In this document: piece by piece, positions 1 to 41,498 of the stretch
How positions within the stretch are numbered: the stretch's first letter is position 1
Layout of the letters: each line of letters begins with the position of its first letter
NCBI GenBank assembly: GCA_023269855.1
Contig: JAGDWP010000056.1
Coordinates: forward strand, 1 to 41,498
DNA length: 41,498 bases
Source of the DNA: Nitrososphaerales archaeon
Lineage (GTDB): Archaea > Thermoproteota > Nitrososphaeria_A > Caldarchaeales > Wolframiiraptoraceae
Reading direction: 5' to 3'
Made by a program: the position numbers and the translations under genes
Notes under the pieces: generated by a model
Seen by the model: the letters and a program-made list of their open reading frames with translations, nothing else
Told to the model about the DNA's origin: nothing
Databases searched by the model: none

Positions 1-63
1 AAGCCCTCAACATCCCCCACATTTTTCTATCATGCTCACGTAGATAATATATATAAATAGATT

Positions 64-154
64 CGGGCCCGGGGGGACTTGAACCCCCGTCCTCCGGCTT
101 TCTCCGTGACCTCCACCGCAGGCCGGCGCCATATCCATTCTAGGCCACGGGCCC
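64..154 (-). tRNA. tRNA-Arg (anticodon GCG) with a 16-nt intron at the canonical 37/38 position; CCA not encoded
   Basis: The reverse complement folds by hand as GGGCCCG-UG-GCCU..GGC-G-CCGGC-CUGCGG[UGGAGGUCACGGAGAA]A-GCCGG-AGGAC-GGGGG-UUCAAGU-CCCCC-CGGGCCC-G. The acceptor, anticodon and T stems are entirely G:C. The intron occupies + strand 100-115. Confidence 0.9.
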
Positions 155-354
155 TTTAGATATCTACCCACTCAATCAATTATCTTTACGGTTATTGGTT
201 CTCTGTTAATGATTTTCTAATTAGACTATTTAAGCAATGTTCTGGCCAATCAAGCCTTCTGGACTCATCTTATCTTTCTTTTTCCATTAGATCTCTAAGA
301 GGTTTATTTTCTCAATGTTTATATGATAGGATCCCAATTTTTTAGAAGGGTTTT

Positions 355-1086
355 GTGGGTTATCTTCTTGAAGAAAGAAGCCCCGTAAAATTGTGGAGGT
401 ACGCTGGAGAAAGACATAGCAGATTGGTTATAGCGCTTGATTTCGTTGATGGGCAGGCTGTAGATGAGGATTCAGAAAAGCTGTTGAAAAAATGTTTCAG
501 ATTACTGGATTCTTTGAGAGAATACATTGTAGGCGTAAAGATAGGGTTCCCACTACTTTTATCGATTGGTACTGACGGAGTAAGAGAATTGACCGATGTA
601 TTCAGGAAGGAGCTATACTTCTTATCGGATTTCAAGATAGGCGATATTCCAGAAGTAGTCAATTACACTTTAAAACTACTAGAAGACCTAGGCTTCGATG
701 GTGCAACTATACACTTATTCCAAGGAGGCCTACACAGGATATCTGTAGAATCATTAGACTTGTTTGGAGTATTATTGATGAGTCATCCTGAAGCACTATT
801 ATTTGAAAGAAATCTTGATGAATTGATTAATCAATCATCAATGCCTTCGGTTGACGGAGTAGTGGTTGGAGCAACCAGAAAAGAGTATCTCCAAGAAGTG
901 AGAAGAAGATTGCCTAAGAAGACTATTTTATGTCCAGGCATAATAGCTCAAGGAGCTGAACCTGGACAGGCTCTAAGGTTTGGAGGAGATTTTGAAATAG
1001 TTGGAAGAGCAATTACGATGTCTCCTGACCCCGTCTCATCTATTAAGATGATCCTTGAGGCTGAGAGAAATGTACTCGAAAAATAG
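355..1086 (+). CDS. pyrF: Orotidine 5'-phosphate decarboxylase
   Basis: GTG start. OMP decarboxylase motifs are present: 'LVIALDF', 'VKIGFPL', 'DFKIGDIP', 'PGIIAQG', 'IVGRAIT'. It is first in a pyr gene run. Confidence 0.9.
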   Translation: MGYLLEERSPVKLWRYAGERHSRLVIALDFVDGQAVDEDSEKLLKKCFRLLDSLREYIVGVKIGFPLLLSIGTDGVRELTDVFRKELYFLSDFKIGDIPEVVNYTLKLLEDLGFDGATIHLFQGGLHRISVESLDLFGVLLMSHPEALLFERNLDELINQSSMPSVDGVVVGATRKEYLQEVRRRLPKKTILCPGIIAQGAEPGQALRFGGDFEIVGRAITMSPDPVSSIKMILEAERNVLEK

Positions 1087-1645
1087 ACTAGCAGAGATTC
1101 TGATATCCACTAATTGTGTAAAATTTGGAGAATTTATTCTCAGTTCAGGAGCTAAGAGCAACGTATACGTCGACATGAGGAAGATAATTTCCCACCCAGC
1201 CGAATTCACAGAGCTAATCCATATCTCTACAAGAGTGATAAATAATTTGAAGTCTGATGTATTGGTAGGAGTAGAATCTGGTGGAATACCGTTTGCTACT
1301 GCTCTAGCGATAGAGTTGAAGAAGCCGTTAATTTACGTTAGGAAAGAATCTAAGACTCATGGGTTAAGAAAGCTTATTGAAGGCGAATATAGAGAGGGCG
1401 ACATAGCATTAGTGATAGACGATGTATCTACAACTGGGAACTCTATCGCGAGAGCCGTTGAAGCTTTAAGATCAAGCGGGATCGTAGTCTCAGATGCGTT
1501 CGTAATCGTTGATAGAGAAGAAGGAGCACTAGAGAAATTAGAGCAAATGAATGTTAAATTGCATTCATTGATAACTCTTAGAGAAGTTCTATCTCACATG
1601 TCTAGGCCAGCTTCAATGACTTATGCTGGGGAGATCGGAGAATAA
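1055..1645 (+). CDS. pyrE: Orotate phosphoribosyltransferase
   Basis: Contains 'FGEFILSSGAKSNVYVD' and the PRPP loop 'LVIDDVSTTGNS'. The true start may be the ATG at 1070 (MYSKN...). It overlaps the pyrF 3' end. Confidence 0.9.
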   Translation: MRLREMYSKNRLAEILISTNCVKFGEFILSSGAKSNVYVDMRKIISHPAEFTELIHISTRVINNLKSDVLVGVESGGIPFATALAIELKKPLIYVRKESKTHGLRKLIEGEYREGDIALVIDDVSTTGNSIARAVEALRSSGIVVSDAFVIVDREEGALEKLEQMNVKLHSLITLREVLSHMSRPASMTYAGEIGE

Positions 1646-2506
1646 ATGAATATTCATGATAATCTGCTTGGTAGGGAATGGGTGGATAGACAACATTTTG
1701 ATTGTTTTTCTTCAAAATACGTGATTGGAGAAGTGTATGAGATACGTCAATTAACTCAAACCATAAGGGAGTATAATGCTAGGCTAAAAGAGGACATGGA
1801 ACCTGTGCCTGGACAATTTGCGATGCTGTGGATACCTAGGGTAGGTGAAATACCTTTGAGTTTCGCAGACTATTCCAAACAGACTGCAAGACTTATCATA
1901 AGCAGAGTGGGAAGGGTTACATCCTATATACATGAAAACATTAGCAAAGGCTCAAAGATATTGTTGAGGGGGCCGCTAGGAAGAGGTTTCACAATTCATT
2001 CTAAAAGAAGCTGCCTATTAATTGGGGGAGGATACGGTCTTGCACCACTCTACTACCTAGCTAAAATACTGAAAGAGAATAATTGTAGGTTAAAGACATT
2101 ACTAGGCTTTAAACACTCAGAGGATGTATTCTATGTTAATGAGTTCGGACAAGTATCAGAAGTACATGTTTCTACAGAGGATGGAGGGAAAGGATTTAAG
2201 GGAACAGTAATCGATATGCTTGAGAAGATTTTCAAAGAAGAAGAATCATTCGATGTAGTTTACGCATGTGGTAGAGAAGAAATGTTAATGAGAGTTGTTC
2301 AAGAATGTGTGAAAAGAAATATCGATGTTGAGATCTCTCTCGAGAGACAGATTAAATGTGGTCTCGGAATTTGTGGTTCATGCTCGATTGAGCCACTGGG
2401 CTTAAGAGTTTGTAGAGATGGACCAGTATTCAAAGGAGACATCCTATTACAGATAAAAGAATCTGAAATAGAAAGCGATGGAGAAAAGATATGTCTAAGA
2501 CATTGA
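1646..2506 (+). CDS. pyrK: Dihydroorotate dehydrogenase (class 1B) electron-transfer subunit
   Basis: Ferredoxin-reductase-like 'PGQFAML', 'GGGYGLAPL', and a C-terminal 2Fe-2S cysteine cluster 'CGLGICGSCS...CRDGP'. The ATG directly follows the pyrE stop. Confidence 0.9.
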   Translation: MNIHDNLLGREWVDRQHFDCFSSKYVIGEVYEIRQLTQTIREYNARLKEDMEPVPGQFAMLWIPRVGEIPLSFADYSKQTARLIISRVGRVTSYIHENISKGSKILLRGPLGRGFTIHSKRSCLLIGGGYGLAPLYYLAKILKENNCRLKTLLGFKHSEDVFYVNEFGQVSEVHVSTEDGGKGFKGTVIDMLEKIFKEEESFDVVYACGREEMLMRVVQECVKRNIDVEISLERQIKCGLGICGSCSIEPLGLRVCRDGPVFKGDILLQIKESEIESDGEKICLRH

Positions 2507-3465
2507 ATAACTTTAGTTCCATTAGAGAGAAGGTTAGCCATGGGAAGATAACGGTAGATCTGACAACCTCTATTTCGAAGTTATCTCTTAGGAATCCAAC
2601 AGTATTAGCTTCTGGGATACTCGGATCGTCATATAGTTTATTAAAGCGTGTTGAAGATGCTGGAGCGGGAGCTCTGACTACAAAGACTATAACTAGGGAT
2701 CCACGTGAAGGTTATGTTAACCCTGTCTTCGTAGACCTTGGCTATGGTTACTTAAACGCTATAGGGTTAAGAAATCCGGGAGCAGAAGAATTCAGTAAAG
2801 AATTATCTAGAGCGACGAAGAATATTCAGATACCGATAATAACTAGTATTGGTGGGAGTAAGTTTGAAGAATTCATTTTTGTAGCTGAGAAAATGCTTGA
2901 AGCAGGTTGTGATGCATTAGAACTTAATCTCTCATGCCCTCATGTTGATGGATACGGTTTAGATGTAGGCTTGGATGCAAAGCTAACATGCGAAATAATT
3001 AAACAATTGAAAAGTGTATCTTCTAAACCTATATTTGCCAAGATCTCATTACACCAATCTCAGAAAAATCTTCTAGAGAAATATATCAATGCAGGTCTCG
3101 ACGGCATAACAGCCATAAATGCTTTGAAAGGTCTAGCAATCAGTATCGAAGCACTATCACCCATACTCTCAAACGTTATAGGAGGACTTTCAGGACCATG
3201 TATAAAACCTGTAGCCCTTGCAATTGTATATGAAATACATAGAGAGTTCCCAGACATTCCTATTATAGGAGTTGGGGGAATACAGTCTCCTGAAGATGCT
3301 ATTGAGATGATCTTGGTTGGGGCTTCAGCAGTCGGCATAGGCTCAGCTATAGTTAGGAAAGACTTAAAGATATTCATGGAGATAATAGATGGCATAGAGA
3401 GATTCCTCTTAGATAATGGATTCAAATCCGTGAAAGAACTCATAGGTTACATAAATAGAAGATGA
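2491..3465 (+). CDS. pyrD: Dihydroorotate dehydrogenase catalytic subunit (class 1B)
   Basis: Contains 'NPVFVDLGYGYLNAIGLRNPG', 'ELNLSCPH', 'GLSGPCIKPVAL', 'IGVGGI'. It overlaps pyrK by 16 nt. Confidence 0.92.
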   Translation: MSKTLNNFSSIREKVSHGKITVDLTTSISKLSLRNPTVLASGILGSSYSLLKRVEDAGAGALTTKTITRDPREGYVNPVFVDLGYGYLNAIGLRNPGAEEFSKELSRATKNIQIPIITSIGGSKFEEFIFVAEKMLEAGCDALELNLSCPHVDGYGLDVGLDAKLTCEIIKQLKSVSSKPIFAKISLHQSQKNLLEKYINAGLDGITAINALKGLAISIEALSPILSNVIGGLSGPCIKPVALAIVYEIHREFPDIPIIGVGGIQSPEDAIEMILVGASAVGIGSAIVRKDLKIFMEIIDGIERFLLDNGFKSVKELIGYINRR

Positions 3466-3555
3466 CAGTGATAAGATTACATGCTGAAAGTTCTCGAGAT
3501 CTCAGTGTATTTTAGAGAGAAAGGTTAATAGTTTAAAGGAAGGCTTTGTTAATCG

Positions 3556-4695
3556 ATGATTAGTAAAGATGAGATAAAGAGTATCCTAGAGAGATATTCT
3601 AAAGAAAGGATAACGATAGGCGTCGTGGGAACTCATTCAGCTTTAGAAATATGTAGTGGAGCGAAAAATGAAGGTTTCAAAACAGTCGCATTATGCCAGA
3701 AGGGTAGAGAGAAAGTTTATTCAAAGTATTTTATCTCTAGGGAAAGATTCGGAAAGAAAATTGGAGTAGTCGATGAAGTAGTAATCCTAGACAGATTCCG
3801 AGACATAGTTAAAGAAGATATTCAGGACAAACTTAGAATGATGAACACTATTCTTATCCCCCATAGGGGATTGTCAGTATATGTTGGATACAACGTGCTG
3901 GAAAACTTTCTAAAAATACCTATATTCGGAAATAGATACTTACTCAAAATCGAGGAGAGAGGAACAAGTTTCAATCAATACAAGCTATTAGAGAAGGCTG
4001 GAATACCCTACCCTAAGATATACAGTAGCCCTCAAGAAATTGATAGACCAGTGATCGTGAAGGTGTCAGAAGCTGTTAGAGAATATGAGAGAGCTTTCTT
4101 CATAGTTTCTTCAACTAGAGAATTTGAAGAAAAATCGAGAGAACTGATAGAGAAGAAGCTAGTAACTAAGGAGGCTCTTGAGAAAGCAACCATCGAGGAG
4201 TTAGTAGTGGGTGCATACTTTAATTTTAATTTCTTCTATTCTCCGCTTGATGGTGAAGTTGAGCTACTAGGAATAGATATGAGGAGGCAGACAAACATCG
4301 ACGGTTTAGTAAGGCTGCCAGTCCCCCACCAACTCGAAGCATTAAAATATATTGAGTTGAGAAATATTGAAGTCGGACATATAGCTTGTACGATTAGAGA
4401 ATCATTACTTGAGAGAGCCTTTGAATTAGCGGAGAAGTTTGTTAAAGTTACTCAAGAAACATATCCACCTGGAGTTATAGGGCCTTTCGCTCTCCAAAGT
4501 ATAGTGGTTCCAGGACCGCCGCATGAAGAACTAATAGTGTATGATGTTAGTGTAAGAGTTCCAGGCTCACCAGGAATAAAATTTACACCTTATTCAGAAA
4601 ATCTTTGGGGTTACTCAATGAGTGTTGGTAGAAGGATTGCTTTTGAGATTAAAGAAGCTTTGAGAGAAGATAGATTAGAAGAGGTTTTAACATGA
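3556..4695 (+). CDS. purP: 5-formaminoimidazole-4-carboxamide ribonucleotide (FAICAR) synthetase, ATP-grasp, archaeal type
   Basis: The N-terminus 'ILERYSKERITIGVVGTHSALEI' and 'IPHRGLSVYVGY...IPIFGNR', 'GIDMRRQTNIDG' are typical of archaeal PurP. Confidence 0.85.
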   Translation: MISKDEIKSILERYSKERITIGVVGTHSALEICSGAKNEGFKTVALCQKGREKVYSKYFISRERFGKKIGVVDEVVILDRFRDIVKEDIQDKLRMMNTILIPHRGLSVYVGYNVLENFLKIPIFGNRYLLKIEERGTSFNQYKLLEKAGIPYPKIYSSPQEIDRPVIVKVSEAVREYERAFFIVSSTREFEEKSRELIEKKLVTKEALEKATIEELVVGAYFNFNFFYSPLDGEVELLGIDMRRQTNIDGLVRLPVPHQLEALKYIELRNIEVGHIACTIRESLLERAFELAEKFVKVTQETYPPGVIGPFALQSIVVPGPPHEELIVYDVSVRVPGSPGIKFTPYSENLWGYSMSVGRRIAFEIKEALREDRLEEVLT

Positions 4696-5792
4696 TTCCG
4701 AGAAGTCAAATATTAGATATTCTTAGACATTATAATGAATCAGATATTAAGATAGGTACAATATGTTCCCATACAGCTCTCCAAATATTCCATGGAGCGA
4801 GAAGAGAAGGAATCCCCTCAGTTGGAATAATCCTGCCTGAGAATAAACCATACTATGAGAGCTTCAATAAAGCTTTACCAGAAACATTCATTGAAGTTGA
4901 AAACTACAAAGAAATACTTAACGAAAACATTCAGAAGAAATTAATATCTGAAAACGTATTAATTATCCCCCATGGATCCTTTGTAGAATATGTTGGTGCG
5001 GAGAACATTCTTGAGAAATTTAGAGTTCCAATGTTCGGAAATAGATTAACATTGTTCTGGGAAGGTGATAGGAGAAGACAGAGAAGATGGCTTGATGAAG
5101 CTGGAGTGAGTGCGCCCAAGATTTATGAGAGACCCGAAGATATTGACAAGCTCGTAATCGTTAAACTACATGGTGCGAAGGGAGGTAAAGGATACTTTAA
5201 AGCATCAAACCCCAGAGAATTCTATGAAAAATTCGATCAGCTAAGAATAAATAATGTAATAAGCGAAATCAATGAAGTATTCATAGAAGAGTACATAGCT
5301 GGAGTAAGATATTATCCACACTTCTTTCTCAGCCTCCTTGAAAAAAAGAATATTCCAGACTTGGAAGAGGGAAGACTAGAATTACTGGGAATCGATCGGA
5401 GGCTCGAAGTCATAGATGAAGTTTACCGAGGTTTACCAATGATTATTGAAGAATATATTGATTATACAGTAACGGGAAATACTCCCGCAGTTGTTAGAGA
5501 GAAATATATTCTAGAGCTATTAAAGATTGCTGGAAGGATTGCTTCATCTGCTAGGAAGCTTTTTTACCCTGGATTGATTGGGCCATTCTGCCTTGAGACT
5601 ATATACAATCCAAAGAGGGGTTTCACCGTATTCGAGGTCTCAGCTCGAATAGTAGCTGGAACAAACCTGTACCCTGATGGTTCCCCATACTCAACGTTCT
5701 ACTTTGATGAACCCATGTCCATGGGTAGGAGAATAGCAAGAGAAATCAAGAACGCAGTCAAATTAAACTCTCTCAGCAAGATAGTATACTAG
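4692..5792 (+). CDS. purP: PurP paralogue (FAICAR synthetase family, ATP-grasp)
   Basis: It has the same architecture as the upstream gene ('ILRHYNESDIKIGTICSHTALQI', 'IPHGSFVEYVG...VPMFGNR', 'GIDRRLEV'). There is a 4-nt ATGA overlap with the first copy. Confidence 0.8.
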   Translation: MIPRSQILDILRHYNESDIKIGTICSHTALQIFHGARREGIPSVGIILPENKPYYESFNKALPETFIEVENYKEILNENIQKKLISENVLIIPHGSFVEYVGAENILEKFRVPMFGNRLTLFWEGDRRRQRRWLDEAGVSAPKIYERPEDIDKLVIVKLHGAKGGKGYFKASNPREFYEKFDQLRINNVISEINEVFIEEYIAGVRYYPHFFLSLLEKKNIPDLEEGRLELLGIDRRLEVIDEVYRGLPMIIEEYIDYTVTGNTPAVVREKYILELLKIAGRIASSARKLFYPGLIGPFCLETIYNPKRGFTVFEVSARIVAGTNLYPDGSPYSTFYFDEPMSMGRRIAREIKNAVKLNSLSKIVY

Positions 5793-5915
5793 GACTCATT
5801 CAATATCTATCGTTAAACAGAGTATACTCTCAAGTTTTTTCAAATATGTAATTTTCTCTCATATATTGAGGGTAAAAGATATATCCTGGTTTTTGATGTT
5901 TGTGAGAGGGATTTC

Positions 5916-7373
5916 GTGGTTAAAGTATTGGAAGATGTAGGTTTATCTTTTGATGATGTCCTGCTGCTACCTCGGAAGTCTTCTATAGTTTCTAGAAGAG
6001 AGATAGATACGAAAACTGAGTTTACTCAGAGAATTACTATAAACATACCTATAGTCTCTGCTGCGATGGACACCGTTACTGAGGCTACTATGGCCATAAC
6101 GATGGCTAGGGAAGGCGGAATAGGCGTTATACATCGATTCATACCTCCAGAGAAACAGGCTGAAGAAGTAGCTAAAGTGAAAAGAGCAGATAACGTAATC
6201 ATTGAAAAACCTTCTACGATACATCCGGATAGAACAGTTGCAGAAGCAAGGGAATTAATGAAGAATCTTGGAATAAGCGGTTTACTTGTAGTGGATTCTG
6301 AGAACAGACTGCTCGGAATACTTACACGGAGAGATATACTGTTTGAAGATAACTCTACCCGTGTAAGCGACTGTATGACACCCCGTAGAGATATGATAGT
6401 TGCTGAATCAAGCATATCTCTAGAGGAAGCAAGAAGCATATTCAAGAAACATAAAATTGAGAAACTTCCAATAGTAGACAAGGATAATAAAGTCAAAGGG
6501 TTAATCACTTGTGTTGACTTACTGAAGAGAGAAGCTTATCCTAATGCCTCAAGGGATTCAAAGGGTAGGCTAATGGTTGCGGCTGCTATAGGTGTGAAAG
6601 AGAAAGAAATAGATCGTGCAAAGCTTCTCATCGAAGCGGAAGCAGATGCAATAGTGATAGATGTAGCTCATGGTCATTCAAGTATGTGTATTGAAACCAT
6701 AAAAAAACTGAGGAGAATTTATGGAGATGAACTCCAGATAGTTGCAGGTAATGTTGCAACAGCTGAAGGTGTTGAAGATCTAGCCTCAGTAGGAGCGAAC
6801 GCTGTAAAAGTCGGTGTAGGTCCAGGATCCGTATGCACTACTAGGATAGTGGCAGGAGTAGGAATGCCACAGCTTTCAGCAATTCTTGAATGTGCTGAGG
6901 CAGCTGAGAAGATGGATGTACCGATCATAGCGGATGGAGGGATACGTGAAAGCGGAGATATCGTTAAAGCATTAGCAGCAGGTGCCTCAACAGTCATGAT
7001 TGGTAGATTGCTAGCTGGAACAGATGAAAGCCCCGGCGCAGTCATCGTTAAGAATGGTAAGAGATATAAAATCTACAGGGGGATGGCCTCAATCTACGCT
7101 ATGCTCGGTAGGGAATTCAGGTCAAGGGAAGATATCGCTGAAGCCTTGATAGATTCCCCTGAATACTCATACTATGCAGAGGGTGTTGAAGCATACATTC
7201 CATATACGGGCTCAGCATCAGAGATGATTAAGAAACTGATATCTGGATTAAGGTCTGGGATGAGTTATCTAGGTGCAAGAACAATAAAAGAATTAAAACA
7301 GAATGCTAAATTCGTTAGAGTTACTTTAGCAGGGATTAAGGAGAGCATGCCTCATGATGTTGAAGTAATATAG
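5916..7373 (+). CDS. guaB: IMP dehydrogenase with CBS pair
   Basis: GTG start. Contains '[10 protein letters not shown]', '[11 protein letters not shown]', the catalytic loop '[12 protein letters not shown]', 'IADGGIR', 'GSLLAG'-like 'IGRLLAGT'. A CBS insert is visible (approx. aa 95-205). Confidence 0.95.
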
Positions 7374-8632
7374 TGATCAAAAGTATGCCTGGCATAGCCA
7401 TAATCGGGTTACAGTGGGGAGATGAAGGAAAAGGAAAGATATCGTATCTGTTGTCAAAGAATGCGAAATACGTGGTAAGATTTCAGGGAGGAGCAAACGC
7501 GGGTCACACAGTAGTCATAGATGATAGTGAGCTGAGATTCAATATGCTTCCAGCTGGTTCAGCTTCAGGTGCTACTCCATGTATTGCATCTGGAACTGTG
7601 GTAGACTTAAACGAAGTAGTAGAGGAAATAGAATTATTGAAGAGTATAGGAATAAGAGTTCAACCGCTCATAAGTAAGAATGCAAACATAGTCTTACCGA
7701 TACATAAACAGTTGGATGAGATTCTCGAGAAGATGAGGAGTAGAGAGGCCATAGGTACTACGAGGAGAGGCATTGGACCAGCATACTCTGATAAAGCTTT
7801 ACGAATCGGTATAAGAATAGAGGAGCTCCTCCACCATGCATCGTTGATAAATAAAATAGAACTGCTTCAGAACTTTCACAAACTATCATTAGAAAACATG
7901 GATGAATTAATTAAATTAGCTGAAAAGCTTAGGGAAAGCATATGTGATCTTGAAATTATTTTGAATGATGAGTTAGATAATGGAGTAAAGATCGTTTTTG
8001 AAGGTGCTCAAGGGACATTACTTGACATTGATCAAGGAACATATCCATATGTTACATCATCTAACACGACTATTGGAGCAGTATTTACAAGCTGTGGGAT
8101 AGGACCTAGAAGAATCTCAGATATCGTAGGGGTGATGAAAGCTTACACTACAAGAGTAGGAGCAGGAGTATTTCCAACAGAGTTAAAGAGAGATGAAGCA
8201 GATATGTTGAGGGAGAGAGGAAGAGAATATGGAACGACTACTGGAAGACCCAGAAGAGTAGGATGGCTAGATATCCCCCTACTACGATACAGTATAATGG
8301 TGAACGATATAGACTGGATTGCGTTAACTAAACTTGATGTCCTAAGCGGCTTCAGGAAGATAAAGATATGTACTGAATATGAGATTAATGGGAAGATTGT
8401 TAAGATAGCTCCACCAAATGTAAGAATGCTTGAGAAAGCTCAGCCCCTCTACGTAGAATTAGATGGATGGTCTAGGCTGAGTGAAGAAGAGTGGAAGAAT
8501 ATAGTAATGAAGGGATGGGATGCGTTACCGGAGAATGCTAAAGCATATGTTGAGACTGTGGAAAAGCTTCTAAACAAATCGATTAAACTGATTTCAGTAG
8601 GAGCAAAAGCTGGAATGGAGGTTACTAAGTAA
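7373..8632 (+). CDS. purA: Adenylosuccinate synthetase
   Basis: Contains 'GLQWGDEGKGK', 'GGANAGHT', 'GTTRRGIGPAY', 'GTTTGRPRR'. The GTG at 7373 overlaps the guaB stop. The ATG at 7385 is an alternative start. Confidence 0.95.
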   Translation: MIKSMPGIAIIGLQWGDEGKGKISYLLSKNAKYVVRFQGGANAGHTVVIDDSELRFNMLPAGSASGATPCIASGTVVDLNEVVEEIELLKSIGIRVQPLISKNANIVLPIHKQLDEILEKMRSREAIGTTRRGIGPAYSDKALRIGIRIEELLHHASLINKIELLQNFHKLSLENMDELIKLAEKLRESICDLEIILNDELDNGVKIVFEGAQGTLLDIDQGTYPYVTSSNTTIGAVFTSCGIGPRRISDIVGVMKAYTTRVGAGVFPTELKRDEADMLRERGREYGTTTGRPRRVGWLDIPLLRYSIMVNDIDWIALTKLDVLSGFRKIKICTEYEINGKIVKIAPPNVRMLEKAQPLYVELDGWSRLSEEEWKNIVMKGWDALPENAKAYVETVEKLLNKSIKLISVGAKAGMEVTK

Positions 8633-10029
8633 TGGACCCTCTCAAATCGATTACACCTATAGATGGAAGATATAGAGAGAAGGTCAGACTGCTAGAAGAC
8701 TATTTCTCAGAATATGCATTCATTAAAGAAAGAGTCAGAATAGAGATAGAATACCTAATCAAATTCATTGATGAGGTTGAAAACTCTAAGATAGCTAGTC
8801 TACCGTCTGATTGGAAGAATGTTTTATGTGAGGTTTATCAGAACTTCTCTATAAGAGATGCTGAGGAGGTTAAGGAGATTGAGAAAACAGTTGGTCATGA
8901 CGTATTCGCTATAGTGAGATACCTAATGGAGAAAGTAGATAAATGTGGGTTAACGGTTTTAAAACCATATCTGCATATAGGTTTAACTTCAGAAGATGTA
9001 AACAATCTTGCCTACTCCTTATTAATGAAGAAATTTAATGAGGAGGTACTGATACCCTATTTGCTTAAACTTGTAGATGAGCTATCTAGATTATCTCTTG
9101 AGAACATTAATGTGGTGATGCTTGCCAGAACACATAGTGTACCTGCTGTTCCAACAACTTTTGGGAGATTCCTAGTCAATTACGCTTATAGAGTTGCGAA
9201 GATCGTTGAAGAACTCTCTGACATAGAATTCCCCGGTAAGATCGGGGGAGCAATAGGAGACTACAATGCTTTAAAATTTGTTTACCCTGAGATTGACTGG
9301 ATATTGTTTAGTAAAATCTTTGTTGAATCCCTAGGATTGACTTATTTTCCAGCTTTCACACAGACTCTACCTCATGAGCAGTTATCAAACTATTTGATGA
9401 AGATAGCATTACTAGACTCGATACTCTCCAATCTTTGTAGAGATTTATGGATGCTTTCTCTAATTGAATACATATCCTTTCAAGCAGGTAAACATGAAGT
9501 ACATTCCTCAACTATGCCTCACAAATCTAACCCGATACTCTTAGAGAATGCTGAAGGAGCGTTTGACCTCTCTTCAGAGATCCTATCCTACATTAGTAGA
9601 AGACTACTATCCAGTAGACTCCATAGAGACTTGTCAGACTCGATAATAAAGAGATTCTATGGTCTACCATTATCCCTGACGATTCTAGGGATTCAGAATC
9701 TTACATCGTCCCTAAATAGATTGGAGATTAATAAGGAGAGAATGCTCAAAGATGTTGAAGAACATCCAGAGGTTCTATCTGAAGCATATCAAGTCTTTCT
9801 TAGAAGACATGGCTTTCCAGAAGCGTACGAAACAATTCAGAGACTTCTCAAAGAAAACCCGCAGAAGATACGTGGTGAATTAGAAAAAAGAGTTCCCTCA
9901 GAGAAACTCCGTGAAATAATTAAACTTGCTCCACATGAATATCTAGGTGAAGCAGAAAGAATAGTCAAACTCTTAATTAGAGAAATTGAAGAGATAAAGA
10001 ATAGAATACATAGTTTAAAATTGAGATAG
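8632..10029 (+). CDS. purB: Adenylosuccinate lyase
   Basis: Fumarate-lyase signature 'SSTMPHKSNP', plus 'GLTSEDV' and 'TPIDGRY' at the N-terminus. It overlaps the purA stop by 1 nt. Confidence 0.93.
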   Translation: MDPLKSITPIDGRYREKVRLLEDYFSEYAFIKERVRIEIEYLIKFIDEVENSKIASLPSDWKNVLCEVYQNFSIRDAEEVKEIEKTVGHDVFAIVRYLMEKVDKCGLTVLKPYLHIGLTSEDVNNLAYSLLMKKFNEEVLIPYLLKLVDELSRLSLENINVVMLARTHSVPAVPTTFGRFLVNYAYRVAKIVEELSDIEFPGKIGGAIGDYNALKFVYPEIDWILFSKIFVESLGLTYFPAFTQTLPHEQLSNYLMKIALLDSILSNLCRDLWMLSLIEYISFQAGKHEVHSSTMPHKSNPILLENAEGAFDLSSEILSYISRRLLSSRLHRDLSDSIIKRFYGLPLSLTILGIQNLTSSLNRLEINKERMLKDVEEHPEVLSEAYQVFLRRHGFPEAYETIQRLLKENPQKIRGELEKRVPSEKLREIIKLAPHEYLGEAERIVKLLIREIEEIKNRIHSLKLR

Positions 10030-10115
10030 TCTGTCAGCGAGGTATACATCCTTTTGTTAATTTTAGGAACTTATGTGTAGGCAAGTTTATATAAGGAGAT
10101 AAATACGAACGTACC

Positions 10116-10679
10116 ATGGTCAAGGAATATAGTAGTTTTAGGAAACCTGATCCACTAACAAGTATCGCCTACATGGCTGTTACATCAGCGGTAACAGGGG
10201 TTGGTTTCTTATTGACAGCTCCTATACCACTAATCCCTGGAGCAATCCATTGGCGTGTACTAGCTTTCCTACCATGCGTTTTCGGGATCCTCTACGGCCC
10301 CATAATAGGATTTGTCTCAGGAGCTATAGGCAACACTTTGTGGGCAATACTAGGTGGATACTTTAACCCAGCTACCCCAGTCTTCGACTTAATAGGTGTA
10401 GGGCTTACAGGGTTAATCCCGGGATTATTCTGTAGACCACAAGATTCAACATCTAGCAAAGGGTTACTGAAAATAGCGTTAATCAGCTTGATTTCAGGAA
10501 TAGTTATGGTGCCAATTGTTGCAGTAGGATTCGACTTAGTCGGAGTCGCTCCATTCGGTCCAGCGGTAGTCTTCCTCATATTAAGTGACCTTCCACCAAT
10601 ACTAATCGGAACCCCGATAGTAGTAGCAGCGATAGCGCCACCACTTCTGAGGAGGAATTTAATTAAATGGAGACTCTGA
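10116..10679 (+). CDS. Small polytopic membrane protein, candidate ECF-transporter substrate-capture (S) component
   Basis: 187 aa with about 5-6 hydrophobic Gly/Pro-rich helices. It lies immediately upstream of, and overlaps by 13 nt, a duplicated ECF-type ATPase. The size and position match S components. No substrate-specific motif was recognised. Confidence 0.55.
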   Translation: MVKEYSSFRKPDPLTSIAYMAVTSAVTGVGFLLTAPIPLIPGAIHWRVLAFLPCVFGILYGPIIGFVSGAIGNTLWAILGGYFNPATPVFDLIGVGLTGLIPGLFCRPQDSTSSKGLLKIALISLISGIVMVPIVAVGFDLVGVAPFGPAVVFLILSDLPPILIGTPIVVAAIAPPLLRRNLIKWRL

Positions 10680-12121
10680 ACTGTCTAGAAGTAAGGGACC
10701 TAGATTGTAGATATGATTCGCAACTAGTATTGAGAGGTATATCTTTCAAAGTTAAACCAGGTGAAGCAGTAGCTATCGTAGGTCCTAGTGCTTCAGGAAA
10801 GACAACTTTAACATACTGTCTCTCAGGAATAATACCGAACAGGATATACGGTGAAGTATCAGGAAGCATAAAGATAAATGGCAAAGAGCTTTTAGGGAAA
10901 CCGATAAAAGAATTTATTGAGTACGTCGGCGTCGTACTTCAAAACTATGATTTACAGATTTTCGGATTAACTGTTGAAGAAGACTTGGAACTGAGTCTCA
11001 GAGAGAAAGATGAAGATATGCTTAGATGGGTTCTACAATTCTTTGAATTAGAAAAGTATAGACACCACTATGTTCATGAACTTTCAGGAGGGCTAAAACA
11101 TAGGCTAGTAATAGCTTCAACGATTCTTTCAGACCCAAAATATATCATAATGGATGACCCAGTAGCAAACCTCGATTGGAAGAGTAGAAAAATAGTATCG
11201 AAAACAATAGAGTTACTGAAAGAAAAAGGGAAGGGCGTCATAATTCTTGGGAGAAAACTGAAAGGATTAGAGAATGTTATAGACCGAACACTCAACTTAA
11301 GTAAAGACTATGAATCCAATGATGTAGTAAAAAATCTGCAAACGGAAGCTGTGGTTTCAGACCCCCAGCCCAGAACTAGTGATCCCCCAATTGTTGACTT
11401 TAGAAAAGTATACTTTAGATACGGTAGAGAATTTGTTTTAAAAGATATCTCTCTACAAATTAAGAAGGGGGAAATATTTGCAATTATGGGTCCAAATGGA
11501 TCGGGTAAGACCACCTTAACGAAGCATATCATTGGTTTACTCAAGCCTACTATGGGGACGGTAATAGTAGACGGAGTAGATACACGTAGTAGAAGTCCAG
11601 CTGAAATGTCGAGATACGTAGGTATGGTTTTCCAAAACCCTGAGAAATACTTTGTTTCCGAAACTGTATGGGATGAAGTAGCCTTCGGGGTTAGAAATCT
11701 CAAATTAGATGAGAAAAATGTTGAAGAAGCATTACATATACTTAACCTACTGGATAAGAAGGATGTCAGCCCCTACTCTCTAAGCATGGGTGAGAAGATC
11801 AGGTTATACATTGGATCCATACTTGCAATAAATCCCGAGATTATAATACTCGATGAACCTACAACGGGTCAAGATGAAGAAACATTAATACAGATAAGAA
11901 ACGTTGTTAATAAGCTTAAGAAAATGGGGAAAACAATAATAATCGTAACACATGACTCCGACTTCACAGTATCTATCGCTGATAGATTAGCTATACTAAA
12001 AGATGGTGAAATCTTTGCGGAAGGCAAACCAGTGAAGCTATTAGAGAATCAAGACCTAGTTGACGAGGTCGGGATAGAACCATTATCCATAAAGGGGGAG
12101 GAAAAATGTTTAGCAAAATGA
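10667..12121 (+). CDS. Fused double ABC ATPase of the ECF/CbiO type (EcfA-EcfA')
   Basis: Two complete cassettes are present: Walker A 'GPSASGKTT' and 'GPNGSGKTT', signatures 'LSGGLKHR' and 'LSMGEKIR', Walker B 'IIMDDP' and 'IILDEPTTGQD'. Confidence 0.85.
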   Translation: METLNCLEVRDLDCRYDSQLVLRGISFKVKPGEAVAIVGPSASGKTTLTYCLSGIIPNRIYGEVSGSIKINGKELLGKPIKEFIEYVGVVLQNYDLQIFGLTVEEDLELSLREKDEDMLRWVLQFFELEKYRHHYVHELSGGLKHRLVIASTILSDPKYIIMDDPVANLDWKSRKIVSKTIELLKEKGKGVIILGRKLKGLENVIDRTLNLSKDYESNDVVKNLQTEAVVSDPQPRTSDPPIVDFRKVYFRYGREFVLKDISLQIKKGEIFAIMGPNGSGKTTLTKHIIGLLKPTMGTVIVDGVDTRSRSPAEMSRYVGMVFQNPEKYFVSETVWDEVAFGVRNLKLDEKNVEEALHILNLLDKKDVSPYSLSMGEKIRLYIGSILAINPEIIILDEPTTGQDEETLIQIRNVVNKLKKMGKTIIIVTHDSDFTVSIADRLAILKDGEIFAEGKPVKLLENQDLVDEVGIEPLSIKGEEKCLAK

Positions 12122-12840
12122 CTGTTATACTAGATCCGAGAACGAAAATCATCATGTTTATCTCATGGTTCTCTCTAGCTTTTATCTGTAGAGACATATA
12201 TAGTATCTCAGTATTGCTGGCTTCTTCGATAATCGTCTTACTCCTAACCGGCTCATCTGTACCAATATTGAAGAAGATGAAGTATATGCTACCTTTAATC
12301 TTATTTGCATGGCCACTGTGGACATTTCTCAACCAATGGTCACTATTCTATAGTTCGGGTAAAGGAATAGACCCCTATTTCGGTCTATTAATGATGCTTA
12401 GACTATTACTGATCGTAATAATCTCACTAGCCTTCATTTATTTCGTTAAACCAGTAGAGATAATTAAAGCTGTAAGCTCTCTCAAGCTTCCATCATCATT
12501 TGGAGCAGTACTTGCATTAGCTTTCCGAAATCTATACATTATTGCAGAAGATTATAAGTCGATTAAGGAAGCTCATACATCTAGAGGCTTAGAGCTTGAC
12601 AGGGGGTCACTGATCACGAGGATAAAAAATCATATCCCACTACTGATACCTTTAATCATCAGAAGCATTGACAGCGCTGAAAAGCTAGTTCTATCACTAG
12701 AACTACGTCCAAACATTATGAAGAAGAGAAAGATGGAACCTCTAAAAACTATTGATATCGTGATAGTGATTGGGTGCATCTTAATACTTTTCCTGACAGT
12801 TTATTATAATTATTACGTGGTGACATGGAATGTGTCCTAG
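12106..12840 (+). CDS. ECF transporter transmembrane (T) component, CbiQ/EcfT family
   Basis: 244 aa and polytopic. It has a coupling-helix-like 'IKEAHTSRGLEL' (A-x3-RG type motif). It overlaps the ATPase gene by 16 nt. Confidence 0.7.
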   Translation: MFSKMTVILDPRTKIIMFISWFSLAFICRDIYSISVLLASSIIVLLLTGSSVPILKKMKYMLPLILFAWPLWTFLNQWSLFYSSGKGIDPYFGLLMMLRLLLIVIISLAFIYFVKPVEIIKAVSSLKLPSSFGAVLALAFRNLYIIAEDYKSIKEAHTSRGLELDRGSLITRIKNHIPLLIPLIIRSIDSAEKLVLSLELRPNIMKKRKMEPLKTIDIVIVIGCILILFLTVYYNYYVVTWNVS

Positions 12841-13432
12841 AACTTTTGAATATACTGGTCAAGAGAAGTATACTATTAAGATAGGGGGATTGGTCAGAGA
12901 GTTACCATTAATCCAGGTTTCAAGTAATGTCTGGATAGCATCAAACGCAGATTTAATTCTAGGGGATATCGAATTCATTCAGACTGCAGCTGACCTACTA
13001 TATGAAAAGATTAAACCATTCAATCCAGACATAATAGTTACGCCTGAAGCTAAGGCAATCGCATTTGCATACGAAGTAGCTAAGAAGATGAAGCATAAAA
13101 ATATAGTTATAGCTAGGAAGTCTGTTAAAGCATACATGACTGATTATCTCCTAGAAGAATGTTCTTCAATAACTACTAAGGGTAGACAGATCCTGCTACT
13201 TGTAAGAGAAGATGCTTTAAAATTGAGAGGCAAGAAAGTCTGCATCCTTGATGATGTAGTATCTACAGGTGGAACAATAACAGCATTAGAGAGATTGGTT
13301 AGAAAAGCAGGAGGAGAAGCAGTCTGTAAAGCAGCTATATGGGTTGAGGGACCATGGTACACCGGCGACTTAATCTATCTAGATGAACTCCCGATCTTCC
13401 TTAAACCACAAAGATGCGTCGATACTGATTGA
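12830..13432 (+). CDS. Type I phosphoribosyltransferase, Xpt/PurR-C-terminal-domain-like (purine base PRTase)
   Basis: Contains 'IVTPEAKAIAFAYEVAKKM', 'VIARKSVKAYMTDY...SSITT' and the PRPP loop 'VCILDDVVSTGGT'. The layout resembles bacterial xanthine PRTase and the PurR effector domain. It overlaps the T component by 11 nt. Confidence 0.8.
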   Translation: MCPRTFEYTGQEKYTIKIGGLVRELPLIQVSSNVWIASNADLILGDIEFIQTAADLLYEKIKPFNPDIIVTPEAKAIAFAYEVAKKMKHKNIVIARKSVKAYMTDYLLEECSSITTKGRQILLLVREDALKLRGKKVCILDDVVSTGGTITALERLVRKAGGEAVCKAAIWVEGPWYTGDLIYLDELPIFLKPQRCVDTD

Positions 13433-13467
13433 ACTTAAAAATTATATTATATAAAATAGTTTCTAAA

Positions 13468-13718
13468 ATGGGAAAAGTGGTGGAGGATGGGGGCTGGCTG
13501 ATGAGCTATAGTAGCCGTGAAGCCTGGGGCGAAGTTCATCTAATCTAATAGAGACATATGTAGATGATAATGGTAAGATTGTATGTCCATAATGTAACAC
13601 CATTATGCATCCTGATGATTATAACTATGAGTTTATAGATATTAATGATCGTTATTATGGTGTACTCTCAATAATTATTAAATGTCTAAGATGTGGTTCA
13701 TTATTAGAAGTATTTTAA
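13468..13718 (+). pseudogene. Probable disrupted small zinc-ribbon gene (frameshift plus in-frame TAA)
   Basis: The ATG at 13468 opens a 26-codon frame ending at 13548. A second frame, open from 13521, reads ...YVDDNGKIVCP*CNTIMHPDDYNYEFIDINDRYYGVLSIIIKCLRCGSLLEVF*. This gives a CPxC...CxxC pair whose first knuckle is interrupted by TAA at 13590-13592. Confidence 0.35.
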
Positions 13719-13745
13719 AAGTGTATGGAAGAGAAGTATTAACAG

Positions 13746-13943
13746 TTGAGATTCATAAAGAAGGGTGAGCTCCCTCCTGTTACAAGTAGTTATGGATTAG
13801 ATTCCTTAAAGGAAGTATTACAAGATGCTGTTTTCCCAATGACCAAAAATGAATTAGTAAAGAAGCATGGATGGAAGCTTATCGATATCGATTCGAAGAC
13901 TAGACTCCCAGTATTCGTTAAGAAGCAGAGCGACCAAGTCTGA
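13746..13943 (+). CDS. Small protein, DUF2795-like
   Basis: 65 aa with a TTG start. 'LKEVLQDAVFPMTKNELVKKHG' resembles the DUF2795 'L..v.FPa.K.eLi..a...G' pattern. The start codon is uncertain. Confidence 0.45.
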   Translation: MRFIKKGELPPVTSSYGLDSLKEVLQDAVFPMTKNELVKKHGWKLIDIDSKTRLPVFVKKQSDQV

Positions 13944-14119
13944 AAAACTCTACAAATCCAACTTCCTAATCATTCTAGCTTGAAGGGTTTAAAATTCAGA
14001 ATCATATATGGGGATAGTTGCGGAGGAGACAAGTATCTGAAGCGTTAAAGAATATTTATGATATGCTTTTCAAGAATAAATATTATATAATGTTAGACCC
14101 GTAGTGGAGTAAATCGAGT

Positions 14120-14893
14120 ATGAAGGTTTTTGTTGGAACCTGCGGTTGGTCTGTTAAAGGTGGGAAAAAAGAATATTGTAAATTCTTTGATACAATCGAG
14201 GTTCAAGAGACCTTTTATAAACTTCCAAAGGTTGAGACAGTGAAGAAGTGGAGAGGAGAACTACCCGAAGAGTTCATCTTTAATATGAAAGCATGGCAGG
14301 TAATCACTCATCCACCTTCAAGCCCAACTTGGAGGAGGAGCGGATTAAAAATATCTAAATCGAAGATTAACCAGTATGGTTCACTCAAGCCTACTGATGA
14401 GAATCTTACAGCGTGGGAGAAAACATTGGAAGTAGCGGAAGCAATGAATGCAAAGATTATAGTAATTCAGACCCCTGCATCATTCAAGCATAATCAAGAA
14501 AATCTAAAAAACATTGAGGAGTTTCTCTCTAGAATCAAGAGAGGTAAAAGCTTAATTGGGTGGGAGCCTAGAGGAGATTGGAGAGACCACCTAGATGACG
14601 TAAGGAGAATCTGTACTGAGCAAGATATCTTACACGTTACAGACCCATTTAGATGCGAAAATGTATCCGTGCATTCAATTAGATACTATAGGCTTCACGG
14701 AATAGGGGGTAAAGAAGTAAACTATTCATATGTTTACACCATTGATGATTTCAAGAAACTCATCGAGTTATTAAAGAGAGATGAGAATAATGGTGTTGAA
14801 GAAGCATACGTGATGTTTAATAATGTTAATATGCGAGAAGACGCTTTGAAATTCAAGAACTTCTTTTCAAAGGAGTTTTTCCATAACAAATAG
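14120..14893 (+). CDS. DUF72 (UPF0759) family protein
   Basis: Contains 'VGTCGWS', 'FDTIEVQETFYKLP', 'KWRGELPEEFIFNMKAWQVITH', the canonical DUF72 N-terminal pattern. Confidence 0.8.
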   Translation: MKVFVGTCGWSVKGGKKEYCKFFDTIEVQETFYKLPKVETVKKWRGELPEEFIFNMKAWQVITHPPSSPTWRRSGLKISKSKINQYGSLKPTDENLTAWEKTLEVAEAMNAKIIVIQTPASFKHNQENLKNIEEFLSRIKRGKSLIGWEPRGDWRDHLDDVRRICTEQDILHVTDPFRCENVSVHSIRYYRLHGIGGKEVNYSYVYTIDDFKKLIELLKRDENNGVEEAYVMFNNVNMREDALKFKNFFSKEFFHNK

Positions 14894-14961
14894 GACGATA
14901 TGTATTTGTAAGCTTGTAAGCTCTATCATAAATCTCTCACTTTTTTGCCATTTTTCTTCAT

Positions 14962-15813
14962 TTATGGATATTCTATTTTTAGAGAAGCATAACCTACTAC
15001 GGATGAAAGATCTCCCGTTACATCACCGCTTGTCGCATATTTTAATAGTCTAGCCTCAGTTGCATGAAGTCTCCTCGCAGCTTCTAGAATAGCTGAAACT
15101 GGTCCATATCCACACATCGAGATATCCATCTCATACAATACTCTATACAGTGTTTCTACATCTAGTTTTCCAATCTTTTCTAATGCTATGGAATCTTTCT
15201 TAACTGCTATTTCATGAGGCTCATAGTGGGTGAAATCGGTTGAAGCGACGAGTAGGATATCTCTTCTCTCTCTCAATATTTCTGCGAGCGCTTTACCTAC
15301 TTCAATTGAGGACTCAATATTCTGATCAAGCATGCATATAGGTACAAGAGTAAACTCTCCTAAAACGTATTGTAGAAACGGTAATTGGACTTCGATTGAA
15401 TGTTCTCTTATGTGGGATATCTCATCTAATGAGAAGATGCTGGACAGTTCTGCAAGTTGTTTTGCAAGGTTATGATCGATCTTGACTTCGCCGAGAGGGG
15501 TAACCCATACTCCTTCAGGATATATTGATACATCTGTTCCTATACCATAATGGTTTGGTCCTACAACGATCACCGTCCTAGGTCTCATTCTGTTATCTAA
15601 TTCTAGGTATCCATGAGCTGCTACTGGACCCGAATAGATATATCCTGCATGTGGAGATATCAAAGCGAGAGGATGCTTCCTCTCACTCTGTTTTCCCGAT
15701 GGAAGTCTACCTGGCCCGATCCTGTGGAGGAAACATTCTTCAATTTGCTTCTTCAGTGAAGTTTTTGAAGATGGATAAAAAGCTCCAGCTACTGCAGGAC
15801 TCCTTCTCGACAT
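14962..15813 (-). CDS. MEMO1 family protein (AmmeMemoRadiSam system protein B-like)
   Basis: Contains 'RSPAVAGAFYP', 'ISPHAGYIYSGPVAAHGY', 'GPNH', 'STDFTHY', 'CGYGP'. Confidence 0.85.
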   Translation of the reverse strand: MSRRSPAVAGAFYPSSKTSLKKQIEECFLHRIGPGRLPSGKQSERKHPLALISPHAGYIYSGPVAAHGYLELDNRMRPRTVIVVGPNHYGIGTDVSIYPEGVWVTPLGEVKIDHNLAKQLAELSSIFSLDEISHIREHSIEVQLPFLQYVLGEFTLVPICMLDQNIESSIEVGKALAEILRERRDILLVASTDFTHYEPHEIAVKKDSIALEKIGKLDVETLYRVLYEMDISMCGYGPVSAILEAARRLHATEARLLKYATSGDVTGDLSSVVGYASLKIEYP

Positions 15814-16075
15814 ACTAGGAATACTGTAGTGCTACATCTATTTATCATTGTTTCCATATTTTAAGAGTTTACATTGTAAATACAAAAAAGATTGTAAAAA
15901 AGAAAGGAGCGAAGTAGATTATCAAGGAGTGAAGTCGAGTCTTGAAGTAATCCATGCATAATTGGTGGGGTATTCACTCAATGAAATATTGGATTCTTGA
16001 CTGGAAGGGATACGTTAATATTGTTGGTGGAGACTTTGTAGTAGAAGCTTTCGGAATGATGGGTGGGAATACTTG

Positions 16076-17149
16076 ATGAAGGATTCTGTAGGTTTGAGGA
16101 AAGCAGAACATATTAGGATTTGTCTTGAGAGAGATGTTGAATTTAAGAAGAAGACTACATGGTTTGAATATGTTGAATTAATTCATAACCCATTACCTGA
16201 ATTAGATTTTGATGAAATAAAACTTGAAGCTAGATTCCTTGACAGATTATTCAATTATCCTATAATAATCGAAGGCATGACAGGGGGTACACATGAAGCA
16301 TACAAAATCAATAAGAATCTAGCAGAAGCCGCCGCCCAGCTAAACATACCCATGGGTATAGGAAGCCAGAAAGCAGCTATACATAATCCATCATTAAAAG
16401 AATCATACAGAATAGTTAGAGATATTTCTCCAAACATCTTCGTTATAGGGAATATTGGTGGTGTTGAACTTGTGAAAGAAGGTGTAGAAGTTGCAGAGAA
16501 AGCTGTAGAGATGATTGAAGCAAATGCTCTAGCGATACATCTAAATAGCTTACAGGAATTAATCCAGCCAGGTGGAGATACAAGTTTTAAGGGGATAATG
16601 AATGCTATAGAGAGAACAGTTGAAAGATTAAGTGTCCCTGTGATAGTTAAAGAAGTTGGATGTGGGATACCTAAGGAGGTGGCGAGAAACCTAGAGTCGA
16701 TTGGGGTTAAAGCTATAGATGTAGCAGGTGCAGGTGGAACTAACTGGACTCTCATTGAGAAGATTAGAGCTGAAGAGTTGGGTGAACTAGAGAAGAAAGC
16801 TCTTGGAGAACTCTATCTAGAATGGGGGATACCTACTGCCGCCTCAATAATCGAAGTTTCATCAACTGTCAAGATAGACGTAATTGGGTCAGGAGGGATA
16901 AGAACAGGACTCGACATAGCGAAATCAATAGCTCTAGGTGCAGACATGGCCGGCATCGCTAAACCTTTACTGAAGCCTGCAGTAGAAAACACAAACGCAG
17001 TCCTAGAATACTTGAAAAAAATAATACTTGAGCTGAGAACTGCAATGTATCTGACAGGATGCAGAAACGTGGACCAATTAAAACATTTAGAAAAAGTTTT
17101 AACTGGACCATTGATTGAATGGTGTAGGCAGAGAGGCATAGAACTCTAA
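16076..17149 (+). CDS. fni: Isopentenyl-diphosphate delta-isomerase, type 2 (FMN-dependent)
   Basis: Contains 'RKAEHIRICL', 'MTGGT', 'GIGSQ', 'VKEVGCGI', 'GAGGTNW', 'GSGGIRTGLD'. The ATG at 16076 is preferred over the TTG at 16073. Confidence 0.9.
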   Translation: MKDSVGLRKAEHIRICLERDVEFKKKTTWFEYVELIHNPLPELDFDEIKLEARFLDRLFNYPIIIEGMTGGTHEAYKINKNLAEAAAQLNIPMGIGSQKAAIHNPSLKESYRIVRDISPNIFVIGNIGGVELVKEGVEVAEKAVEMIEANALAIHLNSLQELIQPGGDTSFKGIMNAIERTVERLSVPVIVKEVGCGIPKEVARNLESIGVKAIDVAGAGGTNWTLIEKIRAEELGELEKKALGELYLEWGIPTAASIIEVSSTVKIDVIGSGGIRTGLDIAKSIALGADMAGIAKPLLKPAVENTNAVLEYLKKIILELRTAMYLTGCRNVDQLKHLEKVLTGPLIEWCRQRGIEL

Positions 17150-17182
17150 GTCTATATTTTAGTCTTCCCAAGGTTAGGAGGT

Positions 17183-17611
17183 ATGAGTGAAGTTGAGAGA
17201 ACATTCATAATGTTGAAGCCAAGCTGTCTAGAGAGAGGTTTAGTCGGAGAAGTCATATCTAGATTCGAAAGGAAGGGTTTGAAGATCGTTCAGGTAAAGT
17301 TCCTGAAGATGACTAGGAGAATGGCTGAAGAACTATACAGTATCCATAGGGGAAAAGACTTCTATGAGAAACTTGTGAGAACTCTAGAGAATAAAAGAGT
17401 CGTAGCAATGATTCTCGAAGGTAGAAAAGCCATCCTGGTGGCCAGAAAAATTATCGGTGCAACAGATCCGGTTAATGCTGAACCTGGTACAATCAGGGGA
17501 GACTTAGCAATAGATCTTACAGAGAACCTGATACATGCTTCAGACAGTCTAGAATCCTACCTGAGAGAATACAAAATATTCTTCAAAGATGAAGAACTAG
17601 AAACATTATAA
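17183..17611 (+). CDS. ndk: Nucleoside diphosphate kinase
   Basis: Contains 'ERTFIMLKP', 'GATDPVNAEPGTIRGD', 'NLIHASDS' (catalytic His). Confidence 0.95.
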   Translation: MSEVERTFIMLKPSCLERGLVGEVISRFERKGLKIVQVKFLKMTRRMAEELYSIHRGKDFYEKLVRTLENKRVVAMILEGRKAILVARKIIGATDPVNAEPGTIRGDLAIDLTENLIHASDSLESYLREYKIFFKDEELETL

Positions 17612-17814
17612 AATTTTTGCACTAAGAATTTGAAAGAAACTTAATAAGATATATGGAGACGATAAATGAAGCAGTTTTTGCAAGAAATATTGTTATACAT
17701 GCGTTGGGAGTGGAGAATATGAAAAGAATAGTTACAGACGGAAAATATTGGATACTAGTGATGTATTAAGCTAGCTTGAACCTATATTAGGAGCACTATC
17801 TGTTTCTAGTATGG

Positions 17815-19056
17815 ATGAGTGGGAAGGTCTTACCGAAACAGCCTGAGGTTAATATTGGCACTCTAGGTCATGTCGATAACGGTAAGAGTACGATAGTTCA
17901 AGCAATTACAGGAATCTGGCCTGCTAGACATTCTGAAGAGCTCAGAAGAGGGATTACGATAAGGATAGGATACGCTGACGCAGCAATATATAGATGCCCG
18001 AAATGTGAAGAACCTTTCAATTATACGACTGAGGAAAAATGTCCAAGATGTGGTTCTGAGACTGTTTTTGAGAGAGCAATATCTTTCATAGACTGCCCAG
18101 GACATCATTCATTGATGGTTACGATGCTCTCAGGAGCAGCATTATTTGATGGTGCAGTGTTTGTTGTGGATGCTAGACATGAATTCCCTCAACCACAGGA
18201 TAGCGAACACCTCCAAGCAGTCTACATAATGGATATAGATAAAGTAATAATTGCTCAGAACAAGATAGATGTAATAACTAGGGAGAGAGCTTTAAAAAAT
18301 TATGAAGAGATCAAAGCGTATCTCGAGAACAGTAGGTTAGAGAATTCTCCGATAATTCCTACATCAGCACAACATAAGGCAGGTATAGACCTTCTACTCT
18401 GGGCAATACAGAAATTTATCCCAACACCTTTTAGAGACTTGTCAAAACCGTTCAGAATGCCTATACTACGTTCATTTGACGTAAACCCTCCTGGGACACC
18501 TGGAACGCTTATCAAGGGCGGAGTCATAGGAGGCTCAATAATCCAGGGAAAAATAAAAGTAGGAGAAGAAATCGAGATCGCTCCAGGAATAGCTTTAGAA
18601 GAGAAAGCTGGAGCGAAATATGAATCAATCTATACTGAAGTTGTGAATATTAAAGCTGGTGGAAGAGATGTTGAAGAAGCTATGAGTGGAGGTCTCACAG
18701 GAATAGAGACGAAGCTTGATCCAGCATTAACTAAAGCCGACGCGATGACTGGGAATGTAGCGGGTAAACCAGGAACCCTCCCACCCACTCTATATGATTT
18801 AAGCTTAGAGTATTTCCTCTTTAAGCATGTTGTGGGAGTTAAAGAGAAAATAGAGGTTGCACCAATAGCTGATAAAGAACCACTTGTATTGAACGTATAT
18901 TCAGCCGTAACTACTGGAGTCGTAACCCATAGAACTAAGGAAAAACTTGAGATAAAACTGACCAGACCAATTGTAGCTCAACCGAAAGACAAAGTCTCCA
19001 TATCTAGGAAAATAGGAGCAGGTTGGAGATTAATAGGGTACGGTGTAATAACTTAA
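17815..19056 (+). CDS. eif2g: Translation initiation factor aIF2 gamma subunit
   Basis: G1 'GHVDNGKST', zinc knuckle 'CPKC...CPRCG', 'DCPGH', 'QNKID'. Domains II and III are present. Confidence 0.95.
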   Translation: MSGKVLPKQPEVNIGTLGHVDNGKSTIVQAITGIWPARHSEELRRGITIRIGYADAAIYRCPKCEEPFNYTTEEKCPRCGSETVFERAISFIDCPGHHSLMVTMLSGAALFDGAVFVVDARHEFPQPQDSEHLQAVYIMDIDKVIIAQNKIDVITRERALKNYEEIKAYLENSRLENSPIIPTSAQHKAGIDLLLWAIQKFIPTPFRDLSKPFRMPILRSFDVNPPGTPGTLIKGGVIGGSIIQGKIKVGEEIEIAPGIALEEKAGAKYESIYTEVVNIKAGGRDVEEAMSGGLTGIETKLDPALTKADAMTGNVAGKPGTLPPTLYDLSLEYFLFKHVVGVKEKIEVAPIADKEPLVLNVYSAVTTGVVTHRTKEKLEIKLTRPIVAQPKDKVSISRKIGAGWRLIGYGVIT

Positions 19057-19082
19057 ATGATTAAAACTGGATGTAGCAAGAC

Positions 19083-19469
19083 ATGAGGATTCTGCTTGAT
19101 ACGAGTCTTCTCATGCTAATTGTTGAAGAAGGGAGAGATCTTCTACGAGTAGCTGAAGATAAGTTAGATGAAGTCATTGAACCATACGTGCTTGAAGATA
19201 CTATTCATGAATTGGAGAAAATCGCTGGGGGCAGAGGGAAAAAATCAAAACTAGCCAGGCTGGCTCTCAAACTAGCTGAAAGAATGAAGAAAATTGAATA
19301 TCCAAGCATGTTACCAGTAGATTTGAAACTAATTGAAGCCTCAAAACAATATAGATTAGTGCTAGCAACGATAGACCAAAAACTCATTGAAGAAGCGAGA
19401 AAGAATAATGTGCCGGTTCTTATATTCCATGAAGATTTAAGAGTAACTCTTGAAGGCTGGGTAACTTGA
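19083..19469 (+). CDS. PIN-domain protein (Fcf1/Utp24-like small nuclease)
   Basis: 128 aa. N-terminal 'ILLDTSLL' provides an acidic PIN residue, with 'ATIDQKL' later in the sequence. It lies directly downstream of aIF2-gamma, a recurrent archaeal neighbourhood. Confidence 0.7.
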   Translation: MRILLDTSLLMLIVEEGRDLLRVAEDKLDEVIEPYVLEDTIHELEKIAGGRGKKSKLARLALKLAERMKKIEYPSMLPVDLKLIEASKQYRLVLATIDQKLIEEARKNNVPVLIFHEDLRVTLEGWVT

Positions 19470-19526
19470 GCAAAGAATCACAACATTTTTAGATGAGGAT
19501 GTTAACATTTCTTTGAGTAAAGAACG

Positions 19527-21824
19527 ATGGAAGTTATTAGAAGAATACAGTTAATCATCTTGACGACGTTAGTGGTAGCAATGATTCTAATCGGAGTAGC
19601 ATATTCTCAAGAAGAGGGAGTAAGGATAAGATTCTACATGGATACAGGTTTGGGTGGACCTAGAATAATCGACACATGCGGTGGAATGGTACCTGTAGGA
19701 GAAAACCTGACCTGCACTATTAGACCTGTAATCTATTTTGATAATGATACGAGGATTGTCTTTAAAGGATGGTATAGGGATGGAAAACTAATCACTAGTG
19801 ATGTAACCATTATGGTGACGGCTGAAGAAGGCCAATATCTACAAGAATACATTGCAAAATACAACGTCGAATATCTATTAGAACTTGAATTAGGTTATCA
19901 AACTATCGATGAGTGGAAGCCTAGACATAGTTCCTTCACATTCAGAGTAGAAGGAACATGGAATCTTCGTGAAGGCGTCAGAAAACTTTTCCTAAAATGG
20001 ATTGGCGACATTGAAGGAAACAATCCATACATCTATATAGAGAAGATTACTAAACCCTTGAAAGTGAAAGCAGTCTGGACAACACAATACTATGTGAATG
20101 TAATATCTGAACATCCTTTATCATTGGAAAGCGGATGGTTTAATGAAACTCAAACAATTAACGTAGAACCTGTAACCCCAGTCATTTATGAAAATAATGG
20201 AGAATCAAAGATTATACTAGAAAAATATGCTGTAGATTATTTGTTAGTGGATCAACAAGATTTCCAAGTGTATGAAAACTCTTTTAGATTAACAGTTAAT
20301 TCGCCTTTAACGATAAAAGCTTTTTGGGTAAAACTCCACCATGTAGTTCTCGAATCAGACCATGTTAGACCCATACTGCTAGATGATTGGATACGGGACG
20401 GTGATAGACTAATTTTCAATCAGTTAGAGAAAGAGATTACTTGGAATAATGGTACAAAAATAGTTTTCGATAGATGGGAGAACGGTATAACTTCATCAAA
20501 TGTAAACATAAATGTTGAAATAAGTGGTCCTCTCCAAGCTCGAGCAATATGGAGAGTCTACTATCTAGTTTCTGTAGAATCATCTGATCCCAGTATCGCT
20601 GTATATGCTAATAGTTTAGGATGGATTGAGAAGGGAAGCTACTTGCTCATCAATGCAACACCAATTGAAAGAAATCTAGGGAAAGGCGTTAAAGCATTGT
20701 TCAAAGAGTGGAGCGGTAGTATTATAAGCTCAAACCCTATAATCGAAATCTCAAGCTTAGATAAACCTGTAATAGTTAAAGCTGTATGGGTTAAGAAGTA
20801 TCTCGTCACTATTGATGCTTTAGAACAAGCTGGAATACCGAAAGAATTATGGATAGAGGAAGAAGAAGACAAGGAGATAATAGCACCGCTTCACGTCATA
20901 ATAGATAATTCAACAAGAATAGTTTTTAATAAATGGTTTGGATGCACTATGGTCAAAGACAATATTTGTACATTAAGCAATGTAAACACGCCCTTAACTA
21001 TTGGTGCAAGATATATCATGGAGAAAAAGATAACAATAGAGGCCATATCTTTAAACGATGAAGTAATAGAAAATGTATCATTCACCCTTAAACATGAGTC
21101 AGGTGACATAAAGAAGCTATTTTCAAAGGATACCTCATGGATGAAGATAGGGCTCTGGACTGTTGAGGATGCTACTTGGAAAGGATACGATGTAACTTCT
21201 ACTACAGAGTTCCGAATATCAGAAGACTCCAATACACCTGTAAGACTATTAGTGAAGATTTTCAAGATATCATTCAAGATACAAGATTATCTAGGTTTTC
21301 CAGTCAAAGATGCAAAGATAATTATCAGAAAAAACGATGGTGAAATAATATATGAAGGTAGGACAGATGAAAGCGGGTCCCTGGATAATGCAGGACCTCT
21401 GCCTCCAATAGACTTAACTGCATACATACTCTACATGGATCATCAAATAGTTAAGCAAATAAATCTAAAGACGTCAAACCCTGTCTACATAACGATACCA
21501 TTCTCACAGACATCAATCCAAATCTTTATACTCATATTCGTTGCCTCCGGGTCACTCATAACTTATGCTTTTATTAGAAGGCTTCGTAAACCTAAAGAGA
21601 TTCCGCTAGAAGTCCCCATACCATTGGAGCCGCCGCCAACAATAACTACAGAAGAAGCTATTGAAGATGTAGAAGTTAAGAAGGCACCGATAGTTACTCT
21701 CGAAGACGTTATCAAGAAACTAAAGATGAGCGGAGAAAACCCTGAGAAAGTATTAGGAGAATTAGTTGAAGGCTTCCAAGGTAAGAAAGAAGATAAAACG
21801 AAAAAGAAACCTAATCGCGAGTAG
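19527..21824 (+). CDS. Large type-I membrane-anchored surface protein with about six internal beta-rich repeats
   Basis: An N-terminal hydrophobic signal/anchor spans aa 8-26. A C-terminal TM 'IQIFILIFVASGSLITYAFI' (approx. nt 21513-21575) is followed by an RRLRK stop-transfer and a Pro/Glu/Lys-rich tail. The ectodomain carries seven N-x-S/T sequons. A segment before the TM, 'ISFKIQDYLGFPVKDAKIIIRKNDGEIIYEGRTDESGSL', is carboxypeptidase-regulatory-like. Confidence 0.75.
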   Translation: MEVIRRIQLIILTTLVVAMILIGVAYSQEEGVRIRFYMDTGLGGPRIIDTCGGMVPVGENLTCTIRPVIYFDNDTRIVFKGWYRDGKLITSDVTIMVTAEEGQYLQEYIAKYNVEYLLELELGYQTIDEWKPRHSSFTFRVEGTWNLREGVRKLFLKWIGDIEGNNPYIYIEKITKPLKVKAVWTTQYYVNVISEHPLSLESGWFNETQTINVEPVTPVIYENNGESKIILEKYAVDYLLVDQQDFQVYENSFRLTVNSPLTIKAFWVKLHHVVLESDHVRPILLDDWIRDGDRLIFNQLEKEITWNNGTKIVFDRWENGITSSNVNINVEISGPLQARAIWRVYYLVSVESSDPSIAVYANSLGWIEKGSYLLINATPIERNLGKGVKALFKEWSGSIISSNPIIEISSLDKPVIVKAVWVKKYLVTIDALEQAGIPKELWIEEEEDKEIIAPLHVIIDNSTRIVFNKWFGCTMVKDNICTLSNVNTPLTIGARYIMEKKITIEAISLNDEVIENVSFTLKHESGDIKKLFSKDTSWMKIGLWTVEDATWKGYDVTSTTEFRISEDSNTPVRLLVKIFKISFKIQDYLGFPVKDAKIIIRKNDGEIIYEGRTDESGSLDNAGPLPPIDLTAYILYMDHQIVKQINLKTSNPVYITIPFSQTSIQIFILIFVASGSLITYAFIRRLRKPKEIPLEVPIPLEPPPTITTEEAIEDVEVKKAPIVTLEDVIKKLKMSGENPEKVLGELVEGFQGKKEDKTKKKPNRE
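19614..21026 (+). repeat. About six tandem protein-level repeats of approx. 78 aa (approx. 234 nt) inside the surface protein
   Basis: A recurring pattern is present: [IL][VF]Fx[KG]W ... NP/N.. ... P[LV].[VI]KA[VF]W..(Y/H).V.[VIL]. Examples are 'RIVFKGW', 'KLFLKWIGDIEGNNPYIYIEKITKPLKVKAVWTTQYYVNV', 'KIVFDRWENG...GPLQARAIWRVYYLVSV', 'ALFKEWSGSIISSNPIIEISSLDKPVIVKAVWVKKYLVTI', 'RIVFNKWFG...TPLTIGARY'. The repeats are divergent at the DNA level. Confidence 0.6.
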
Positions 21825-22680
21825 AGTATTTTAGGACTGGATCATTTAATTTAACATTTAACTTCTCCGCAATTGGTAAGCATTTAGCAATCATTAAGAA
21901 GAAGATGTTTGTTCCATCTTCCAGAACTTCATAGTTTCCCATGCCTTTAGAAATTATAAAATCATATTGCTTTATCAAGTTGTCTAACTCTATGCTGTTA
22001 GGCTTGATACCTGTATCTTCCTCACCATTTGAAGAATAAACAATTGAAACGTTAGGTAACTTATCGAGACCTGCATCTTTCAAATCATCCATAGTAGCAT
22101 CATTGACTATAGGTCCACCTCTTACCACAATTGTTATAGAATCAAAATCTTTCCCTCTTATATCATGTATGGTATCCAGAAGTAGCTTGTCGGTATAGAC
22201 TTCTCCTGCATTATCTAAGAAATATAGCAGGTTATGGGAAGAAAATACTTTATCCCGAAACTTCAGGTAATCGTTTATCATTAATTTTCTTGAAAAAGTA
22301 TCCATCAATGTTCTTTCAAAATTTGAGGCTTCAACAGTAACTATATCTATAGCATTCCCTGCAATGGCTAGTTTTATGGCACTCTCTAGTTTGTCGATGC
22401 TAACTTCAACCAACTTCTTTAACATAGGATACAAGTCGGAAGCAAGACTATTACTCATCTTTTTAATCTCTCTGAAAGGGTCATTTACTCCCGTAACTCT
22501 TCGAATTACCCTATGTATCTCTAATGATACTTCAACAGGAGTCTTATCCCAATTCGAGATGATTATTGGGAAAGCTTTCGACAGTATTTCTTTCTGTACT
22601 TCTTCATCTTTTCCAGCTAACCTGACAGCTAGATTCACCGTCTTCAAGATGCATGGAACACATTCGGGAGATAACCTCAT
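21811..22680 (-). CDS. DUF89 family protein (ARMT1-like damage-control phosphatase)
   Basis: Contains N-terminal 'ECVPCILK', 'YFLDNAGEV..D', 'ISKGMGNYE'. There is a convergent 14-nt overlap with the surface protein 3' end. Confidence 0.75.
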   Translation of the reverse strand: MRLSPECVPCILKTVNLAVRLAGKDEEVQKEILSKAFPIIISNWDKTPVEVSLEIHRVIRRVTGVNDPFREIKKMSNSLASDLYPMLKKLVEVSIDKLESAIKLAIAGNAIDIVTVEASNFERTLMDTFSRKLMINDYLKFRDKVFSSHNLLYFLDNAGEVYTDKLLLDTIHDIRGKDFDSITIVVRGGPIVNDATMDDLKDAGLDKLPNVSIVYSSNGEEDTGIKPNSIELDNLIKQYDFIISKGMGNYEVLEDGTNIFFLMIAKCLPIAEKLNVKLNDPVLKYSTRD

Positions 22681-22708
22681 TTCTAGAAGCCTTCCTATAT
22701 TCTTCTAG

Positions 22709-22975
22709 CTAGGTGACATCTCCGCTTTCAGAAATCTTCCTATCTTCATATGGTGCAATATGTCTCCTATAAAACTCTTGGAGTACACATGATAAAACGC
22801 CTATCGCTCTATTATAGTTAAAGTATCTAGGAGGATAGAGGTGGAGAATAAGTCTGAAAATAACATAATTAAGTTGTCCATCAAGTTCTTCGAGTGACGC
22901 TTTCTTAAGCTCATTTATTAAAGCATCAATATATGGATCAAGCTTCTCTCTACTTTCCCTATTAATGTACGGCAT
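22709..22975 (-). CDS. Small helical hypothetical protein (88 aa)
   Basis: The ORF has an ATG start and lies 28 nt upstream of the DUF89 gene on the same strand. Its C-terminal 'YNRAIGVLSCVLQEFYRRHIAPYEDRKISESGDV' looks like a conserved motif, but I cannot name the family. Confidence 0.5.
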   Translation of the reverse strand: MPYINRESREKLDPYIDALINELKKASLEELDGQLNYVIFRLILHLYPPRYFNYNRAIGVLSCVLQEFYRRHIAPYEDRKISESGDVT

Positions 22976-23054
22976 GCTGATTAATAATCCAAGGCTCTAT
23001 ATTTACATTATCATTCTTTATCAAAATATATCTTCTTTCACTTTAAAAATAACT

Positions 23055-24335
23055 TTATTCTTTCAAGAATGTATTAAGAATGTCTGACCAAGAAAGTAGA
23101 TAGACATCTACTTTACTTCCTTTAACAACTTTATCTATCTTCTCGGGAATTCTTATAAAGCCTGAAGACAGTAATAATGGCTTAATCATAGATGAATCTC
23201 CGAGAATAGGTTTAGCAATAAATCTATCTTTGTCCTTAATTAATTGTACAAAACGTATTCTTTCAAACGAGACATATTCTTTAACTAGTAAGTCTTCAGC
23301 CATTTCTGCACGTATTCTTGGAAAGAAATTCTTTATTGGAAGCCCTTGAAGATAGCATATCAACGGGATCAATATATTTATCATTCCAGACATGGTGGAT
23401 TGAATATGTCCTGGAAGCATTATAACTGGTTTACCATTTAATAAGACTATGCTTGTAGCTCTTCCGGGTTGGACCCTCAATCCTCTAGCTATAGGCATAC
23501 TATCCGGTTGATTAGATAGAGTCGTCCAACATAGATCTCTTGTTCCAAGTGAGACACCCCCAATAGTTACGCATATGTCATTCTCTCTAAGAGAAGCTAT
23601 AGTTGTTTCAGCTATCTGTTCAGGTGAGTCTTGGATTACTTTGAATCTTATAGGAATTGCTCCGAATTCTCTTACATAATGGGATACGATTATCGAGGAT
23701 GTCTCAAGCTTTCTTCCATCAACTTCTTTGAGATCCACAGTTAATTCATCTCCTATACCTATTAGAGCGACTCTAGGTTTTGCATATACTTTAACTCTAT
23801 ACTTTCCAATATCCAGTAGGTAGCGGATTGCCGGGGACCTGATAATATCACCTCTCCGTAGAATAATCTCTCCACTCTGGACGTCGGCTCCTCTAGATGT
23901 TATATGTTCTCCTTTCTTAGCAGGTTCTACTATCTCTATGTAATCTCCATACACCTTAGCTCTCTCAACAGGTATTACTGAGTCAGAATTTTCAGGTATC
24001 TTCGCTCCTGTTACAACGTAAGCAGCTTCACCTTTTCCAATGTAGAGATCATGGTCACTGATTAAATCGATTCTTTCTACAATCTTCAATCTTATCGGAT
24101 TAGTCGTTGAAGCGTTTAACGTATCAGAGCTTCTAACAGCATAACCATCGAAATGAGCAATATCGTTTTTAGGTATAGGAACAGTAGAAACAACATCTTC
24201 AGCTAATACGAAGCCTATTGAATCTACAGCATCAACTTCGATGACTCGGGGATGTAGTTGCCAATTTTTGAGTATAGTATCTAATACTTCTTCTACTTTA
24301 ACATATTTGAAGAACTTCTCTGAGACTTCGTTCAT
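23055..24335 (-). CDS. moeA: Molybdopterin molybdenumtransferase
   Basis: 426 aa. 'LAEDVVS..PIPKNDIAHFDGYAVR' is the typical MoeA N-domain. The MoCF-binding core contains 'ICVTIGGVSLGTRD'. Confidence 0.85.
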   Translation of the reverse strand: MNEVSEKFFKYVKVEEVLDTILKNWQLHPRVIEVDAVDSIGFVLAEDVVSTVPIPKNDIAHFDGYAVRSSDTLNASTTNPIRLKIVERIDLISDHDLYIGKGEAAYVVTGAKIPENSDSVIPVERAKVYGDYIEIVEPAKKGEHITSRGADVQSGEIILRRGDIIRSPAIRYLLDIGKYRVKVYAKPRVALIGIGDELTVDLKEVDGRKLETSSIIVSHYVREFGAIPIRFKVIQDSPEQIAETTIASLRENDICVTIGGVSLGTRDLCWTTLSNQPDSMPIARGLRVQPGRATSIVLLNGKPVIMLPGHIQSTMSGMINILIPLICYLQGLPIKNFFPRIRAEMAEDLLVKEYVSFERIRFVQLIKDKDRFIAKPILGDSSMIKPLLLSSGFIRIPEKIDKVVKGSKVDVYLLSWSDILNTFLKE

Positions 24336-24474
24336 ACCAAATTTTACCTCTGGTTAGTAATATTATTGGGTTCTCGAGATTTATAGGCATATCACATCTA
24401 ATAGAAGATGGAAATTCTTTAAGAAACATATGAGGGGAAGTTAATAAGGTAGTTTTGATGATATTCTAGCCAGT

Positions 24475-24960
24475 ATGGGGGACCCGAAGAGACCTCGTAA
24501 ACGGTACGAGACGCCTGGACATCCTTGGAAATCTGATAGGTTATCTATGGAGCTCCAATTAATTGGAGAATATGGTTTGAGGAATAAAAGAGAGTTATGG
24601 AGAGCTGAGACTGTATTGAGAAAGATTAGAGCTCAAGCTAGGGCTTTATTTATTCTCTCAGGGGAGAAAAGAGTTCAGGAAGAATCTAGGCTTATACAGA
24701 GATTGTATAAAATGGGGCTCGTTGACGAGAATGCTACAGCAGACGATGTATTAAAGCTAACGGTTAGGGATATCTTGGAGAGGAGACTCCAAACAATAGT
24801 CTACAAGCTTGGGTATGCGAGAAGCATTCACCAGGCAAGACAATTGATAGCTCATGGCCACGTCTATGTAGGAGATAATAAAGTTAGGTCTCCAAGCTAC
24901 CATGTAATGAGAGGAGAAGAATCAATCATCCGAGTAGCAATACCGCTGGAAGCGAGATAA
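24475..24960 (+). CDS. rps4: 30S ribosomal protein S4 (uS4)
   Basis: Contains 'GDPKRPRKRYETPGHPW', 'EYGLRNKRELW', and an S4 RNA-binding domain 'RRLQTIVYKLGYARSIHQARQLIAHGHV'. Confidence 0.95.
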   Translation: MGDPKRPRKRYETPGHPWKSDRLSMELQLIGEYGLRNKRELWRAETVLRKIRAQARALFILSGEKRVQEESRLIQRLYKMGLVDENATADDVLKLTVRDILERRLQTIVYKLGYARSIHQARQLIAHGHVYVGDNKVRSPSYHVMRGEESIIRVAIPLEAR

Positions 24961-25008
24961 CTATACACTAGAAAAAACGTTATTCTTGATTCTTATTTCT
25001 TAGTGATT

Positions 25009-25467
25009 CTACAATCTAGATAAGTAGACAAAATGAGGAAGCTCATCGAGAAATATCTTTAATGCTAGTTCAACCGCTCTGGGCGATCCCGGTAAACACA
25101 GCACTACCTTCTTTCCATATACGCCGGCTGTTGCCCTTGTTAAGGCTGCTGCAGCCCCTATTTCTTTGTAACTTTCCAGTCTAAATATTTCACCAAATCC
25201 TTCAGCTTCTTTATCAAGTAATGGTCTAACGGCTTCTAAAGTTACGTCTCTACTGGTTAACCCTGTTCCACCCATGAAGATTATTACGTCTACTTCTTTC
25301 TTACCAGCATTTATGAGAACTTCTCTAATCATATAGATGTCATCATCGACTACGTCTCCTTCAATTATTTCATGTTCTCTCTCTTTAATGATTTTTACAG
25401 CTAGATCCATTGTTTCATCACTGTATGGCTTCCCCTCAGCTTTCAACTTATATCTTGAACTACTCAC
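25009..25467 (-). CDS. moaB: Molybdenum cofactor biosynthesis protein MoaB/MogA family
   Basis: Contains 'IIFMGGTGLTSRDVT' and 'LPGSPRAV'. Confidence 0.85.
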   Translation of the reverse strand: MSSSRYKLKAEGKPYSDETMDLAVKIIKEREHEIIEGDVVDDDIYMIREVLINAGKKEVDVIIFMGGTGLTSRDVTLEAVRPLLDKEAEGFGEIFRLESYKEIGAAAALTRATAGVYGKKVVLCLPGSPRAVELALKIFLDELPHFVYLSRL

Positions 25468-25516
25468 AGTGTAAAGAATGAACCTTAGCTTTCTCGGACT
25501 TCTCTCCCTATGTTCT

Positions 25517-25987
25517 TCATGAGGTTTCGATAGTGACGTCTTTCTTCACCTTCTCAACAACTCTAATACTTGTGATCTCTGTAGTAGGGTATTGGCCCTC
25601 ATCGTTTTTCTCATACTTTTTGACTACATCCCATATATTAAGTAAGGCAACAGATACCGCTGTTAATGCCTCCATCTCAACCCCCGTTCTCTCTATTGCT
25701 TGAATTATTGCTTCAACTTCTATACCTTCATCTGTAATTCTCGGGTTTACTTCTACATGGTCAAGTCTCAGTGGATGACATAGGGGGAGAAGTAGCGGGG
25801 TAAGCTTAGCAGAGTTTATTCCAGTTATCCTGGCAAGCTGCAGAGGGTCTCCCTTCTCAACCTCTCCGCTCCTTATCCTCTCAATAGTCTCACGTCGAAG
25901 TTTTATGAATCCTCTAGCAATAGCTACTCTCCTTACTAGAGGCTTCTCAGAAACATCTACTTGCTTTATTTCGGATGGCATAAACAT
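25517..25987 (-). CDS. moaC: Cyclic pyranopterin monophosphate synthase accessory protein
   Basis: Contains 'KGDPLQLARITGINSAKLTPLLLPLCHPL' and 'TGVEMEALTAVSVALLNIWD'. Confidence 0.9.
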   Translation of the reverse strand: MFMPSEIKQVDVSEKPLVRRVAIARGFIKLRRETIERIRSGEVEKGDPLQLARITGINSAKLTPLLLPLCHPLRLDHVEVNPRITDEGIEVEAIIQAIERTGVEMEALTAVSVALLNIWDVVKKYEKNDEGQYPTTEITSIRVVEKVKKDVTIETS

Positions 25988-26068
25988 ACTATCCTAAGAT
26001 TCCTCTTAAAGATATTGTCACTTAAGATCCTCTCAAGAGAAAAGACTTAATTAATTCGGAGAATATTT

Positions 26069-26575
26069 ATGGATGCTATGAAGATTCTGTGGGCTCCTTG
26101 GAGGATGAAGTATATTAGGCGTTTCGAAGATAGAGAGGATAATCAATGCTTCTTCTGTAAGGGCGTCCAGCAAAACAAAGACAGGGAGAATTTAATTCTG
26201 TATAGAGGTAGAAGCTGTTTTATCATCTTGAATAAGTATCCTTATACTAGTGGTCACCTCATGGTCGCACCGTATAAGCATGTTGGAGACCTAGAGAAAT
26301 TGAGTCAGGATGAAGTATGTGAACTAATGAAGTTAATAATTCTAAGCATAAAGATACTTAGGAAAGAGTATAAACCAAGTGGTTTAAATATAGGTGCAAA
26401 TATTGGGAGAACTGCTGGAGCAGGCGTAGAAGATCATGTACACTTCCATATTGTTCCAAGATGGGTTGGAGATACAAACTTTATGCCTGTAATATCGGAG
26501 ACAAAGATTATCCCTGAGCTTCCTGAAGAAACATATGATAGACTAGTAAAATATTTTAAAGAACCCCCTGATTAG
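26069..26575 (+). CDS. HIT-family nucleotide hydrolase/transferase
   Basis: Contains the histidine triad 'HVHFHIVPRW', 'NKYPYTSGHLMV', and N-terminal 'WAPWRMKY'. Confidence 0.85.
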   Translation: MDAMKILWAPWRMKYIRRFEDREDNQCFFCKGVQQNKDRENLILYRGRSCFIILNKYPYTSGHLMVAPYKHVGDLEKLSQDEVCELMKLIILSIKILRKEYKPSGLNIGANIGRTAGAGVEDHVHFHIVPRWVGDTNFMPVISETKIIPELPEETYDRLVKYFKEPPD

Positions 26576-27555
26576 GTTACTGAGCTTAATCTATTAGAAT
26601 CCAGTAAATAGTATGGTGAAGATTCATCTGCAAGTAATGAGACTCTGCTAGCGTTGTCATGAGTGACAATCTTATAATTAATTGTTGATGAAAGCTTTTG
26701 AGCGAATTCAATTATCTCCTTCATACTCGGCATAGCCTCTCTCGGAAGCCTCTTCTGGCTTTCCCCTACATGCATGTATGCTTTACATTCTATGTAATCT
26801 GGTTTTGCAAGCTTTATGAGTTCAGCATATTTCTCAATATTCATCATGTTATACCCTTTAACAAGAGTTAGCCTTATCACTTTCCTAGATTTATCCAATG
26901 ATGGCATTAATCTTAAACTCTCATTAAGTCTGACCCAGCTATCGTTTATTAGTGGTCTACACATCTTAACGTGAGTTTCGATGTCTGGACCATACAAACT
27001 AATGTAGAGATTTGTTGGTTGAGCATCTTCATCTATCAGCTCTTGTATTCTTGTAGGATTTGTACCATTTGTTACAAGAAACGTCGTCATACCACGATTA
27101 TGTGCAAGCTTGATGAGGTCTGGAAGATATGGATAGAGTGTCGGTTCACCGTCTAGCGAAATAGCCATATTCTTTGGTTCCAAGGCCTCTAAAAACAGTT
27201 TTCTATCAACAACTGGGTTTCCTTTAAACCCTGATAAGAGTTGTCTCTGCTCTTTAATAAGCCCGTCAAGTATTTCTTCTGGACGATTCCATTCTCCTTC
27301 ATATATTGTAACTCTATTTATAGTGTGGAATCTCCAACAAAATATACACATCATATTACAATATTGTACGCTTGGAGTCATCTGGAGACATCTGTGACTT
27401 TCTACTCCATACCAGTTCTTATAGCAGTGTTTTCCTCCACGTAAAACATTCTTAGTCCAGTGACATATCTTAACAGCGGAATGTGCACCGACTAAACGGT
27501 AACCACTCTTCTTCAACTTATCAACTTCATCAACGTACGTCCTAGACACAACCAT
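26572..27555 (-). CDS. taw1: 4-demethylwyosine synthase (radical SAM, TYW1/Taw1)
   Basis: 'CYKNWYGVESHRCLQMTP....CNMMCIFCWR' is the characteristic Taw1 double-cluster region, and 'SLDGEPTLYP' is also present. There is a 4-nt convergent overlap with the HIT gene. Confidence 0.85.
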   Translation of the reverse strand: MVVSRTYVDEVDKLKKSGYRLVGAHSAVKICHWTKNVLRGGKHCYKNWYGVESHRCLQMTPSVQYCNMMCIFCWRFHTINRVTIYEGEWNRPEEILDGLIKEQRQLLSGFKGNPVVDRKLFLEALEPKNMAISLDGEPTLYPYLPDLIKLAHNRGMTTFLVTNGTNPTRIQELIDEDAQPTNLYISLYGPDIETHVKMCRPLINDSWVRLNESLRLMPSLDKSRKVIRLTLVKGYNMMNIEKYAELIKLAKPDYIECKAYMHVGESQKRLPREAMPSMKEIIEFAQKLSSTINYKIVTHDNASRVSLLADESSPYYLLDSNRLSSVT

Positions 27556-27597
27556 CTCTTCATCCTACATTAAAAACATATCTCAAAGTAATTAATC

Positions 27598-28413
27598 TTA
27601 ACCTCTATCTCTAAGATTGAGTATTTCAGTTACTAGGTCCTCGTTCGATGCCGCGATTACGCCGAAGTTTCTACCTGCTGAGAGGTCTATATATTCTACT
27701 ATTCCTTCTATCGTGAGTATTCTATATGACCCACCAGCTATCTGCAGTAAGAATAATGGAGCGAGAAAATCGAATGGTCTCAGATATGGTCCGAGGCAAA
27801 CGTATCCTTCCACTCTGCCGGCTAAGATATAGCAGATCTCTAGTGCTGTCGATGCTAGGAAAGATGAAAAACCAGAATTGCATATAATCTTCTCAGCCCA
27901 TTGCCGGTATCTTTCATCTCTAACAGACCACATACTAACGATTAGGTATGAATCTTTCAAAGAGTGTATATTAGAAAGTTTTGGTCCTTGACTGTTTACT
28001 AATACTGTGCCTCCTTTCTCGCCTAAGTACATTTCTCCACTTACGTGGTCTATTACTCCTGCTACAACTATGTCTCTTGAGCTTATGCTCTTAGAGATAA
28101 CCAGTGTAGTTGAATAGATTGGTATCCCTCTAGAAGCGTTCCTGCTTCCATCAACAGGGTCTATCAAGATATAGTAGTCAGGGTTACCGGAGCCTGTTAC
28201 TCCCAACTCTTCTGAGATTATTGCTACATTCTTCAGCTTATCTGTTACTACATTTATTACCGTTCTCTCTGCAGCTAGATCGAATGCGTATGATCTATCT
28301 CCATACGCTCCTATACTCTTAGGCTTTAGACCCCATCCATTCTTTACAGATTCAACTACTACTTCTCTCACAGTTGTAAGTGCTTCTTCTGTTAGCTTCA
28401 GTAAATCAGTCAT
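27598..28413 (-). CDS. suhB: Inositol monophosphatase / fructose-1,6-bisphosphatase family protein
   Basis: Contains metal-binding 'ISEE' and 'IDPVDGSRNASRGIP', plus the C-terminal 'ALE..Y.A.GR.' pattern. Confidence 0.85.
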   Translation of the reverse strand: MTDLLKLTEEALTTVREVVVESVKNGWGLKPKSIGAYGDRSYAFDLAAERTVINVVTDKLKNVAIISEELGVTGSGNPDYYILIDPVDGSRNASRGIPIYSTTLVISKSISSRDIVVAGVIDHVSGEMYLGEKGGTVLVNSQGPKLSNIHSLKDSYLIVSMWSVRDERYRQWAEKIICNSGFSSFLASTALEICYILAGRVEGYVCLGPYLRPFDFLAPLFLLQIAGGSYRILTIEGIVEYIDLSAGRNFGVIAASNEDLVTEILNLRDRG

Positions 28414-28414
28414 C

Positions 28415-29422
28415 CTATATCATTCTAATAGAATGTAACGGTCTTATTTTAACTACTTCCCGATTGTAAAGGTTGTCTGGTTCCTCTCCTCTTAATACCT
28501 TGATTATCCCTTCTGCAGCATATTCGGCCATCCTGTTCCTAGTATCATGTGAGGCGCTACCAATATGTGGGGTTAGAACAACATTCGGTAAGTCTATAAA
28601 CGGGTGGTCATGTGGAAGAGGTTCTTCTTCGAAGACGTCTAAACCTGCCCCAGCAATCCATCCCTCTTTTAATGCTTTTAGTAAGGCTTTTTCATCAACT
28701 ACAGGTCCACGTGAGGTATTAACTAGTATTGCCGTAGGCTTCATAAGTCTAAGTTCCTTCTCACTTATCAAGTGTCTTGTCTCGGCTGTTAATGGGACAT
28801 GAATTGAGATAAAATCTGAAACTTTCAATAGTTCCTCTAATTCTAAGTATTCTATTCCTAGCTCCTTCTCTATGTCTGGACGACGTACGACATCATAGTA
28901 ACAGATTTTCATATTGAAGCCTTTAGCTCTTCTCGCTAATGCTGCTCCTATTCTACCTAGACCGATTATCCCCAGAGTTTTTCCATATACATCGTGTCCA
29001 AGCATCATTGTAGGAGCCCAAGCTAGTTTCCATCTACCCTCCCTAATCATTCTATCTCCCTCCACAATTCTTCTAGCTGTAGCTAACATTAATCCGAAAG
29101 CTAAGTCTGCAGTTGTTTCAGTTAGAACACCAGGCGTATGAACAACGTATACTCCCCGCTTAGTAGCATAATCAATGTCTATGTGGTCGACACCTACACT
29201 CATAGTCCCTATAACCTTTAACTTAGGTGATGAATCTATGACTTCTCTATCCATCTTCTCATTTAGAGTACAATAAATTGCATCTACATTTCTAATGTTC
29301 TCTATAATTTCTTCTTTACTAGGTGGGACAAGTTCATTTCGATAAATTACTTCACAATAGTTTCTGAGTAAATTTACCGCTACTTCCGGGATAGTTCTAG
29401 TCACATATACAATAGGCTTCAT
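28415..29422 (-). CDS. gyaR: Glyoxylate/hydroxypyruvate reductase (D-2-hydroxyacid dehydrogenase family)
   Basis: Contains the NAD fold 'LGIIGLGRIGAALARR', 'NTSRGPVVDE', 'AGLDVFEEEP', 'TPHIGSAS'. Confidence 0.85.
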   Translation of the reverse strand: MKPIVYVTRTIPEVAVNLLRNYCEVIYRNELVPPSKEEIIENIRNVDAIYCTLNEKMDREVIDSSPKLKVIGTMSVGVDHIDIDYATKRGVYVVHTPGVLTETTADLAFGLMLATARRIVEGDRMIREGRWKLAWAPTMMLGHDVYGKTLGIIGLGRIGAALARRAKGFNMKICYYDVVRRPDIEKELGIEYLELEELLKVSDFISIHVPLTAETRHLISEKELRLMKPTAILVNTSRGPVVDEKALLKALKEGWIAGAGLDVFEEEPLPHDHPFIDLPNVVLTPHIGSASHDTRNRMAEYAAEGIIKVLRGEEPDNLYNREVVKIRPLHSIRMI

Positions 29423-29766
29423 ATCTCTCTCCTACCATTCCTTACACCGAGAGATCTCTTAGCTCTAATATATAGTTGTGGCCACCTAGCTGCAATCTCC
29501 TTCTCAACAATCTTGGCAAGAAGATCACTTATACTAAATCTTGGAATCACATTCTTCCAATAATTTAAAACTGCGCTTGCAACAGGAGAATAAAAAGCTA
29601 ACCTAGGTTGTCTCCTCGCACCCTCAATAGCCATCCTCCAAAACTTCTCATCTACTCTTACAGCCGCCGATGGCTTCTTTCCAGCTGTTACACTCTTTCT
29701 CTTCTGCGCCGTATTCTTCTTTCTACTCGAGTTTTTTACGTTTTTCATAGGTATAACGTAAACCAT
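29419..29766 (-). CDS. Hypothetical basic protein (115 aa)
   Basis: A Lys/Arg/Ser-rich N-terminal tail (about 40 aa) precedes a helical core, 'FWRMAIEGARRQPRLAFYSPVASAVLNYWKNVIPRF'. A 4-nt overlap with gyaR suggests it is the first gene of the gyaR-suhB-taw1 strand run. The start could instead be the ATG at 29748. Confidence 0.5.
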   Translation of the reverse strand: MVYVIPMKNVKNSSRKKNTAQKRKSVTAGKKPSAAVRVDEKFWRMAIEGARRQPRLAFYSPVASAVLNYWKNVIPRFSISDLLAKIVEKEIAARWPQLYIRAKRSLGVRNGRREI

Positions 29767-30045
29767 CTAAGATTAAACTTTTACCTTGCTTATTCGTCAC
29801 CAACTGGCAATCCCATTCAAAACGGATTAGTAGGTTGACGGTTAATCCGCTATCAAAAGGATTAGTCCTTATAAATCTAAGGATCTGACCTATCTGCACA
29901 TAAAGTTTCCCCATTTTCAGTCCTAAGGATACCTCCCTACTGTTTTATTGGGAAACAAATCGGGTGGTGTGTCGTATAGTTGGATCAATAATTCAATCTG
30001 TACGGTATTAGATATCAGATGACAATTTGACATATAGATTGGTTA

Positions 30046-30073
30046 TAAGGTATAACGTTGATCTTATACCTTA
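30046..30073. promoter_or_regulatory. Perfect 10-bp inverted repeat (TAAGGTATAA-N8-TTATACCTTA) upstream of the Mrp/ApbC gene
   Basis: Read directly: arms at 30046-30055 and 30064-30073. It lies about 80 nt upstream of the ATG at 30155, in a 390-nt divergent intergenic region. Confidence 0.3.
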
Positions 30074-30154
30074 AACATTATACTACTTCTAGAGATAATT
30101 TTGTAGAACAATAAGATATTTATTGAAGGTTTGCTATTGGAGAGATGGTGTTTC

Positions 30155-31234
30155 ATGGTCTCAGAGGAGCAAGTGCTACAAGCGTTAAAGAGTGTTATGG
30201 ACCCTGAGCTGGGAAAGGATATTGTGAGTTTGGGTATGATTAAGGACCTAGAGGTTAAGGATGGAGTTGTATCTTTTGTTCTTGAACTTACTACTCCTGC
30301 ATGTCCTTTGAGGAGTGTTTTGGAAAAGAATGCGAGAGAGGTCGTTGAAAAATTAAATGGGGTTAAGGAAGTTAAGATAAAGATTTCTTCAAGAGTCTTG
30401 TCTTATCCTAGTGAAAAGAGTCTCCCAGGTGTGAAAAACATAATTGCAATTGCTAGTGGTAAAGGTGGAGTAGGGAAGTCTACCGTAGCTGTGAATTTGA
30501 CTTTAGCGTTAGCGTCAAAGAAGGCCAGCGTAGGATTACTGGATGCAGATATTTATGGTCCAACTATACCTAAGATGCTTGATATTATCCGTCCACCCTT
30601 CTATGTTGGCGGAGACAGGGTTGAGCCTGCTTTATCGTATATGGGGGTCAAGGTTATGTCTATCGGGTTGTTTACATCTGAAGATACTCCTGTGATTTGG
30701 AGGGGGCCGCTAGTGGGGAAAGCAATAGAGGAGATGTTGAAGCAGGCAGATTGGGGAGATATAGATTACTTGATTGTTGATCTGCCACCCGGTACTGGGG
30801 ATGCTTCACTAAGTCTTGCACAAGCAATACCTTTAACAGGAGTCGTAATTGTAACTACTCCGCAGGATGCTGCTCTGAGAATAGCTTTGAAAGCTTTAAG
30901 AATGTTCCAAAAGCTAAACGTCGAGATCATAGGCGTTATTGAGAATATGAGTTACCTTATCTGTCCGAATTGTGGTTCAAGATTAGAAGTATTTGGATCT
31001 GGAAACGTGTATAAAACATGCATAGAACTAGATATCCCGTATCTTGGTGAAATACCGCTAGCTCCAGAAGTTAGAGAGAGTGGGGATTTAGGTAGACCAG
31101 TAATTATTAGAGAACCTGAGTCACCTGCAAGTAAAGCATTTATTGAGATAGCTGAGAAGGTAGCAGGAAGAGTCAGCGTATTGGCTAGGAGAAAATCTGA
31201 ACAAACAGAGAAAAAGAGTGAGGAATCTAGATGA
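30155..31234 (+). CDS. mrp: Mrp/NBP35/ApbC family Fe-S cluster carrier ATPase with N-terminal DUF59 domain
   Basis: Contains DUF59 'VMDPELGKDIVSLGMI', the deviant Walker A 'SGKGGVGKST', and 'CPNCG' cluster-ligand cysteines. The ATG at 30155 is preferred over the TTG at 30131. Confidence 0.9.
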   Translation: MVSEEQVLQALKSVMDPELGKDIVSLGMIKDLEVKDGVVSFVLELTTPACPLRSVLEKNAREVVEKLNGVKEVKIKISSRVLSYPSEKSLPGVKNIIAIASGKGGVGKSTVAVNLTLALASKKASVGLLDADIYGPTIPKMLDIIRPPFYVGGDRVEPALSYMGVKVMSIGLFTSEDTPVIWRGPLVGKAIEEMLKQADWGDIDYLIVDLPPGTGDASLSLAQAIPLTGVVIVTTPQDAALRIALKALRMFQKLNVEIIGVIENMSYLICPNCGSRLEVFGSGNVYKTCIELDIPYLGEIPLAPEVRESGDLGRPVIIREPESPASKAFIEIAEKVAGRVSVLARRKSEQTEKKSEESR

Positions 31235-31889
31235 CGGGCTCTAACCCAGGGATCTTAATCCGATTGTATAACATGTCTAACGCTTTAAGCATTGAGTAGA
31301 TCCAGATAAAGTATACTATTGTTATGAATGCGTATGTTTCGAGAGGTCTGAAGGTTTGAGCAGTAATCGAGATTCCAGTATTGAGGAATTCTCTAACACC
31401 GATAACTATTAATGCTGTTGTACTCTTGCCCATTGACGCAAGCTCGTTACTCCATGCTGGGATAACAATTCTCAATGCTTGGGGAACGACAACGTATAGA
31501 AATATTTTCCACATAGGTAGACCGAGAGAGATAGCTGCCATTAGCTGGTCTTTGAAGACGGCTTCCATTGCACCTTTTAAATATCCTTTCTGATAAGCTC
31601 CACTATTCAATGCTAGAGTCAATATAGCTGTCATCATAACATCCATTCTTAAACCTGTTATGTAGGGTACCGTAAAGTAGAAGATGAATAGCTGGACTAT
31701 TAATGGTGACCCTCTGAAGAATTCAACATAAACGTTTACGATTATCTTAATAATTTTGCCTCCATAAATGTCTCCTAATGCTGCTAGTATACCTAGGATT
31801 AATCCTAGACCGACCCCTATCAGAGTTACTTCCACGGTTATGAGGAAGCCGTTTATCAAGAACATTGAGTAATCAAGTAGAAACCACAT
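31227..31889 (-). CDS. Polar amino acid ABC transporter permease
   Basis: 220 aa and polytopic, His/Glu/Gln/Arg-type. It has an EAA-like loop 'EAVFKDQLMAAISLGLPMWKIFLYVVVPQAL'. Confidence 0.85.
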   Translation of the reverse strand: MWFLLDYSMFLINGFLITVEVTLIGVGLGLILGILAALGDIYGGKIIKIIVNVYVEFFRGSPLIVQLFIFYFTVPYITGLRMDVMMTAILTLALNSGAYQKGYLKGAMEAVFKDQLMAAISLGLPMWKIFLYVVVPQALRIVIPAWSNELASMGKSTTALIVIGVREFLNTGISITAQTFRPLETYAFITIVYFIWIYSMLKALDMLYNRIKIPGLEPVI

Positions 31890-31899
31890 CTACTTTATC

Positions 31900-32634
31900 T
31901 CACCCTAAGATTTTCGCCATAAACTTCTTAGCCCTCTCAGTATTGGGAGATGTGAAAAAGTGGTCTGGTGAACCGATCTCTATTATCTGACCTTGATCCA
32001 TGAATATCATTTCATCTGCAACTTCTCTCGCGAAGCGTAGCTCATGGGTTGCTACAAGCATTGTTGTACCTCTCTCTGCGAGATCTTTCATTACAGTGAT
32101 GACTTCCCACTTCAATTCTACGTCTAATGCTGCTGTAGGCTCATCAAATAGAACCACTTCAGGATCCATGGCTATAGCTCTAGCGATTCCTACTCTCTGC
32201 TGTTGACCTCCTGAGAGCTGAGAAGGATAATAGTTAGCCCAATCCTCCATTCTAACAAGCTTTAAAGCTTCGTAAGCTTTTCTCCTTGCCTCATTATCAG
32301 ACAAACCCAAGACATGTTTTAAACCAAGCATAACGTTTCCAATCGCTGTCAAGTGACGGAAAAGAGATGGATCTTGAAATACGAACCCTATCCTTGCTCT
32401 AAGCTTGTTTAAATCTTGTCTAGAAGCATATACATCTGTCCCGTTAAATAATATTGTGCCTTTCGTAGGCTTCTCGAGGAGACCGAGACATCTAAGTAAT
32501 GTTGATTTACCTGAACCGCTTGGACCGAAGATTACTTTTGTCTCTCCTCTATCTATTCCTAGGGAAACATTGTTTACAGCTACTACTTTTCCATAGACTT
32601 TTGTTAATTCACGGCACTCTAATATAGTGGTCAT
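31900..32634 (-). CDS. Polar amino acid ABC transporter ATP-binding protein (GlnQ-like)
   Basis: Contains 'GPSGSGKST', 'LSGGQQQRVGIARA', 'VVLFDEPTAALD', and H-loop 'ATHE'. Confidence 0.92.
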   Translation of the reverse strand: MTTILECRELTKVYGKVVAVNNVSLGIDRGETKVIFGPSGSGKSTLLRCLGLLEKPTKGTILFNGTDVYASRQDLNKLRARIGFVFQDPSLFRHLTAIGNVMLGLKHVLGLSDNEARRKAYEALKLVRMEDWANYYPSQLSGGQQQRVGIARAIAMDPEVVLFDEPTAALDVELKWEVITVMKDLAERGTTMLVATHELRFAREVADEMIFMDQGQIIEIGSPDHFFTSPNTERAKKFMAKILG

Positions 32635-33281
32635 AATCCCAACTCCTTTTTCTTCCTACTACCCCATTTATCAAGATATGTAGCAAGAGGGAAAGTCATG
32701 GCAACATATATTATTGCAGAAGCAATATATGGTAGAACTAATGATCTTTGCGATGCTCTAAGAATATCTGTATGCTTCATTAATTCTATTACTCCAATAA
32801 TGAATGAGTATGCTGAATCTTTTATGAGTAATGCTATCTCGCTACCCAAGCCTGGTACAGCTAGGAATAATGCTTGCGGTAGAATCACATATCTCATAGC
32901 TTTTAGCTCAGTTAAACCTAACGATATCGCTGCAAGCATCTGGGATCTACCTACGCTGCCTATCGCACTCCTAAAGATTTGCGATTGATTTGCACCACTA
33001 ACAATGCCTAACGAGATTACTGAAGTAAAGAATGGATCTTTAAAGATTTGAATATATGGTCCCACACCGAAATAAAGTAATAGCATTACCGCGAGGACAG
33101 GGACTGATCTGAAAAATTTTTCATAACTATCAGAAAAGTATCTAAGAGGAGTTGAACCATATATTCTCATAAATGCAAACAGTATCCCTAGACCTAGTCC
33201 AAGTAAAAAAGAGAGGAAGGATATTGCTAGGGTTATGGGTACTGCTTTCAATAAGAATATTATCTGCTCTAGTGGCGTCAT
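32631..33281 (-). CDS. Polar amino acid ABC transporter permease (second subunit)
   Basis: 216 aa. Contains 'SVGRSQMLAAISLGLTELKAMRYVILPQAL'. There is a 4-nt overlap with the ATPase gene. Confidence 0.85.
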   Translation of the reverse strand: MTPLEQIIFLLKAVPITLAISFLSFLLGLGLGILFAFMRIYGSTPLRYFSDSYEKFFRSVPVLAVMLLLYFGVGPYIQIFKDPFFTSVISLGIVSGANQSQIFRSAIGSVGRSQMLAAISLGLTELKAMRYVILPQALFLAVPGLGSEIALLIKDSAYSFIIGVIELMKHTDILRASQRSLVLPYIASAIIYVAMTFPLATYLDKWGSRKKKELGL

Positions 33282-33297
33282 GGTTGATTAAGTATTT

Positions 33298-34254
33298 CTA
33301 ACTTGATGGTGGAGTAGTCCACTTCTTATATAGTTCTGCAACCTTTCCCTCAACTATCAACTCTGCTAAGACACCGTTTATCTTTGAGACTAGTTCATCT
33401 GAGTCTTTATGAGCTATGAAGCCAACGGGCCAGTATGGTTTACTGAATACTACGACTAGTGGTGTCTCCTCGGTCATCAACCACCACGTAGTTACAGGTG
33501 TCTCTGCATACAGTGCATCAATTCTACCGAGCTTCAAATCTTCGAGAGCAACCATGAAGTCATCATATGATCTAGCTTCATCTGGTGAGAGGACACCTTT
33601 TTTAACTAAGTCCATCAATTCTGCTTCCTGTGTTGTGCCAGAACCTGTTCCAATGACCAGTTTATAATCTGCTGCTTTCTCTAAATTTTCAAGTCTTGTT
33701 ATTCCAAGTTGCTGAGCTTTATCCTTTAACATTATCAATTGGGATTCTGTTATAGTGTGGTATAATGTATATTGAACAACATCAAGTCTTTCAGGGGTTA
33801 CTGAGAATCCACTAACACCTAGGTCGATATCTTTATGCTCGACTGCAACGATGATAGTAGCGAAATCCATGGTTTTCCATTCAACTTTTAATCCAAGTCT
33901 CTCCGCTATCAATTCCATTAACTCAACCTCGAAGCCTGTAAGTTTACCTGTCTGAGGATCGAGAAATTCGAATGGCGGCCAGTCTGGAGAAGTCCCAACT
34001 ATTATTGTTCCTCTCTTCTGAATATTCTCCCATACTTCATCCTTTACAGCTCCTGTGATGGTTCTTTCAACAGTTACTGTTTGGGTTACAGTCTGCGCCA
34101 CACCGACTGTAGTAGTGTAAGTAACTTCTCTAGGAGGGAGTATAAGTGGCTCTACAGCTGCTACGATTGCAAGCACAATTACGACTACGACGAGAATTGC
34201 TACTATTCTAGAAATACCTCCAACACTTTTTAGAAATTTCCCTCTCCCACGCAT
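33298..34254 (-). CDS. Amino acid ABC transporter substrate-binding protein (family 3), membrane anchored
   Basis: An N-terminal TM 'IVAILVVVVIVLAIVAAV' is followed by a Thr/Val-rich linker and then an SBP fold ('GTIIVGTSPDWPPFEF', 'GFEVELM', 'DLGVSGFSVTPER'). Confidence 0.8.
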   Translation of the reverse strand: MRGRGKFLKSVGGISRIVAILVVVVIVLAIVAAVEPLILPPREVTYTTTVGVAQTVTQTVTVERTITGAVKDEVWENIQKRGTIIVGTSPDWPPFEFLDPQTGKLTGFEVELMELIAERLGLKVEWKTMDFATIIVAVEHKDIDLGVSGFSVTPERLDVVQYTLYHTITESQLIMLKDKAQQLGITRLENLEKAADYKLVIGTGSGTTQEAELMDLVKKGVLSPDEARSYDDFMVALEDLKLGRIDALYAETPVTTWWLMTEETPLVVVFSKPYWPVGFIAHKDSDELVSKINGVLAELIVEGKVAELYKKWTTPPSS

Positions 34255-34308
34255 ATAAGATTAAATGTTGAAATGGTTATTAAAAGTTTTCTAAATTTTT
34301 ACGATAGA

Positions 34309-36498
34309 TTACTCTTCTTCTACGAAATCCGATATTTTCGGAATACTTAGAGGCAGACCCTTCCTCTTTCTTATCTCTTCTATCACTTTGTCTCTTATCG
34401 ATGATGGTACTGGCTTCCAGGCATAGAATTCTGTGGCCCAGAATGCTTTACCCATCGTTGCACCACGCATTACTTCACTTAAATCAAAAGTCTCAGCTGC
34501 AGGGATTTCTCCAGAGACAACCGTGATGTATTCTTGCTGACTAACTTCTAAGACTCTTCCTCTCTTAGATGTTATGACGCTTGTCACTGCGCCCATAAGG
34601 TCTGGTGGAACTTTAGCTTCAATCTTCAAGACGGGTTCAAGGAGTATTGGGTTAGCGCTTAGTATGCTGGCATACATGCTTCTCCATGTTGCTGGAGCTA
34701 TCTGTGCGTATCCTCTGTGGACAGGGTCTTCGTGGAGTTCAACGTTTACTAGTATTGCTTTTATTCCACGCATGTTCTCTGCTGCTAGTGGACCTTCCTG
34801 CACTACTCTCTGGAAACCTCCAATAATCATCATCTTACTTTCCTGTAGATACTGTGCTCCCTTCGTCATATCTACGAGAATGTTTCCTCTAGGATCGATT
34901 GCCCACACACCTCTCGCCATATCTGCATCCCATCCATGATCCCTAAGCACCTTGGCTATCTGTTTCCTATCCATTTCATCGAATAATTCTCCTCTTCTAA
35001 TAAGCTCGATAATTTCTTCTTCAAGAGGCTCAACTTGAATGTATATCTTATTATGTCTATTCGGAGATTTCCCTTCAAAGACCTTACCCTTCTGCGTAAT
35101 AGTTTCTCGGTAAAGTATTATGGGCTTACTAGCTACTACTTCGAGCCCGGCTTTAGATATCCATGTCAAGGCTATCTCTAAGTGTAGAGTGCCCATACCG
35201 CTTATCAGATACTCTCCAGTTTCAGGTCTAACAGTAGTAACAAGCGTGGGATCTTCGATGCTGAGCTTATTCAAGAAATCTACCAACTTTGGGAGATCTC
35301 TACTATGCTTTGGTTCAACAGAGATGGTAACAACAGGCTCTGAAACATATTTCAATGATTCGAAAGGTATCGTCTCAACAGTTGCTAAAGTGTCTCCAGC
35401 TCTTGCCTCCTCTATTCCAAGAAGTGCTGGAATATTCCCAGCTGGTAGAGTGCCTACAATCTCCCTATTCGGACCCATATAGACTGTTACCTGCTGAATT
35501 CTCTTCTTAATGTTCCTTCCAACTATAAGTAGGTAGTCTCCCTCATTTACTGTTCCACTGAATAGTCTACCTGTAGCTACTACTCCAGCTTGAGGGTCAA
35601 CTTTAACATCTGTTACCACCATTACTACTGGTCCTTTTTCATCACAGTTCAACATTGCTTGTCCAACTTCGTCTTCTATGTCTCCTTTCCAGATCTTTGG
35701 TATCCTATATTTCTGAGCAACATGAGGTGGCGGGTGATGGGTTATAACCATCTCGAGTATGGCTTCGTGGAGTGGAGTGTTCTCTCTAAGCCATTCAATA
35801 TCATTGTTAGTGAAAGCTTTTAGAACATCTGAGAATTTTATACCTTTCTTTTGAGCTTGCTGGAGAGTGAAACCCCACCTATCTTTTGCACTACCTATAG
35901 CTACATTACCTGCTTGGAAGCTGACCTTCCACTTCTCTCTATATTCTGGTTCAGCATACATTTCTATCAATCTGTTAACTTCTAAAACGATTCTTCCCAA
36001 TGTTTCCTGTATTTTTTCAGGTGTAAGCCTAAGCTCTTTAATAAGTCTATCAATCTTGTTAATGTATAAGACGGGTTTAACTCTTTCTTGAACAGCTTGC
36101 CTTATAACTGTTTCAGTCTGCGTCATTACTCCCTCTACTGCATCTACTACTACTACTGCTCCGTCTATCGCTCTCAACGCTCTAGTAACTCTACCACTAA
36201 AATCTACGTGCCCCGGAGTATCTATTAAATTAATTACATAAGGCTTCCCATCCATTTCATAGTATAGTGAAATGTTAGCAGCCTTAATCGTCATCTGCCT
36301 TTGCTGTTCTTCTTCTAAGTAGTCTAACGCTAATGCTTTCCCAGCTAACGTAGGTGACAATAACCCAGCAGCTGCAAGTAAGCTATCCGTAGTAGTAGTT
36401 TTTCCATGATCAACATGCGCTATTATCCCTATATTCCTTATCTGGTCTTTCTGGTGGAGTATGTCTAAGACTTCTGAGATCTTCTTAACTCGAGGCAT
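34309..36498 (-). CDS. fusA: Translation elongation factor aEF-2
   Basis: Contains 'IGIIAHVDHGKTT', 'DTPGHVDF', 'NKIDR', and the diphthamide-loop region 'HEDPVHRG'. Length is 729 aa. Confidence 0.97.
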   Translation of the reverse strand: MPRVKKISEVLDILHQKDQIRNIGIIAHVDHGKTTTTDSLLAAAGLLSPTLAGKALALDYLEEEQQRQMTIKAANISLYYEMDGKPYVINLIDTPGHVDFSGRVTRALRAIDGAVVVVDAVEGVMTQTETVIRQAVQERVKPVLYINKIDRLIKELRLTPEKIQETLGRIVLEVNRLIEMYAEPEYREKWKVSFQAGNVAIGSAKDRWGFTLQQAQKKGIKFSDVLKAFTNNDIEWLRENTPLHEAILEMVITHHPPPHVAQKYRIPKIWKGDIEDEVGQAMLNCDEKGPVVMVVTDVKVDPQAGVVATGRLFSGTVNEGDYLLIVGRNIKKRIQQVTVYMGPNREIVGTLPAGNIPALLGIEEARAGDTLATVETIPFESLKYVSEPVVTISVEPKHSRDLPKLVDFLNKLSIEDPTLVTTVRPETGEYLISGMGTLHLEIALTWISKAGLEVVASKPIILYRETITQKGKVFEGKSPNRHNKIYIQVEPLEEEIIELIRRGELFDEMDRKQIAKVLRDHGWDADMARGVWAIDPRGNILVDMTKGAQYLQESKMMIIGGFQRVVQEGPLAAENMRGIKAILVNVELHEDPVHRGYAQIAPATWRSMYASILSANPILLEPVLKIEAKVPPDLMGAVTSVITSKRGRVLEVSQQEYITVVSGEIPAAETFDLSEVMRGATMGKAFWATEFYAWKPVPSSIRDKVIEEIRKRKGLPLSIPKISDFVEEE

Positions 36499-36675
36499 TC
36501 CCTCTCTTCTCCTTCAATATCAATTCTCCCGATCTATTTAACGCTACTGATCCCCGAACATCGAGATAACTAAGCCAACTCCCAAAGACCAGTTTTTGTA
36601 AAGAGATTAAAATCAACTATATAATGTAATATTCTACTGCTGGTGTGAGAAAGCTTGATTGGTTTAGTTATCAAT

Positions 36676-37023
36676 TTATACTTCATGGTCGGGTTTTCTA
36701 GTTAAACTGACATAATCCATTCTAGGTGGTACGAAGATATCTAAGATTAGTACTTCCTCAATTGCCTCAAAGCCATGTTCTTCATTAGCGGGTATACAGT
36801 ATGAGTCGCCTTCAGAAACTTCTATCTTGGCATCTTTTGTTGCAAAAACTCCTCTTCCCGAGATAACTAACCCATACTGGGATTGAGGATGAGCATGCAT
36901 TGGAACTATCCCACCTGCTTCAATCTTAAACAACATTAAGAGACATCTTTCATCATAACTTAGCGGAGTAGCTGAAATTTTCTCTCGAAGATTAATCCAG
37001 CTACCTTTTCTCCAGACCTTCAT
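36676..37023 (-). CDS. Cupin-domain protein
   Basis: 115 aa. Contains cupin motif 1-like 'GGIVPMHAHPQSQYGLVISG' and motif 2-like 'GDSYCIPANEEHGFEA'. Confidence 0.65.
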   Translation of the reverse strand: MKVWRKGSWINLREKISATPLSYDERCLLMLFKIEAGGIVPMHAHPQSQYGLVISGRGVFATKDAKIEVSEGDSYCIPANEEHGFEAIEEVLILDIFVPPRMDYVSLTRKPDHEV

Positions 37024-37177
37024 GTTGAAGCTGAATCATTACCTTTCTAATTAACTTTCCCACGTCTAACTAGAACCTATCTCATCAAACTCATAATCAT
37101 GGAATCACACTGTTGGGTACCCGTCCACTTTCAGATAGGTCTCCAAGAAATATATTCCACCAATTCAATATTAATTT

Positions 37178-37702
37178 TTGAGTAACTTGAACGAGATCGA
37201 CTTTGACACAACTCTTGCATGCAGGTTCTATCATGAACCGATAGAGTTTAAAGAATTATCACCATATTTAGCTAGGAATGGCTGGATTGTTATGGAAAGA
37301 AAATTAGAGAAAGACGGAGTTGTCATTGAATATACTGCAAAGAGCATAGACGGATTAGAAATCCTTTTTTCACTAAAGAATAAAAGAGCCTTCCCAGATT
37401 TTAAAACTATTGAAAACCTTTTTAAGACATTACTAAATTATTTTTGGTATATCGACGTATATCACTGTTTCAGAAACTTAGATGTAGTTACCGTCGCTGA
37501 AAAGATTGGCTTAGATCTTGGAACGTCCAAAATAAGAAGAATAAAACTTGGTAGAATAGAAGTTTCAATCGAAGGATACAAGTTGACTGGTAAACTTATA
37601 GTTAGCTACAGAGTCGGTTTGAGAGAAGTGGATGATGTGAAGAAGATTTATTCAAAGCTTCTATACAAAATCTTAACTGTTAAAGGTGTGGAAAATGAGT
37701 GA
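37178..37702 (+). CDS. Hypothetical protein, first gene of the crenactin operon (positional arcadin candidate)
   Basis: 174 aa with a TTG start. The start is about 26 nt downstream of the TATA-like AAATATATT (37148-37156), which suggests a leaderless mRNA. Its stop (37700-37702) overlaps the crenactin ATG (ATGAGTGA). I recognise no family motif. The internal ATG (MERKLEK...) is an alternative start. Confidence 0.55.
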   Translation: MSNLNEIDFDTTLACRFYHEPIEFKELSPYLARNGWIVMERKLEKDGVVIEYTAKSIDGLEILFSLKNKRAFPDFKTIENLFKTLLNYFWYIDVYHCFRNLDVVTVAEKIGLDLGTSKIRRIKLGRIEVSIEGYKLTGKLIVSYRVGLREVDDVKKIYSKLLYKILTVKGVENE

Positions 37703-38963
37703 AGAATACAAGAGGTCCCATGTGTTTGGTATGGATTACGGTACAGGCGACTTCAAGTATGGGCCGATAACAATAGGTGAAGTACCCGAAGTAATTGAGA
37801 GCAGAGGATACTTCATTGAGAGAAGCTCTATTATGTCCAGGATTATGGGTGTTGATAGAGAAGTCGTAGTCGGTAAAGATCTACCCCTCTTCCTAGAATC
37901 GAGAGAGGATGTTGCTGAGAGATTGGTATATCCTATGAAGAACGGGATAGTAGAGAGAAACGATGTTAGAGCATGGCAAGTAATAAAAGAATTAACTAAC
38001 TATGCTCTACAAAGTTTTACACTGGACGACCCAGACTTTAAAGGATTCTACGTTGTCGCAAGTCTAGCAGTCGTTGCTCCCAGATACATGTATGAGCAGT
38101 TATTTGATATTTTTGGAGAATTGAATGCTGAGAAGATGCTTGTTAGAGCTGCAACGATAATTCCTCAGCCTTTAGCTGTAGCTATTGCGCATAAGACTCC
38201 AACATGCGTAGTTGTCGAGTCTGGTCACGGGAACACTCAGGTATGCCCAATCTCAATGTACCCTATAAGAAATGCAGTTGTAGCTCTAAATCGAGGTGGA
38301 AGTGCTGCAAATACTTTAACATCTGAGATTCTTAAAGATGCTGGATATGGAGATCTAGCCAAAGAAGAGAAGCTTGTTAGAAGAGTTAAAGAGCAGATTG
38401 GTCTCCTACCCAAGAGACTTGAAGACTCGATAGACTATGCTAGGAGGAATCCTGAAAAAGTAAAGACTGAGATAAGGATCGAGGGGACTAGGATAAAGAT
38501 AGATCTAGGAGAAGAAAGCTGGACGAGGTTTCTAATAGGTGAATATGCTTTTAATCCTGGGCACGAGATATTCCAAAGCTACTTTAAGAGAGGTATGCCT
38601 AGACCAGGCGATGTCAAAATCGGAGATACATACTTCTATGGAATGACAGATCTCTCAGAAGCTATAATTGAAGCAGTTGAGAAATGCTCTGTAGAACTCC
38701 AACCTCACCTCTACTCTCGGATTATTCTGTCTGGAGGAAACTTTAATTGGAATGCTCCTAAGGGTTTAGAAGGAATAGCTGTTACTTCGGATGAAAAAAT
38801 TAGGTATATGTTGAAAGAGAAGGGTATAGAAAATGTTCAAGCAATCGTTGCTAGAGAACCTACATACTCTGTCTGGAGAGGCTGCATAGTATATGGTTAT
38901 GCTGTCCCATACGATTTTAAGTGGAAATGGGAGAGAATGGAGGGGTGGCTTAACTATGCGTAG
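37695..38963 (+). CDS. cren-1: Crenactin (archaeal actin homologue)
   Basis: An actin/HSP70 fold with crenactin-like blocks along its whole length: 'FGMDYGTGDFKYGPIT', 'VYPMKNGIV', 'WQVIKELTNYAL', 'IIPQPLAVAIA', 'VVVESGHGNTQVCPI', 'ALNRGGSAANT', 'WTRFLIGEYAFNP', 'IILSGGNFNW', 'PTYSVWRGCIVYGYA'. The ATG at 37695 is preferred over the GTG at 37686. Confidence 0.88.
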   Translation: MSEEYKRSHVFGMDYGTGDFKYGPITIGEVPEVIESRGYFIERSSIMSRIMGVDREVVVGKDLPLFLESREDVAERLVYPMKNGIVERNDVRAWQVIKELTNYALQSFTLDDPDFKGFYVVASLAVVAPRYMYEQLFDIFGELNAEKMLVRAATIIPQPLAVAIAHKTPTCVVVESGHGNTQVCPISMYPIRNAVVALNRGGSAANTLTSEILKDAGYGDLAKEEKLVRRVKEQIGLLPKRLEDSIDYARRNPEKVKTEIRIEGTRIKIDLGEESWTRFLIGEYAFNPGHEIFQSYFKRGMPRPGDVKIGDTYFYGMTDLSEAIIEAVEKCSVELQPHLYSRIILSGGNFNWNAPKGLEGIAVTSDEKIRYMLKEKGIENVQAIVAREPTYSVWRGCIVYGYAVPYDFKWKWERMEGWLNYA

Positions 38964-39633
38964 GAGACCGACGCCAGAAGACATAATCTCAACCCTCTTG
39001 ATGGAAGAAGGATTCTACGAGGTTTCAAGAAATACTGAATCAACATGGTTGGATAACCAGATAATTCTATCCGACGGTAAACTACAGATAGTTGTAAATA
39101 TTCTATCCGAAGACTCATGTAATTCAAAGTCTATCATTCATGAAGCCTTGATTGAGACACAGAAACTCCAAAGCAAATACGATGGAGTAATCATTGCAGT
39201 ACCTAGAAGATACTCGAAAATTGTTGATGAAAGCTTACTACTCAAGTATGGTATCGGTCTGATAATATACGACATGATGGGCGCGGAGGAAGTCCTTCCT
39301 CCTAAGATAAACATTAATAGGAAAGAGAAGATACAAAACACTCAATATAGTATTGAGAAAAGCTCAATCACAGAGATTGCTATTCTCAAGTCTGAGATAG
39401 CCAAGATAATGAGAATGCTTGAAGAGATGGAGGCTAGATTAGATAGATTAGAGAAAGAACAGAGAATACTGGCAAGCAAGATAATCGAATTAGAAAGAAC
39501 AAATTCTTCTAAAGATACTGAGCAAGAATTGGTTAAAGTAACAATGAGCAAGCTTCATTCTAACAGTAATGATAACCTCCCAAGCTATCTCAAGGATAAT
39601 CCATGGCTAGAAATTCTTTCAAAAAGAGTGTAG
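38956..39633 (+). CDS. Arcadin-2-like protein (globular N-domain, coiled coil, short C-terminal tail); assignment by position and architecture only
   Basis: The ATG at 38956 overlaps the crenactin stop by 8 nt. 225 aa. A heptad-rich segment 'ITEIAILKSEIAKIMRMLEEMEARLDRLEKEQRILASKIIELER' spans approx. nt 39370-39504. A polar linker and then an amphipathic C-terminus 'LPSYLKDNPWLEILSKRV' follow. Confidence 0.6.
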   Translation: MRRRPTPEDIISTLLMEEGFYEVSRNTESTWLDNQIILSDGKLQIVVNILSEDSCNSKSIIHEALIETQKLQSKYDGVIIAVPRRYSKIVDESLLLKYGIGLIIYDMMGAEEVLPPKININRKEKIQNTQYSIEKSSITEIAILKSEIAKIMRMLEEMEARLDRLEKEQRILASKIIELERTNSSKDTEQELVKVTMSKLHSNSNDNLPSYLKDNPWLEILSKRV

Positions 39634-40421
39634 ATAAATTGAAGATAATTGTCCTAGGTTCAGGGTCAATTATTCCGACGAAAAATAGATTCTCAACATC
39701 CTTCTTCATAGAATATTCCGGAGGAAGGATACTTCTAGACATAGGTCCGGGAACAATAGAGAAATTAAGACGGCTAGATATTCGACCCGATTCTATTGAT
39801 AGACTGTTTATAACTCATTTTCACCTAGATCATACCTTGGATCTACCGGTGTTGATAAAAGTTAGGATGTTTAATGAGTTTGGAGGTCCTAATCCCAGTC
39901 CTCGAACACTTAACGTTTACGGTCCTACAGGTCTTAAAAACTTTATAGATAAATTAATTTCTCATGAAGGAGTATACAGTTATCTTTCTGAGATGATGCG
40001 TAACCTAGATTACTTGAAAATCCATGAAGTAGGAGAAGGACGGGTAGAGGAATTAGAGAATCTCCGGGTTTATTCCGTATCTGTCGAGCATTATAATGGG
40101 GTTGCATATAGATTTGAACTAGATAATGTTACCATAGCTTACTCTGGAGATACAGTATATGATGAAAGAATGTTGAAGCTAGCAGAAGGTGTAGATATCC
40201 TTATTCATGAATGTTCATTCCCCAAAGAATCGATATTAGGTAAGCATACTTCAGATGAAGATCTAATAAATATAGGTGAAAGAACGAAACCGAAGATACT
40301 CATAGTGTCCCACTTATACCCGGTATGGGAAGGGAGAGAGAAGCAGCTTGAAGATAAACTCAGGAAAGAGATTGGATGCAAAGTCTACGTTGTAAAAGAC
40401 ATGGATACTTTATACGTCTGA
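39603..40421 (+). CDS. MBL-fold metallo-hydrolase (RNase Z/ElaC-like short form)
   Basis: Contains 'IIVLGSGS', the metal motif 'ITHFHLDHTLDLP', 'YSGDT', and 'HECSF'. The ATG at 39603 gives a 31-nt overlap with the upstream gene. The in-frame TTG at 39639 would give none. Confidence 0.8.
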   Translation: MARNSFKKSVDKLKIIVLGSGSIIPTKNRFSTSFFIEYSGGRILLDIGPGTIEKLRRLDIRPDSIDRLFITHFHLDHTLDLPVLIKVRMFNEFGGPNPSPRTLNVYGPTGLKNFIDKLISHEGVYSYLSEMMRNLDYLKIHEVGEGRVEELENLRVYSVSVEHYNGVAYRFELDNVTIAYSGDTVYDERMLKLAEGVDILIHECSFPKESILGKHTSDEDLINIGERTKPKILIVSHLYPVWEGREKQLEDKLRKEIGCKVYVVKDMDTLYV

Positions 40422-40508
40422 CCAAGGAATTCTCATCAGTTACATTCCAGACTTATTAGAAAATTATAGTTTTAAAGAGAAGAATACTCTGATTCGTAGG
40501 TGCATAAA

Positions 40509-41030
40509 ATGATCTTGAGCGATTTCGATCTTTGGGCATACATTAAAGGGAGACGCTTAATCATTGAGCCTTTCGATGAAACTATCGTTAGAGAGAATGG
40601 AATTGATTTAAGGATAGGTAAAATGATTGCTAGAATGAAGAAGACCGATAAGCCTTTAGATACTAGAAACGTAGTCGATATCGAGGAATTCTATATGATT
40701 GAAGAAGGTGAAAGCTTCATAGTATGGCCCCATGAGCACGTTCTACTCCATACGATAGAATATATTAAGCTCCCAGTTGACTTGATGGGCTTCGTTAATC
40801 TTAGAAGCAGCTATGCTAGGGTTGGATTAACTATTCCACCCACAATAATTGATGCAAACTTCGAGGGAGAATTAACCATAGAGCTCGTAGGTGGAGATTT
40901 TCCAGTCAAACTCTATCATGGAGATAGATTCCTCCACGTCGTTTTCGCTAAGCTGTCCTCAGTAGTTGAAAAACCTTACCAAGGAAAATACCAAGGACAG
41001 AGGGGTGTAAGACTCCCATCCTTCAAGTAA
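40509..41030 (+). CDS. dcd: dCTP deaminase (possibly the bifunctional dCTP deaminase/dUTPase type)
   Basis: Contains canonical N-terminal 'MILSDFDL', 'NGIDLRIG', 'LRSSYARVGL', 'ANFEGELTIEL', and 'YQGKYQGQ'. The ATG at 40509 is preferred over the GTG at 40500. Confidence 0.9.
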   Translation: MILSDFDLWAYIKGRRLIIEPFDETIVRENGIDLRIGKMIARMKKTDKPLDTRNVVDIEEFYMIEEGESFIVWPHEHVLLHTIEYIKLPVDLMGFVNLRSSYARVGLTIPPTIIDANFEGELTIELVGGDFPVKLYHGDRFLHVVFAKLSSVVEKPYQGKYQGQRGVRLPSFK

Positions 41031-41170
41031 CTTCCTCAACATTATCATCGTCATTTATAGACGTGAATTTATCAAGACGCATCTGTGGATGCATAGTCTC
41101 ATCACCTTTATAAACTCTATAAACATTACCCTTAGACATATCCTCACATAATATATTCTTATCCTTTAAA

Positions 41171-41347
41171 TTAGGATTCTATGCCAATCTTCTTAATTCT
41201 TCTAGGCTTAGACCTTAATGTTGCTCCACATCTTGGACAAGTCTTACTATCTATTAGAAAAGCCTCTCCACACTTACTACAATACTTGTAACTCTTAATA
41301 TGATTAGATGTTGTGTCTATTTTCAGGATAGTCTCTAAGAAATATAT
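41171..41347 (-). CDS. Small zinc-ribbon ORF, ribosomal protein L40e-like; the open frame has no ATG/GTG/TTG
   Basis: Hand translation of the minus strand gives IYFLETILKIDTTSNHIKSYKYCSKCGEAFLIDSKTCPRCGATLRSKPRRIKKIGIES*. The C-x2-C-x10-C-x2-C spacing followed by LR.K and a basic tail matches my recollection of archaeal L40e. It is too short for the supplied ORF track. Confidence 0.35.
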   Translation of the reverse strand: MYFLETILKIDTTSNHIKSYKYCSKCGEAFLIDSKTCPRCGATLRSKPRRIKKIGIES

Positions 41348-41457
41348 TCAGGGTTGAGGAGATTATTAGGTGGACTCCTAGGATTTGGTGAGCTTGTGGT
41401 TAGGGGTCCACAGGGGTTACGACCACAAGTGATGTAGGAGCTGCCCCTCATCCAGGC

Positions 41458-41465
41458 TTTAAATA
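41458..41465 (+). promoter_or_regulatory. Consensus-like archaeal TATA box (TTTAAATA) preceding a G+C-rich transcript start at about 41488
   Basis: 'gcTTTAAATAg' is followed about 25 nt later by GGCGGCGGGTT, where the window ends. The local G+C is far above the window background, as expected for a stable RNA in a thermophile. Confidence 0.3.
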
Positions 41466-41498
41466 GTCTGGATCCAGCCGTCTGGCTGGCGGCGGGTT

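Follow-up and report, generated by a model that had tools for sequence, protein, structure and literature searches.

Organization of the locus

There are four genes on the forward strand between positions 10116 and 13432 of the window, by which is meant the entire 41,498-nucleotide stretch of DNA that was analysed. The first gene (10116-10679) encodes an S component of 187 amino acids that matches PF07155 with 46 bits (cutoff 26.7), and it is followed by a gene for a fused double ECF ATPase of 484 amino acids (10667-12121), which carries two ABC_tran domains and matches TIGR04520 (ECF_ATPase_1) with 318.9 bits against a cutoff of 315. The third gene (12106-12840) encodes a T component of the EcfT/CbiQ type (244 amino acids; PF02361, 74 bits, cutoff 25). 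The last (12830-13432) encodes a type I phosphoribosyltransferase (PRT) of 200 amino acids, the proposed trapping enzyme, which matches Pribosyltran and NF005592 (183.2 bits, cutoff 143). Successive open reading frames overlap by 13, 16 and 11 nucleotides. Both these overlaps and the identities of the four products had been proposed in an initial annotation of this DNA, and they are confirmed by the ORF coordinates and the family matches. The S, AA, T and PRT genes form one translationally coupled unit, preceded by a TATA box of its own and by a conserved palindrome.

The operon lies directly downstream of guaB (5916-7373), purA (7373-8632) and purB (8632-10029), a forward-strand series spanning 5916-10029 that was assigned from translations. 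Farther upstream are two purP-like genes and the series pyrF-pyrE-pyrK-pyrD. One purP-like gene (3556-4695, forward strand; type 'a') encodes an ATP-grasp protein with DUF1246/DUF1297 matches that lacks the KGGKG P-loop and aligns to PDB 2r7k, the MJ0136 FAICAR synthetase, with 284 bits. The other (4692-5792, forward strand; type 'b') encodes a protein in which the KGGKG P-loop is present, and it aligns to the same structure with 297 bits.

The control region

A palindromic, operator-like motif, GTATACATCCTTTTGTTAATTT (10042-10063, forward strand), is located 74 nucleotides 5′ of the S start codon and is the sole exact match to the core pattern within the window. The family consensus is TTTACAT-N4/5-ATGTAAA. 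In about 40 of the 47 non-redundant loci a palindrome matching this consensus precedes the S gene, and its spacing from the gene is almost constant. A scan with a position weight matrix (PWM) yielded 69 raw matches, almost all of them upstream of S, compared with 13-16 matches in shuffled sequences. Upstream of purP, guaB and the other genes of the window there is weak or half-site resemblance only, with no PWM match of 12 bits or more, and the scan gave no clear operator upstream of purP.

A TATA box, TTTATATA (10087-10094, forward strand), can be read from the sequence about 22 nucleotides before the ATG at 10116, and an equivalent A/T box occupies the same place in related loci. We infer that it serves as a separate promoter for the operon, and its short distance from the ATG suggests that the mRNA is nearly leaderless. 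An Rfam search of the window at gathering thresholds returned only a tRNA, and hence no riboswitch or RNA leader 5′ of the operon. Control is likely exerted through an operator to which a protein binds. In those genomes where an HTH-PRT protein is encoded next to the operon, this protein probably regulates it through the palindrome. In the window, tblastn detected no remnant of an HTH-PRT gene in the 690-nucleotide gap after the PRT gene.

A predicted group I ECF importer

ECF transporters are regarded as importers of vitamins and metals, and the group I examples include YkoEDC, for an HMP/thiamine precursor, and QrtTUVW, for a queuosine precursor. The S-AA-T genes are predicted from their sequences to encode a dedicated (group I) ECF-type ABC importer, in agreement with the initial annotation. 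As in YkoEDC, QrtTUVW, BioMNY and CbiMNQO, the S, A/A′ and T subunits are encoded together without a solute-binding protein, and they consist of a small six-helix S protein, an ECF-type ATPase and an EcfT/CbiQ-type T component. In all related loci the T component is present and the S gene shares one operon with A and T, without an extracytoplasmic binding protein; no binding-protein gene recurs near these loci. The N-terminal nucleotide-binding domain of the ATPase is degenerate, with the H-loop histidine absent and DD instead of DE, and the C-terminal domain carries the signature LSMGE. Both features are kept in 38 orthologues.

The substrate is likely to be a small aromatic heterocycle, as is the case for systems that transport HMP or preQ0/preQ1. 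However, the archaeal module departs from known group I systems in that its S component falls outside every family to which a substrate has been assigned, the gene set always includes a fourth member, for a cytoplasmic PRT, and the module is tied to nucleotide rather than cofactor metabolism. In addition, S is the most conserved subunit instead of the least (in 250 of 250 locus pairs), with 80 of its 187 columns invariant across phyla, and the S family has so far been found in archaea only.

The Pfam family matched by the S component is named 'ECF-type riboflavin transporter S component', which raises the question of whether the system simply imports riboflavin, as RibU-type ECF transporters do, and is located beside a PRT gene by accident. 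This explanation is extremely improbable. The S component scores 21.2 bits with the RibU equivalog NF010182, whose cutoff is 99, and there is no sequence match in the PDB at E ≤ 1, solved RibU proteins included. An AF2 model (pLDDT 89.9) has the S-component fold, but Foldseek matches it with a probability of 1.0 to BioY, RibU, FolT, ThiT and PanT equally, and thus gives RibU no preference over BioY, FolT or ThiT. Moreover, there are no riboflavin genes nearby and the PRT linkage is universal. The initial annotation had recommended profile searches of the 187-amino-acid protein, and these assign it to none of the vitamin or metal S families whose substrates are known. The S component of the window founds a separate S family that is archaeal and extremely conserved.

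Conservation of the gene arrangement in archaea

A survey of orthologue context, another recommendation of the initial annotation, covered 49 archaeal genome loci with 10 kb on either side of each, of which 43 lie on contigs long enough to be considered non-truncated. The order S-A(A)-T-PRT, with the PRT gene after T, is found in all 43, which indicates that the arrangement is not due to chance. The linkage extends over at least eight lineages, namely Caldarchaeales, Korarchaeota, Methanomethylicota, Bathyarchaeia, Brockarchaeota, Thermoproteales, Aenigmatarchaeota and halophile MAGs. In halophile loci where the order has become AA-T-S, on the opposite strand, the PRT gene is still adjacent.

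The association with guaB-purA-purB, which the initial annotation had noted, holds in the window but is not general, as it is limited to the window and two close relatives (L006 and L007). Genes for CBS, NFACT-like, secreted and HD proteins, an SDR, a glycosyltransferase and PAC2 were also considered as partners and were rejected as lineage-specific synteny with no functional link.

The phosphoribosyltransferase

The PRT had initially been described as Xpt/PurR-like, and this description is not borne out. The model that it matches above cutoff, NF005592 (PRK07322), represents an 'adenine PRT' subfamily. In contrast, it reaches 37 bits with the Xpt model TIGR01744 (cutoff 164), 42.8 bits with the Xpt model NF006671 (cutoff 177) and 31.8 bits with the PurR model TIGR01743 (cutoff 258.7), and the Xpt, HPT_Archaea and HGPRT models together span 20-43 bits, far under their cutoffs. 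Judged by sequence, the protein is a member of the Thermus-type adenine PRT subfamily and not of the Xpt/PurR type. Two PDB entries for the Thermus thermophilus adenine PRT (APRT), 5zgo and 6fsp, match it with E values near 1e-32 and about 45% identity.

The PRPP-binding loop of the protein (ILDDVVSTGGT) is intact. Across 19 PRT orthologues there is no variation in this loop (VCILDDVVSTGGT) or in the ARKS.KAYM and SITT motifs. The T. thermophilus enzyme, which belongs to the same subfamily, has in common with them the PRPP loop, an ARK..K.YM loop and the SITT motif. However, the gene in Thermus is solitary, without ECF genes in its vicinity, and the archaeal PRTs carry invariant IASNA and WxEGPWY motifs that differ in Thermus. 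Within the latter motif, Trp171 and Trp176 are invariant in the ECF-linked PRTs whereas the Thermus enzyme has FtEGtp-, which suggests that the base pocket may differ. The T. thermophilus APRT is specific for 6-aminopurines and rejects 1,2,4-triazole-3-carboxamide, a base resembling 5-aminoimidazole-4-carboxamide (AICA), and its conversion of hypoxanthine is poor (6% compared with 48% for adenine) (PMC6317416). The E. coli APRT, termed APT, converts AICA and PRPP to ZMP (PMC9299608).

One other possibility, to which we give very little credence, is that the PRT-fold protein might act as a noncatalytic regulatory subunit of the transporter that senses nucleotides or PRPP. In Thermus an APRT homologue regulates glutamate dehydrogenase, and the PRT family includes a T. 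thermophilus 'PRT-related protein' (PDB 1vch). A stoichiometric subunit would likewise account for the strict 1:1 coupling and for the overlap between the end of the T gene and the PRT start. Yet every PRPP-binding and flexible-loop motif is invariant, the PRT gene is on the opposite strand in halophile loci, and the protein aligns better with the catalytic Thermus APRT (116 bits) than with 1vch (74 bits).

PurP-like and PurO neighbours

Clustering of the neighbourhoods revealed one recurrent extra family, PurP, which is present in 20 loci in eight different arrangements. These include an upstream pair, a downstream pair, an upstream single gene, opposite-strand forms and a long single gene whose start overlaps the PRT stop codon, and the purP-like gene is often inside the same operon as the ECF-PRT genes. 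Homologues of type 'a' adjoin ECF-PRT genes in 19 of the 49 genome loci, as well as in Korarchaeum and a Sulfolobales MAG, and types 'a' and 'b' are paired in many related loci. One Halobacteriales MAG carries, as the next gene after PRT, the gene for PurO, an IMP cyclohydrolase unrelated to PurP. This is a single case, and PurO was not found beside the operon in other halophile loci. A gene of 371 amino acids after PRT in Fervidicoccus was also considered and rejected, as it is not PurP-like and has no Pfam match.

These neighbours resemble the enzymes for the last two steps of archaeal purine synthesis, the MJ0136 FAICAR synthetase and PurO, in that they are of the PurP family and, at one locus, PurO. 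However, they are found here beside an importer and a PRT rather than with de novo pur genes, and one type has no P-loop. Their membership in the PurP family is clear, but their scores of 334-363 bits are under the NCBIfam FAICAR-synthetase equivalog cutoffs of 556-603. Both clusters of the PurP family retain the residues for the phosphate of AICAR and for the formyl group (PMC3261824).

The locus of Korarchaeum cryptofilum has two purP-like genes 124 nucleotides upstream of the ECF-PRT operon. This organism lacks genes for de novo purine and histidine synthesis and nevertheless keeps two purP-like genes, and its source of AICAR has been termed 'some unidentified salvage pathway' (PMC3261824).

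A possible route for AICA salvage

The recurrent PurP partner and the PurO gene of one halophile locus point to AICA/AICAR or adenine, and not to xanthine-type oxopurines. Our preferred reading, which we hold tentatively, is that AICA enters through the ECF transporter and is held in the cell as AICAR by the PRT, from which PurP leads on to IMP. The S component would bind a small heterocyclic base outside the cell, and the EcfAA′T module, with one degenerate ATP site, would drive its import. The PRT would then condense the base with PRPP and render uptake irreversible. Perhaps the likeliest base is AICA, which would yield AICAR (ZMP), and the neighbouring PurP-like enzymes might formylate this nucleotide and close it to IMP. 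In the window, guaB, purA and purB could turn IMP into XMP/GMP and AMP. The K. cryptofilum locus, the invariant catalytic motifs of the PRT and the conversion of AICA by the E. coli APRT (PMC9299608) speak for this reading. Several observations count against it: the T. thermophilus APRT rejects an AICA-like base (PMC6317416), the PurP-like neighbours score under the equivalog cutoffs, the PurP type most tightly linked to ECF-PRT is a putative enzyme that lacks the P-loop, about half of the loci have no PurP within 4.5 kb, PurO adjacency is limited to one locus, and a clear operator is missing upstream of purP.

A broader version of the AICA proposal, to which we commit ourselves a little less, is that ECF-PRT-PurP is a dedicated AICA salvage system and provides the 'unidentified' AICAR supply of purine-auxotrophic archaea such as K. 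cryptofilum. It would then be the first among ECF transporters to carry an intermediate of the purine pathway, it would give the P-loop-less PurP paralogues their first physiological role, and it might be controlled by a PurR-like HTH-PRT protein through the palindrome, which is conserved across archaeal phyla. Full-text literature searches found no paper in which a PRT, PurP or AICA is linked to an ECF transporter, and an earlier prediction is possible. An ECF family for a nucleotide precursor, hard-wired to a trapping PRT, would widen the known role of these transporters to include purine salvage, a job not described for this class. The module offers a testable answer to the source of AICAR in K. 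cryptofilum and the purpose of its purP-like genes. It also hints at ways to feed uncultivated thermophilic and DPANN archaea that lack de novo purine synthesis and could thereby aid their cultivation. The conserved operator and HTH-PRT neighbour offer a starting point for the study of archaeal purine regulation.

Other candidate substrates

The main rival is uptake of adenine (6-aminopurine), in which case the PRT would make AMP and the adjacency of PurP would reflect loose clustering of purine genes. This is a rather unlikely explanation, albeit one that deserves serious consideration, because the PRT is above the NCBIfam 'adenine PRT' subfamily cutoff and its hood and PRPP-loop regions align well with those of the 6-aminopurine-preferring T. 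thermophilus APRT. Adenine is also far more common in the environment than AICA. Some purine-auxotrophic archaea, such as A. pernix, require adenine (PMC3261824). However, adenine uptake leaves unexplained a pattern in which PurP alone recurs as a neighbour, in eight arrangements and often within the operon, and guaB, purA and purB adjoin the operon in a single lineage. Nor does it account for the retention of purP genes by K. cryptofilum without an internal source of AICAR, and the two tryptophans that are invariant in the ECF-linked PRTs are different in the Thermus enzyme. A decidedly less probable idea is that some other heterocycle, such as an aminoimidazole, a 7-deazapurine or a modified base, is phosphoribosylated and then enters a PurP-like ATP-grasp reaction outside mainstream salvage. 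This would be compatible with an S family that has no characterised member, with the status of the linked PurP type as a putative enzyme, and with the unusual chemistry that the APRT-family fold allows, as in the adenine phosphopsicosyltransferase of PDB 7f06. Against it, no biosynthetic or modification gene recurs near the operon, and neither PurP cluster has lost the residues for the phosphate of AICAR and the formyl group (PMC3261824).

The initial annotation had proposed uptake of an oxopurine (hypoxanthine, xanthine or guanine) that an Xpt/HPRT-like enzyme would trap, which now appears improbable. The nearest characterised PRT is poor on hypoxanthine (PMC6317416), the Xpt, HPT_Archaea and HGPRT scores are far under cutoff, and guaB-purA-purB adjacency is confined to three related loci. 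What survives of that proposal is the dedicated coupling of a group I ECF transporter to a PRT, a genomic inference from a linkage that is universal and outlasts rearrangement of gene order, but not the xanthine-type base. The oxopurine reading draws on the IMP-consuming genes guaB, purA and purB, which precede the operon in the window, and on bacterial xpt-pbuX operons, which follow the same logic as the ECF-PRT operon. In both, co-expression pairs a transporter with a PRT, which would trap the imported base as a nucleotide. The archaeal operon differs from xpt-pbuX in that its transporter is a primary active ECF/ABC system rather than an NCS2 secondary permease, its PRT is APRT-like rather than Xpt, and in place of a riboswitch it likely has a protein-bound operator.

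The ECF-PRT operon

The S component (10116-10679, 187 aa), fused double ECF ATPase (AA, 10667-12121, 484 aa), T component (12106-12840, 244 aa) and type I phosphoribosyltransferase (PRT, 12830-13432, 200 aa) genes are all located on the + strand. Their start and stop codons overlap by 13, 16 and 11 nt, exactly as described in the initial annotation, which also correctly placed guaB-purA-purB directly upstream. The identities it gave to the three transporter proteins are borne out by family profile matches above cutoffs: PF07155 (ECF S component, 46 bits, cutoff 26.7) for S, two ABC_tran domains and TIGR04520 (ECF_ATPase_1, 318.9 bits, cutoff 315) for the ATPase, and PF02361 (CbiQ/EcfT, 74 bits) for T. 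The PRT matches PF00156. A box TTTATATA lies approximately 22 nt upstream of the S start codon, and no Rfam family was found ahead of the operon in the window. The architecture of this region indicates that S-AA-T-PRT is a co-translated unit with its own promoter.

The H-loop histidine is missing from the N-terminal ATPase domain, where DD usually replaces the Walker-B DE, while the signature of the C-terminal domain is a degenerate LSMGE. This asymmetry is kept in 38 orthologues. Because of these changes in both domains, the fused ATPase is predicted to have a consensus ATP site alongside a degenerate, inactive one.

Association of the importer with PRT genes

There are approximately 150 close homologues of the S protein, which are archaeal without exception, and PRT homologues share contigs with them. 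A scan of one genome per GTDB species yielded 49 loci, onto which the window proteins were mapped by tblastn. The order S-A(A)-T-PRT is found in all 43 loci whose contigs are long enough, and the remaining six end inside the operon. These representatives come from Caldarchaeales, Korarchaeota, Methanomethylicota, Bathyarchaeia, Brockarchaeota, Thermoproteales, Aenigmatarchaeota, Woesearchaeota and Halobacteriales MAGs, and the ATPase is encoded by two separate genes in DPANN, Bathyarchaeia and Thermoproteales. Contigs obtained separately for Korarchaeum, Aenigmatarchaeota, Fervidicoccus and a Sulfolobales MAG share this arrangement.

Further halophile contigs no longer have an operon as such: the PRT gene lies on the strand opposite AA-T-S, divergent or convergent, yet remains next to it (L059 7001-10938, L060 3708-7624 and L061 2830-6746; L numbers denote the related loci). 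Since adjacency survives this rearrangement of gene order, the four genes are likely to be functionally coupled. The survey of orthologue contexts proposed in the initial annotation found PRT linkage in every complete locus and in the rearranged halophile loci as well, so that S, AA, T and PRT are universally coupled. Two PRT genes have no ECF neighbours, namely an orthologue in Halarchaeum sp. P4 and a bacterial homologue in Thermus. The operon would represent a family of ECF transporters linked to nucleotide metabolism, in which the PRT is obligatory.

The S component

The window S protein reaches only 21 bits with the RibU equivalog model, whose cutoff is 99, and a sequence search of solved S components found no match at E<=1. 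RibU identity was rejected on these grounds. AlphaFold, given an 18-sequence alignment, produced a confident model (pLDDT 89.9), which in Foldseek matches BioY, RibU, FolT, ThiT and PanT equally (probability 1.0, TM 0.5-0.6, identity 14-20%). The low RibU score, the lack of a match to solved proteins and the undiscriminating structural hits together suggest that the protein has the S-component fold and lies outside all families with known substrates.

Other ECF systems usually show their weakest conservation in the S component, whereas this relationship is reversed in the present family. In all 250 random locus pairs compared, S is better conserved than the other three proteins, with median identities of 74% for S, 49% for AA, 41% for T and 56% for PRT, and 80 of the 187 columns in its alignment do not vary between phyla.

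The phosphoribosyltransferase

The PRT exceeds the cutoff of the NF005592/PRK07322 'adenine PRT' subfamily (183 bits vs 143) and falls far under those of the Xpt, PurR, HPT and PyrE models, and therefore the Xpt/PurR-type assignment made earlier does not hold. Among solved structures its best matches are T. thermophilus APRT (5zgo and 6fsp, E ~1e-32), 7f06, which is an adenine phosphopsicosyltransferase, and 1vch, a PRT-related protein. The Thermus APRT is specific for 6-aminopurines and does not accept 1,2,4-triazole-3-carboxamide (PMC6317416). Its sequence differs from the archaeal PRTs at their two invariant tryptophans of WxEGPWY and at the IASNA motif, and the base pocket of the ECF-linked enzyme may therefore be unlike that of its Thermus relative.

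A putative operator and a candidate regulator

A palindrome, TT(A/T)TACAT-N5-(A)TGT(A/T)AA(A/T)TT, is found upstream of the S gene in approximately 40 of 47 non-redundant loci across archaeal phyla, and the window copy is at 10042-10063. Its short form, TTTACAT-N4/5-ATGTAAA, is a putative operator-like element at the equivalent position upstream of S within the set L001-L054. In Caldarchaeales and Korarchaeota the palindrome is located some 70 nt from the S start codon and upstream of the TATA box, and in DPANN and Bathyarchaeia it is located some 50 nt away and touches the TATA box. A second, weaker copy often overlaps this box. A PWM scan gave 69 raw matches, almost all of them upstream of S, whereas shuffled sequence gave 13-16. 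A further strong site (18.8 bits) precedes an MFS transporter gene adjoining the operon in a Brockarchaeota MAG.

A separate protein of 236-243 aa with HTH and PRT domains (HTH-PRT) is encoded beside the operon in about 12 loci (L001 6645-7376, L007 13369-14097, and L006, L008, L010, L018, L021, L028, L040, L045, L046 and L049). It matches NF006328 with 273 bits and bears partial likeness to B. subtilis PurR (79 bits), and it is the obvious candidate regulator of the operon, perhaps sensing PRPP or a nucleotide. The gene is absent from the window, and tblastn found no remnant in the gap of approximately 690 nt that follows the PRT gene (13433-14119). This gap holds a 65-aa ORF (13746-13943) with no Pfam match and stretches that resemble C/D-box motifs (TGATGA...CTGA).

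PurP and other neighbours

When ORFs were called in all loci and clustered, the PurP-like family (DUF1246/DUF1297) was the only widely recurring one beyond the four operon families. It is found in 20 loci including the window, and PurP is the sole further conserved partner of S-AA-T-PRT. Its placement varies considerably. A purP pair precedes S directly (Korarchaeum, L010, L025) or with guaB-purA-purB between them (window, L006, L007), and a single purP lies 17 nt ahead of S in L021. Elsewhere a pair follows the PRT gene (L023, L047, L054, L057), in two cases with HTH-PRT between (L028, L040). A long single purP follows the PRT gene in L017 and L033, where its start overlaps the PRT stop, and in L035 and L048; in L036, L038, L039 and L051 the purP gene beyond PRT is encoded on the other strand. 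In L046 the PRT gene is followed by purP at the contig end.

Lone PurP neighbours are always of the type lacking the KGGKG P-loop (motif ERAFF), like the window gene at 3556-4695, which has EAVREYERAFF instead. The P-loop is present in its paralogue at 4692-5792. All PurP-like neighbours match the MJ0136 FAICAR synthetase structure, and none reaches the NCBIfam FAICAR-synthetase equivalog cutoffs, the window pair scoring well below. The gene that follows PRT in a Halobacteriales MAG, L052, is PurO (13892-14509, PF07826, 196 bits), an IMP cyclohydrolase that is unrelated to PurP and acts in the same AICAR-to-IMP segment. L052 is the sole locus with this neighbour.

The remaining neighbours reflect lineage-specific synteny only. 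This includes guaB-purA-purB, on which the initial annotation had placed weight and which adjoins the operon only in the window and its two close relatives L006 and L007. Brockarchaeota-like loci have a 453-aa MFS-type transporter after PRT, and a PfkB-family kinase is near the operon in several loci (positions for these features are L029 6076 and 6141-7502, and L026 11868-12827).

Possible imported bases

The idea of uptake followed by trapping survives from the initial annotation, although its PRT assignment and the weight it gave to guaB-purA-purB do not. The S component would capture a small heterocyclic base, EcfAA'T would import it, and the PRT would use PRPP to convert it to a nucleotide trapped in the cell. 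An ECF importer working with a catalytic PRT on some purine-pathway base is probable. Our favoured base, 5-aminoimidazole-4-carboxamide (AICA), is put forward tentatively, at somewhat short of an even chance. AICA would become AICAR, then FAICAR through PurP, then IMP, which in the window could proceed to XMP and AMP via guaB, purA and purB. E. coli APT is known to convert AICA and PRPP to ZMP (PMC9299608). This choice of base would account for the selective linkage to PurP and, once, to PurO, and for a window order that sets the whole lower half of the purine pathway beside the importer. It would also account for purP being kept in a genome that has no AICAR source of its own. K. cryptofilum has neither de novo purine genes nor histidine genes, and keeps two adjacent purP-like genes (one is Kcr_0401), purB and the enzymes from IMP to AMP and GMP; the role of its PurP-like enzymes was called unclear (Brown et al. 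2011, PMC3261824). On contigs with a PRT that NCBI attributes to K. cryptofilum OPF8, the purP pair ends 124 nt ahead of S. As a specific hypothesis, AICA salvage would, if true, resolve this stated puzzle of archaeal purine metabolism. In the literature searched, no paper ties an ECF transporter to a PRT, PurP or AICA.

The main rival base is adenine, which agrees with the subfamily of the PRT and with what the Thermus enzyme accepts as substrate, but leaves the PurP linkage unexplained; we consider it somewhat less likely than AICA. Ranked lower are oxopurines, as initially proposed, a different heterocycle outside mainstream purine salvage, and riboflavin, the ligand to which the rejected RibU identity would point. 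The PRT might also be a non-catalytic sensor, again a lower-ranked reading. Its PRPP loop (VCILDDVVSTGGT), ARKS.KAYM and SITT do not vary across 19 ECF-linked orthologues, a pattern that fits a catalytic enzyme.

Surroundings in the window

Upstream of the operon, pyrF-pyrE-pyrK-pyrD (355-3465), the purP pair and guaB-purA-purB occupy 355-10029 on the same strand, and together with the ECF-PRT operon they form a nucleotide supercluster of approximately 13 kb. An ndk gene is located at 17183-17611. The window comes from an archaeon, and its closest relatives are Ca. Geocrenenecus (Caldarchaeales/Aigarchaeota) MAGs, with S protein identities of 83-87%. A tRNA-Arg(GCG) gene on the - strand (64-154) spans 91 nt, which leaves room for an intron and is consistent with archaeal origin.

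Follow-up and report, generated by a model that had tools for sequence, protein, structure and literature searches.

Which actin does this locus encode, and what are the two proteins encoded on either side of it? Few prokaryotic proteins are more closely related to eukaryotic F-actin than crenactin, and its arcade cluster in Pyrobaculum calidifontis, which Ettema and colleagues are said to have described in 2011, reportedly consists of arcadin-1, crenactin, arcadin-2, arcadin-3 and arcadin-4. [quoted passage not shown] 2024). The window, i.e. the whole 41,498-nucleotide stretch of DNA analysed here, comes from a hot-spring Ca. Geocrenenecus-like member of the Wolframiiraptoraceae (Caldarchaeales, formerly Aigarchaeota). 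A preliminary description, made from the letters alone, had proposed a three-gene crenactin operon whose two partner proteins belong to no family and may be divergent arcadins. Our analysis favours, with a probability of about 60%, a compact variant of the arcade cluster that combines a leaderless or nearly leaderless operon, crenactin, a divergent arcadin-2 and a crenactin-associated upstream factor.

The crenactin gene and its neighbours

The following genes and gene overlaps were located in the window:

37187..37702, plus strand: upstream gene, 171 aa (from TTG 37187) or 174 aa (from TTG 37178), recognized by its conserved position
37695-37702, plus strand: overlap of the upstream gene and crenactin, ATGAGTGA, 8 nt shared
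37695..38963, plus strand: crenactin, 422 aa, full-length match to P. calidifontis crenactin and to the NCBIfam model
38956-38963, plus strand: overlap of crenactin and the 225-aa gene, ATGCGTAG, 8 nt shared
38956..39633, plus strand: divergent arcadin-2, 225 aa, assigned by NCBIfam, hhalign, architecture and C-terminal motif
39603..40421, plus strand: metallo-beta-lactamase (MBL)-fold, RNase Z-like gene, with Pfam Lactamase_B_2 and Lactamase_B matches

The middle gene was compared with the crenactin references NCBIfam NF053560 and PDB 4cj7/5mw1. Residues 2-418 of its product aligned with residues 5-427 of P. calidifontis crenactin (4cj7; E 1.2e-114, 386.6 bits), whereas eukaryotic actins reached only about E 1e-8 and no more than 35 bits. 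The NF053560 match covered model positions 1-421 of 422 with 573.6 bits, which is below the equivalog cut-off of 630 bits, and Pfam Actin was matched as well. More than 560 homologues were found, several of which carry the JGI name crenactin. In the 4cj7 alignment, the phosphate-1 DxG, phosphate-2 GxG and adenosine GG motifs for nucleotide binding are all present (MDYGTG/VDFGTS, ESGHGNTQ/EGGHGNIQ and ILSGGNF/ILSGGAF in the window protein and 4cj7, respectively). Relatives and P. calidifontis crenactin have the same conserved N-terminus, MSEEYKRSHVFG, which supports the start at ATG 37695. Judged by these alignments, the middle gene is crenactin, as had been proposed. A ParM, MreB, FtsA or MamK identity was rejected: the next NCBIfam families were MamK (44.6 bits) and syringactin (21 bits).

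The operon itself is genuine, tightly packed and archaeal. Both overlaps of the preliminary description were found: the upstream gene ends with TGA at 37700-37702, inside the crenactin gene, and crenactin ends with TAG at 38961-38963, behind the ATG of the 225-aa gene at 38956. Since this arrangement is repeated in more than 20 related genomes, it exceeds what chance would produce. At the first junction, the overlap is 4 nt in 15 loci and, as in the window, 8 nt in one further locus; three others have no overlap and a gap of 0-5 nt. At the second junction, relatives share 8 or 11 nt, and Brockarchaeota share 4 nt. Sixteen Wolframiiraptoraceae loci span all four genes and keep the order upstream gene-crenactin-arcadin-2-MBL-fold gene; in three further loci, which run off their contig, the genes present have the same order. 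A GC content of 38.7% versus 57% in P. calidifontis agrees with the earlier statement that this lineage is much more AT-rich.

Adjacency alone is weak evidence of function, because EF-2, cupin, dCTP deaminase and MBL-fold genes around crenactin are equally syntenic within the family. The MBL-fold gene scored 132 bits with NCBIfam RNase_Z, under the cut-off of 293 bits, and, if it starts at ATG 39603, shares its first 31 nt with the 3' end of arcadin-2. It is syntenic across Wolframiiraptoraceae but does not lie beside crenactin in Brockarchaeota and other lineages. It is no known arcade component and is possibly co-transcribed with the crenactin genes. The module had been described as consisting of three genes; these three do overlap, but the overlap and family-wide synteny of the MBL-fold gene mean that the packed unit may comprise four. 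Arcadin-1, -3 and -4 were not found in the 41-kb window.

A divergent arcadin-2 downstream of crenactin

The 225-aa protein gave a weak, though full-length, match to NCBIfam NF053561 (Rkd2/arcadin-2; E 2.4e-5), its residues 34-224 aligning with model positions 26-195 of 196. The score of 24.1 bits is far from the equivalog cut-off of 290, which P. calidifontis arcadin-2 passes with 300.3; for this reason we list the window protein as a divergent homologue and not as an NCBI 'equivalog'. This threshold is tuned to Thermoproteales, and falling below it is an annotation matter rather than a biological feature. Fourteen of the 23 members of the window protein's family matched NF053561, and an intermediate from Brockarchaeota did so with E 6.7e-11. 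When the family was aligned by hhalign with 17 Pyrobaculum arcadin-2 sequences, the probability was 96% (E 3.9e-9) over 173 columns, with columns 34-224 against 26-202.

The architecture of the gene product is as follows:

38956-39297, plus strand: globular N-domain
39313-39546, plus strand: long coiled-coil helix, followed by a disordered linker and a C-terminal helix
39580..39627, plus strand: codons of the C-terminal motif, PSYLKDNPWLEILSKR, a predicted crenactin-groove-binding helix

An AlphaFold2 model (pLDDT 77.5) has an alpha/beta domain (residues 1-114), a helix (120-197) and a C-terminal helix (216-224), with a low-confidence linker at 187-205, and the invariant residues are concentrated in the core and in residues 209-222. 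A conserved core, a variable linker and a small conserved C-terminal helix are what has been described for arcadin-2 (Izoré et al. 2016, PMC5173319); the P. calidifontis protein likewise has a globular core, a coiled coil, a linker and a C-terminal helix. All of the 66 arcadin-2 homologues that were compared, including that of P. calidifontis, carry the motif (D/E/N)N(P/E)W(V/L/I)x(I/L/Y)L; in P. calidifontis, it takes the form DN(P/E)W..IL as in the window. The P. calidifontis C-terminus is RGGIGENEWVKILRSKR, and the segment around the tryptophan reads DNPWLEILSKR in the window and ENEWVKILRSKR in P. calidifontis. The affinity of a 17-residue C-terminal peptide of arcadin-2 for the hydrophobic groove of crenactin is in the nanomolar range, and the peptide causes filaments to depolymerise (Izoré et al. 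2016, PMC5173319).

The N-domain matched the fold of XisH (2okf; E 8.7e-4, TM 0.58 normalised by target length), and 2inb, PaqCI, BamHI, XPF and tRNA endonuclease were also matched. Conserved catalytic residues, including ExK, are absent from the domain, and across lineages only Gly/Ala positions are at least 85% conserved. The N-domain resembles PD-(D/E)xK restriction-endonuclease-like folds in shape and is probably not an enzyme.

Arcadin-2 adjoins crenactin in every lineage sampled, and we conclude that the 225-aa gene is a divergent arcadin-2 homologue. The motif and the hhalign result run against the view that this partner is family-less and bear out the suggestion of a divergent arcadin for the downstream gene only.

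The upstream protein and the readings of its position

The TTG at 37187 is kept in close relatives and the one at 37178 is not, so the upstream protein more likely has 171 aa than the 174 aa first given. In each of the 19 Wolframiiraptoraceae loci whose sequence extends to this region, its gene lies directly 5' of crenactin. It shares only 24-49% identity where crenactin shares 70-88%, but C15, W90-Y91-x-D93-x-Y95 and S143-Y144-R145 are conserved motifs. Searches against Pfam and PDB sequences returned chance-level matches at best (E 0.19 and E 0.45, respectively) and NCBIfam gave none; in these curated libraries, this partner is indeed family-less. Only 14 representative clusters were found among 1.84 billion proteins. 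AlphaFold2 predicted two beta-alpha-beta-beta-beta-alpha units (pLDDT 87, pTM 0.84), in which no internal sequence repeat could be detected. Foldseek matches of this model were weak (TM no higher than 0.42) and included TBP, AdoMetDC and SerRS: the best, 9k3b_U, had E 3e-4 yet a TM of 0.27, and SerRS and AdoMetDC had a TM of 0.38-0.42.

In Brockarchaeota, a same-strand ORF of 173-185 aa lies upstream of crenactin and aligned with the upstream family over its full length (hhalign 68%, E 5e-5); this alignment makes it a probable remote homologue that shares the genomic position. The family showed no significant similarity to the ORFs that lie upstream of crenactin in Bathyarchaeia and other Thermoproteota (probability 2-3%), and several crenactin loci of other lineages have no upstream gene. 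The conserved position and motifs, the confident model and the probable Brockarchaeota homologue establish the upstream gene as real, and its product is a lineage-restricted, fast-evolving protein with a confident alpha/beta fold. Judged by conserved position alone, it is most likely a further crenactin-associated factor, e.g. an adaptor or modulator. We tentatively propose, as a possibility that is itself rather less than even, that it founds an undescribed crenactin-binding family that replaces arcadin-1 in non-Thermoproteales TACK archaea and acts through an exposed beta-sheet patch formed by Y91-D93-Y95 and S143-R145. Membership of this putative family would comprise Wolframiiraptoraceae, probably remote relatives in the same slot of Brockarchaeota, and perhaps Bathyarchaeia and other Thermoproteota.

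Could the upstream protein instead be an extremely diverged arcadin-1 orthologue that kept the ancestral slot and gained about 55 residues? The arcadin-1 gene, too, is small, has the same orientation as crenactin and directly precedes it, and Caldarchaeales are said to encode an arcadin-1 (Culexarchaeia paper). Moreover, the upstream family evolves very fast, with 47% identity where crenactin has 88%, so that similarity could conceivably have eroded beyond detection across the distance to Thermoproteales. Nevertheless, hhalign of the family with arcadin-1 gave a probability of 0.1%, phmmer searches of PDB with E values up to 10 did not find arcadin-1 (5ly5), and 5ly5, the crystal of which lacks residues 32-71, was absent from the best 50 Foldseek matches of the model. 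Members of the family have 171-185 aa and arcadin-1 has 113-119 aa, and the arcadin-1 HMM had no match in the window, in related loci or in any non-Pyrobaculum locus. This origin is thus improbable, and the suggestion that both partners are divergent arcadins does not hold for the upstream one.

A less remote but still doubtful explanation is that the protein has no cytoskeletal role and is a binder of nucleic acids or small molecules, or a local transcription regulator, that merely shares the crenactin promoter. The equally syntenic neighbourhood (EF-2, cupin, MBL-fold gene and dCTP deaminase) makes its adjacency to crenactin non-specific, the gene is missing from many crenactin loci in other lineages, and the weakly matching folds are TBP-like, AdoMetDC, ACT and CYTH sandwiches, whose ligands are nucleic acids or small molecules. 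However, with TM values of at most 0.42 these matches are too weak for a functional assignment, and both the stop/start overlap with crenactin and the Shine-Dalgarno (SD)-like sequence in the last codons of the upstream gene are maintained across genera. In Brockarchaeota, the probable remote homologue occupies the same slot although all other flanking genes differ. Finally, ParMRC-type systems typically consist of an actin-like cassette of three genes, with small adaptor proteins among the products, which raises the idea that the actin-fold gene encodes a partition ATPase of plasmid or virus type, or else an MreB/FtsA-like protein, and that adaptor genes surround it. There is hardly any room for it: the crenactin match is full-length (E 1e-114) with the MamK-like family far behind, the flanks are chromosomal housekeeping genes kept across an archaeal family, and the partner protein carries the arcadin-2 motif. 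The preferred reading thus remains an arcade variant with a crenactin-associated upstream factor.

Crenactin and arcadin-2 have already been reported for Caldarchaeales, and the interest of the locus therefore lies in the upstream protein, which is predicted to be well folded and is a concrete candidate for a new crenactin partner. If it does form a crenactin-binding family, archaeal actin regulators would be a wider and lineage-variable set extending beyond the four arcadins; if it is unrelated to crenactin, the locus would be an ordinary arcade cluster of a type already known. Since the family includes the cultivated Wolframiiraptor gerlachensis, binding and localisation work on this protein is feasible.

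Expression signals, proposed working and comparison with other loci

Three candidate signals were located:

37140..37156, plus strand: BRE/TATA-like element TCTCCAAGAAATATATT, with the A/T core AAATATAT at 37148-37155
37684..37688, plus strand: SD-like AGGTG inside the upstream gene, 7-11 nt 5' of the crenactin ATG
38939..38948, plus strand: SD-like GGAGGGGTGG, 8-17 nt 5' of the arcadin-2 ATG

In an alignment of the window with six relatives, the BRE/TATA-like element was nearly invariant between variable flanks. It lies 22-39 nt 5' of the two candidate TTG starts. The customary archaeal TATA-to-start spacing predicts a transcription start at about 37178 and thus either no leader or one of at most about 10 nt. 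GAGGTG or GGGGTGG occupies the position of AGGTG in nearly all Wolframiiraptoraceae relatives. The sequence of this site complements the 3' end of archaeal 16S rRNA, and it may act as an SD site. Every relative with overlapping genes retains the second site, GGAGGGGTGG, which also encodes the conserved C-terminal E-G-W of crenactin; because P. calidifontis crenactin has E-G-W too, this is dual-use coding sequence. These elements are consistent with a single polycistronic mRNA that is leaderless or nearly so, which makes the earlier proposal of one, probably leaderless, transcript plausible.

We propose that a single promoter would give rise to this mRNA, with the TTG of the first gene at or near its 5' end. 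Crenactin and arcadin-2 would each be translated from the SD-like site embedded near the 3' end of the gene before it, and the overlapping stop and start codons would couple their synthesis. [quoted passage not shown] The coiled coil probably serves dimerisation and the nuclease-like, apparently non-catalytic N-domain probably serves localisation; together, they could anchor crenactin that has been sequestered, either on DNA or at the division site. Binding of an amphipathic helix in the groove between subdomains IA and IIA, in competition with the D-loop, has been described (Izoré et al. 2016, PMC5173319). The predicted mode resembles that of thymosin beta-4/WH2-type sequesterers and of ParR-ParM, to which there is no sequence relationship, and the likeness to thymosin beta-4/WH2 and ParR has been considered convergent (Izoré et al. 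2016, PMC5173319).

As the reference, we used the P. calidifontis arcade cluster, in which arcadin-1 was verified by PDB 5ly5 (E 1e-58) and arcadin-2 by NF053561. Both loci have arcadin-2 directly after crenactin on the same strand. They differ in spacing (overlaps of 8 nt each in the window, genes 7-26 nt apart in Pyrobaculum), in the downstream genes (the MBL-fold gene in the window, arcadin-3 and the SMC/Rad50-like arcadin-4 instead in P. calidifontis) and in the upstream gene, which in the window shows no relation to arcadin-1 in sequence or predicted fold. The flanking ORFs are conserved beside crenactin within Wolframiiraptoraceae, and arcadin-2 also beyond: in Brockarchaeota, Bathyarchaeia, Geothermarchaeota and other Caldarchaeales and Thermoproteota, crenactin and arcadin-2 are adjacent and the C-terminal motif is present in every context sampled. 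The pair with its groove-binding C-terminal helix appears as the invariant core across TACK lineages and the other partners as replaceable; in most of these other pairs, the upstream gene is absent or unrecognisable. Two other TACK lineages have the inverted order, with arcadin-2 before crenactin, and in some a zinc-ribbon-like gene of about 90 aa or an SMC-like gene follows arcadin-2.

Organization of the operon and identity of its central gene

The ORF listing and direct reading of the sequence confirmed the three plus-strand genes with 8-nt overlaps that the preliminary description had reported, and placed a fourth gene behind them. Two Shine-Dalgarno (SD)-like sites, both conserved, lie inside the genes.

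Genes and SD-like sites of the crenactin operon
37178-37702, + strand, upstream ORF, TTG start
37684-37688, SD-like AGGTG inside the upstream gene, preceding crenactin
37695-38963, + strand, crenactin, ATG start
38939-38948, SD-like GGAGGGGTGG inside the crenactin gene, preceding the 225-aa gene
38956-39633, + strand, 225-aa gene (assigned to arcadin-2), ATG start
39603-40421, fourth gene, possibly part of the operon, metallo-beta-lactamase (MBL)-fold, RNase Z-like (below cut-off), overlapping the 225-aa gene by 31 nt

The upstream gene and crenactin share the string ATGAGTGA (37695-37702, 8 nt), and crenactin and the 225-aa gene share ATGCGTAG (38956-38963, 8 nt). The ATG at 37695 is the correct crenactin start, since the N-terminal peptide MSEEYKRSHVFG is kept in relatives and aligns to residues 5 onward of the Pyrobaculum calidifontis protein. 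The first ORF had been described as a 174-aa gene. It holds as an ORF, but its product more probably has 171 aa and starts at the second TTG (37187) rather than at 37178, because this is the only one of the two TTG codons conserved in close relatives. Non-ATG starts are common in the operon: the TTG of its first gene is conserved, and crenactin, which has an ATG in the window, uses TTG or GTG as its start codon in several relatives from Geocrenenecus (among loci L001-L003, L005, L006, L017 and L024 of our set of crenactin loci from related genomes and metagenome contigs). The ATG of the MBL-fold gene sits within the Pro-Trp codons of the conserved C-terminal helix of arcadin-2, hence the 31-nt overlap; this gene is syntenic across Wolframiiraptoraceae and is not found beside crenactin elsewhere.

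In an alignment of the region 5' of the first gene, a nearly invariant TCTCCAAGAAATATAT element (37140-37155) stands out against variable surroundings; it precedes the candidate TTG starts by 22-39 nt. At the spacing usual between TATA element and start in archaea, its position predicts a transcript 5' end at about 37178. The operon transcript would have no leader or one of at most about 10 nt, and from these signals we infer an arrangement as expected for archaeal operons, in which the first gene is leaderless and the internal genes are SD-led. Some codons are used twice: those for the conserved C-terminal M-E-G-W of crenactin (ATGGAGGGGTGG, 38937-38948) form the SD-like site for arcadin-2, and in Wolframiiraptor (L009-L017) the C-terminal G-W codons of the upstream protein (GGGGTGG) form that for crenactin. 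Thus, part of the apparent protein conservation at these places may be nucleotide-level constraint.

The middle gene encodes crenactin, as had been proposed. Its best PDB match in phmmer was P. calidifontis crenactin (4cj7, E 1.2e-114, full length), whereas eukaryotic actins reached E ~1e-8 at best. The NCBIfam model NF053560 'crenactin' scored 573.6 bits across its whole length, slightly below its equivalog cut-off of 630 bits, and the runner-up family, MamK, scored 44.6 bits; an identity as ParM, MreB or FtsA was therefore rejected. The nucleotide-binding motifs are conserved in the alignment to 4cj7. Close homologues carry the JGI label 'crenactin', and no Pyrobaculum crenactin is among the matches listed (best 120 of 564 protein matches).

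The downstream protein, a divergent arcadin-2

The 225-aa protein had been regarded as family-less. This view does not stand: on sequence and model evidence, the protein is a divergent arcadin-2. Its match to the arcadin-2 model NF053561 is weak yet runs end to end (E 2.4e-5; residues 34-224 to model positions 26-195 of 196); the same holds for 14 of its 23 database homologues, and its Brockarchaeota counterpart reaches E 6.7e-11. In a profile-profile comparison, its family aligned with 17 Pyrobaculum arcadin-2 sequences at a probability of 96% (E 3.9e-9, 173 columns). In the AlphaFold2 model (pLDDT 77.5), residues 1-114 form an alpha/beta domain and residues 120-197 a long helix, with a low-confidence linker and, at 216-224, a short C-terminal helix; this is the architecture described by Izoré et al. 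2016 (PMC5173319). Furthermore, the C-terminus PSYLKDNPWLEILSKR matches ...GENEWVKILRSKR of P. calidifontis, and all 66 homologues compared, from at least six lineages, share its core (D/E/N)N(P/E)W(V/L/I)x(I/L/Y)L.

In P. calidifontis, exactly this 17-residue arcadin-2 peptide occupies crenactin's hydrophobic groove, bound with a Kd of ~31 nM and with a Trp at the centre of the contact (Izoré et al. 2016, PMC5173319). From the motif match and this binding, we assume the same mechanism for the window protein, whose C-terminal helix would bind the crenactin groove.

For the N-domain, Foldseek against the PDB placed the arcadin-2 model nearest to restriction-endonuclease-like folds: XisH (2okf, E 8.7e-4) and an XisH-family protein (2inb, E 1.2e-3), as well as PaqCI, BamHI, XPF and tRNA-splicing endonuclease. 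Across the lineages compared, Gly and Ala positions are the only conserved ones in this domain, and no catalytic acidic/lysine set is present. We take the domain to be nuclease-shaped but non-catalytic, a module that may serve in localisation or nucleic-acid binding. In the literature covered, which is incomplete, no paper ties arcadin-2 to a restriction-endonuclease-like fold, and we found no description of a nuclease-shaped arcadin-2 core.

A protein family upstream of crenactin

The upstream protein indeed has no assignable family: there was no credible match in Pfam (best E 0.19) or among PDB sequences (best E 0.45), and none in NCBIfam. A word-indexed search retrieved three relatives and a full HMMER pass 14 clusters among 1.84 billion representatives. 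The gene is nevertheless real, as judged from its presence in all 19 family loci covering the region, its invariant or near-invariant residues (C15, G35, E61, W90, Y91, D93, Y95, R99, S143, R145) and a confident model. This model, predicted with an alignment of the matches from the representative search (pLDDT 87.1, pTM 0.84), shows two beta-alpha-beta-beta-beta-alpha units; no internal sequence repeat or duplication is detectable in the family. Its best fold matches are weak (TM ≤0.42: TBP, Methanosarcina barkeri SerRS, AdoMetDC and ACT-domain pairs), and the viral folds of BFVD gave low-TM, unnamed matches only.

Both partners had been suggested as possible divergent arcadins or new crenactin regulators. 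The first suggestion holds for the 225-aa protein. By neither hhalign nor Foldseek did the upstream protein come out as arcadin-1: the hhalign probability was 0.1%, and the arcadin-1 structure 5ly5 was not among the Foldseek matches listed. The slot 5' of crenactin in Wolframiiraptoraceae holds a different, uncharacterised protein family, of which we found no description.

Brockarchaeota carry a same-strand ORF of 173-185 aa ~110 nt upstream of crenactin; its alignment to the window family is full-length (hhalign probability 68%, E 5e-5). The upstream ORFs of L050 and L052, a Bathyarchaeia locus and another Thermoproteota locus, gave a collinear, non-significant alignment (probability 2-3%), and in L051 and L053-L056 the position 5' of crenactin is taken by arcadin-2, by an unrelated gene or by nothing on the same strand. 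The link of the upstream protein to crenactin is therefore positional. We put its functional association with crenactin at slightly above even odds (about 0.5-0.6), and consider direct binding or regulation of crenactin less likely than not.

The upstream proteins of most lineages (L007, L009-L017, L018-L022, L027, L050, L052) have a short segment at their end that is basic and amphipathic, with a hydrophobic moment of 0.5-1.0, for example GIFDKLLGWIR and GIFKGLKNVLKFGKK. Termini such as LLGWIR and GIFKGLKNVLKF are reminiscent of membrane-targeting helices, which these segments could be in Wolframiiraptor, Brockarchaeota and Bathyarchaeia. We downgraded this explanation, however: the window protein and its genus have no such tail, and in Wolframiiraptor the SD-like GGGGTGG falls on the conserved G-W codons, so that nucleotide-level constraint can explain their conservation.

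Conservation, surroundings and other crenactin loci

Scanning genomes with the window crenactin gave 28 loci and reached Caldarchaeales and Brockarchaeota only, with no Thermoproteales. Crenactin identity to the window was 85-88% in Ca. Geocrenenecus, 69-78% in Ca. Wolframiiraptor, Benthortus and other Caldarchaeales, and 64% in Brockarchaeota, which makes the source of the window a Geocrenenecus-like member of Wolframiiraptoraceae (Caldarchaeales, formerly Aigarchaeota). Comparison with related genomes by tblastn bore out that the flanking ORFs accompany crenactin, here throughout Wolframiiraptoraceae; the family-wide order is EF-2, cupin (some loci), upstream gene, crenactin, 225-aa gene, MBL-fold gene, dCTP deaminase. 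The overlap of upstream gene and crenactin is 4 nt in 15 loci and 8 nt in one (L006), and in three loci the genes are 0-5 nt apart; crenactin and the downstream gene overlap by 8 or 11 nt in relatives and by 4 nt in Brockarchaeota. Sequence identity drops far more quickly in both partners than in crenactin: where crenactin is 88% identical, the upstream protein retains 47% and the downstream protein 65%, and at ~71% these values are ~27% and ~43%.

EF-2 (region 34309-37023) lies on the strand opposite to the operon in the window and in Geocrenenecus, with a cupin gene in between, and on the same strand without cupin in Wolframiiraptor (L009-L017), which points to an inversion or an insertion confined to the 5' border of the operon. 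Beyond the operon, the window regions examined carry housekeeping genes, for EF-2, an amino-acid ABC transporter, an Mrp/NBP35-type P-loop protein, MoaC, MoeA, aIF2-gamma, NDK and a TYW1-like radical SAM protein. No genes for FtsZ, Cdv, arcadin-1 or arcadin-4 lie within the 41-kb window. A 765-aa ORF (19527-21824, +), flanked by genes for a PIN-domain protein and an ARMT1-like phosphatase, has no Pfam match at E 0.001 or better.

Crenactin has been known in Aigarchaeota since about 2011-2015 (PMC4571572), and according to the Culexarchaeia paper, Caldarchaeales have genes for crenactin, arcadin-1 and arcadin-2; the crenactin/arcadin-2 part of the locus is of an already known kind. Papers on Wolframiiraptoraceae and Calditenuaceae mention neither crenactin nor cell shape.

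For the reference arcade cluster, the P. calidifontis crenactin sequence was rebuilt from the PDB (4cj7) alignment and used to scan metagenome contigs; L029 carries the cluster.

Genes of the reference arcade cluster in L029
arcadin-1, 119 aa, matches PDB 5ly5 (E 1e-58)
crenactin, between arcadin-1 and arcadin-2, 100% identity to the rebuilt query
arcadin-2, 203 aa, NF053561 (300 bits)
arcadin-4, NF053563 (1035 bits)

In all lineages sampled, the invariant core, as read from the sequences, is crenactin paired with arcadin-2 and its C-terminal motif, and the other partners vary; we found no description of such a core. Arcadin-2 lies 5' of crenactin, with the C-terminal motif kept, in L051 (3299-3964) and L054 (2288-2965), an Aigarchaeota MAG and a MAG labelled Halobacteria. 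Directly behind arcadin-2, Bathyarchaeia, Geothermarchaeota and one further lineage have a conserved gene of ~90 aa whose product contains a cysteine-rich, zinc-ribbon-like motif (CPED...CxxCP) (L050 5900-6166; L053 5001-5276; L056 4970-5263); it is absent from the window and the Wolframiiraptoraceae loci, and may be another arcade-associated gene. On one metagenomic contig (L055, 4361-7344), crenactin (447 aa) is followed by arcadin-2, an 80-aa helical protein and an SMC_N-domain protein, the full Pyrobaculum-like arcade order, yet outside Thermoproteales.

Follow-up and report, generated by a model that had tools for sequence, protein, structure and literature searches.

We find that the hypothetical protein of 225 aa encoded directly after crenactin in a 41,498-nucleotide stretch of archaeal DNA (that whole stretch is called the window below) is very likely a distant but genuine homologue of arcadin-2, an orthologue and not merely an analogue, that acts by a C-terminal groove-binding peptide. 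Few prokaryotic proteins are as closely related to eukaryotic F-actin as crenactin, and to our knowledge arcadin-2 is the only regulator of crenactin with a demonstrated mechanism. The initial annotation had described the protein as a functional analogue of arcadin-2. The relationship stood, but the word "analogue" proved too weak, given profile-profile alignment, a match to the NCBIfam arcadin-2 model, and synteny.

Gene Organization of the Crenactin Locus

The protein encoded upstream of the 225-aa ORF is crenactin (Table 1). It matches Pyrobaculum calidifontis crenactin (PDB 4CJ7/5LY3) over residues 4-421 (E 8.6e-115) and the Pfam Actin family (3.9e-14), and scores 573.6 bits on the NCBIfam crenactin model NF053560, under the cut-off of 630. 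An in-frame GTG at 37686 would make it 425 aa; its relatives are 422 aa in length. The ATG of the 225-aa ORF sits in the sequence ...AACTATGCGTAG, where the ORF overlaps the end of crenactin (stop 38961-38963), and a purine run, GAGGGGTGG, lies upstream of this ATG. There is an alternative in-frame start at 38893 that gives a longer product. We assign the start to 38956 because all 22 of 22 homologues begin at an MRRRP-type start. This arrangement is best explained by co-transcription and translational coupling of arcadin-2 with crenactin, in a near relative of Candidatus Geocrenenecus within the Caldarchaeales (Aigarchaeota).

Table 1. Genes of the crenactin locus and parts of the 225-aa protein, in window coordinates.
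Feature	Position	Strand	Basis or remark
174-aa gene, same operon as crenactin	37178..37702	+	Overlaps crenactin start
Crenactin gene	37695..38963	+	422 aa from ATG 37695; PDB 4CJ7/5LY3, Pfam Actin, NCBIfam NF053560
Very probable arcadin-2 orthologue	38956..39633	+	225 aa plus stop; 8-nt overlap with crenactin
N-terminal alpha/beta domain, residues 1-115	38956..39300	+	AlphaFold2 pLDDT 85-96; predicted PD-(D/E)XK nuclease-like fold
Long helix, residues 121-193	39316..39534	+	DSSP on AlphaFold2 model
Coiled-coil core, residues 141-179	39376-39492	+	Heptads; pLDDT 92-98 at residues 141-180
Variable disordered Ser/Asn/Asp-rich linker, residues 194-207	39535..39576	+	pLDDT <50 at 196-204
Conserved C-terminal peptide LPSYLKDNPWLEILSKRV, residues 208-225	39577..39630	+	Candidate crenactin-groove-binding helix

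The surroundings of this gene pair differ from those in P. calidifontis. Instead of an arcadin-3 or arcadin-4 gene, a metallo-beta-lactamase-fold gene follows arcadin-2, and the upstream slot is taken by a lineage-specific 174-aa gene, which is conserved in that place solely among loci L001-L020, from Geocrenenecus, Wolframiiraptor, and related MAGs. Searches of Pfam, NCBIfam, and PDB with its product, as a single sequence or as a profile, gave no match. We considered it as a candidate arcadin-1 and rejected it, as similarity to P. calidifontis arcadin-1 (PDB 5LY5) was absent by phmmer and by profile. The genome does encode an arcadin-1 homologue, unlinked to crenactin: a separate 114-aa gene on another contig (C22) that matches 5LY5 at E 8.3e-5. 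A search for arcadin-4 in the same genome returned generic SMC/Rad50 P-loop matches alone (≤38 bits).

Architecture of the 225-aa Protein

The AlphaFold2 model of the protein (mean pLDDT 84.9) places a globular alpha/beta domain at the N-terminus, as the initial annotation had anticipated, but its extent is ~115 aa and not the ~135 aa first suggested. The heptad-like helix of ~45 aa read from the sequence is borne out. In one register, 11 of 12 a/d positions between residues 138 and 181 are hydrophobic, other registers reach at most 7 of 12 or 13, and the coiled-coil core comprises six clean heptads. In the model the helix extends well beyond this stretch, to 73 residues compared with 51 in P. 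calidifontis arcadin-2. The Ser/Asn/Asp-rich linker and terminal amphipathic stretch were likewise recognized correctly: the model has no helix at residues 194-209, the linker columns have no conservation among homologues (alignment A1, described below), and short helices are predicted at residues 210-213 and 216-223.

A core domain, a non-conserved unstructured linker, and a small conserved C-terminal helix have been described for arcadin-2s (Izore et al., 2016; PMC5173319), and the same layout is found in the window protein from alignment A1 and the AlphaFold2 models of both proteins. Pfam searches yielded generic coiled-coil matches alone, all sub-threshold, for the window protein and no match for P. 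calidifontis arcadin-2. The window protein also has no phmmer match among PDB sequences, as was to be expected: arcadin-2 is deposited as a 17-mer, and the index omits chains of <20 residues.

Homology to Pyrobaculum calidifontis Arcadin-2

The crenactin-profile scan of contigs was restricted to the best 80 loci, and Pyrobaculum lies outside these. The P. calidifontis locus (L085) was found by a genome search in the class of locus L068 and identified through its crenactin, 100% identical to PDB 4CJ7 over 432 aa. The gene directly after it encodes a protein of 203 aa ending in RGGIGENEWVKILRSKR; its length, R187, R203, and Trp agree with the published arcadin-2 (PMC5173319), and it scores 298.6 bits on the NCBIfam Rkd2 arcadin-2 model NF053561 (cut-off 290).

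Direct pairwise comparison of the two proteins by BLASTP is colinear and not significant (E 0.12, 21% identity). Profile-profile comparison, named with the initial annotation as a possible refutation, did detect homology. Alignment of the window family (A1; 23 proteins with overall identity of 43-86%) against 16 Thermoproteales arcadin-2 sequences (A3) by hhalign reached 94.7% probability (E 5.8e-8), with the match restricted to the N-domain. The sole NCBIfam match of the window protein is NF053561 (E 2.4e-5), colinear over model positions 26-195 of 196, and in the organism's own genome the window protein ranks best for this model. Its score of 24.1 bits is far under the equivalog cut-off of 290, which rules out the equivalog label and not homology. 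Of 14 control genomes, 5 also had weak matches to this model (E up to 1). In our NCBIfam search the cut-off was exceeded by the P. calidifontis protein alone, which suggests that the model is tuned to Thermoproteales.

Two further proteins are, at the level of sequence, intermediates that join the window family and Thermoproteales arcadin-2: P0288, detected by the A1 profile at E 2e-6, and P0296, a full-length member of the same cluster that matches P. calidifontis arcadin-2 at E 3.9e-22. When modelled by AlphaFold, the window protein and P. calidifontis arcadin-2 have their secondary-structure elements in the same order, and their best fold matches in PDB are the same. Profile homology, the colinear NF053561 match, shared fold order, and gene position therefore identify the window protein as an arcadin-2 homologue.

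A Conserved C-Terminal Peptide

The window family ends, after the variable linker, in the motif LPSYL-x-DNPW-xx-ILS-x-R. Ten positions are invariant in the 23 proteins of A1 (P209, S210, L212, D214, N215, P216, W217, I220, L221, and S222), and two of these, N215 and W217, are invariant across 92 family members, Thermoproteales included. The peptide is conserved more strongly outside Thermoproteales. The crenactin-binding peptide of P. calidifontis arcadin-2 has been mapped to R187-R203, including the Trp (PMC5173319). The terminal stretch of the window protein aligns with residues 190-203 of that protein, inside the mapped peptide; W217, L218, I220, L221, and L212 pair with W195, V196, I198, L199, and I190, respectively. 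Both have the core [DE]N-x-W-[VL]-x-IL with basic residues after it. In the window peptide there is an extra invariant LPS[YF] segment, and DNPW, with Pro before Trp, takes the place of the P. calidifontis ENEW, with Glu. From this homology we infer that the window peptide binds crenactin.

Distribution and Gene Order

Genes of this family adjoin crenactin in 67 of 75 loci from TACK archaea, lying directly downstream in 57 and directly upstream in 10. The gene also lies directly after crenactin in the P. calidifontis locus and in a further 24 loci from Thermoproteia. Family members occur in Caldarchaeales, Bathyarchaeia, Brockarchaeota, Culexarchaeia, one Methanomethylicota MAG, and Thermoprotei MAGs. 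Caldarchaeales had been reported to encode crenactin, arcadin-1, and arcadin-2 (PMC9723716); in Calditenuaceae, we observed no arcadin-2 copy adjacent to crenactin.

Some members depart from the usual architecture. In P0246 and P0271, the same C-terminal peptide stands behind a different N-terminal region with weak HTH_20 matches, which are under Pfam thresholds and come from contigs of ~1-2 kb. P0275 is a further family match with an odd architecture.

We also weighed whether the window protein could be an unrelated coiled-coil protein that resembles arcadin-2 by chance, to which its weak and generic Pfam matches and weak pairwise BLAST result might point. This is scarcely credible. The profile-profile homology falls in the N-domain, which is not coiled, and adjacency to crenactin is kept in the great majority of loci. 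Moreover, the C-terminal pattern [DEN]N-x-W-[VLI]-x-[ILV]L, which the mapped P. calidifontis peptide shares, occurs just once in the genome, in one of 7,882 frames (stop-to-stop, ≥50 aa) across the whole 1.64 Mb.

A Predicted Nuclease-Like N-Terminal Domain

Foldseek searches with the model of the N-domain retrieved the XisH-family structures 2OKF and 2INB, as well as 3DNX and PaqCI (8EM1), at E 1e-4 to 5e-4, with further matches to EcoT38I, Bax1, and EndoMS. Structural alignment with VIA-align gave Z values of 10.4, 9.9, and 9.5, the highest for 2OKF (rmsd 3.6, 108 residues), and the P. calidifontis model has the same top matches. We therefore predict a PD-(D/E)XK nuclease-like (XisH-like) fold with an alpha-beta-beta-beta-alpha-beta core for the N-domain of both proteins. 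A description of this fold was not found in literature on arcadin together with nuclease or endonuclease, and we regard it as a modestly new point. Sequence similarity to the XisH family is not detectable, and arcadin-2 differs from that family in its added coiled coil and actin-binding tail.

These fold matches raise the possibility of an active PD-(D/E)XK nuclease, such as a resolvase-like enzyme, that is recruited to crenactin. We consider this very improbable, as no conserved canonical D...(D/E)xK triad or other catalytic motif is evident. D40 occurs in ~60% of members, and the strand-3 position carries K or R in ~47% but Asn48 in the window protein, with no acidic residue two positions earlier. 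Across 92 members, only G99, G101, and A81 are invariant or nearly invariant in the N-domain.

Proposed Mechanism and Comparison With Known Systems

In vitro, P. calidifontis arcadin-2, or its peptide alone, depolymerises filaments and forms a 1:1 complex with crenactin monomers, and the C-terminus is the sole part that interacts with crenactin (PMC5173319). The window protein probably acts in the same way. Its coiled coil would most likely give a dimer or higher oligomer, and the flexible linker (~15 residues) would hold out the C-terminal helix, residues 208-225, centred on N215, W217, L218, I220, and L221. This helix would enter the hydrophobic crenactin groove that lies between subdomains IA and IIA, the usual binding site of the D-loop of the next subunit. 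By competing with longitudinal contacts, it would sequester monomers or depolymerise filaments.

One of the closest known systems is P. calidifontis arcadin-2 itself (Rkd2; WP_011850311.1; peptide in PDB 5LY3), likewise encoded directly after crenactin. Both proteins are ~200 aa and combine a homologous N-domain, predicted as alpha-beta-beta-beta-alpha-beta-alpha-beta-beta, with a long helix, a disordered variable linker, and a short C-terminal helix, although their identity is only ~20%. Thymosin beta-4 and WH2-type sequesterers similarly block polymerisation by a short amphipathic helix in the groove between actin subdomains 1 and 3. However, they are eukaryotic, contain neither a folded nuclease-like domain nor a coiled coil, have no sequence relationship to arcadin-2, and bind with their helix in the opposite orientation (PMC5173319).

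Another parallel is the ParR/ParM system (PDB 4A62), where the gene beside that of the actin-like protein encodes a dimeric partner with a short C-terminal helix as groove binder, as proposed here. ParR differs in that it stabilises or captures filament ends and has a ribbon-helix-helix DNA-binding domain, and it has no sequence similarity to arcadin-2. A ParR-like adaptor would dock on crenactin by its C-terminal helix and bind DNA or cargo by a dimeric nuclease-fold N-domain, coupling filaments to the chromosome or the division site. ParR occupies the same groove in the same orientation according to Izore et al. (PMC5173319), and arcadin-2 has been reported between segregated nucleoids (PMC9723716, PMC5840170). 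In addition, both arcadin-2 proteins have the predicted PD-(D/E)XK-like fold, and P0246 and P0271 join the peptide to another, possibly HTH-containing, N-terminal region. We nevertheless think such an adaptor unlikely. The biochemistry of P. calidifontis arcadin-2 is that of a depolymerising, monomer-binding protein whose only contact with crenactin is its C-terminus. DNA binding by arcadin-2 has not been reported. The HTH matches are sub-threshold and from short contigs, and a fold match is no proof of function.

As a tentative extension, which we judge equally doubtful, arcadin-2 could be a modular adaptor, with a dimeric, catalytically degenerate XisH-like domain for DNA or cargo, a flexible linker, and a portable groove-binding peptide (LPSF-xx-DNPW-xx-ILS-x-R) that occurs TACK-wide and sometimes on HTH-like modules. 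If true, arcadin-2 would be an archaeal counterpart of ParR/ParM-type actin-cargo coupling.

Implications for Arcadin-2 in Archaea

Our preferred reading, an arcadin-2 orthologue acting by its C-terminal peptide, gives a "hypothetical protein" a sound annotation and does not describe a new kind of system. Arcadin-2 of Thermoproteales is part of a far broader family, whose genes are nearly always linked to that of crenactin. With a Pfam model absent and the NCBIfam model too narrow, the motif and profile described here can be used for annotating further "hypothetical" proteins. A second role is probable for the nuclease-like N-domain, and the predicted fold of this domain is a testable lead on roles of arcadin-2 besides monomer sequestering. 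These findings speak for an ancient origin of the regulation of actin by groove-binding peptides.

Homology to Arcadin-2

The 225-aa protein encoded next to crenactin in the window is a divergent member of the known arcadin-2 family. The characterized protein is that of Pyrobaculum calidifontis (WP_011850311.1), the next accession after its crenactin, WP_011850310.1 (PMC5173319). To reach its gene, 120 genomes of the class of locus L068 were searched, yielding loci with the query match directly 3' of the crenactin gene. One of them, L085, was identified as the P. calidifontis locus, since its crenactin shows 100% identity to 4CJ7 along the full 432 residues. The following gene encodes a 203-aa protein that ends in RGGIGENEWVKILRSKR (with R187, W195 and R203) and scores 298.6 bits with the NCBIfam model NF053561, “Rkd2, arcadin-2” (cut-off 290). 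The wider locus is arranged as expected for an arcade cluster, with arcadin-1, crenactin, arcadin-2, a 56-aa ORF and arcadin-4 in this order.

Direct comparison of the window protein with this reference by BLASTP is weak (E 0.12), and is colinear right to the C-terminus. Homology, beyond the functional analogy proposed in the initial annotation, emerges from profile-profile comparison: an alignment of 23 window-family proteins matches that of 16 Thermoproteales arcadin-2s through the N-domains (94.7% probability, E 5.8e-8). Arcadin-2 is also the only NCBIfam model matched by the window protein (model positions 26-195 of 196, E 2.4e-5), which in turn is the best match to that model in its genome. 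The score lies far under the equivalog cut-off, and thus the protein is a distant homologue rather than an NCBI “equivalog”. Searching 1.84 billion representatives with the window-family profile recovered 197 clusters, nearly all with a terminal PSF/Y-xx-DNPW-xx-LS-x-R. A bridging cluster, P0288, was reached at E 2e-6, and a full-length protein of this cluster, P0296, hits P. calidifontis arcadin-2 with E 3.9e-22. In AlphaFold2 models of the window protein (alignment of 92 sequences, mean pLDDT 84.9) and of P. calidifontis arcadin-2 (pLDDT 89.6), the succession of elements is identical and the first PDB matches are shared.

Protein Architecture and the C-Terminal Peptide

The three-part architecture read from the sequence in the initial annotation is real. 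The globular region, put there at about 135 aa, is modeled as an alpha/beta domain up to about residue 115. It is followed by a single long helix (residues 121-193), within which the proposed heptad stretch has one register with 11 of 12 a/d positions hydrophobic (at most 7 of 12 or 13 in the others). The linker columns are unconserved and confidence is low at 196-204, after which short helices are predicted at 210-213 and 216-223. Across 23 homologues (43-86% identical), ten residues of the terminal stretch are invariant (P209, S210, L212, D214, N215, P216, W217, I220, L221 and S222). In the whole genome, only one of the 7,882 frames of at least 50 aa carries such a motif at its C-terminus.

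When aligned on the Trp, residues 212-225 correspond to residues 190-203 of P. calidifontis arcadin-2. The pairs (window protein/P. calidifontis) are L/I, D/E, N/N, W/W, L/V, I/I and L/L, and a basic tail comes after them; the Asn and Trp are invariant in all 92 family members. The peptide in Thermoproteales (L084-L105) is a shortened [DE]NEWV[KR][IL]LR without the LPSF segment, while the remaining lineages have a longer form with LPS[FY]; the Thermoproteales form is derived. The NCBIfam model appears tuned to this group, and the shortened motif may explain why it misses the wider family.

The terminal LPSF/Y-xx-DNPW-xx-L peptide also ends three proteins with longer and different N-terminal regions (P0246, 297 aa; P0271, 388 aa; P0275, 405 aa), all on contigs of only about 1.7-1.9 kb. 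JGI annotates P0246 as an ArsR-family regulator, and both it and P0271 have sub-threshold HTH_20 matches. The peptide, putatively the part that binds crenactin, could be a portable module.

Gene Order at Crenactin Loci

Synteny was evaluated at 75 public-genome crenactin loci with an intact crenactin frame, among the matches listed. An arcadin-2-like gene lies directly downstream of crenactin in 57 of them (Geocrenenecus, Wolframiiraptor, Bathyarchaeia, Brockarchaeota, Culexmicrobium, one Methanomethylicota MAG and Thermoprotei MAGs). At another ten of the 75 (L036, L039, L048, L049, L052, L060 and L063-L066; Caldarchaeum, Terraquivivens, Pelearchaeum and related MAGs) the gene is directly upstream, as a stop-to-stop frame of about 221-246 aa ending in PSF-xx-[DE]NPW-xx-LS/A-x-K. 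The pair is rearranged there with adjacency kept. Outside this set, in Thermoproteales (L084-L105), all 16 aligned arcadin-2 genes have a GTG start, at most about 30 nt from the stop codon of crenactin.

No arcadin-2-like gene was found at the other eight loci, which are L045, with little DNA after crenactin, and seven of Calditenuaceae type (L067, L069, L070, L073, L074, L077 and L080; searched within 5 kb). In four of these seven, a conserved 347-aa gene starts 7 nt after crenactin. These genomes either encode arcadin-2 at another site or use a different partner in its place.

The Crenactin Operon

Genes of the crenactin operon region and the unlinked arcadin-1 homologue
Feature	Position	Strand	Remarks
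174-aa gene	37178-37702	+	TTG start; overlaps crenactin start; first in operon
Crenactin gene	37695-38963	+	P. calidifontis chains 4CJ7/5LY3/5MW1 (residues 4-421, E 8.6e-115); Pfam Actin; NCBIfam “crenactin” (573.6 bits)
Arcadin-2-like ORF	38956-39633	+	Intact, 225 codons
Metallo-beta-lactamase-fold gene	39603-40421	+	Lactamase_B_2, E 1e-13; follows arcadin-2 ORF
Arcadin-1 homologue	contig C22, L116:1486-1827	-	114 aa; 5LY5 (P. aerophilum), E 8.3e-5, nearly full length

The arcadin-2-like ORF overlaps crenactin by 8 nt, its ATG sitting within the final crenactin codons and immediately preceded by the purine-rich GAGGGGTGG. The nearest crenactins, among the matches listed from public genomes, are those of Candidatus Geocrenenecus (88-85% identity) and Wolframiiraptor, which assigns the organism to the Caldarchaeales (Aigarchaeota). 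The database call for the window crenactin (P0027) is 413 aa and its close relatives are all 422 aa; the likely start is the ATG at 37695 (MSEEYK...), rather than the first in-frame GTG at 37686 or the shorter call.

The 174-aa gene is a lineage-specific third partner in the operon, kept 5' of crenactin only in L001-L020 (Geocrenenecus, Wolframiiraptor and related MAGs). Its product has no relative in Pfam, NCBIfam or the PDB, and its invariant residues include C15, W90, Y91, R99 and R145. Identity with arcadin-1 was rejected, as phmmer and profile searches gave no match to 5LY5 or P. calidifontis arcadin-1. The metallo-beta-lactamase-fold gene may be a fourth cistron, given that its first ATG is 31 nt inside the arcadin-2 gene; in P. 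calidifontis, arcadin-3 and arcadin-4 fill this slot.

N-Terminal Domain

A PD-(D/E)XK nuclease-like fold is predicted for the N-domains of both the window protein and P. calidifontis arcadin-2. VIA-align matched XisH 2OKF (Z 10.4, rmsd 3.6, 108 aligned), 3DNX (Z 9.9) and PaqCI (Z 9.5), and Foldseek returned the same entries at E 1e-4 to 5e-4. We found no description of such a domain in the arcadin-2 literature searched. Since no conserved canonical catalytic triad is evident in the family alignment, the modeled domain is more likely an inactive binding or oligomerization module than an enzyme. The fold, the reported position of arcadin-2 between segregated nucleoids (PMC9723716, PMC5840170) and the binding mode common to arcadin-2 and ParR (PMC5173319) leave room for a ParR-like adaptor role, which we consider unlikely.

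Proposed Mode of Action

Arcadin-2 of P. calidifontis binds crenactin (Kd 31 nM), and its peptide alone, the last 17 residues (R187 to R203), induces depolymerization, making contacts through the Trp and further hydrophobic residues; mutation of V339/E340 in crenactin blocks polymerization (PMC5173319). The segment bearing V339/E340 is conserved in the window crenactin as SVELQ. By homology, the C-terminal helix of the window protein would sit in the crenactin groove between subdomains IA and IIA and compete with the D-loop, so that crenactin would be sequestered or depolymerized, as was demonstrated for P. calidifontis. The coiled coil implies an oligomer, which would present at least two flexibly tethered peptides; for the window protein, its binding to crenactin, the stoichiometry and the effect are inferences from homology.

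Caldarchaeales are known to encode crenactin, arcadin-1 and arcadin-2, and marine Culexarchaeia to encode arcadin-2 (PMC9723716). Consistent with that report, the organism's genome (1.64 Mb, 95.9% complete) has an arcadin-1 homologue, encoded away from the crenactin operon, and no arcadin-4 orthologue was found in it. Close homologues of the window protein are labeled “hypothetical protein” in databases. The result is thus the correct annotation of a divergent member, with two modest additions: a family-wide C-terminal motif and a predicted N-domain fold.
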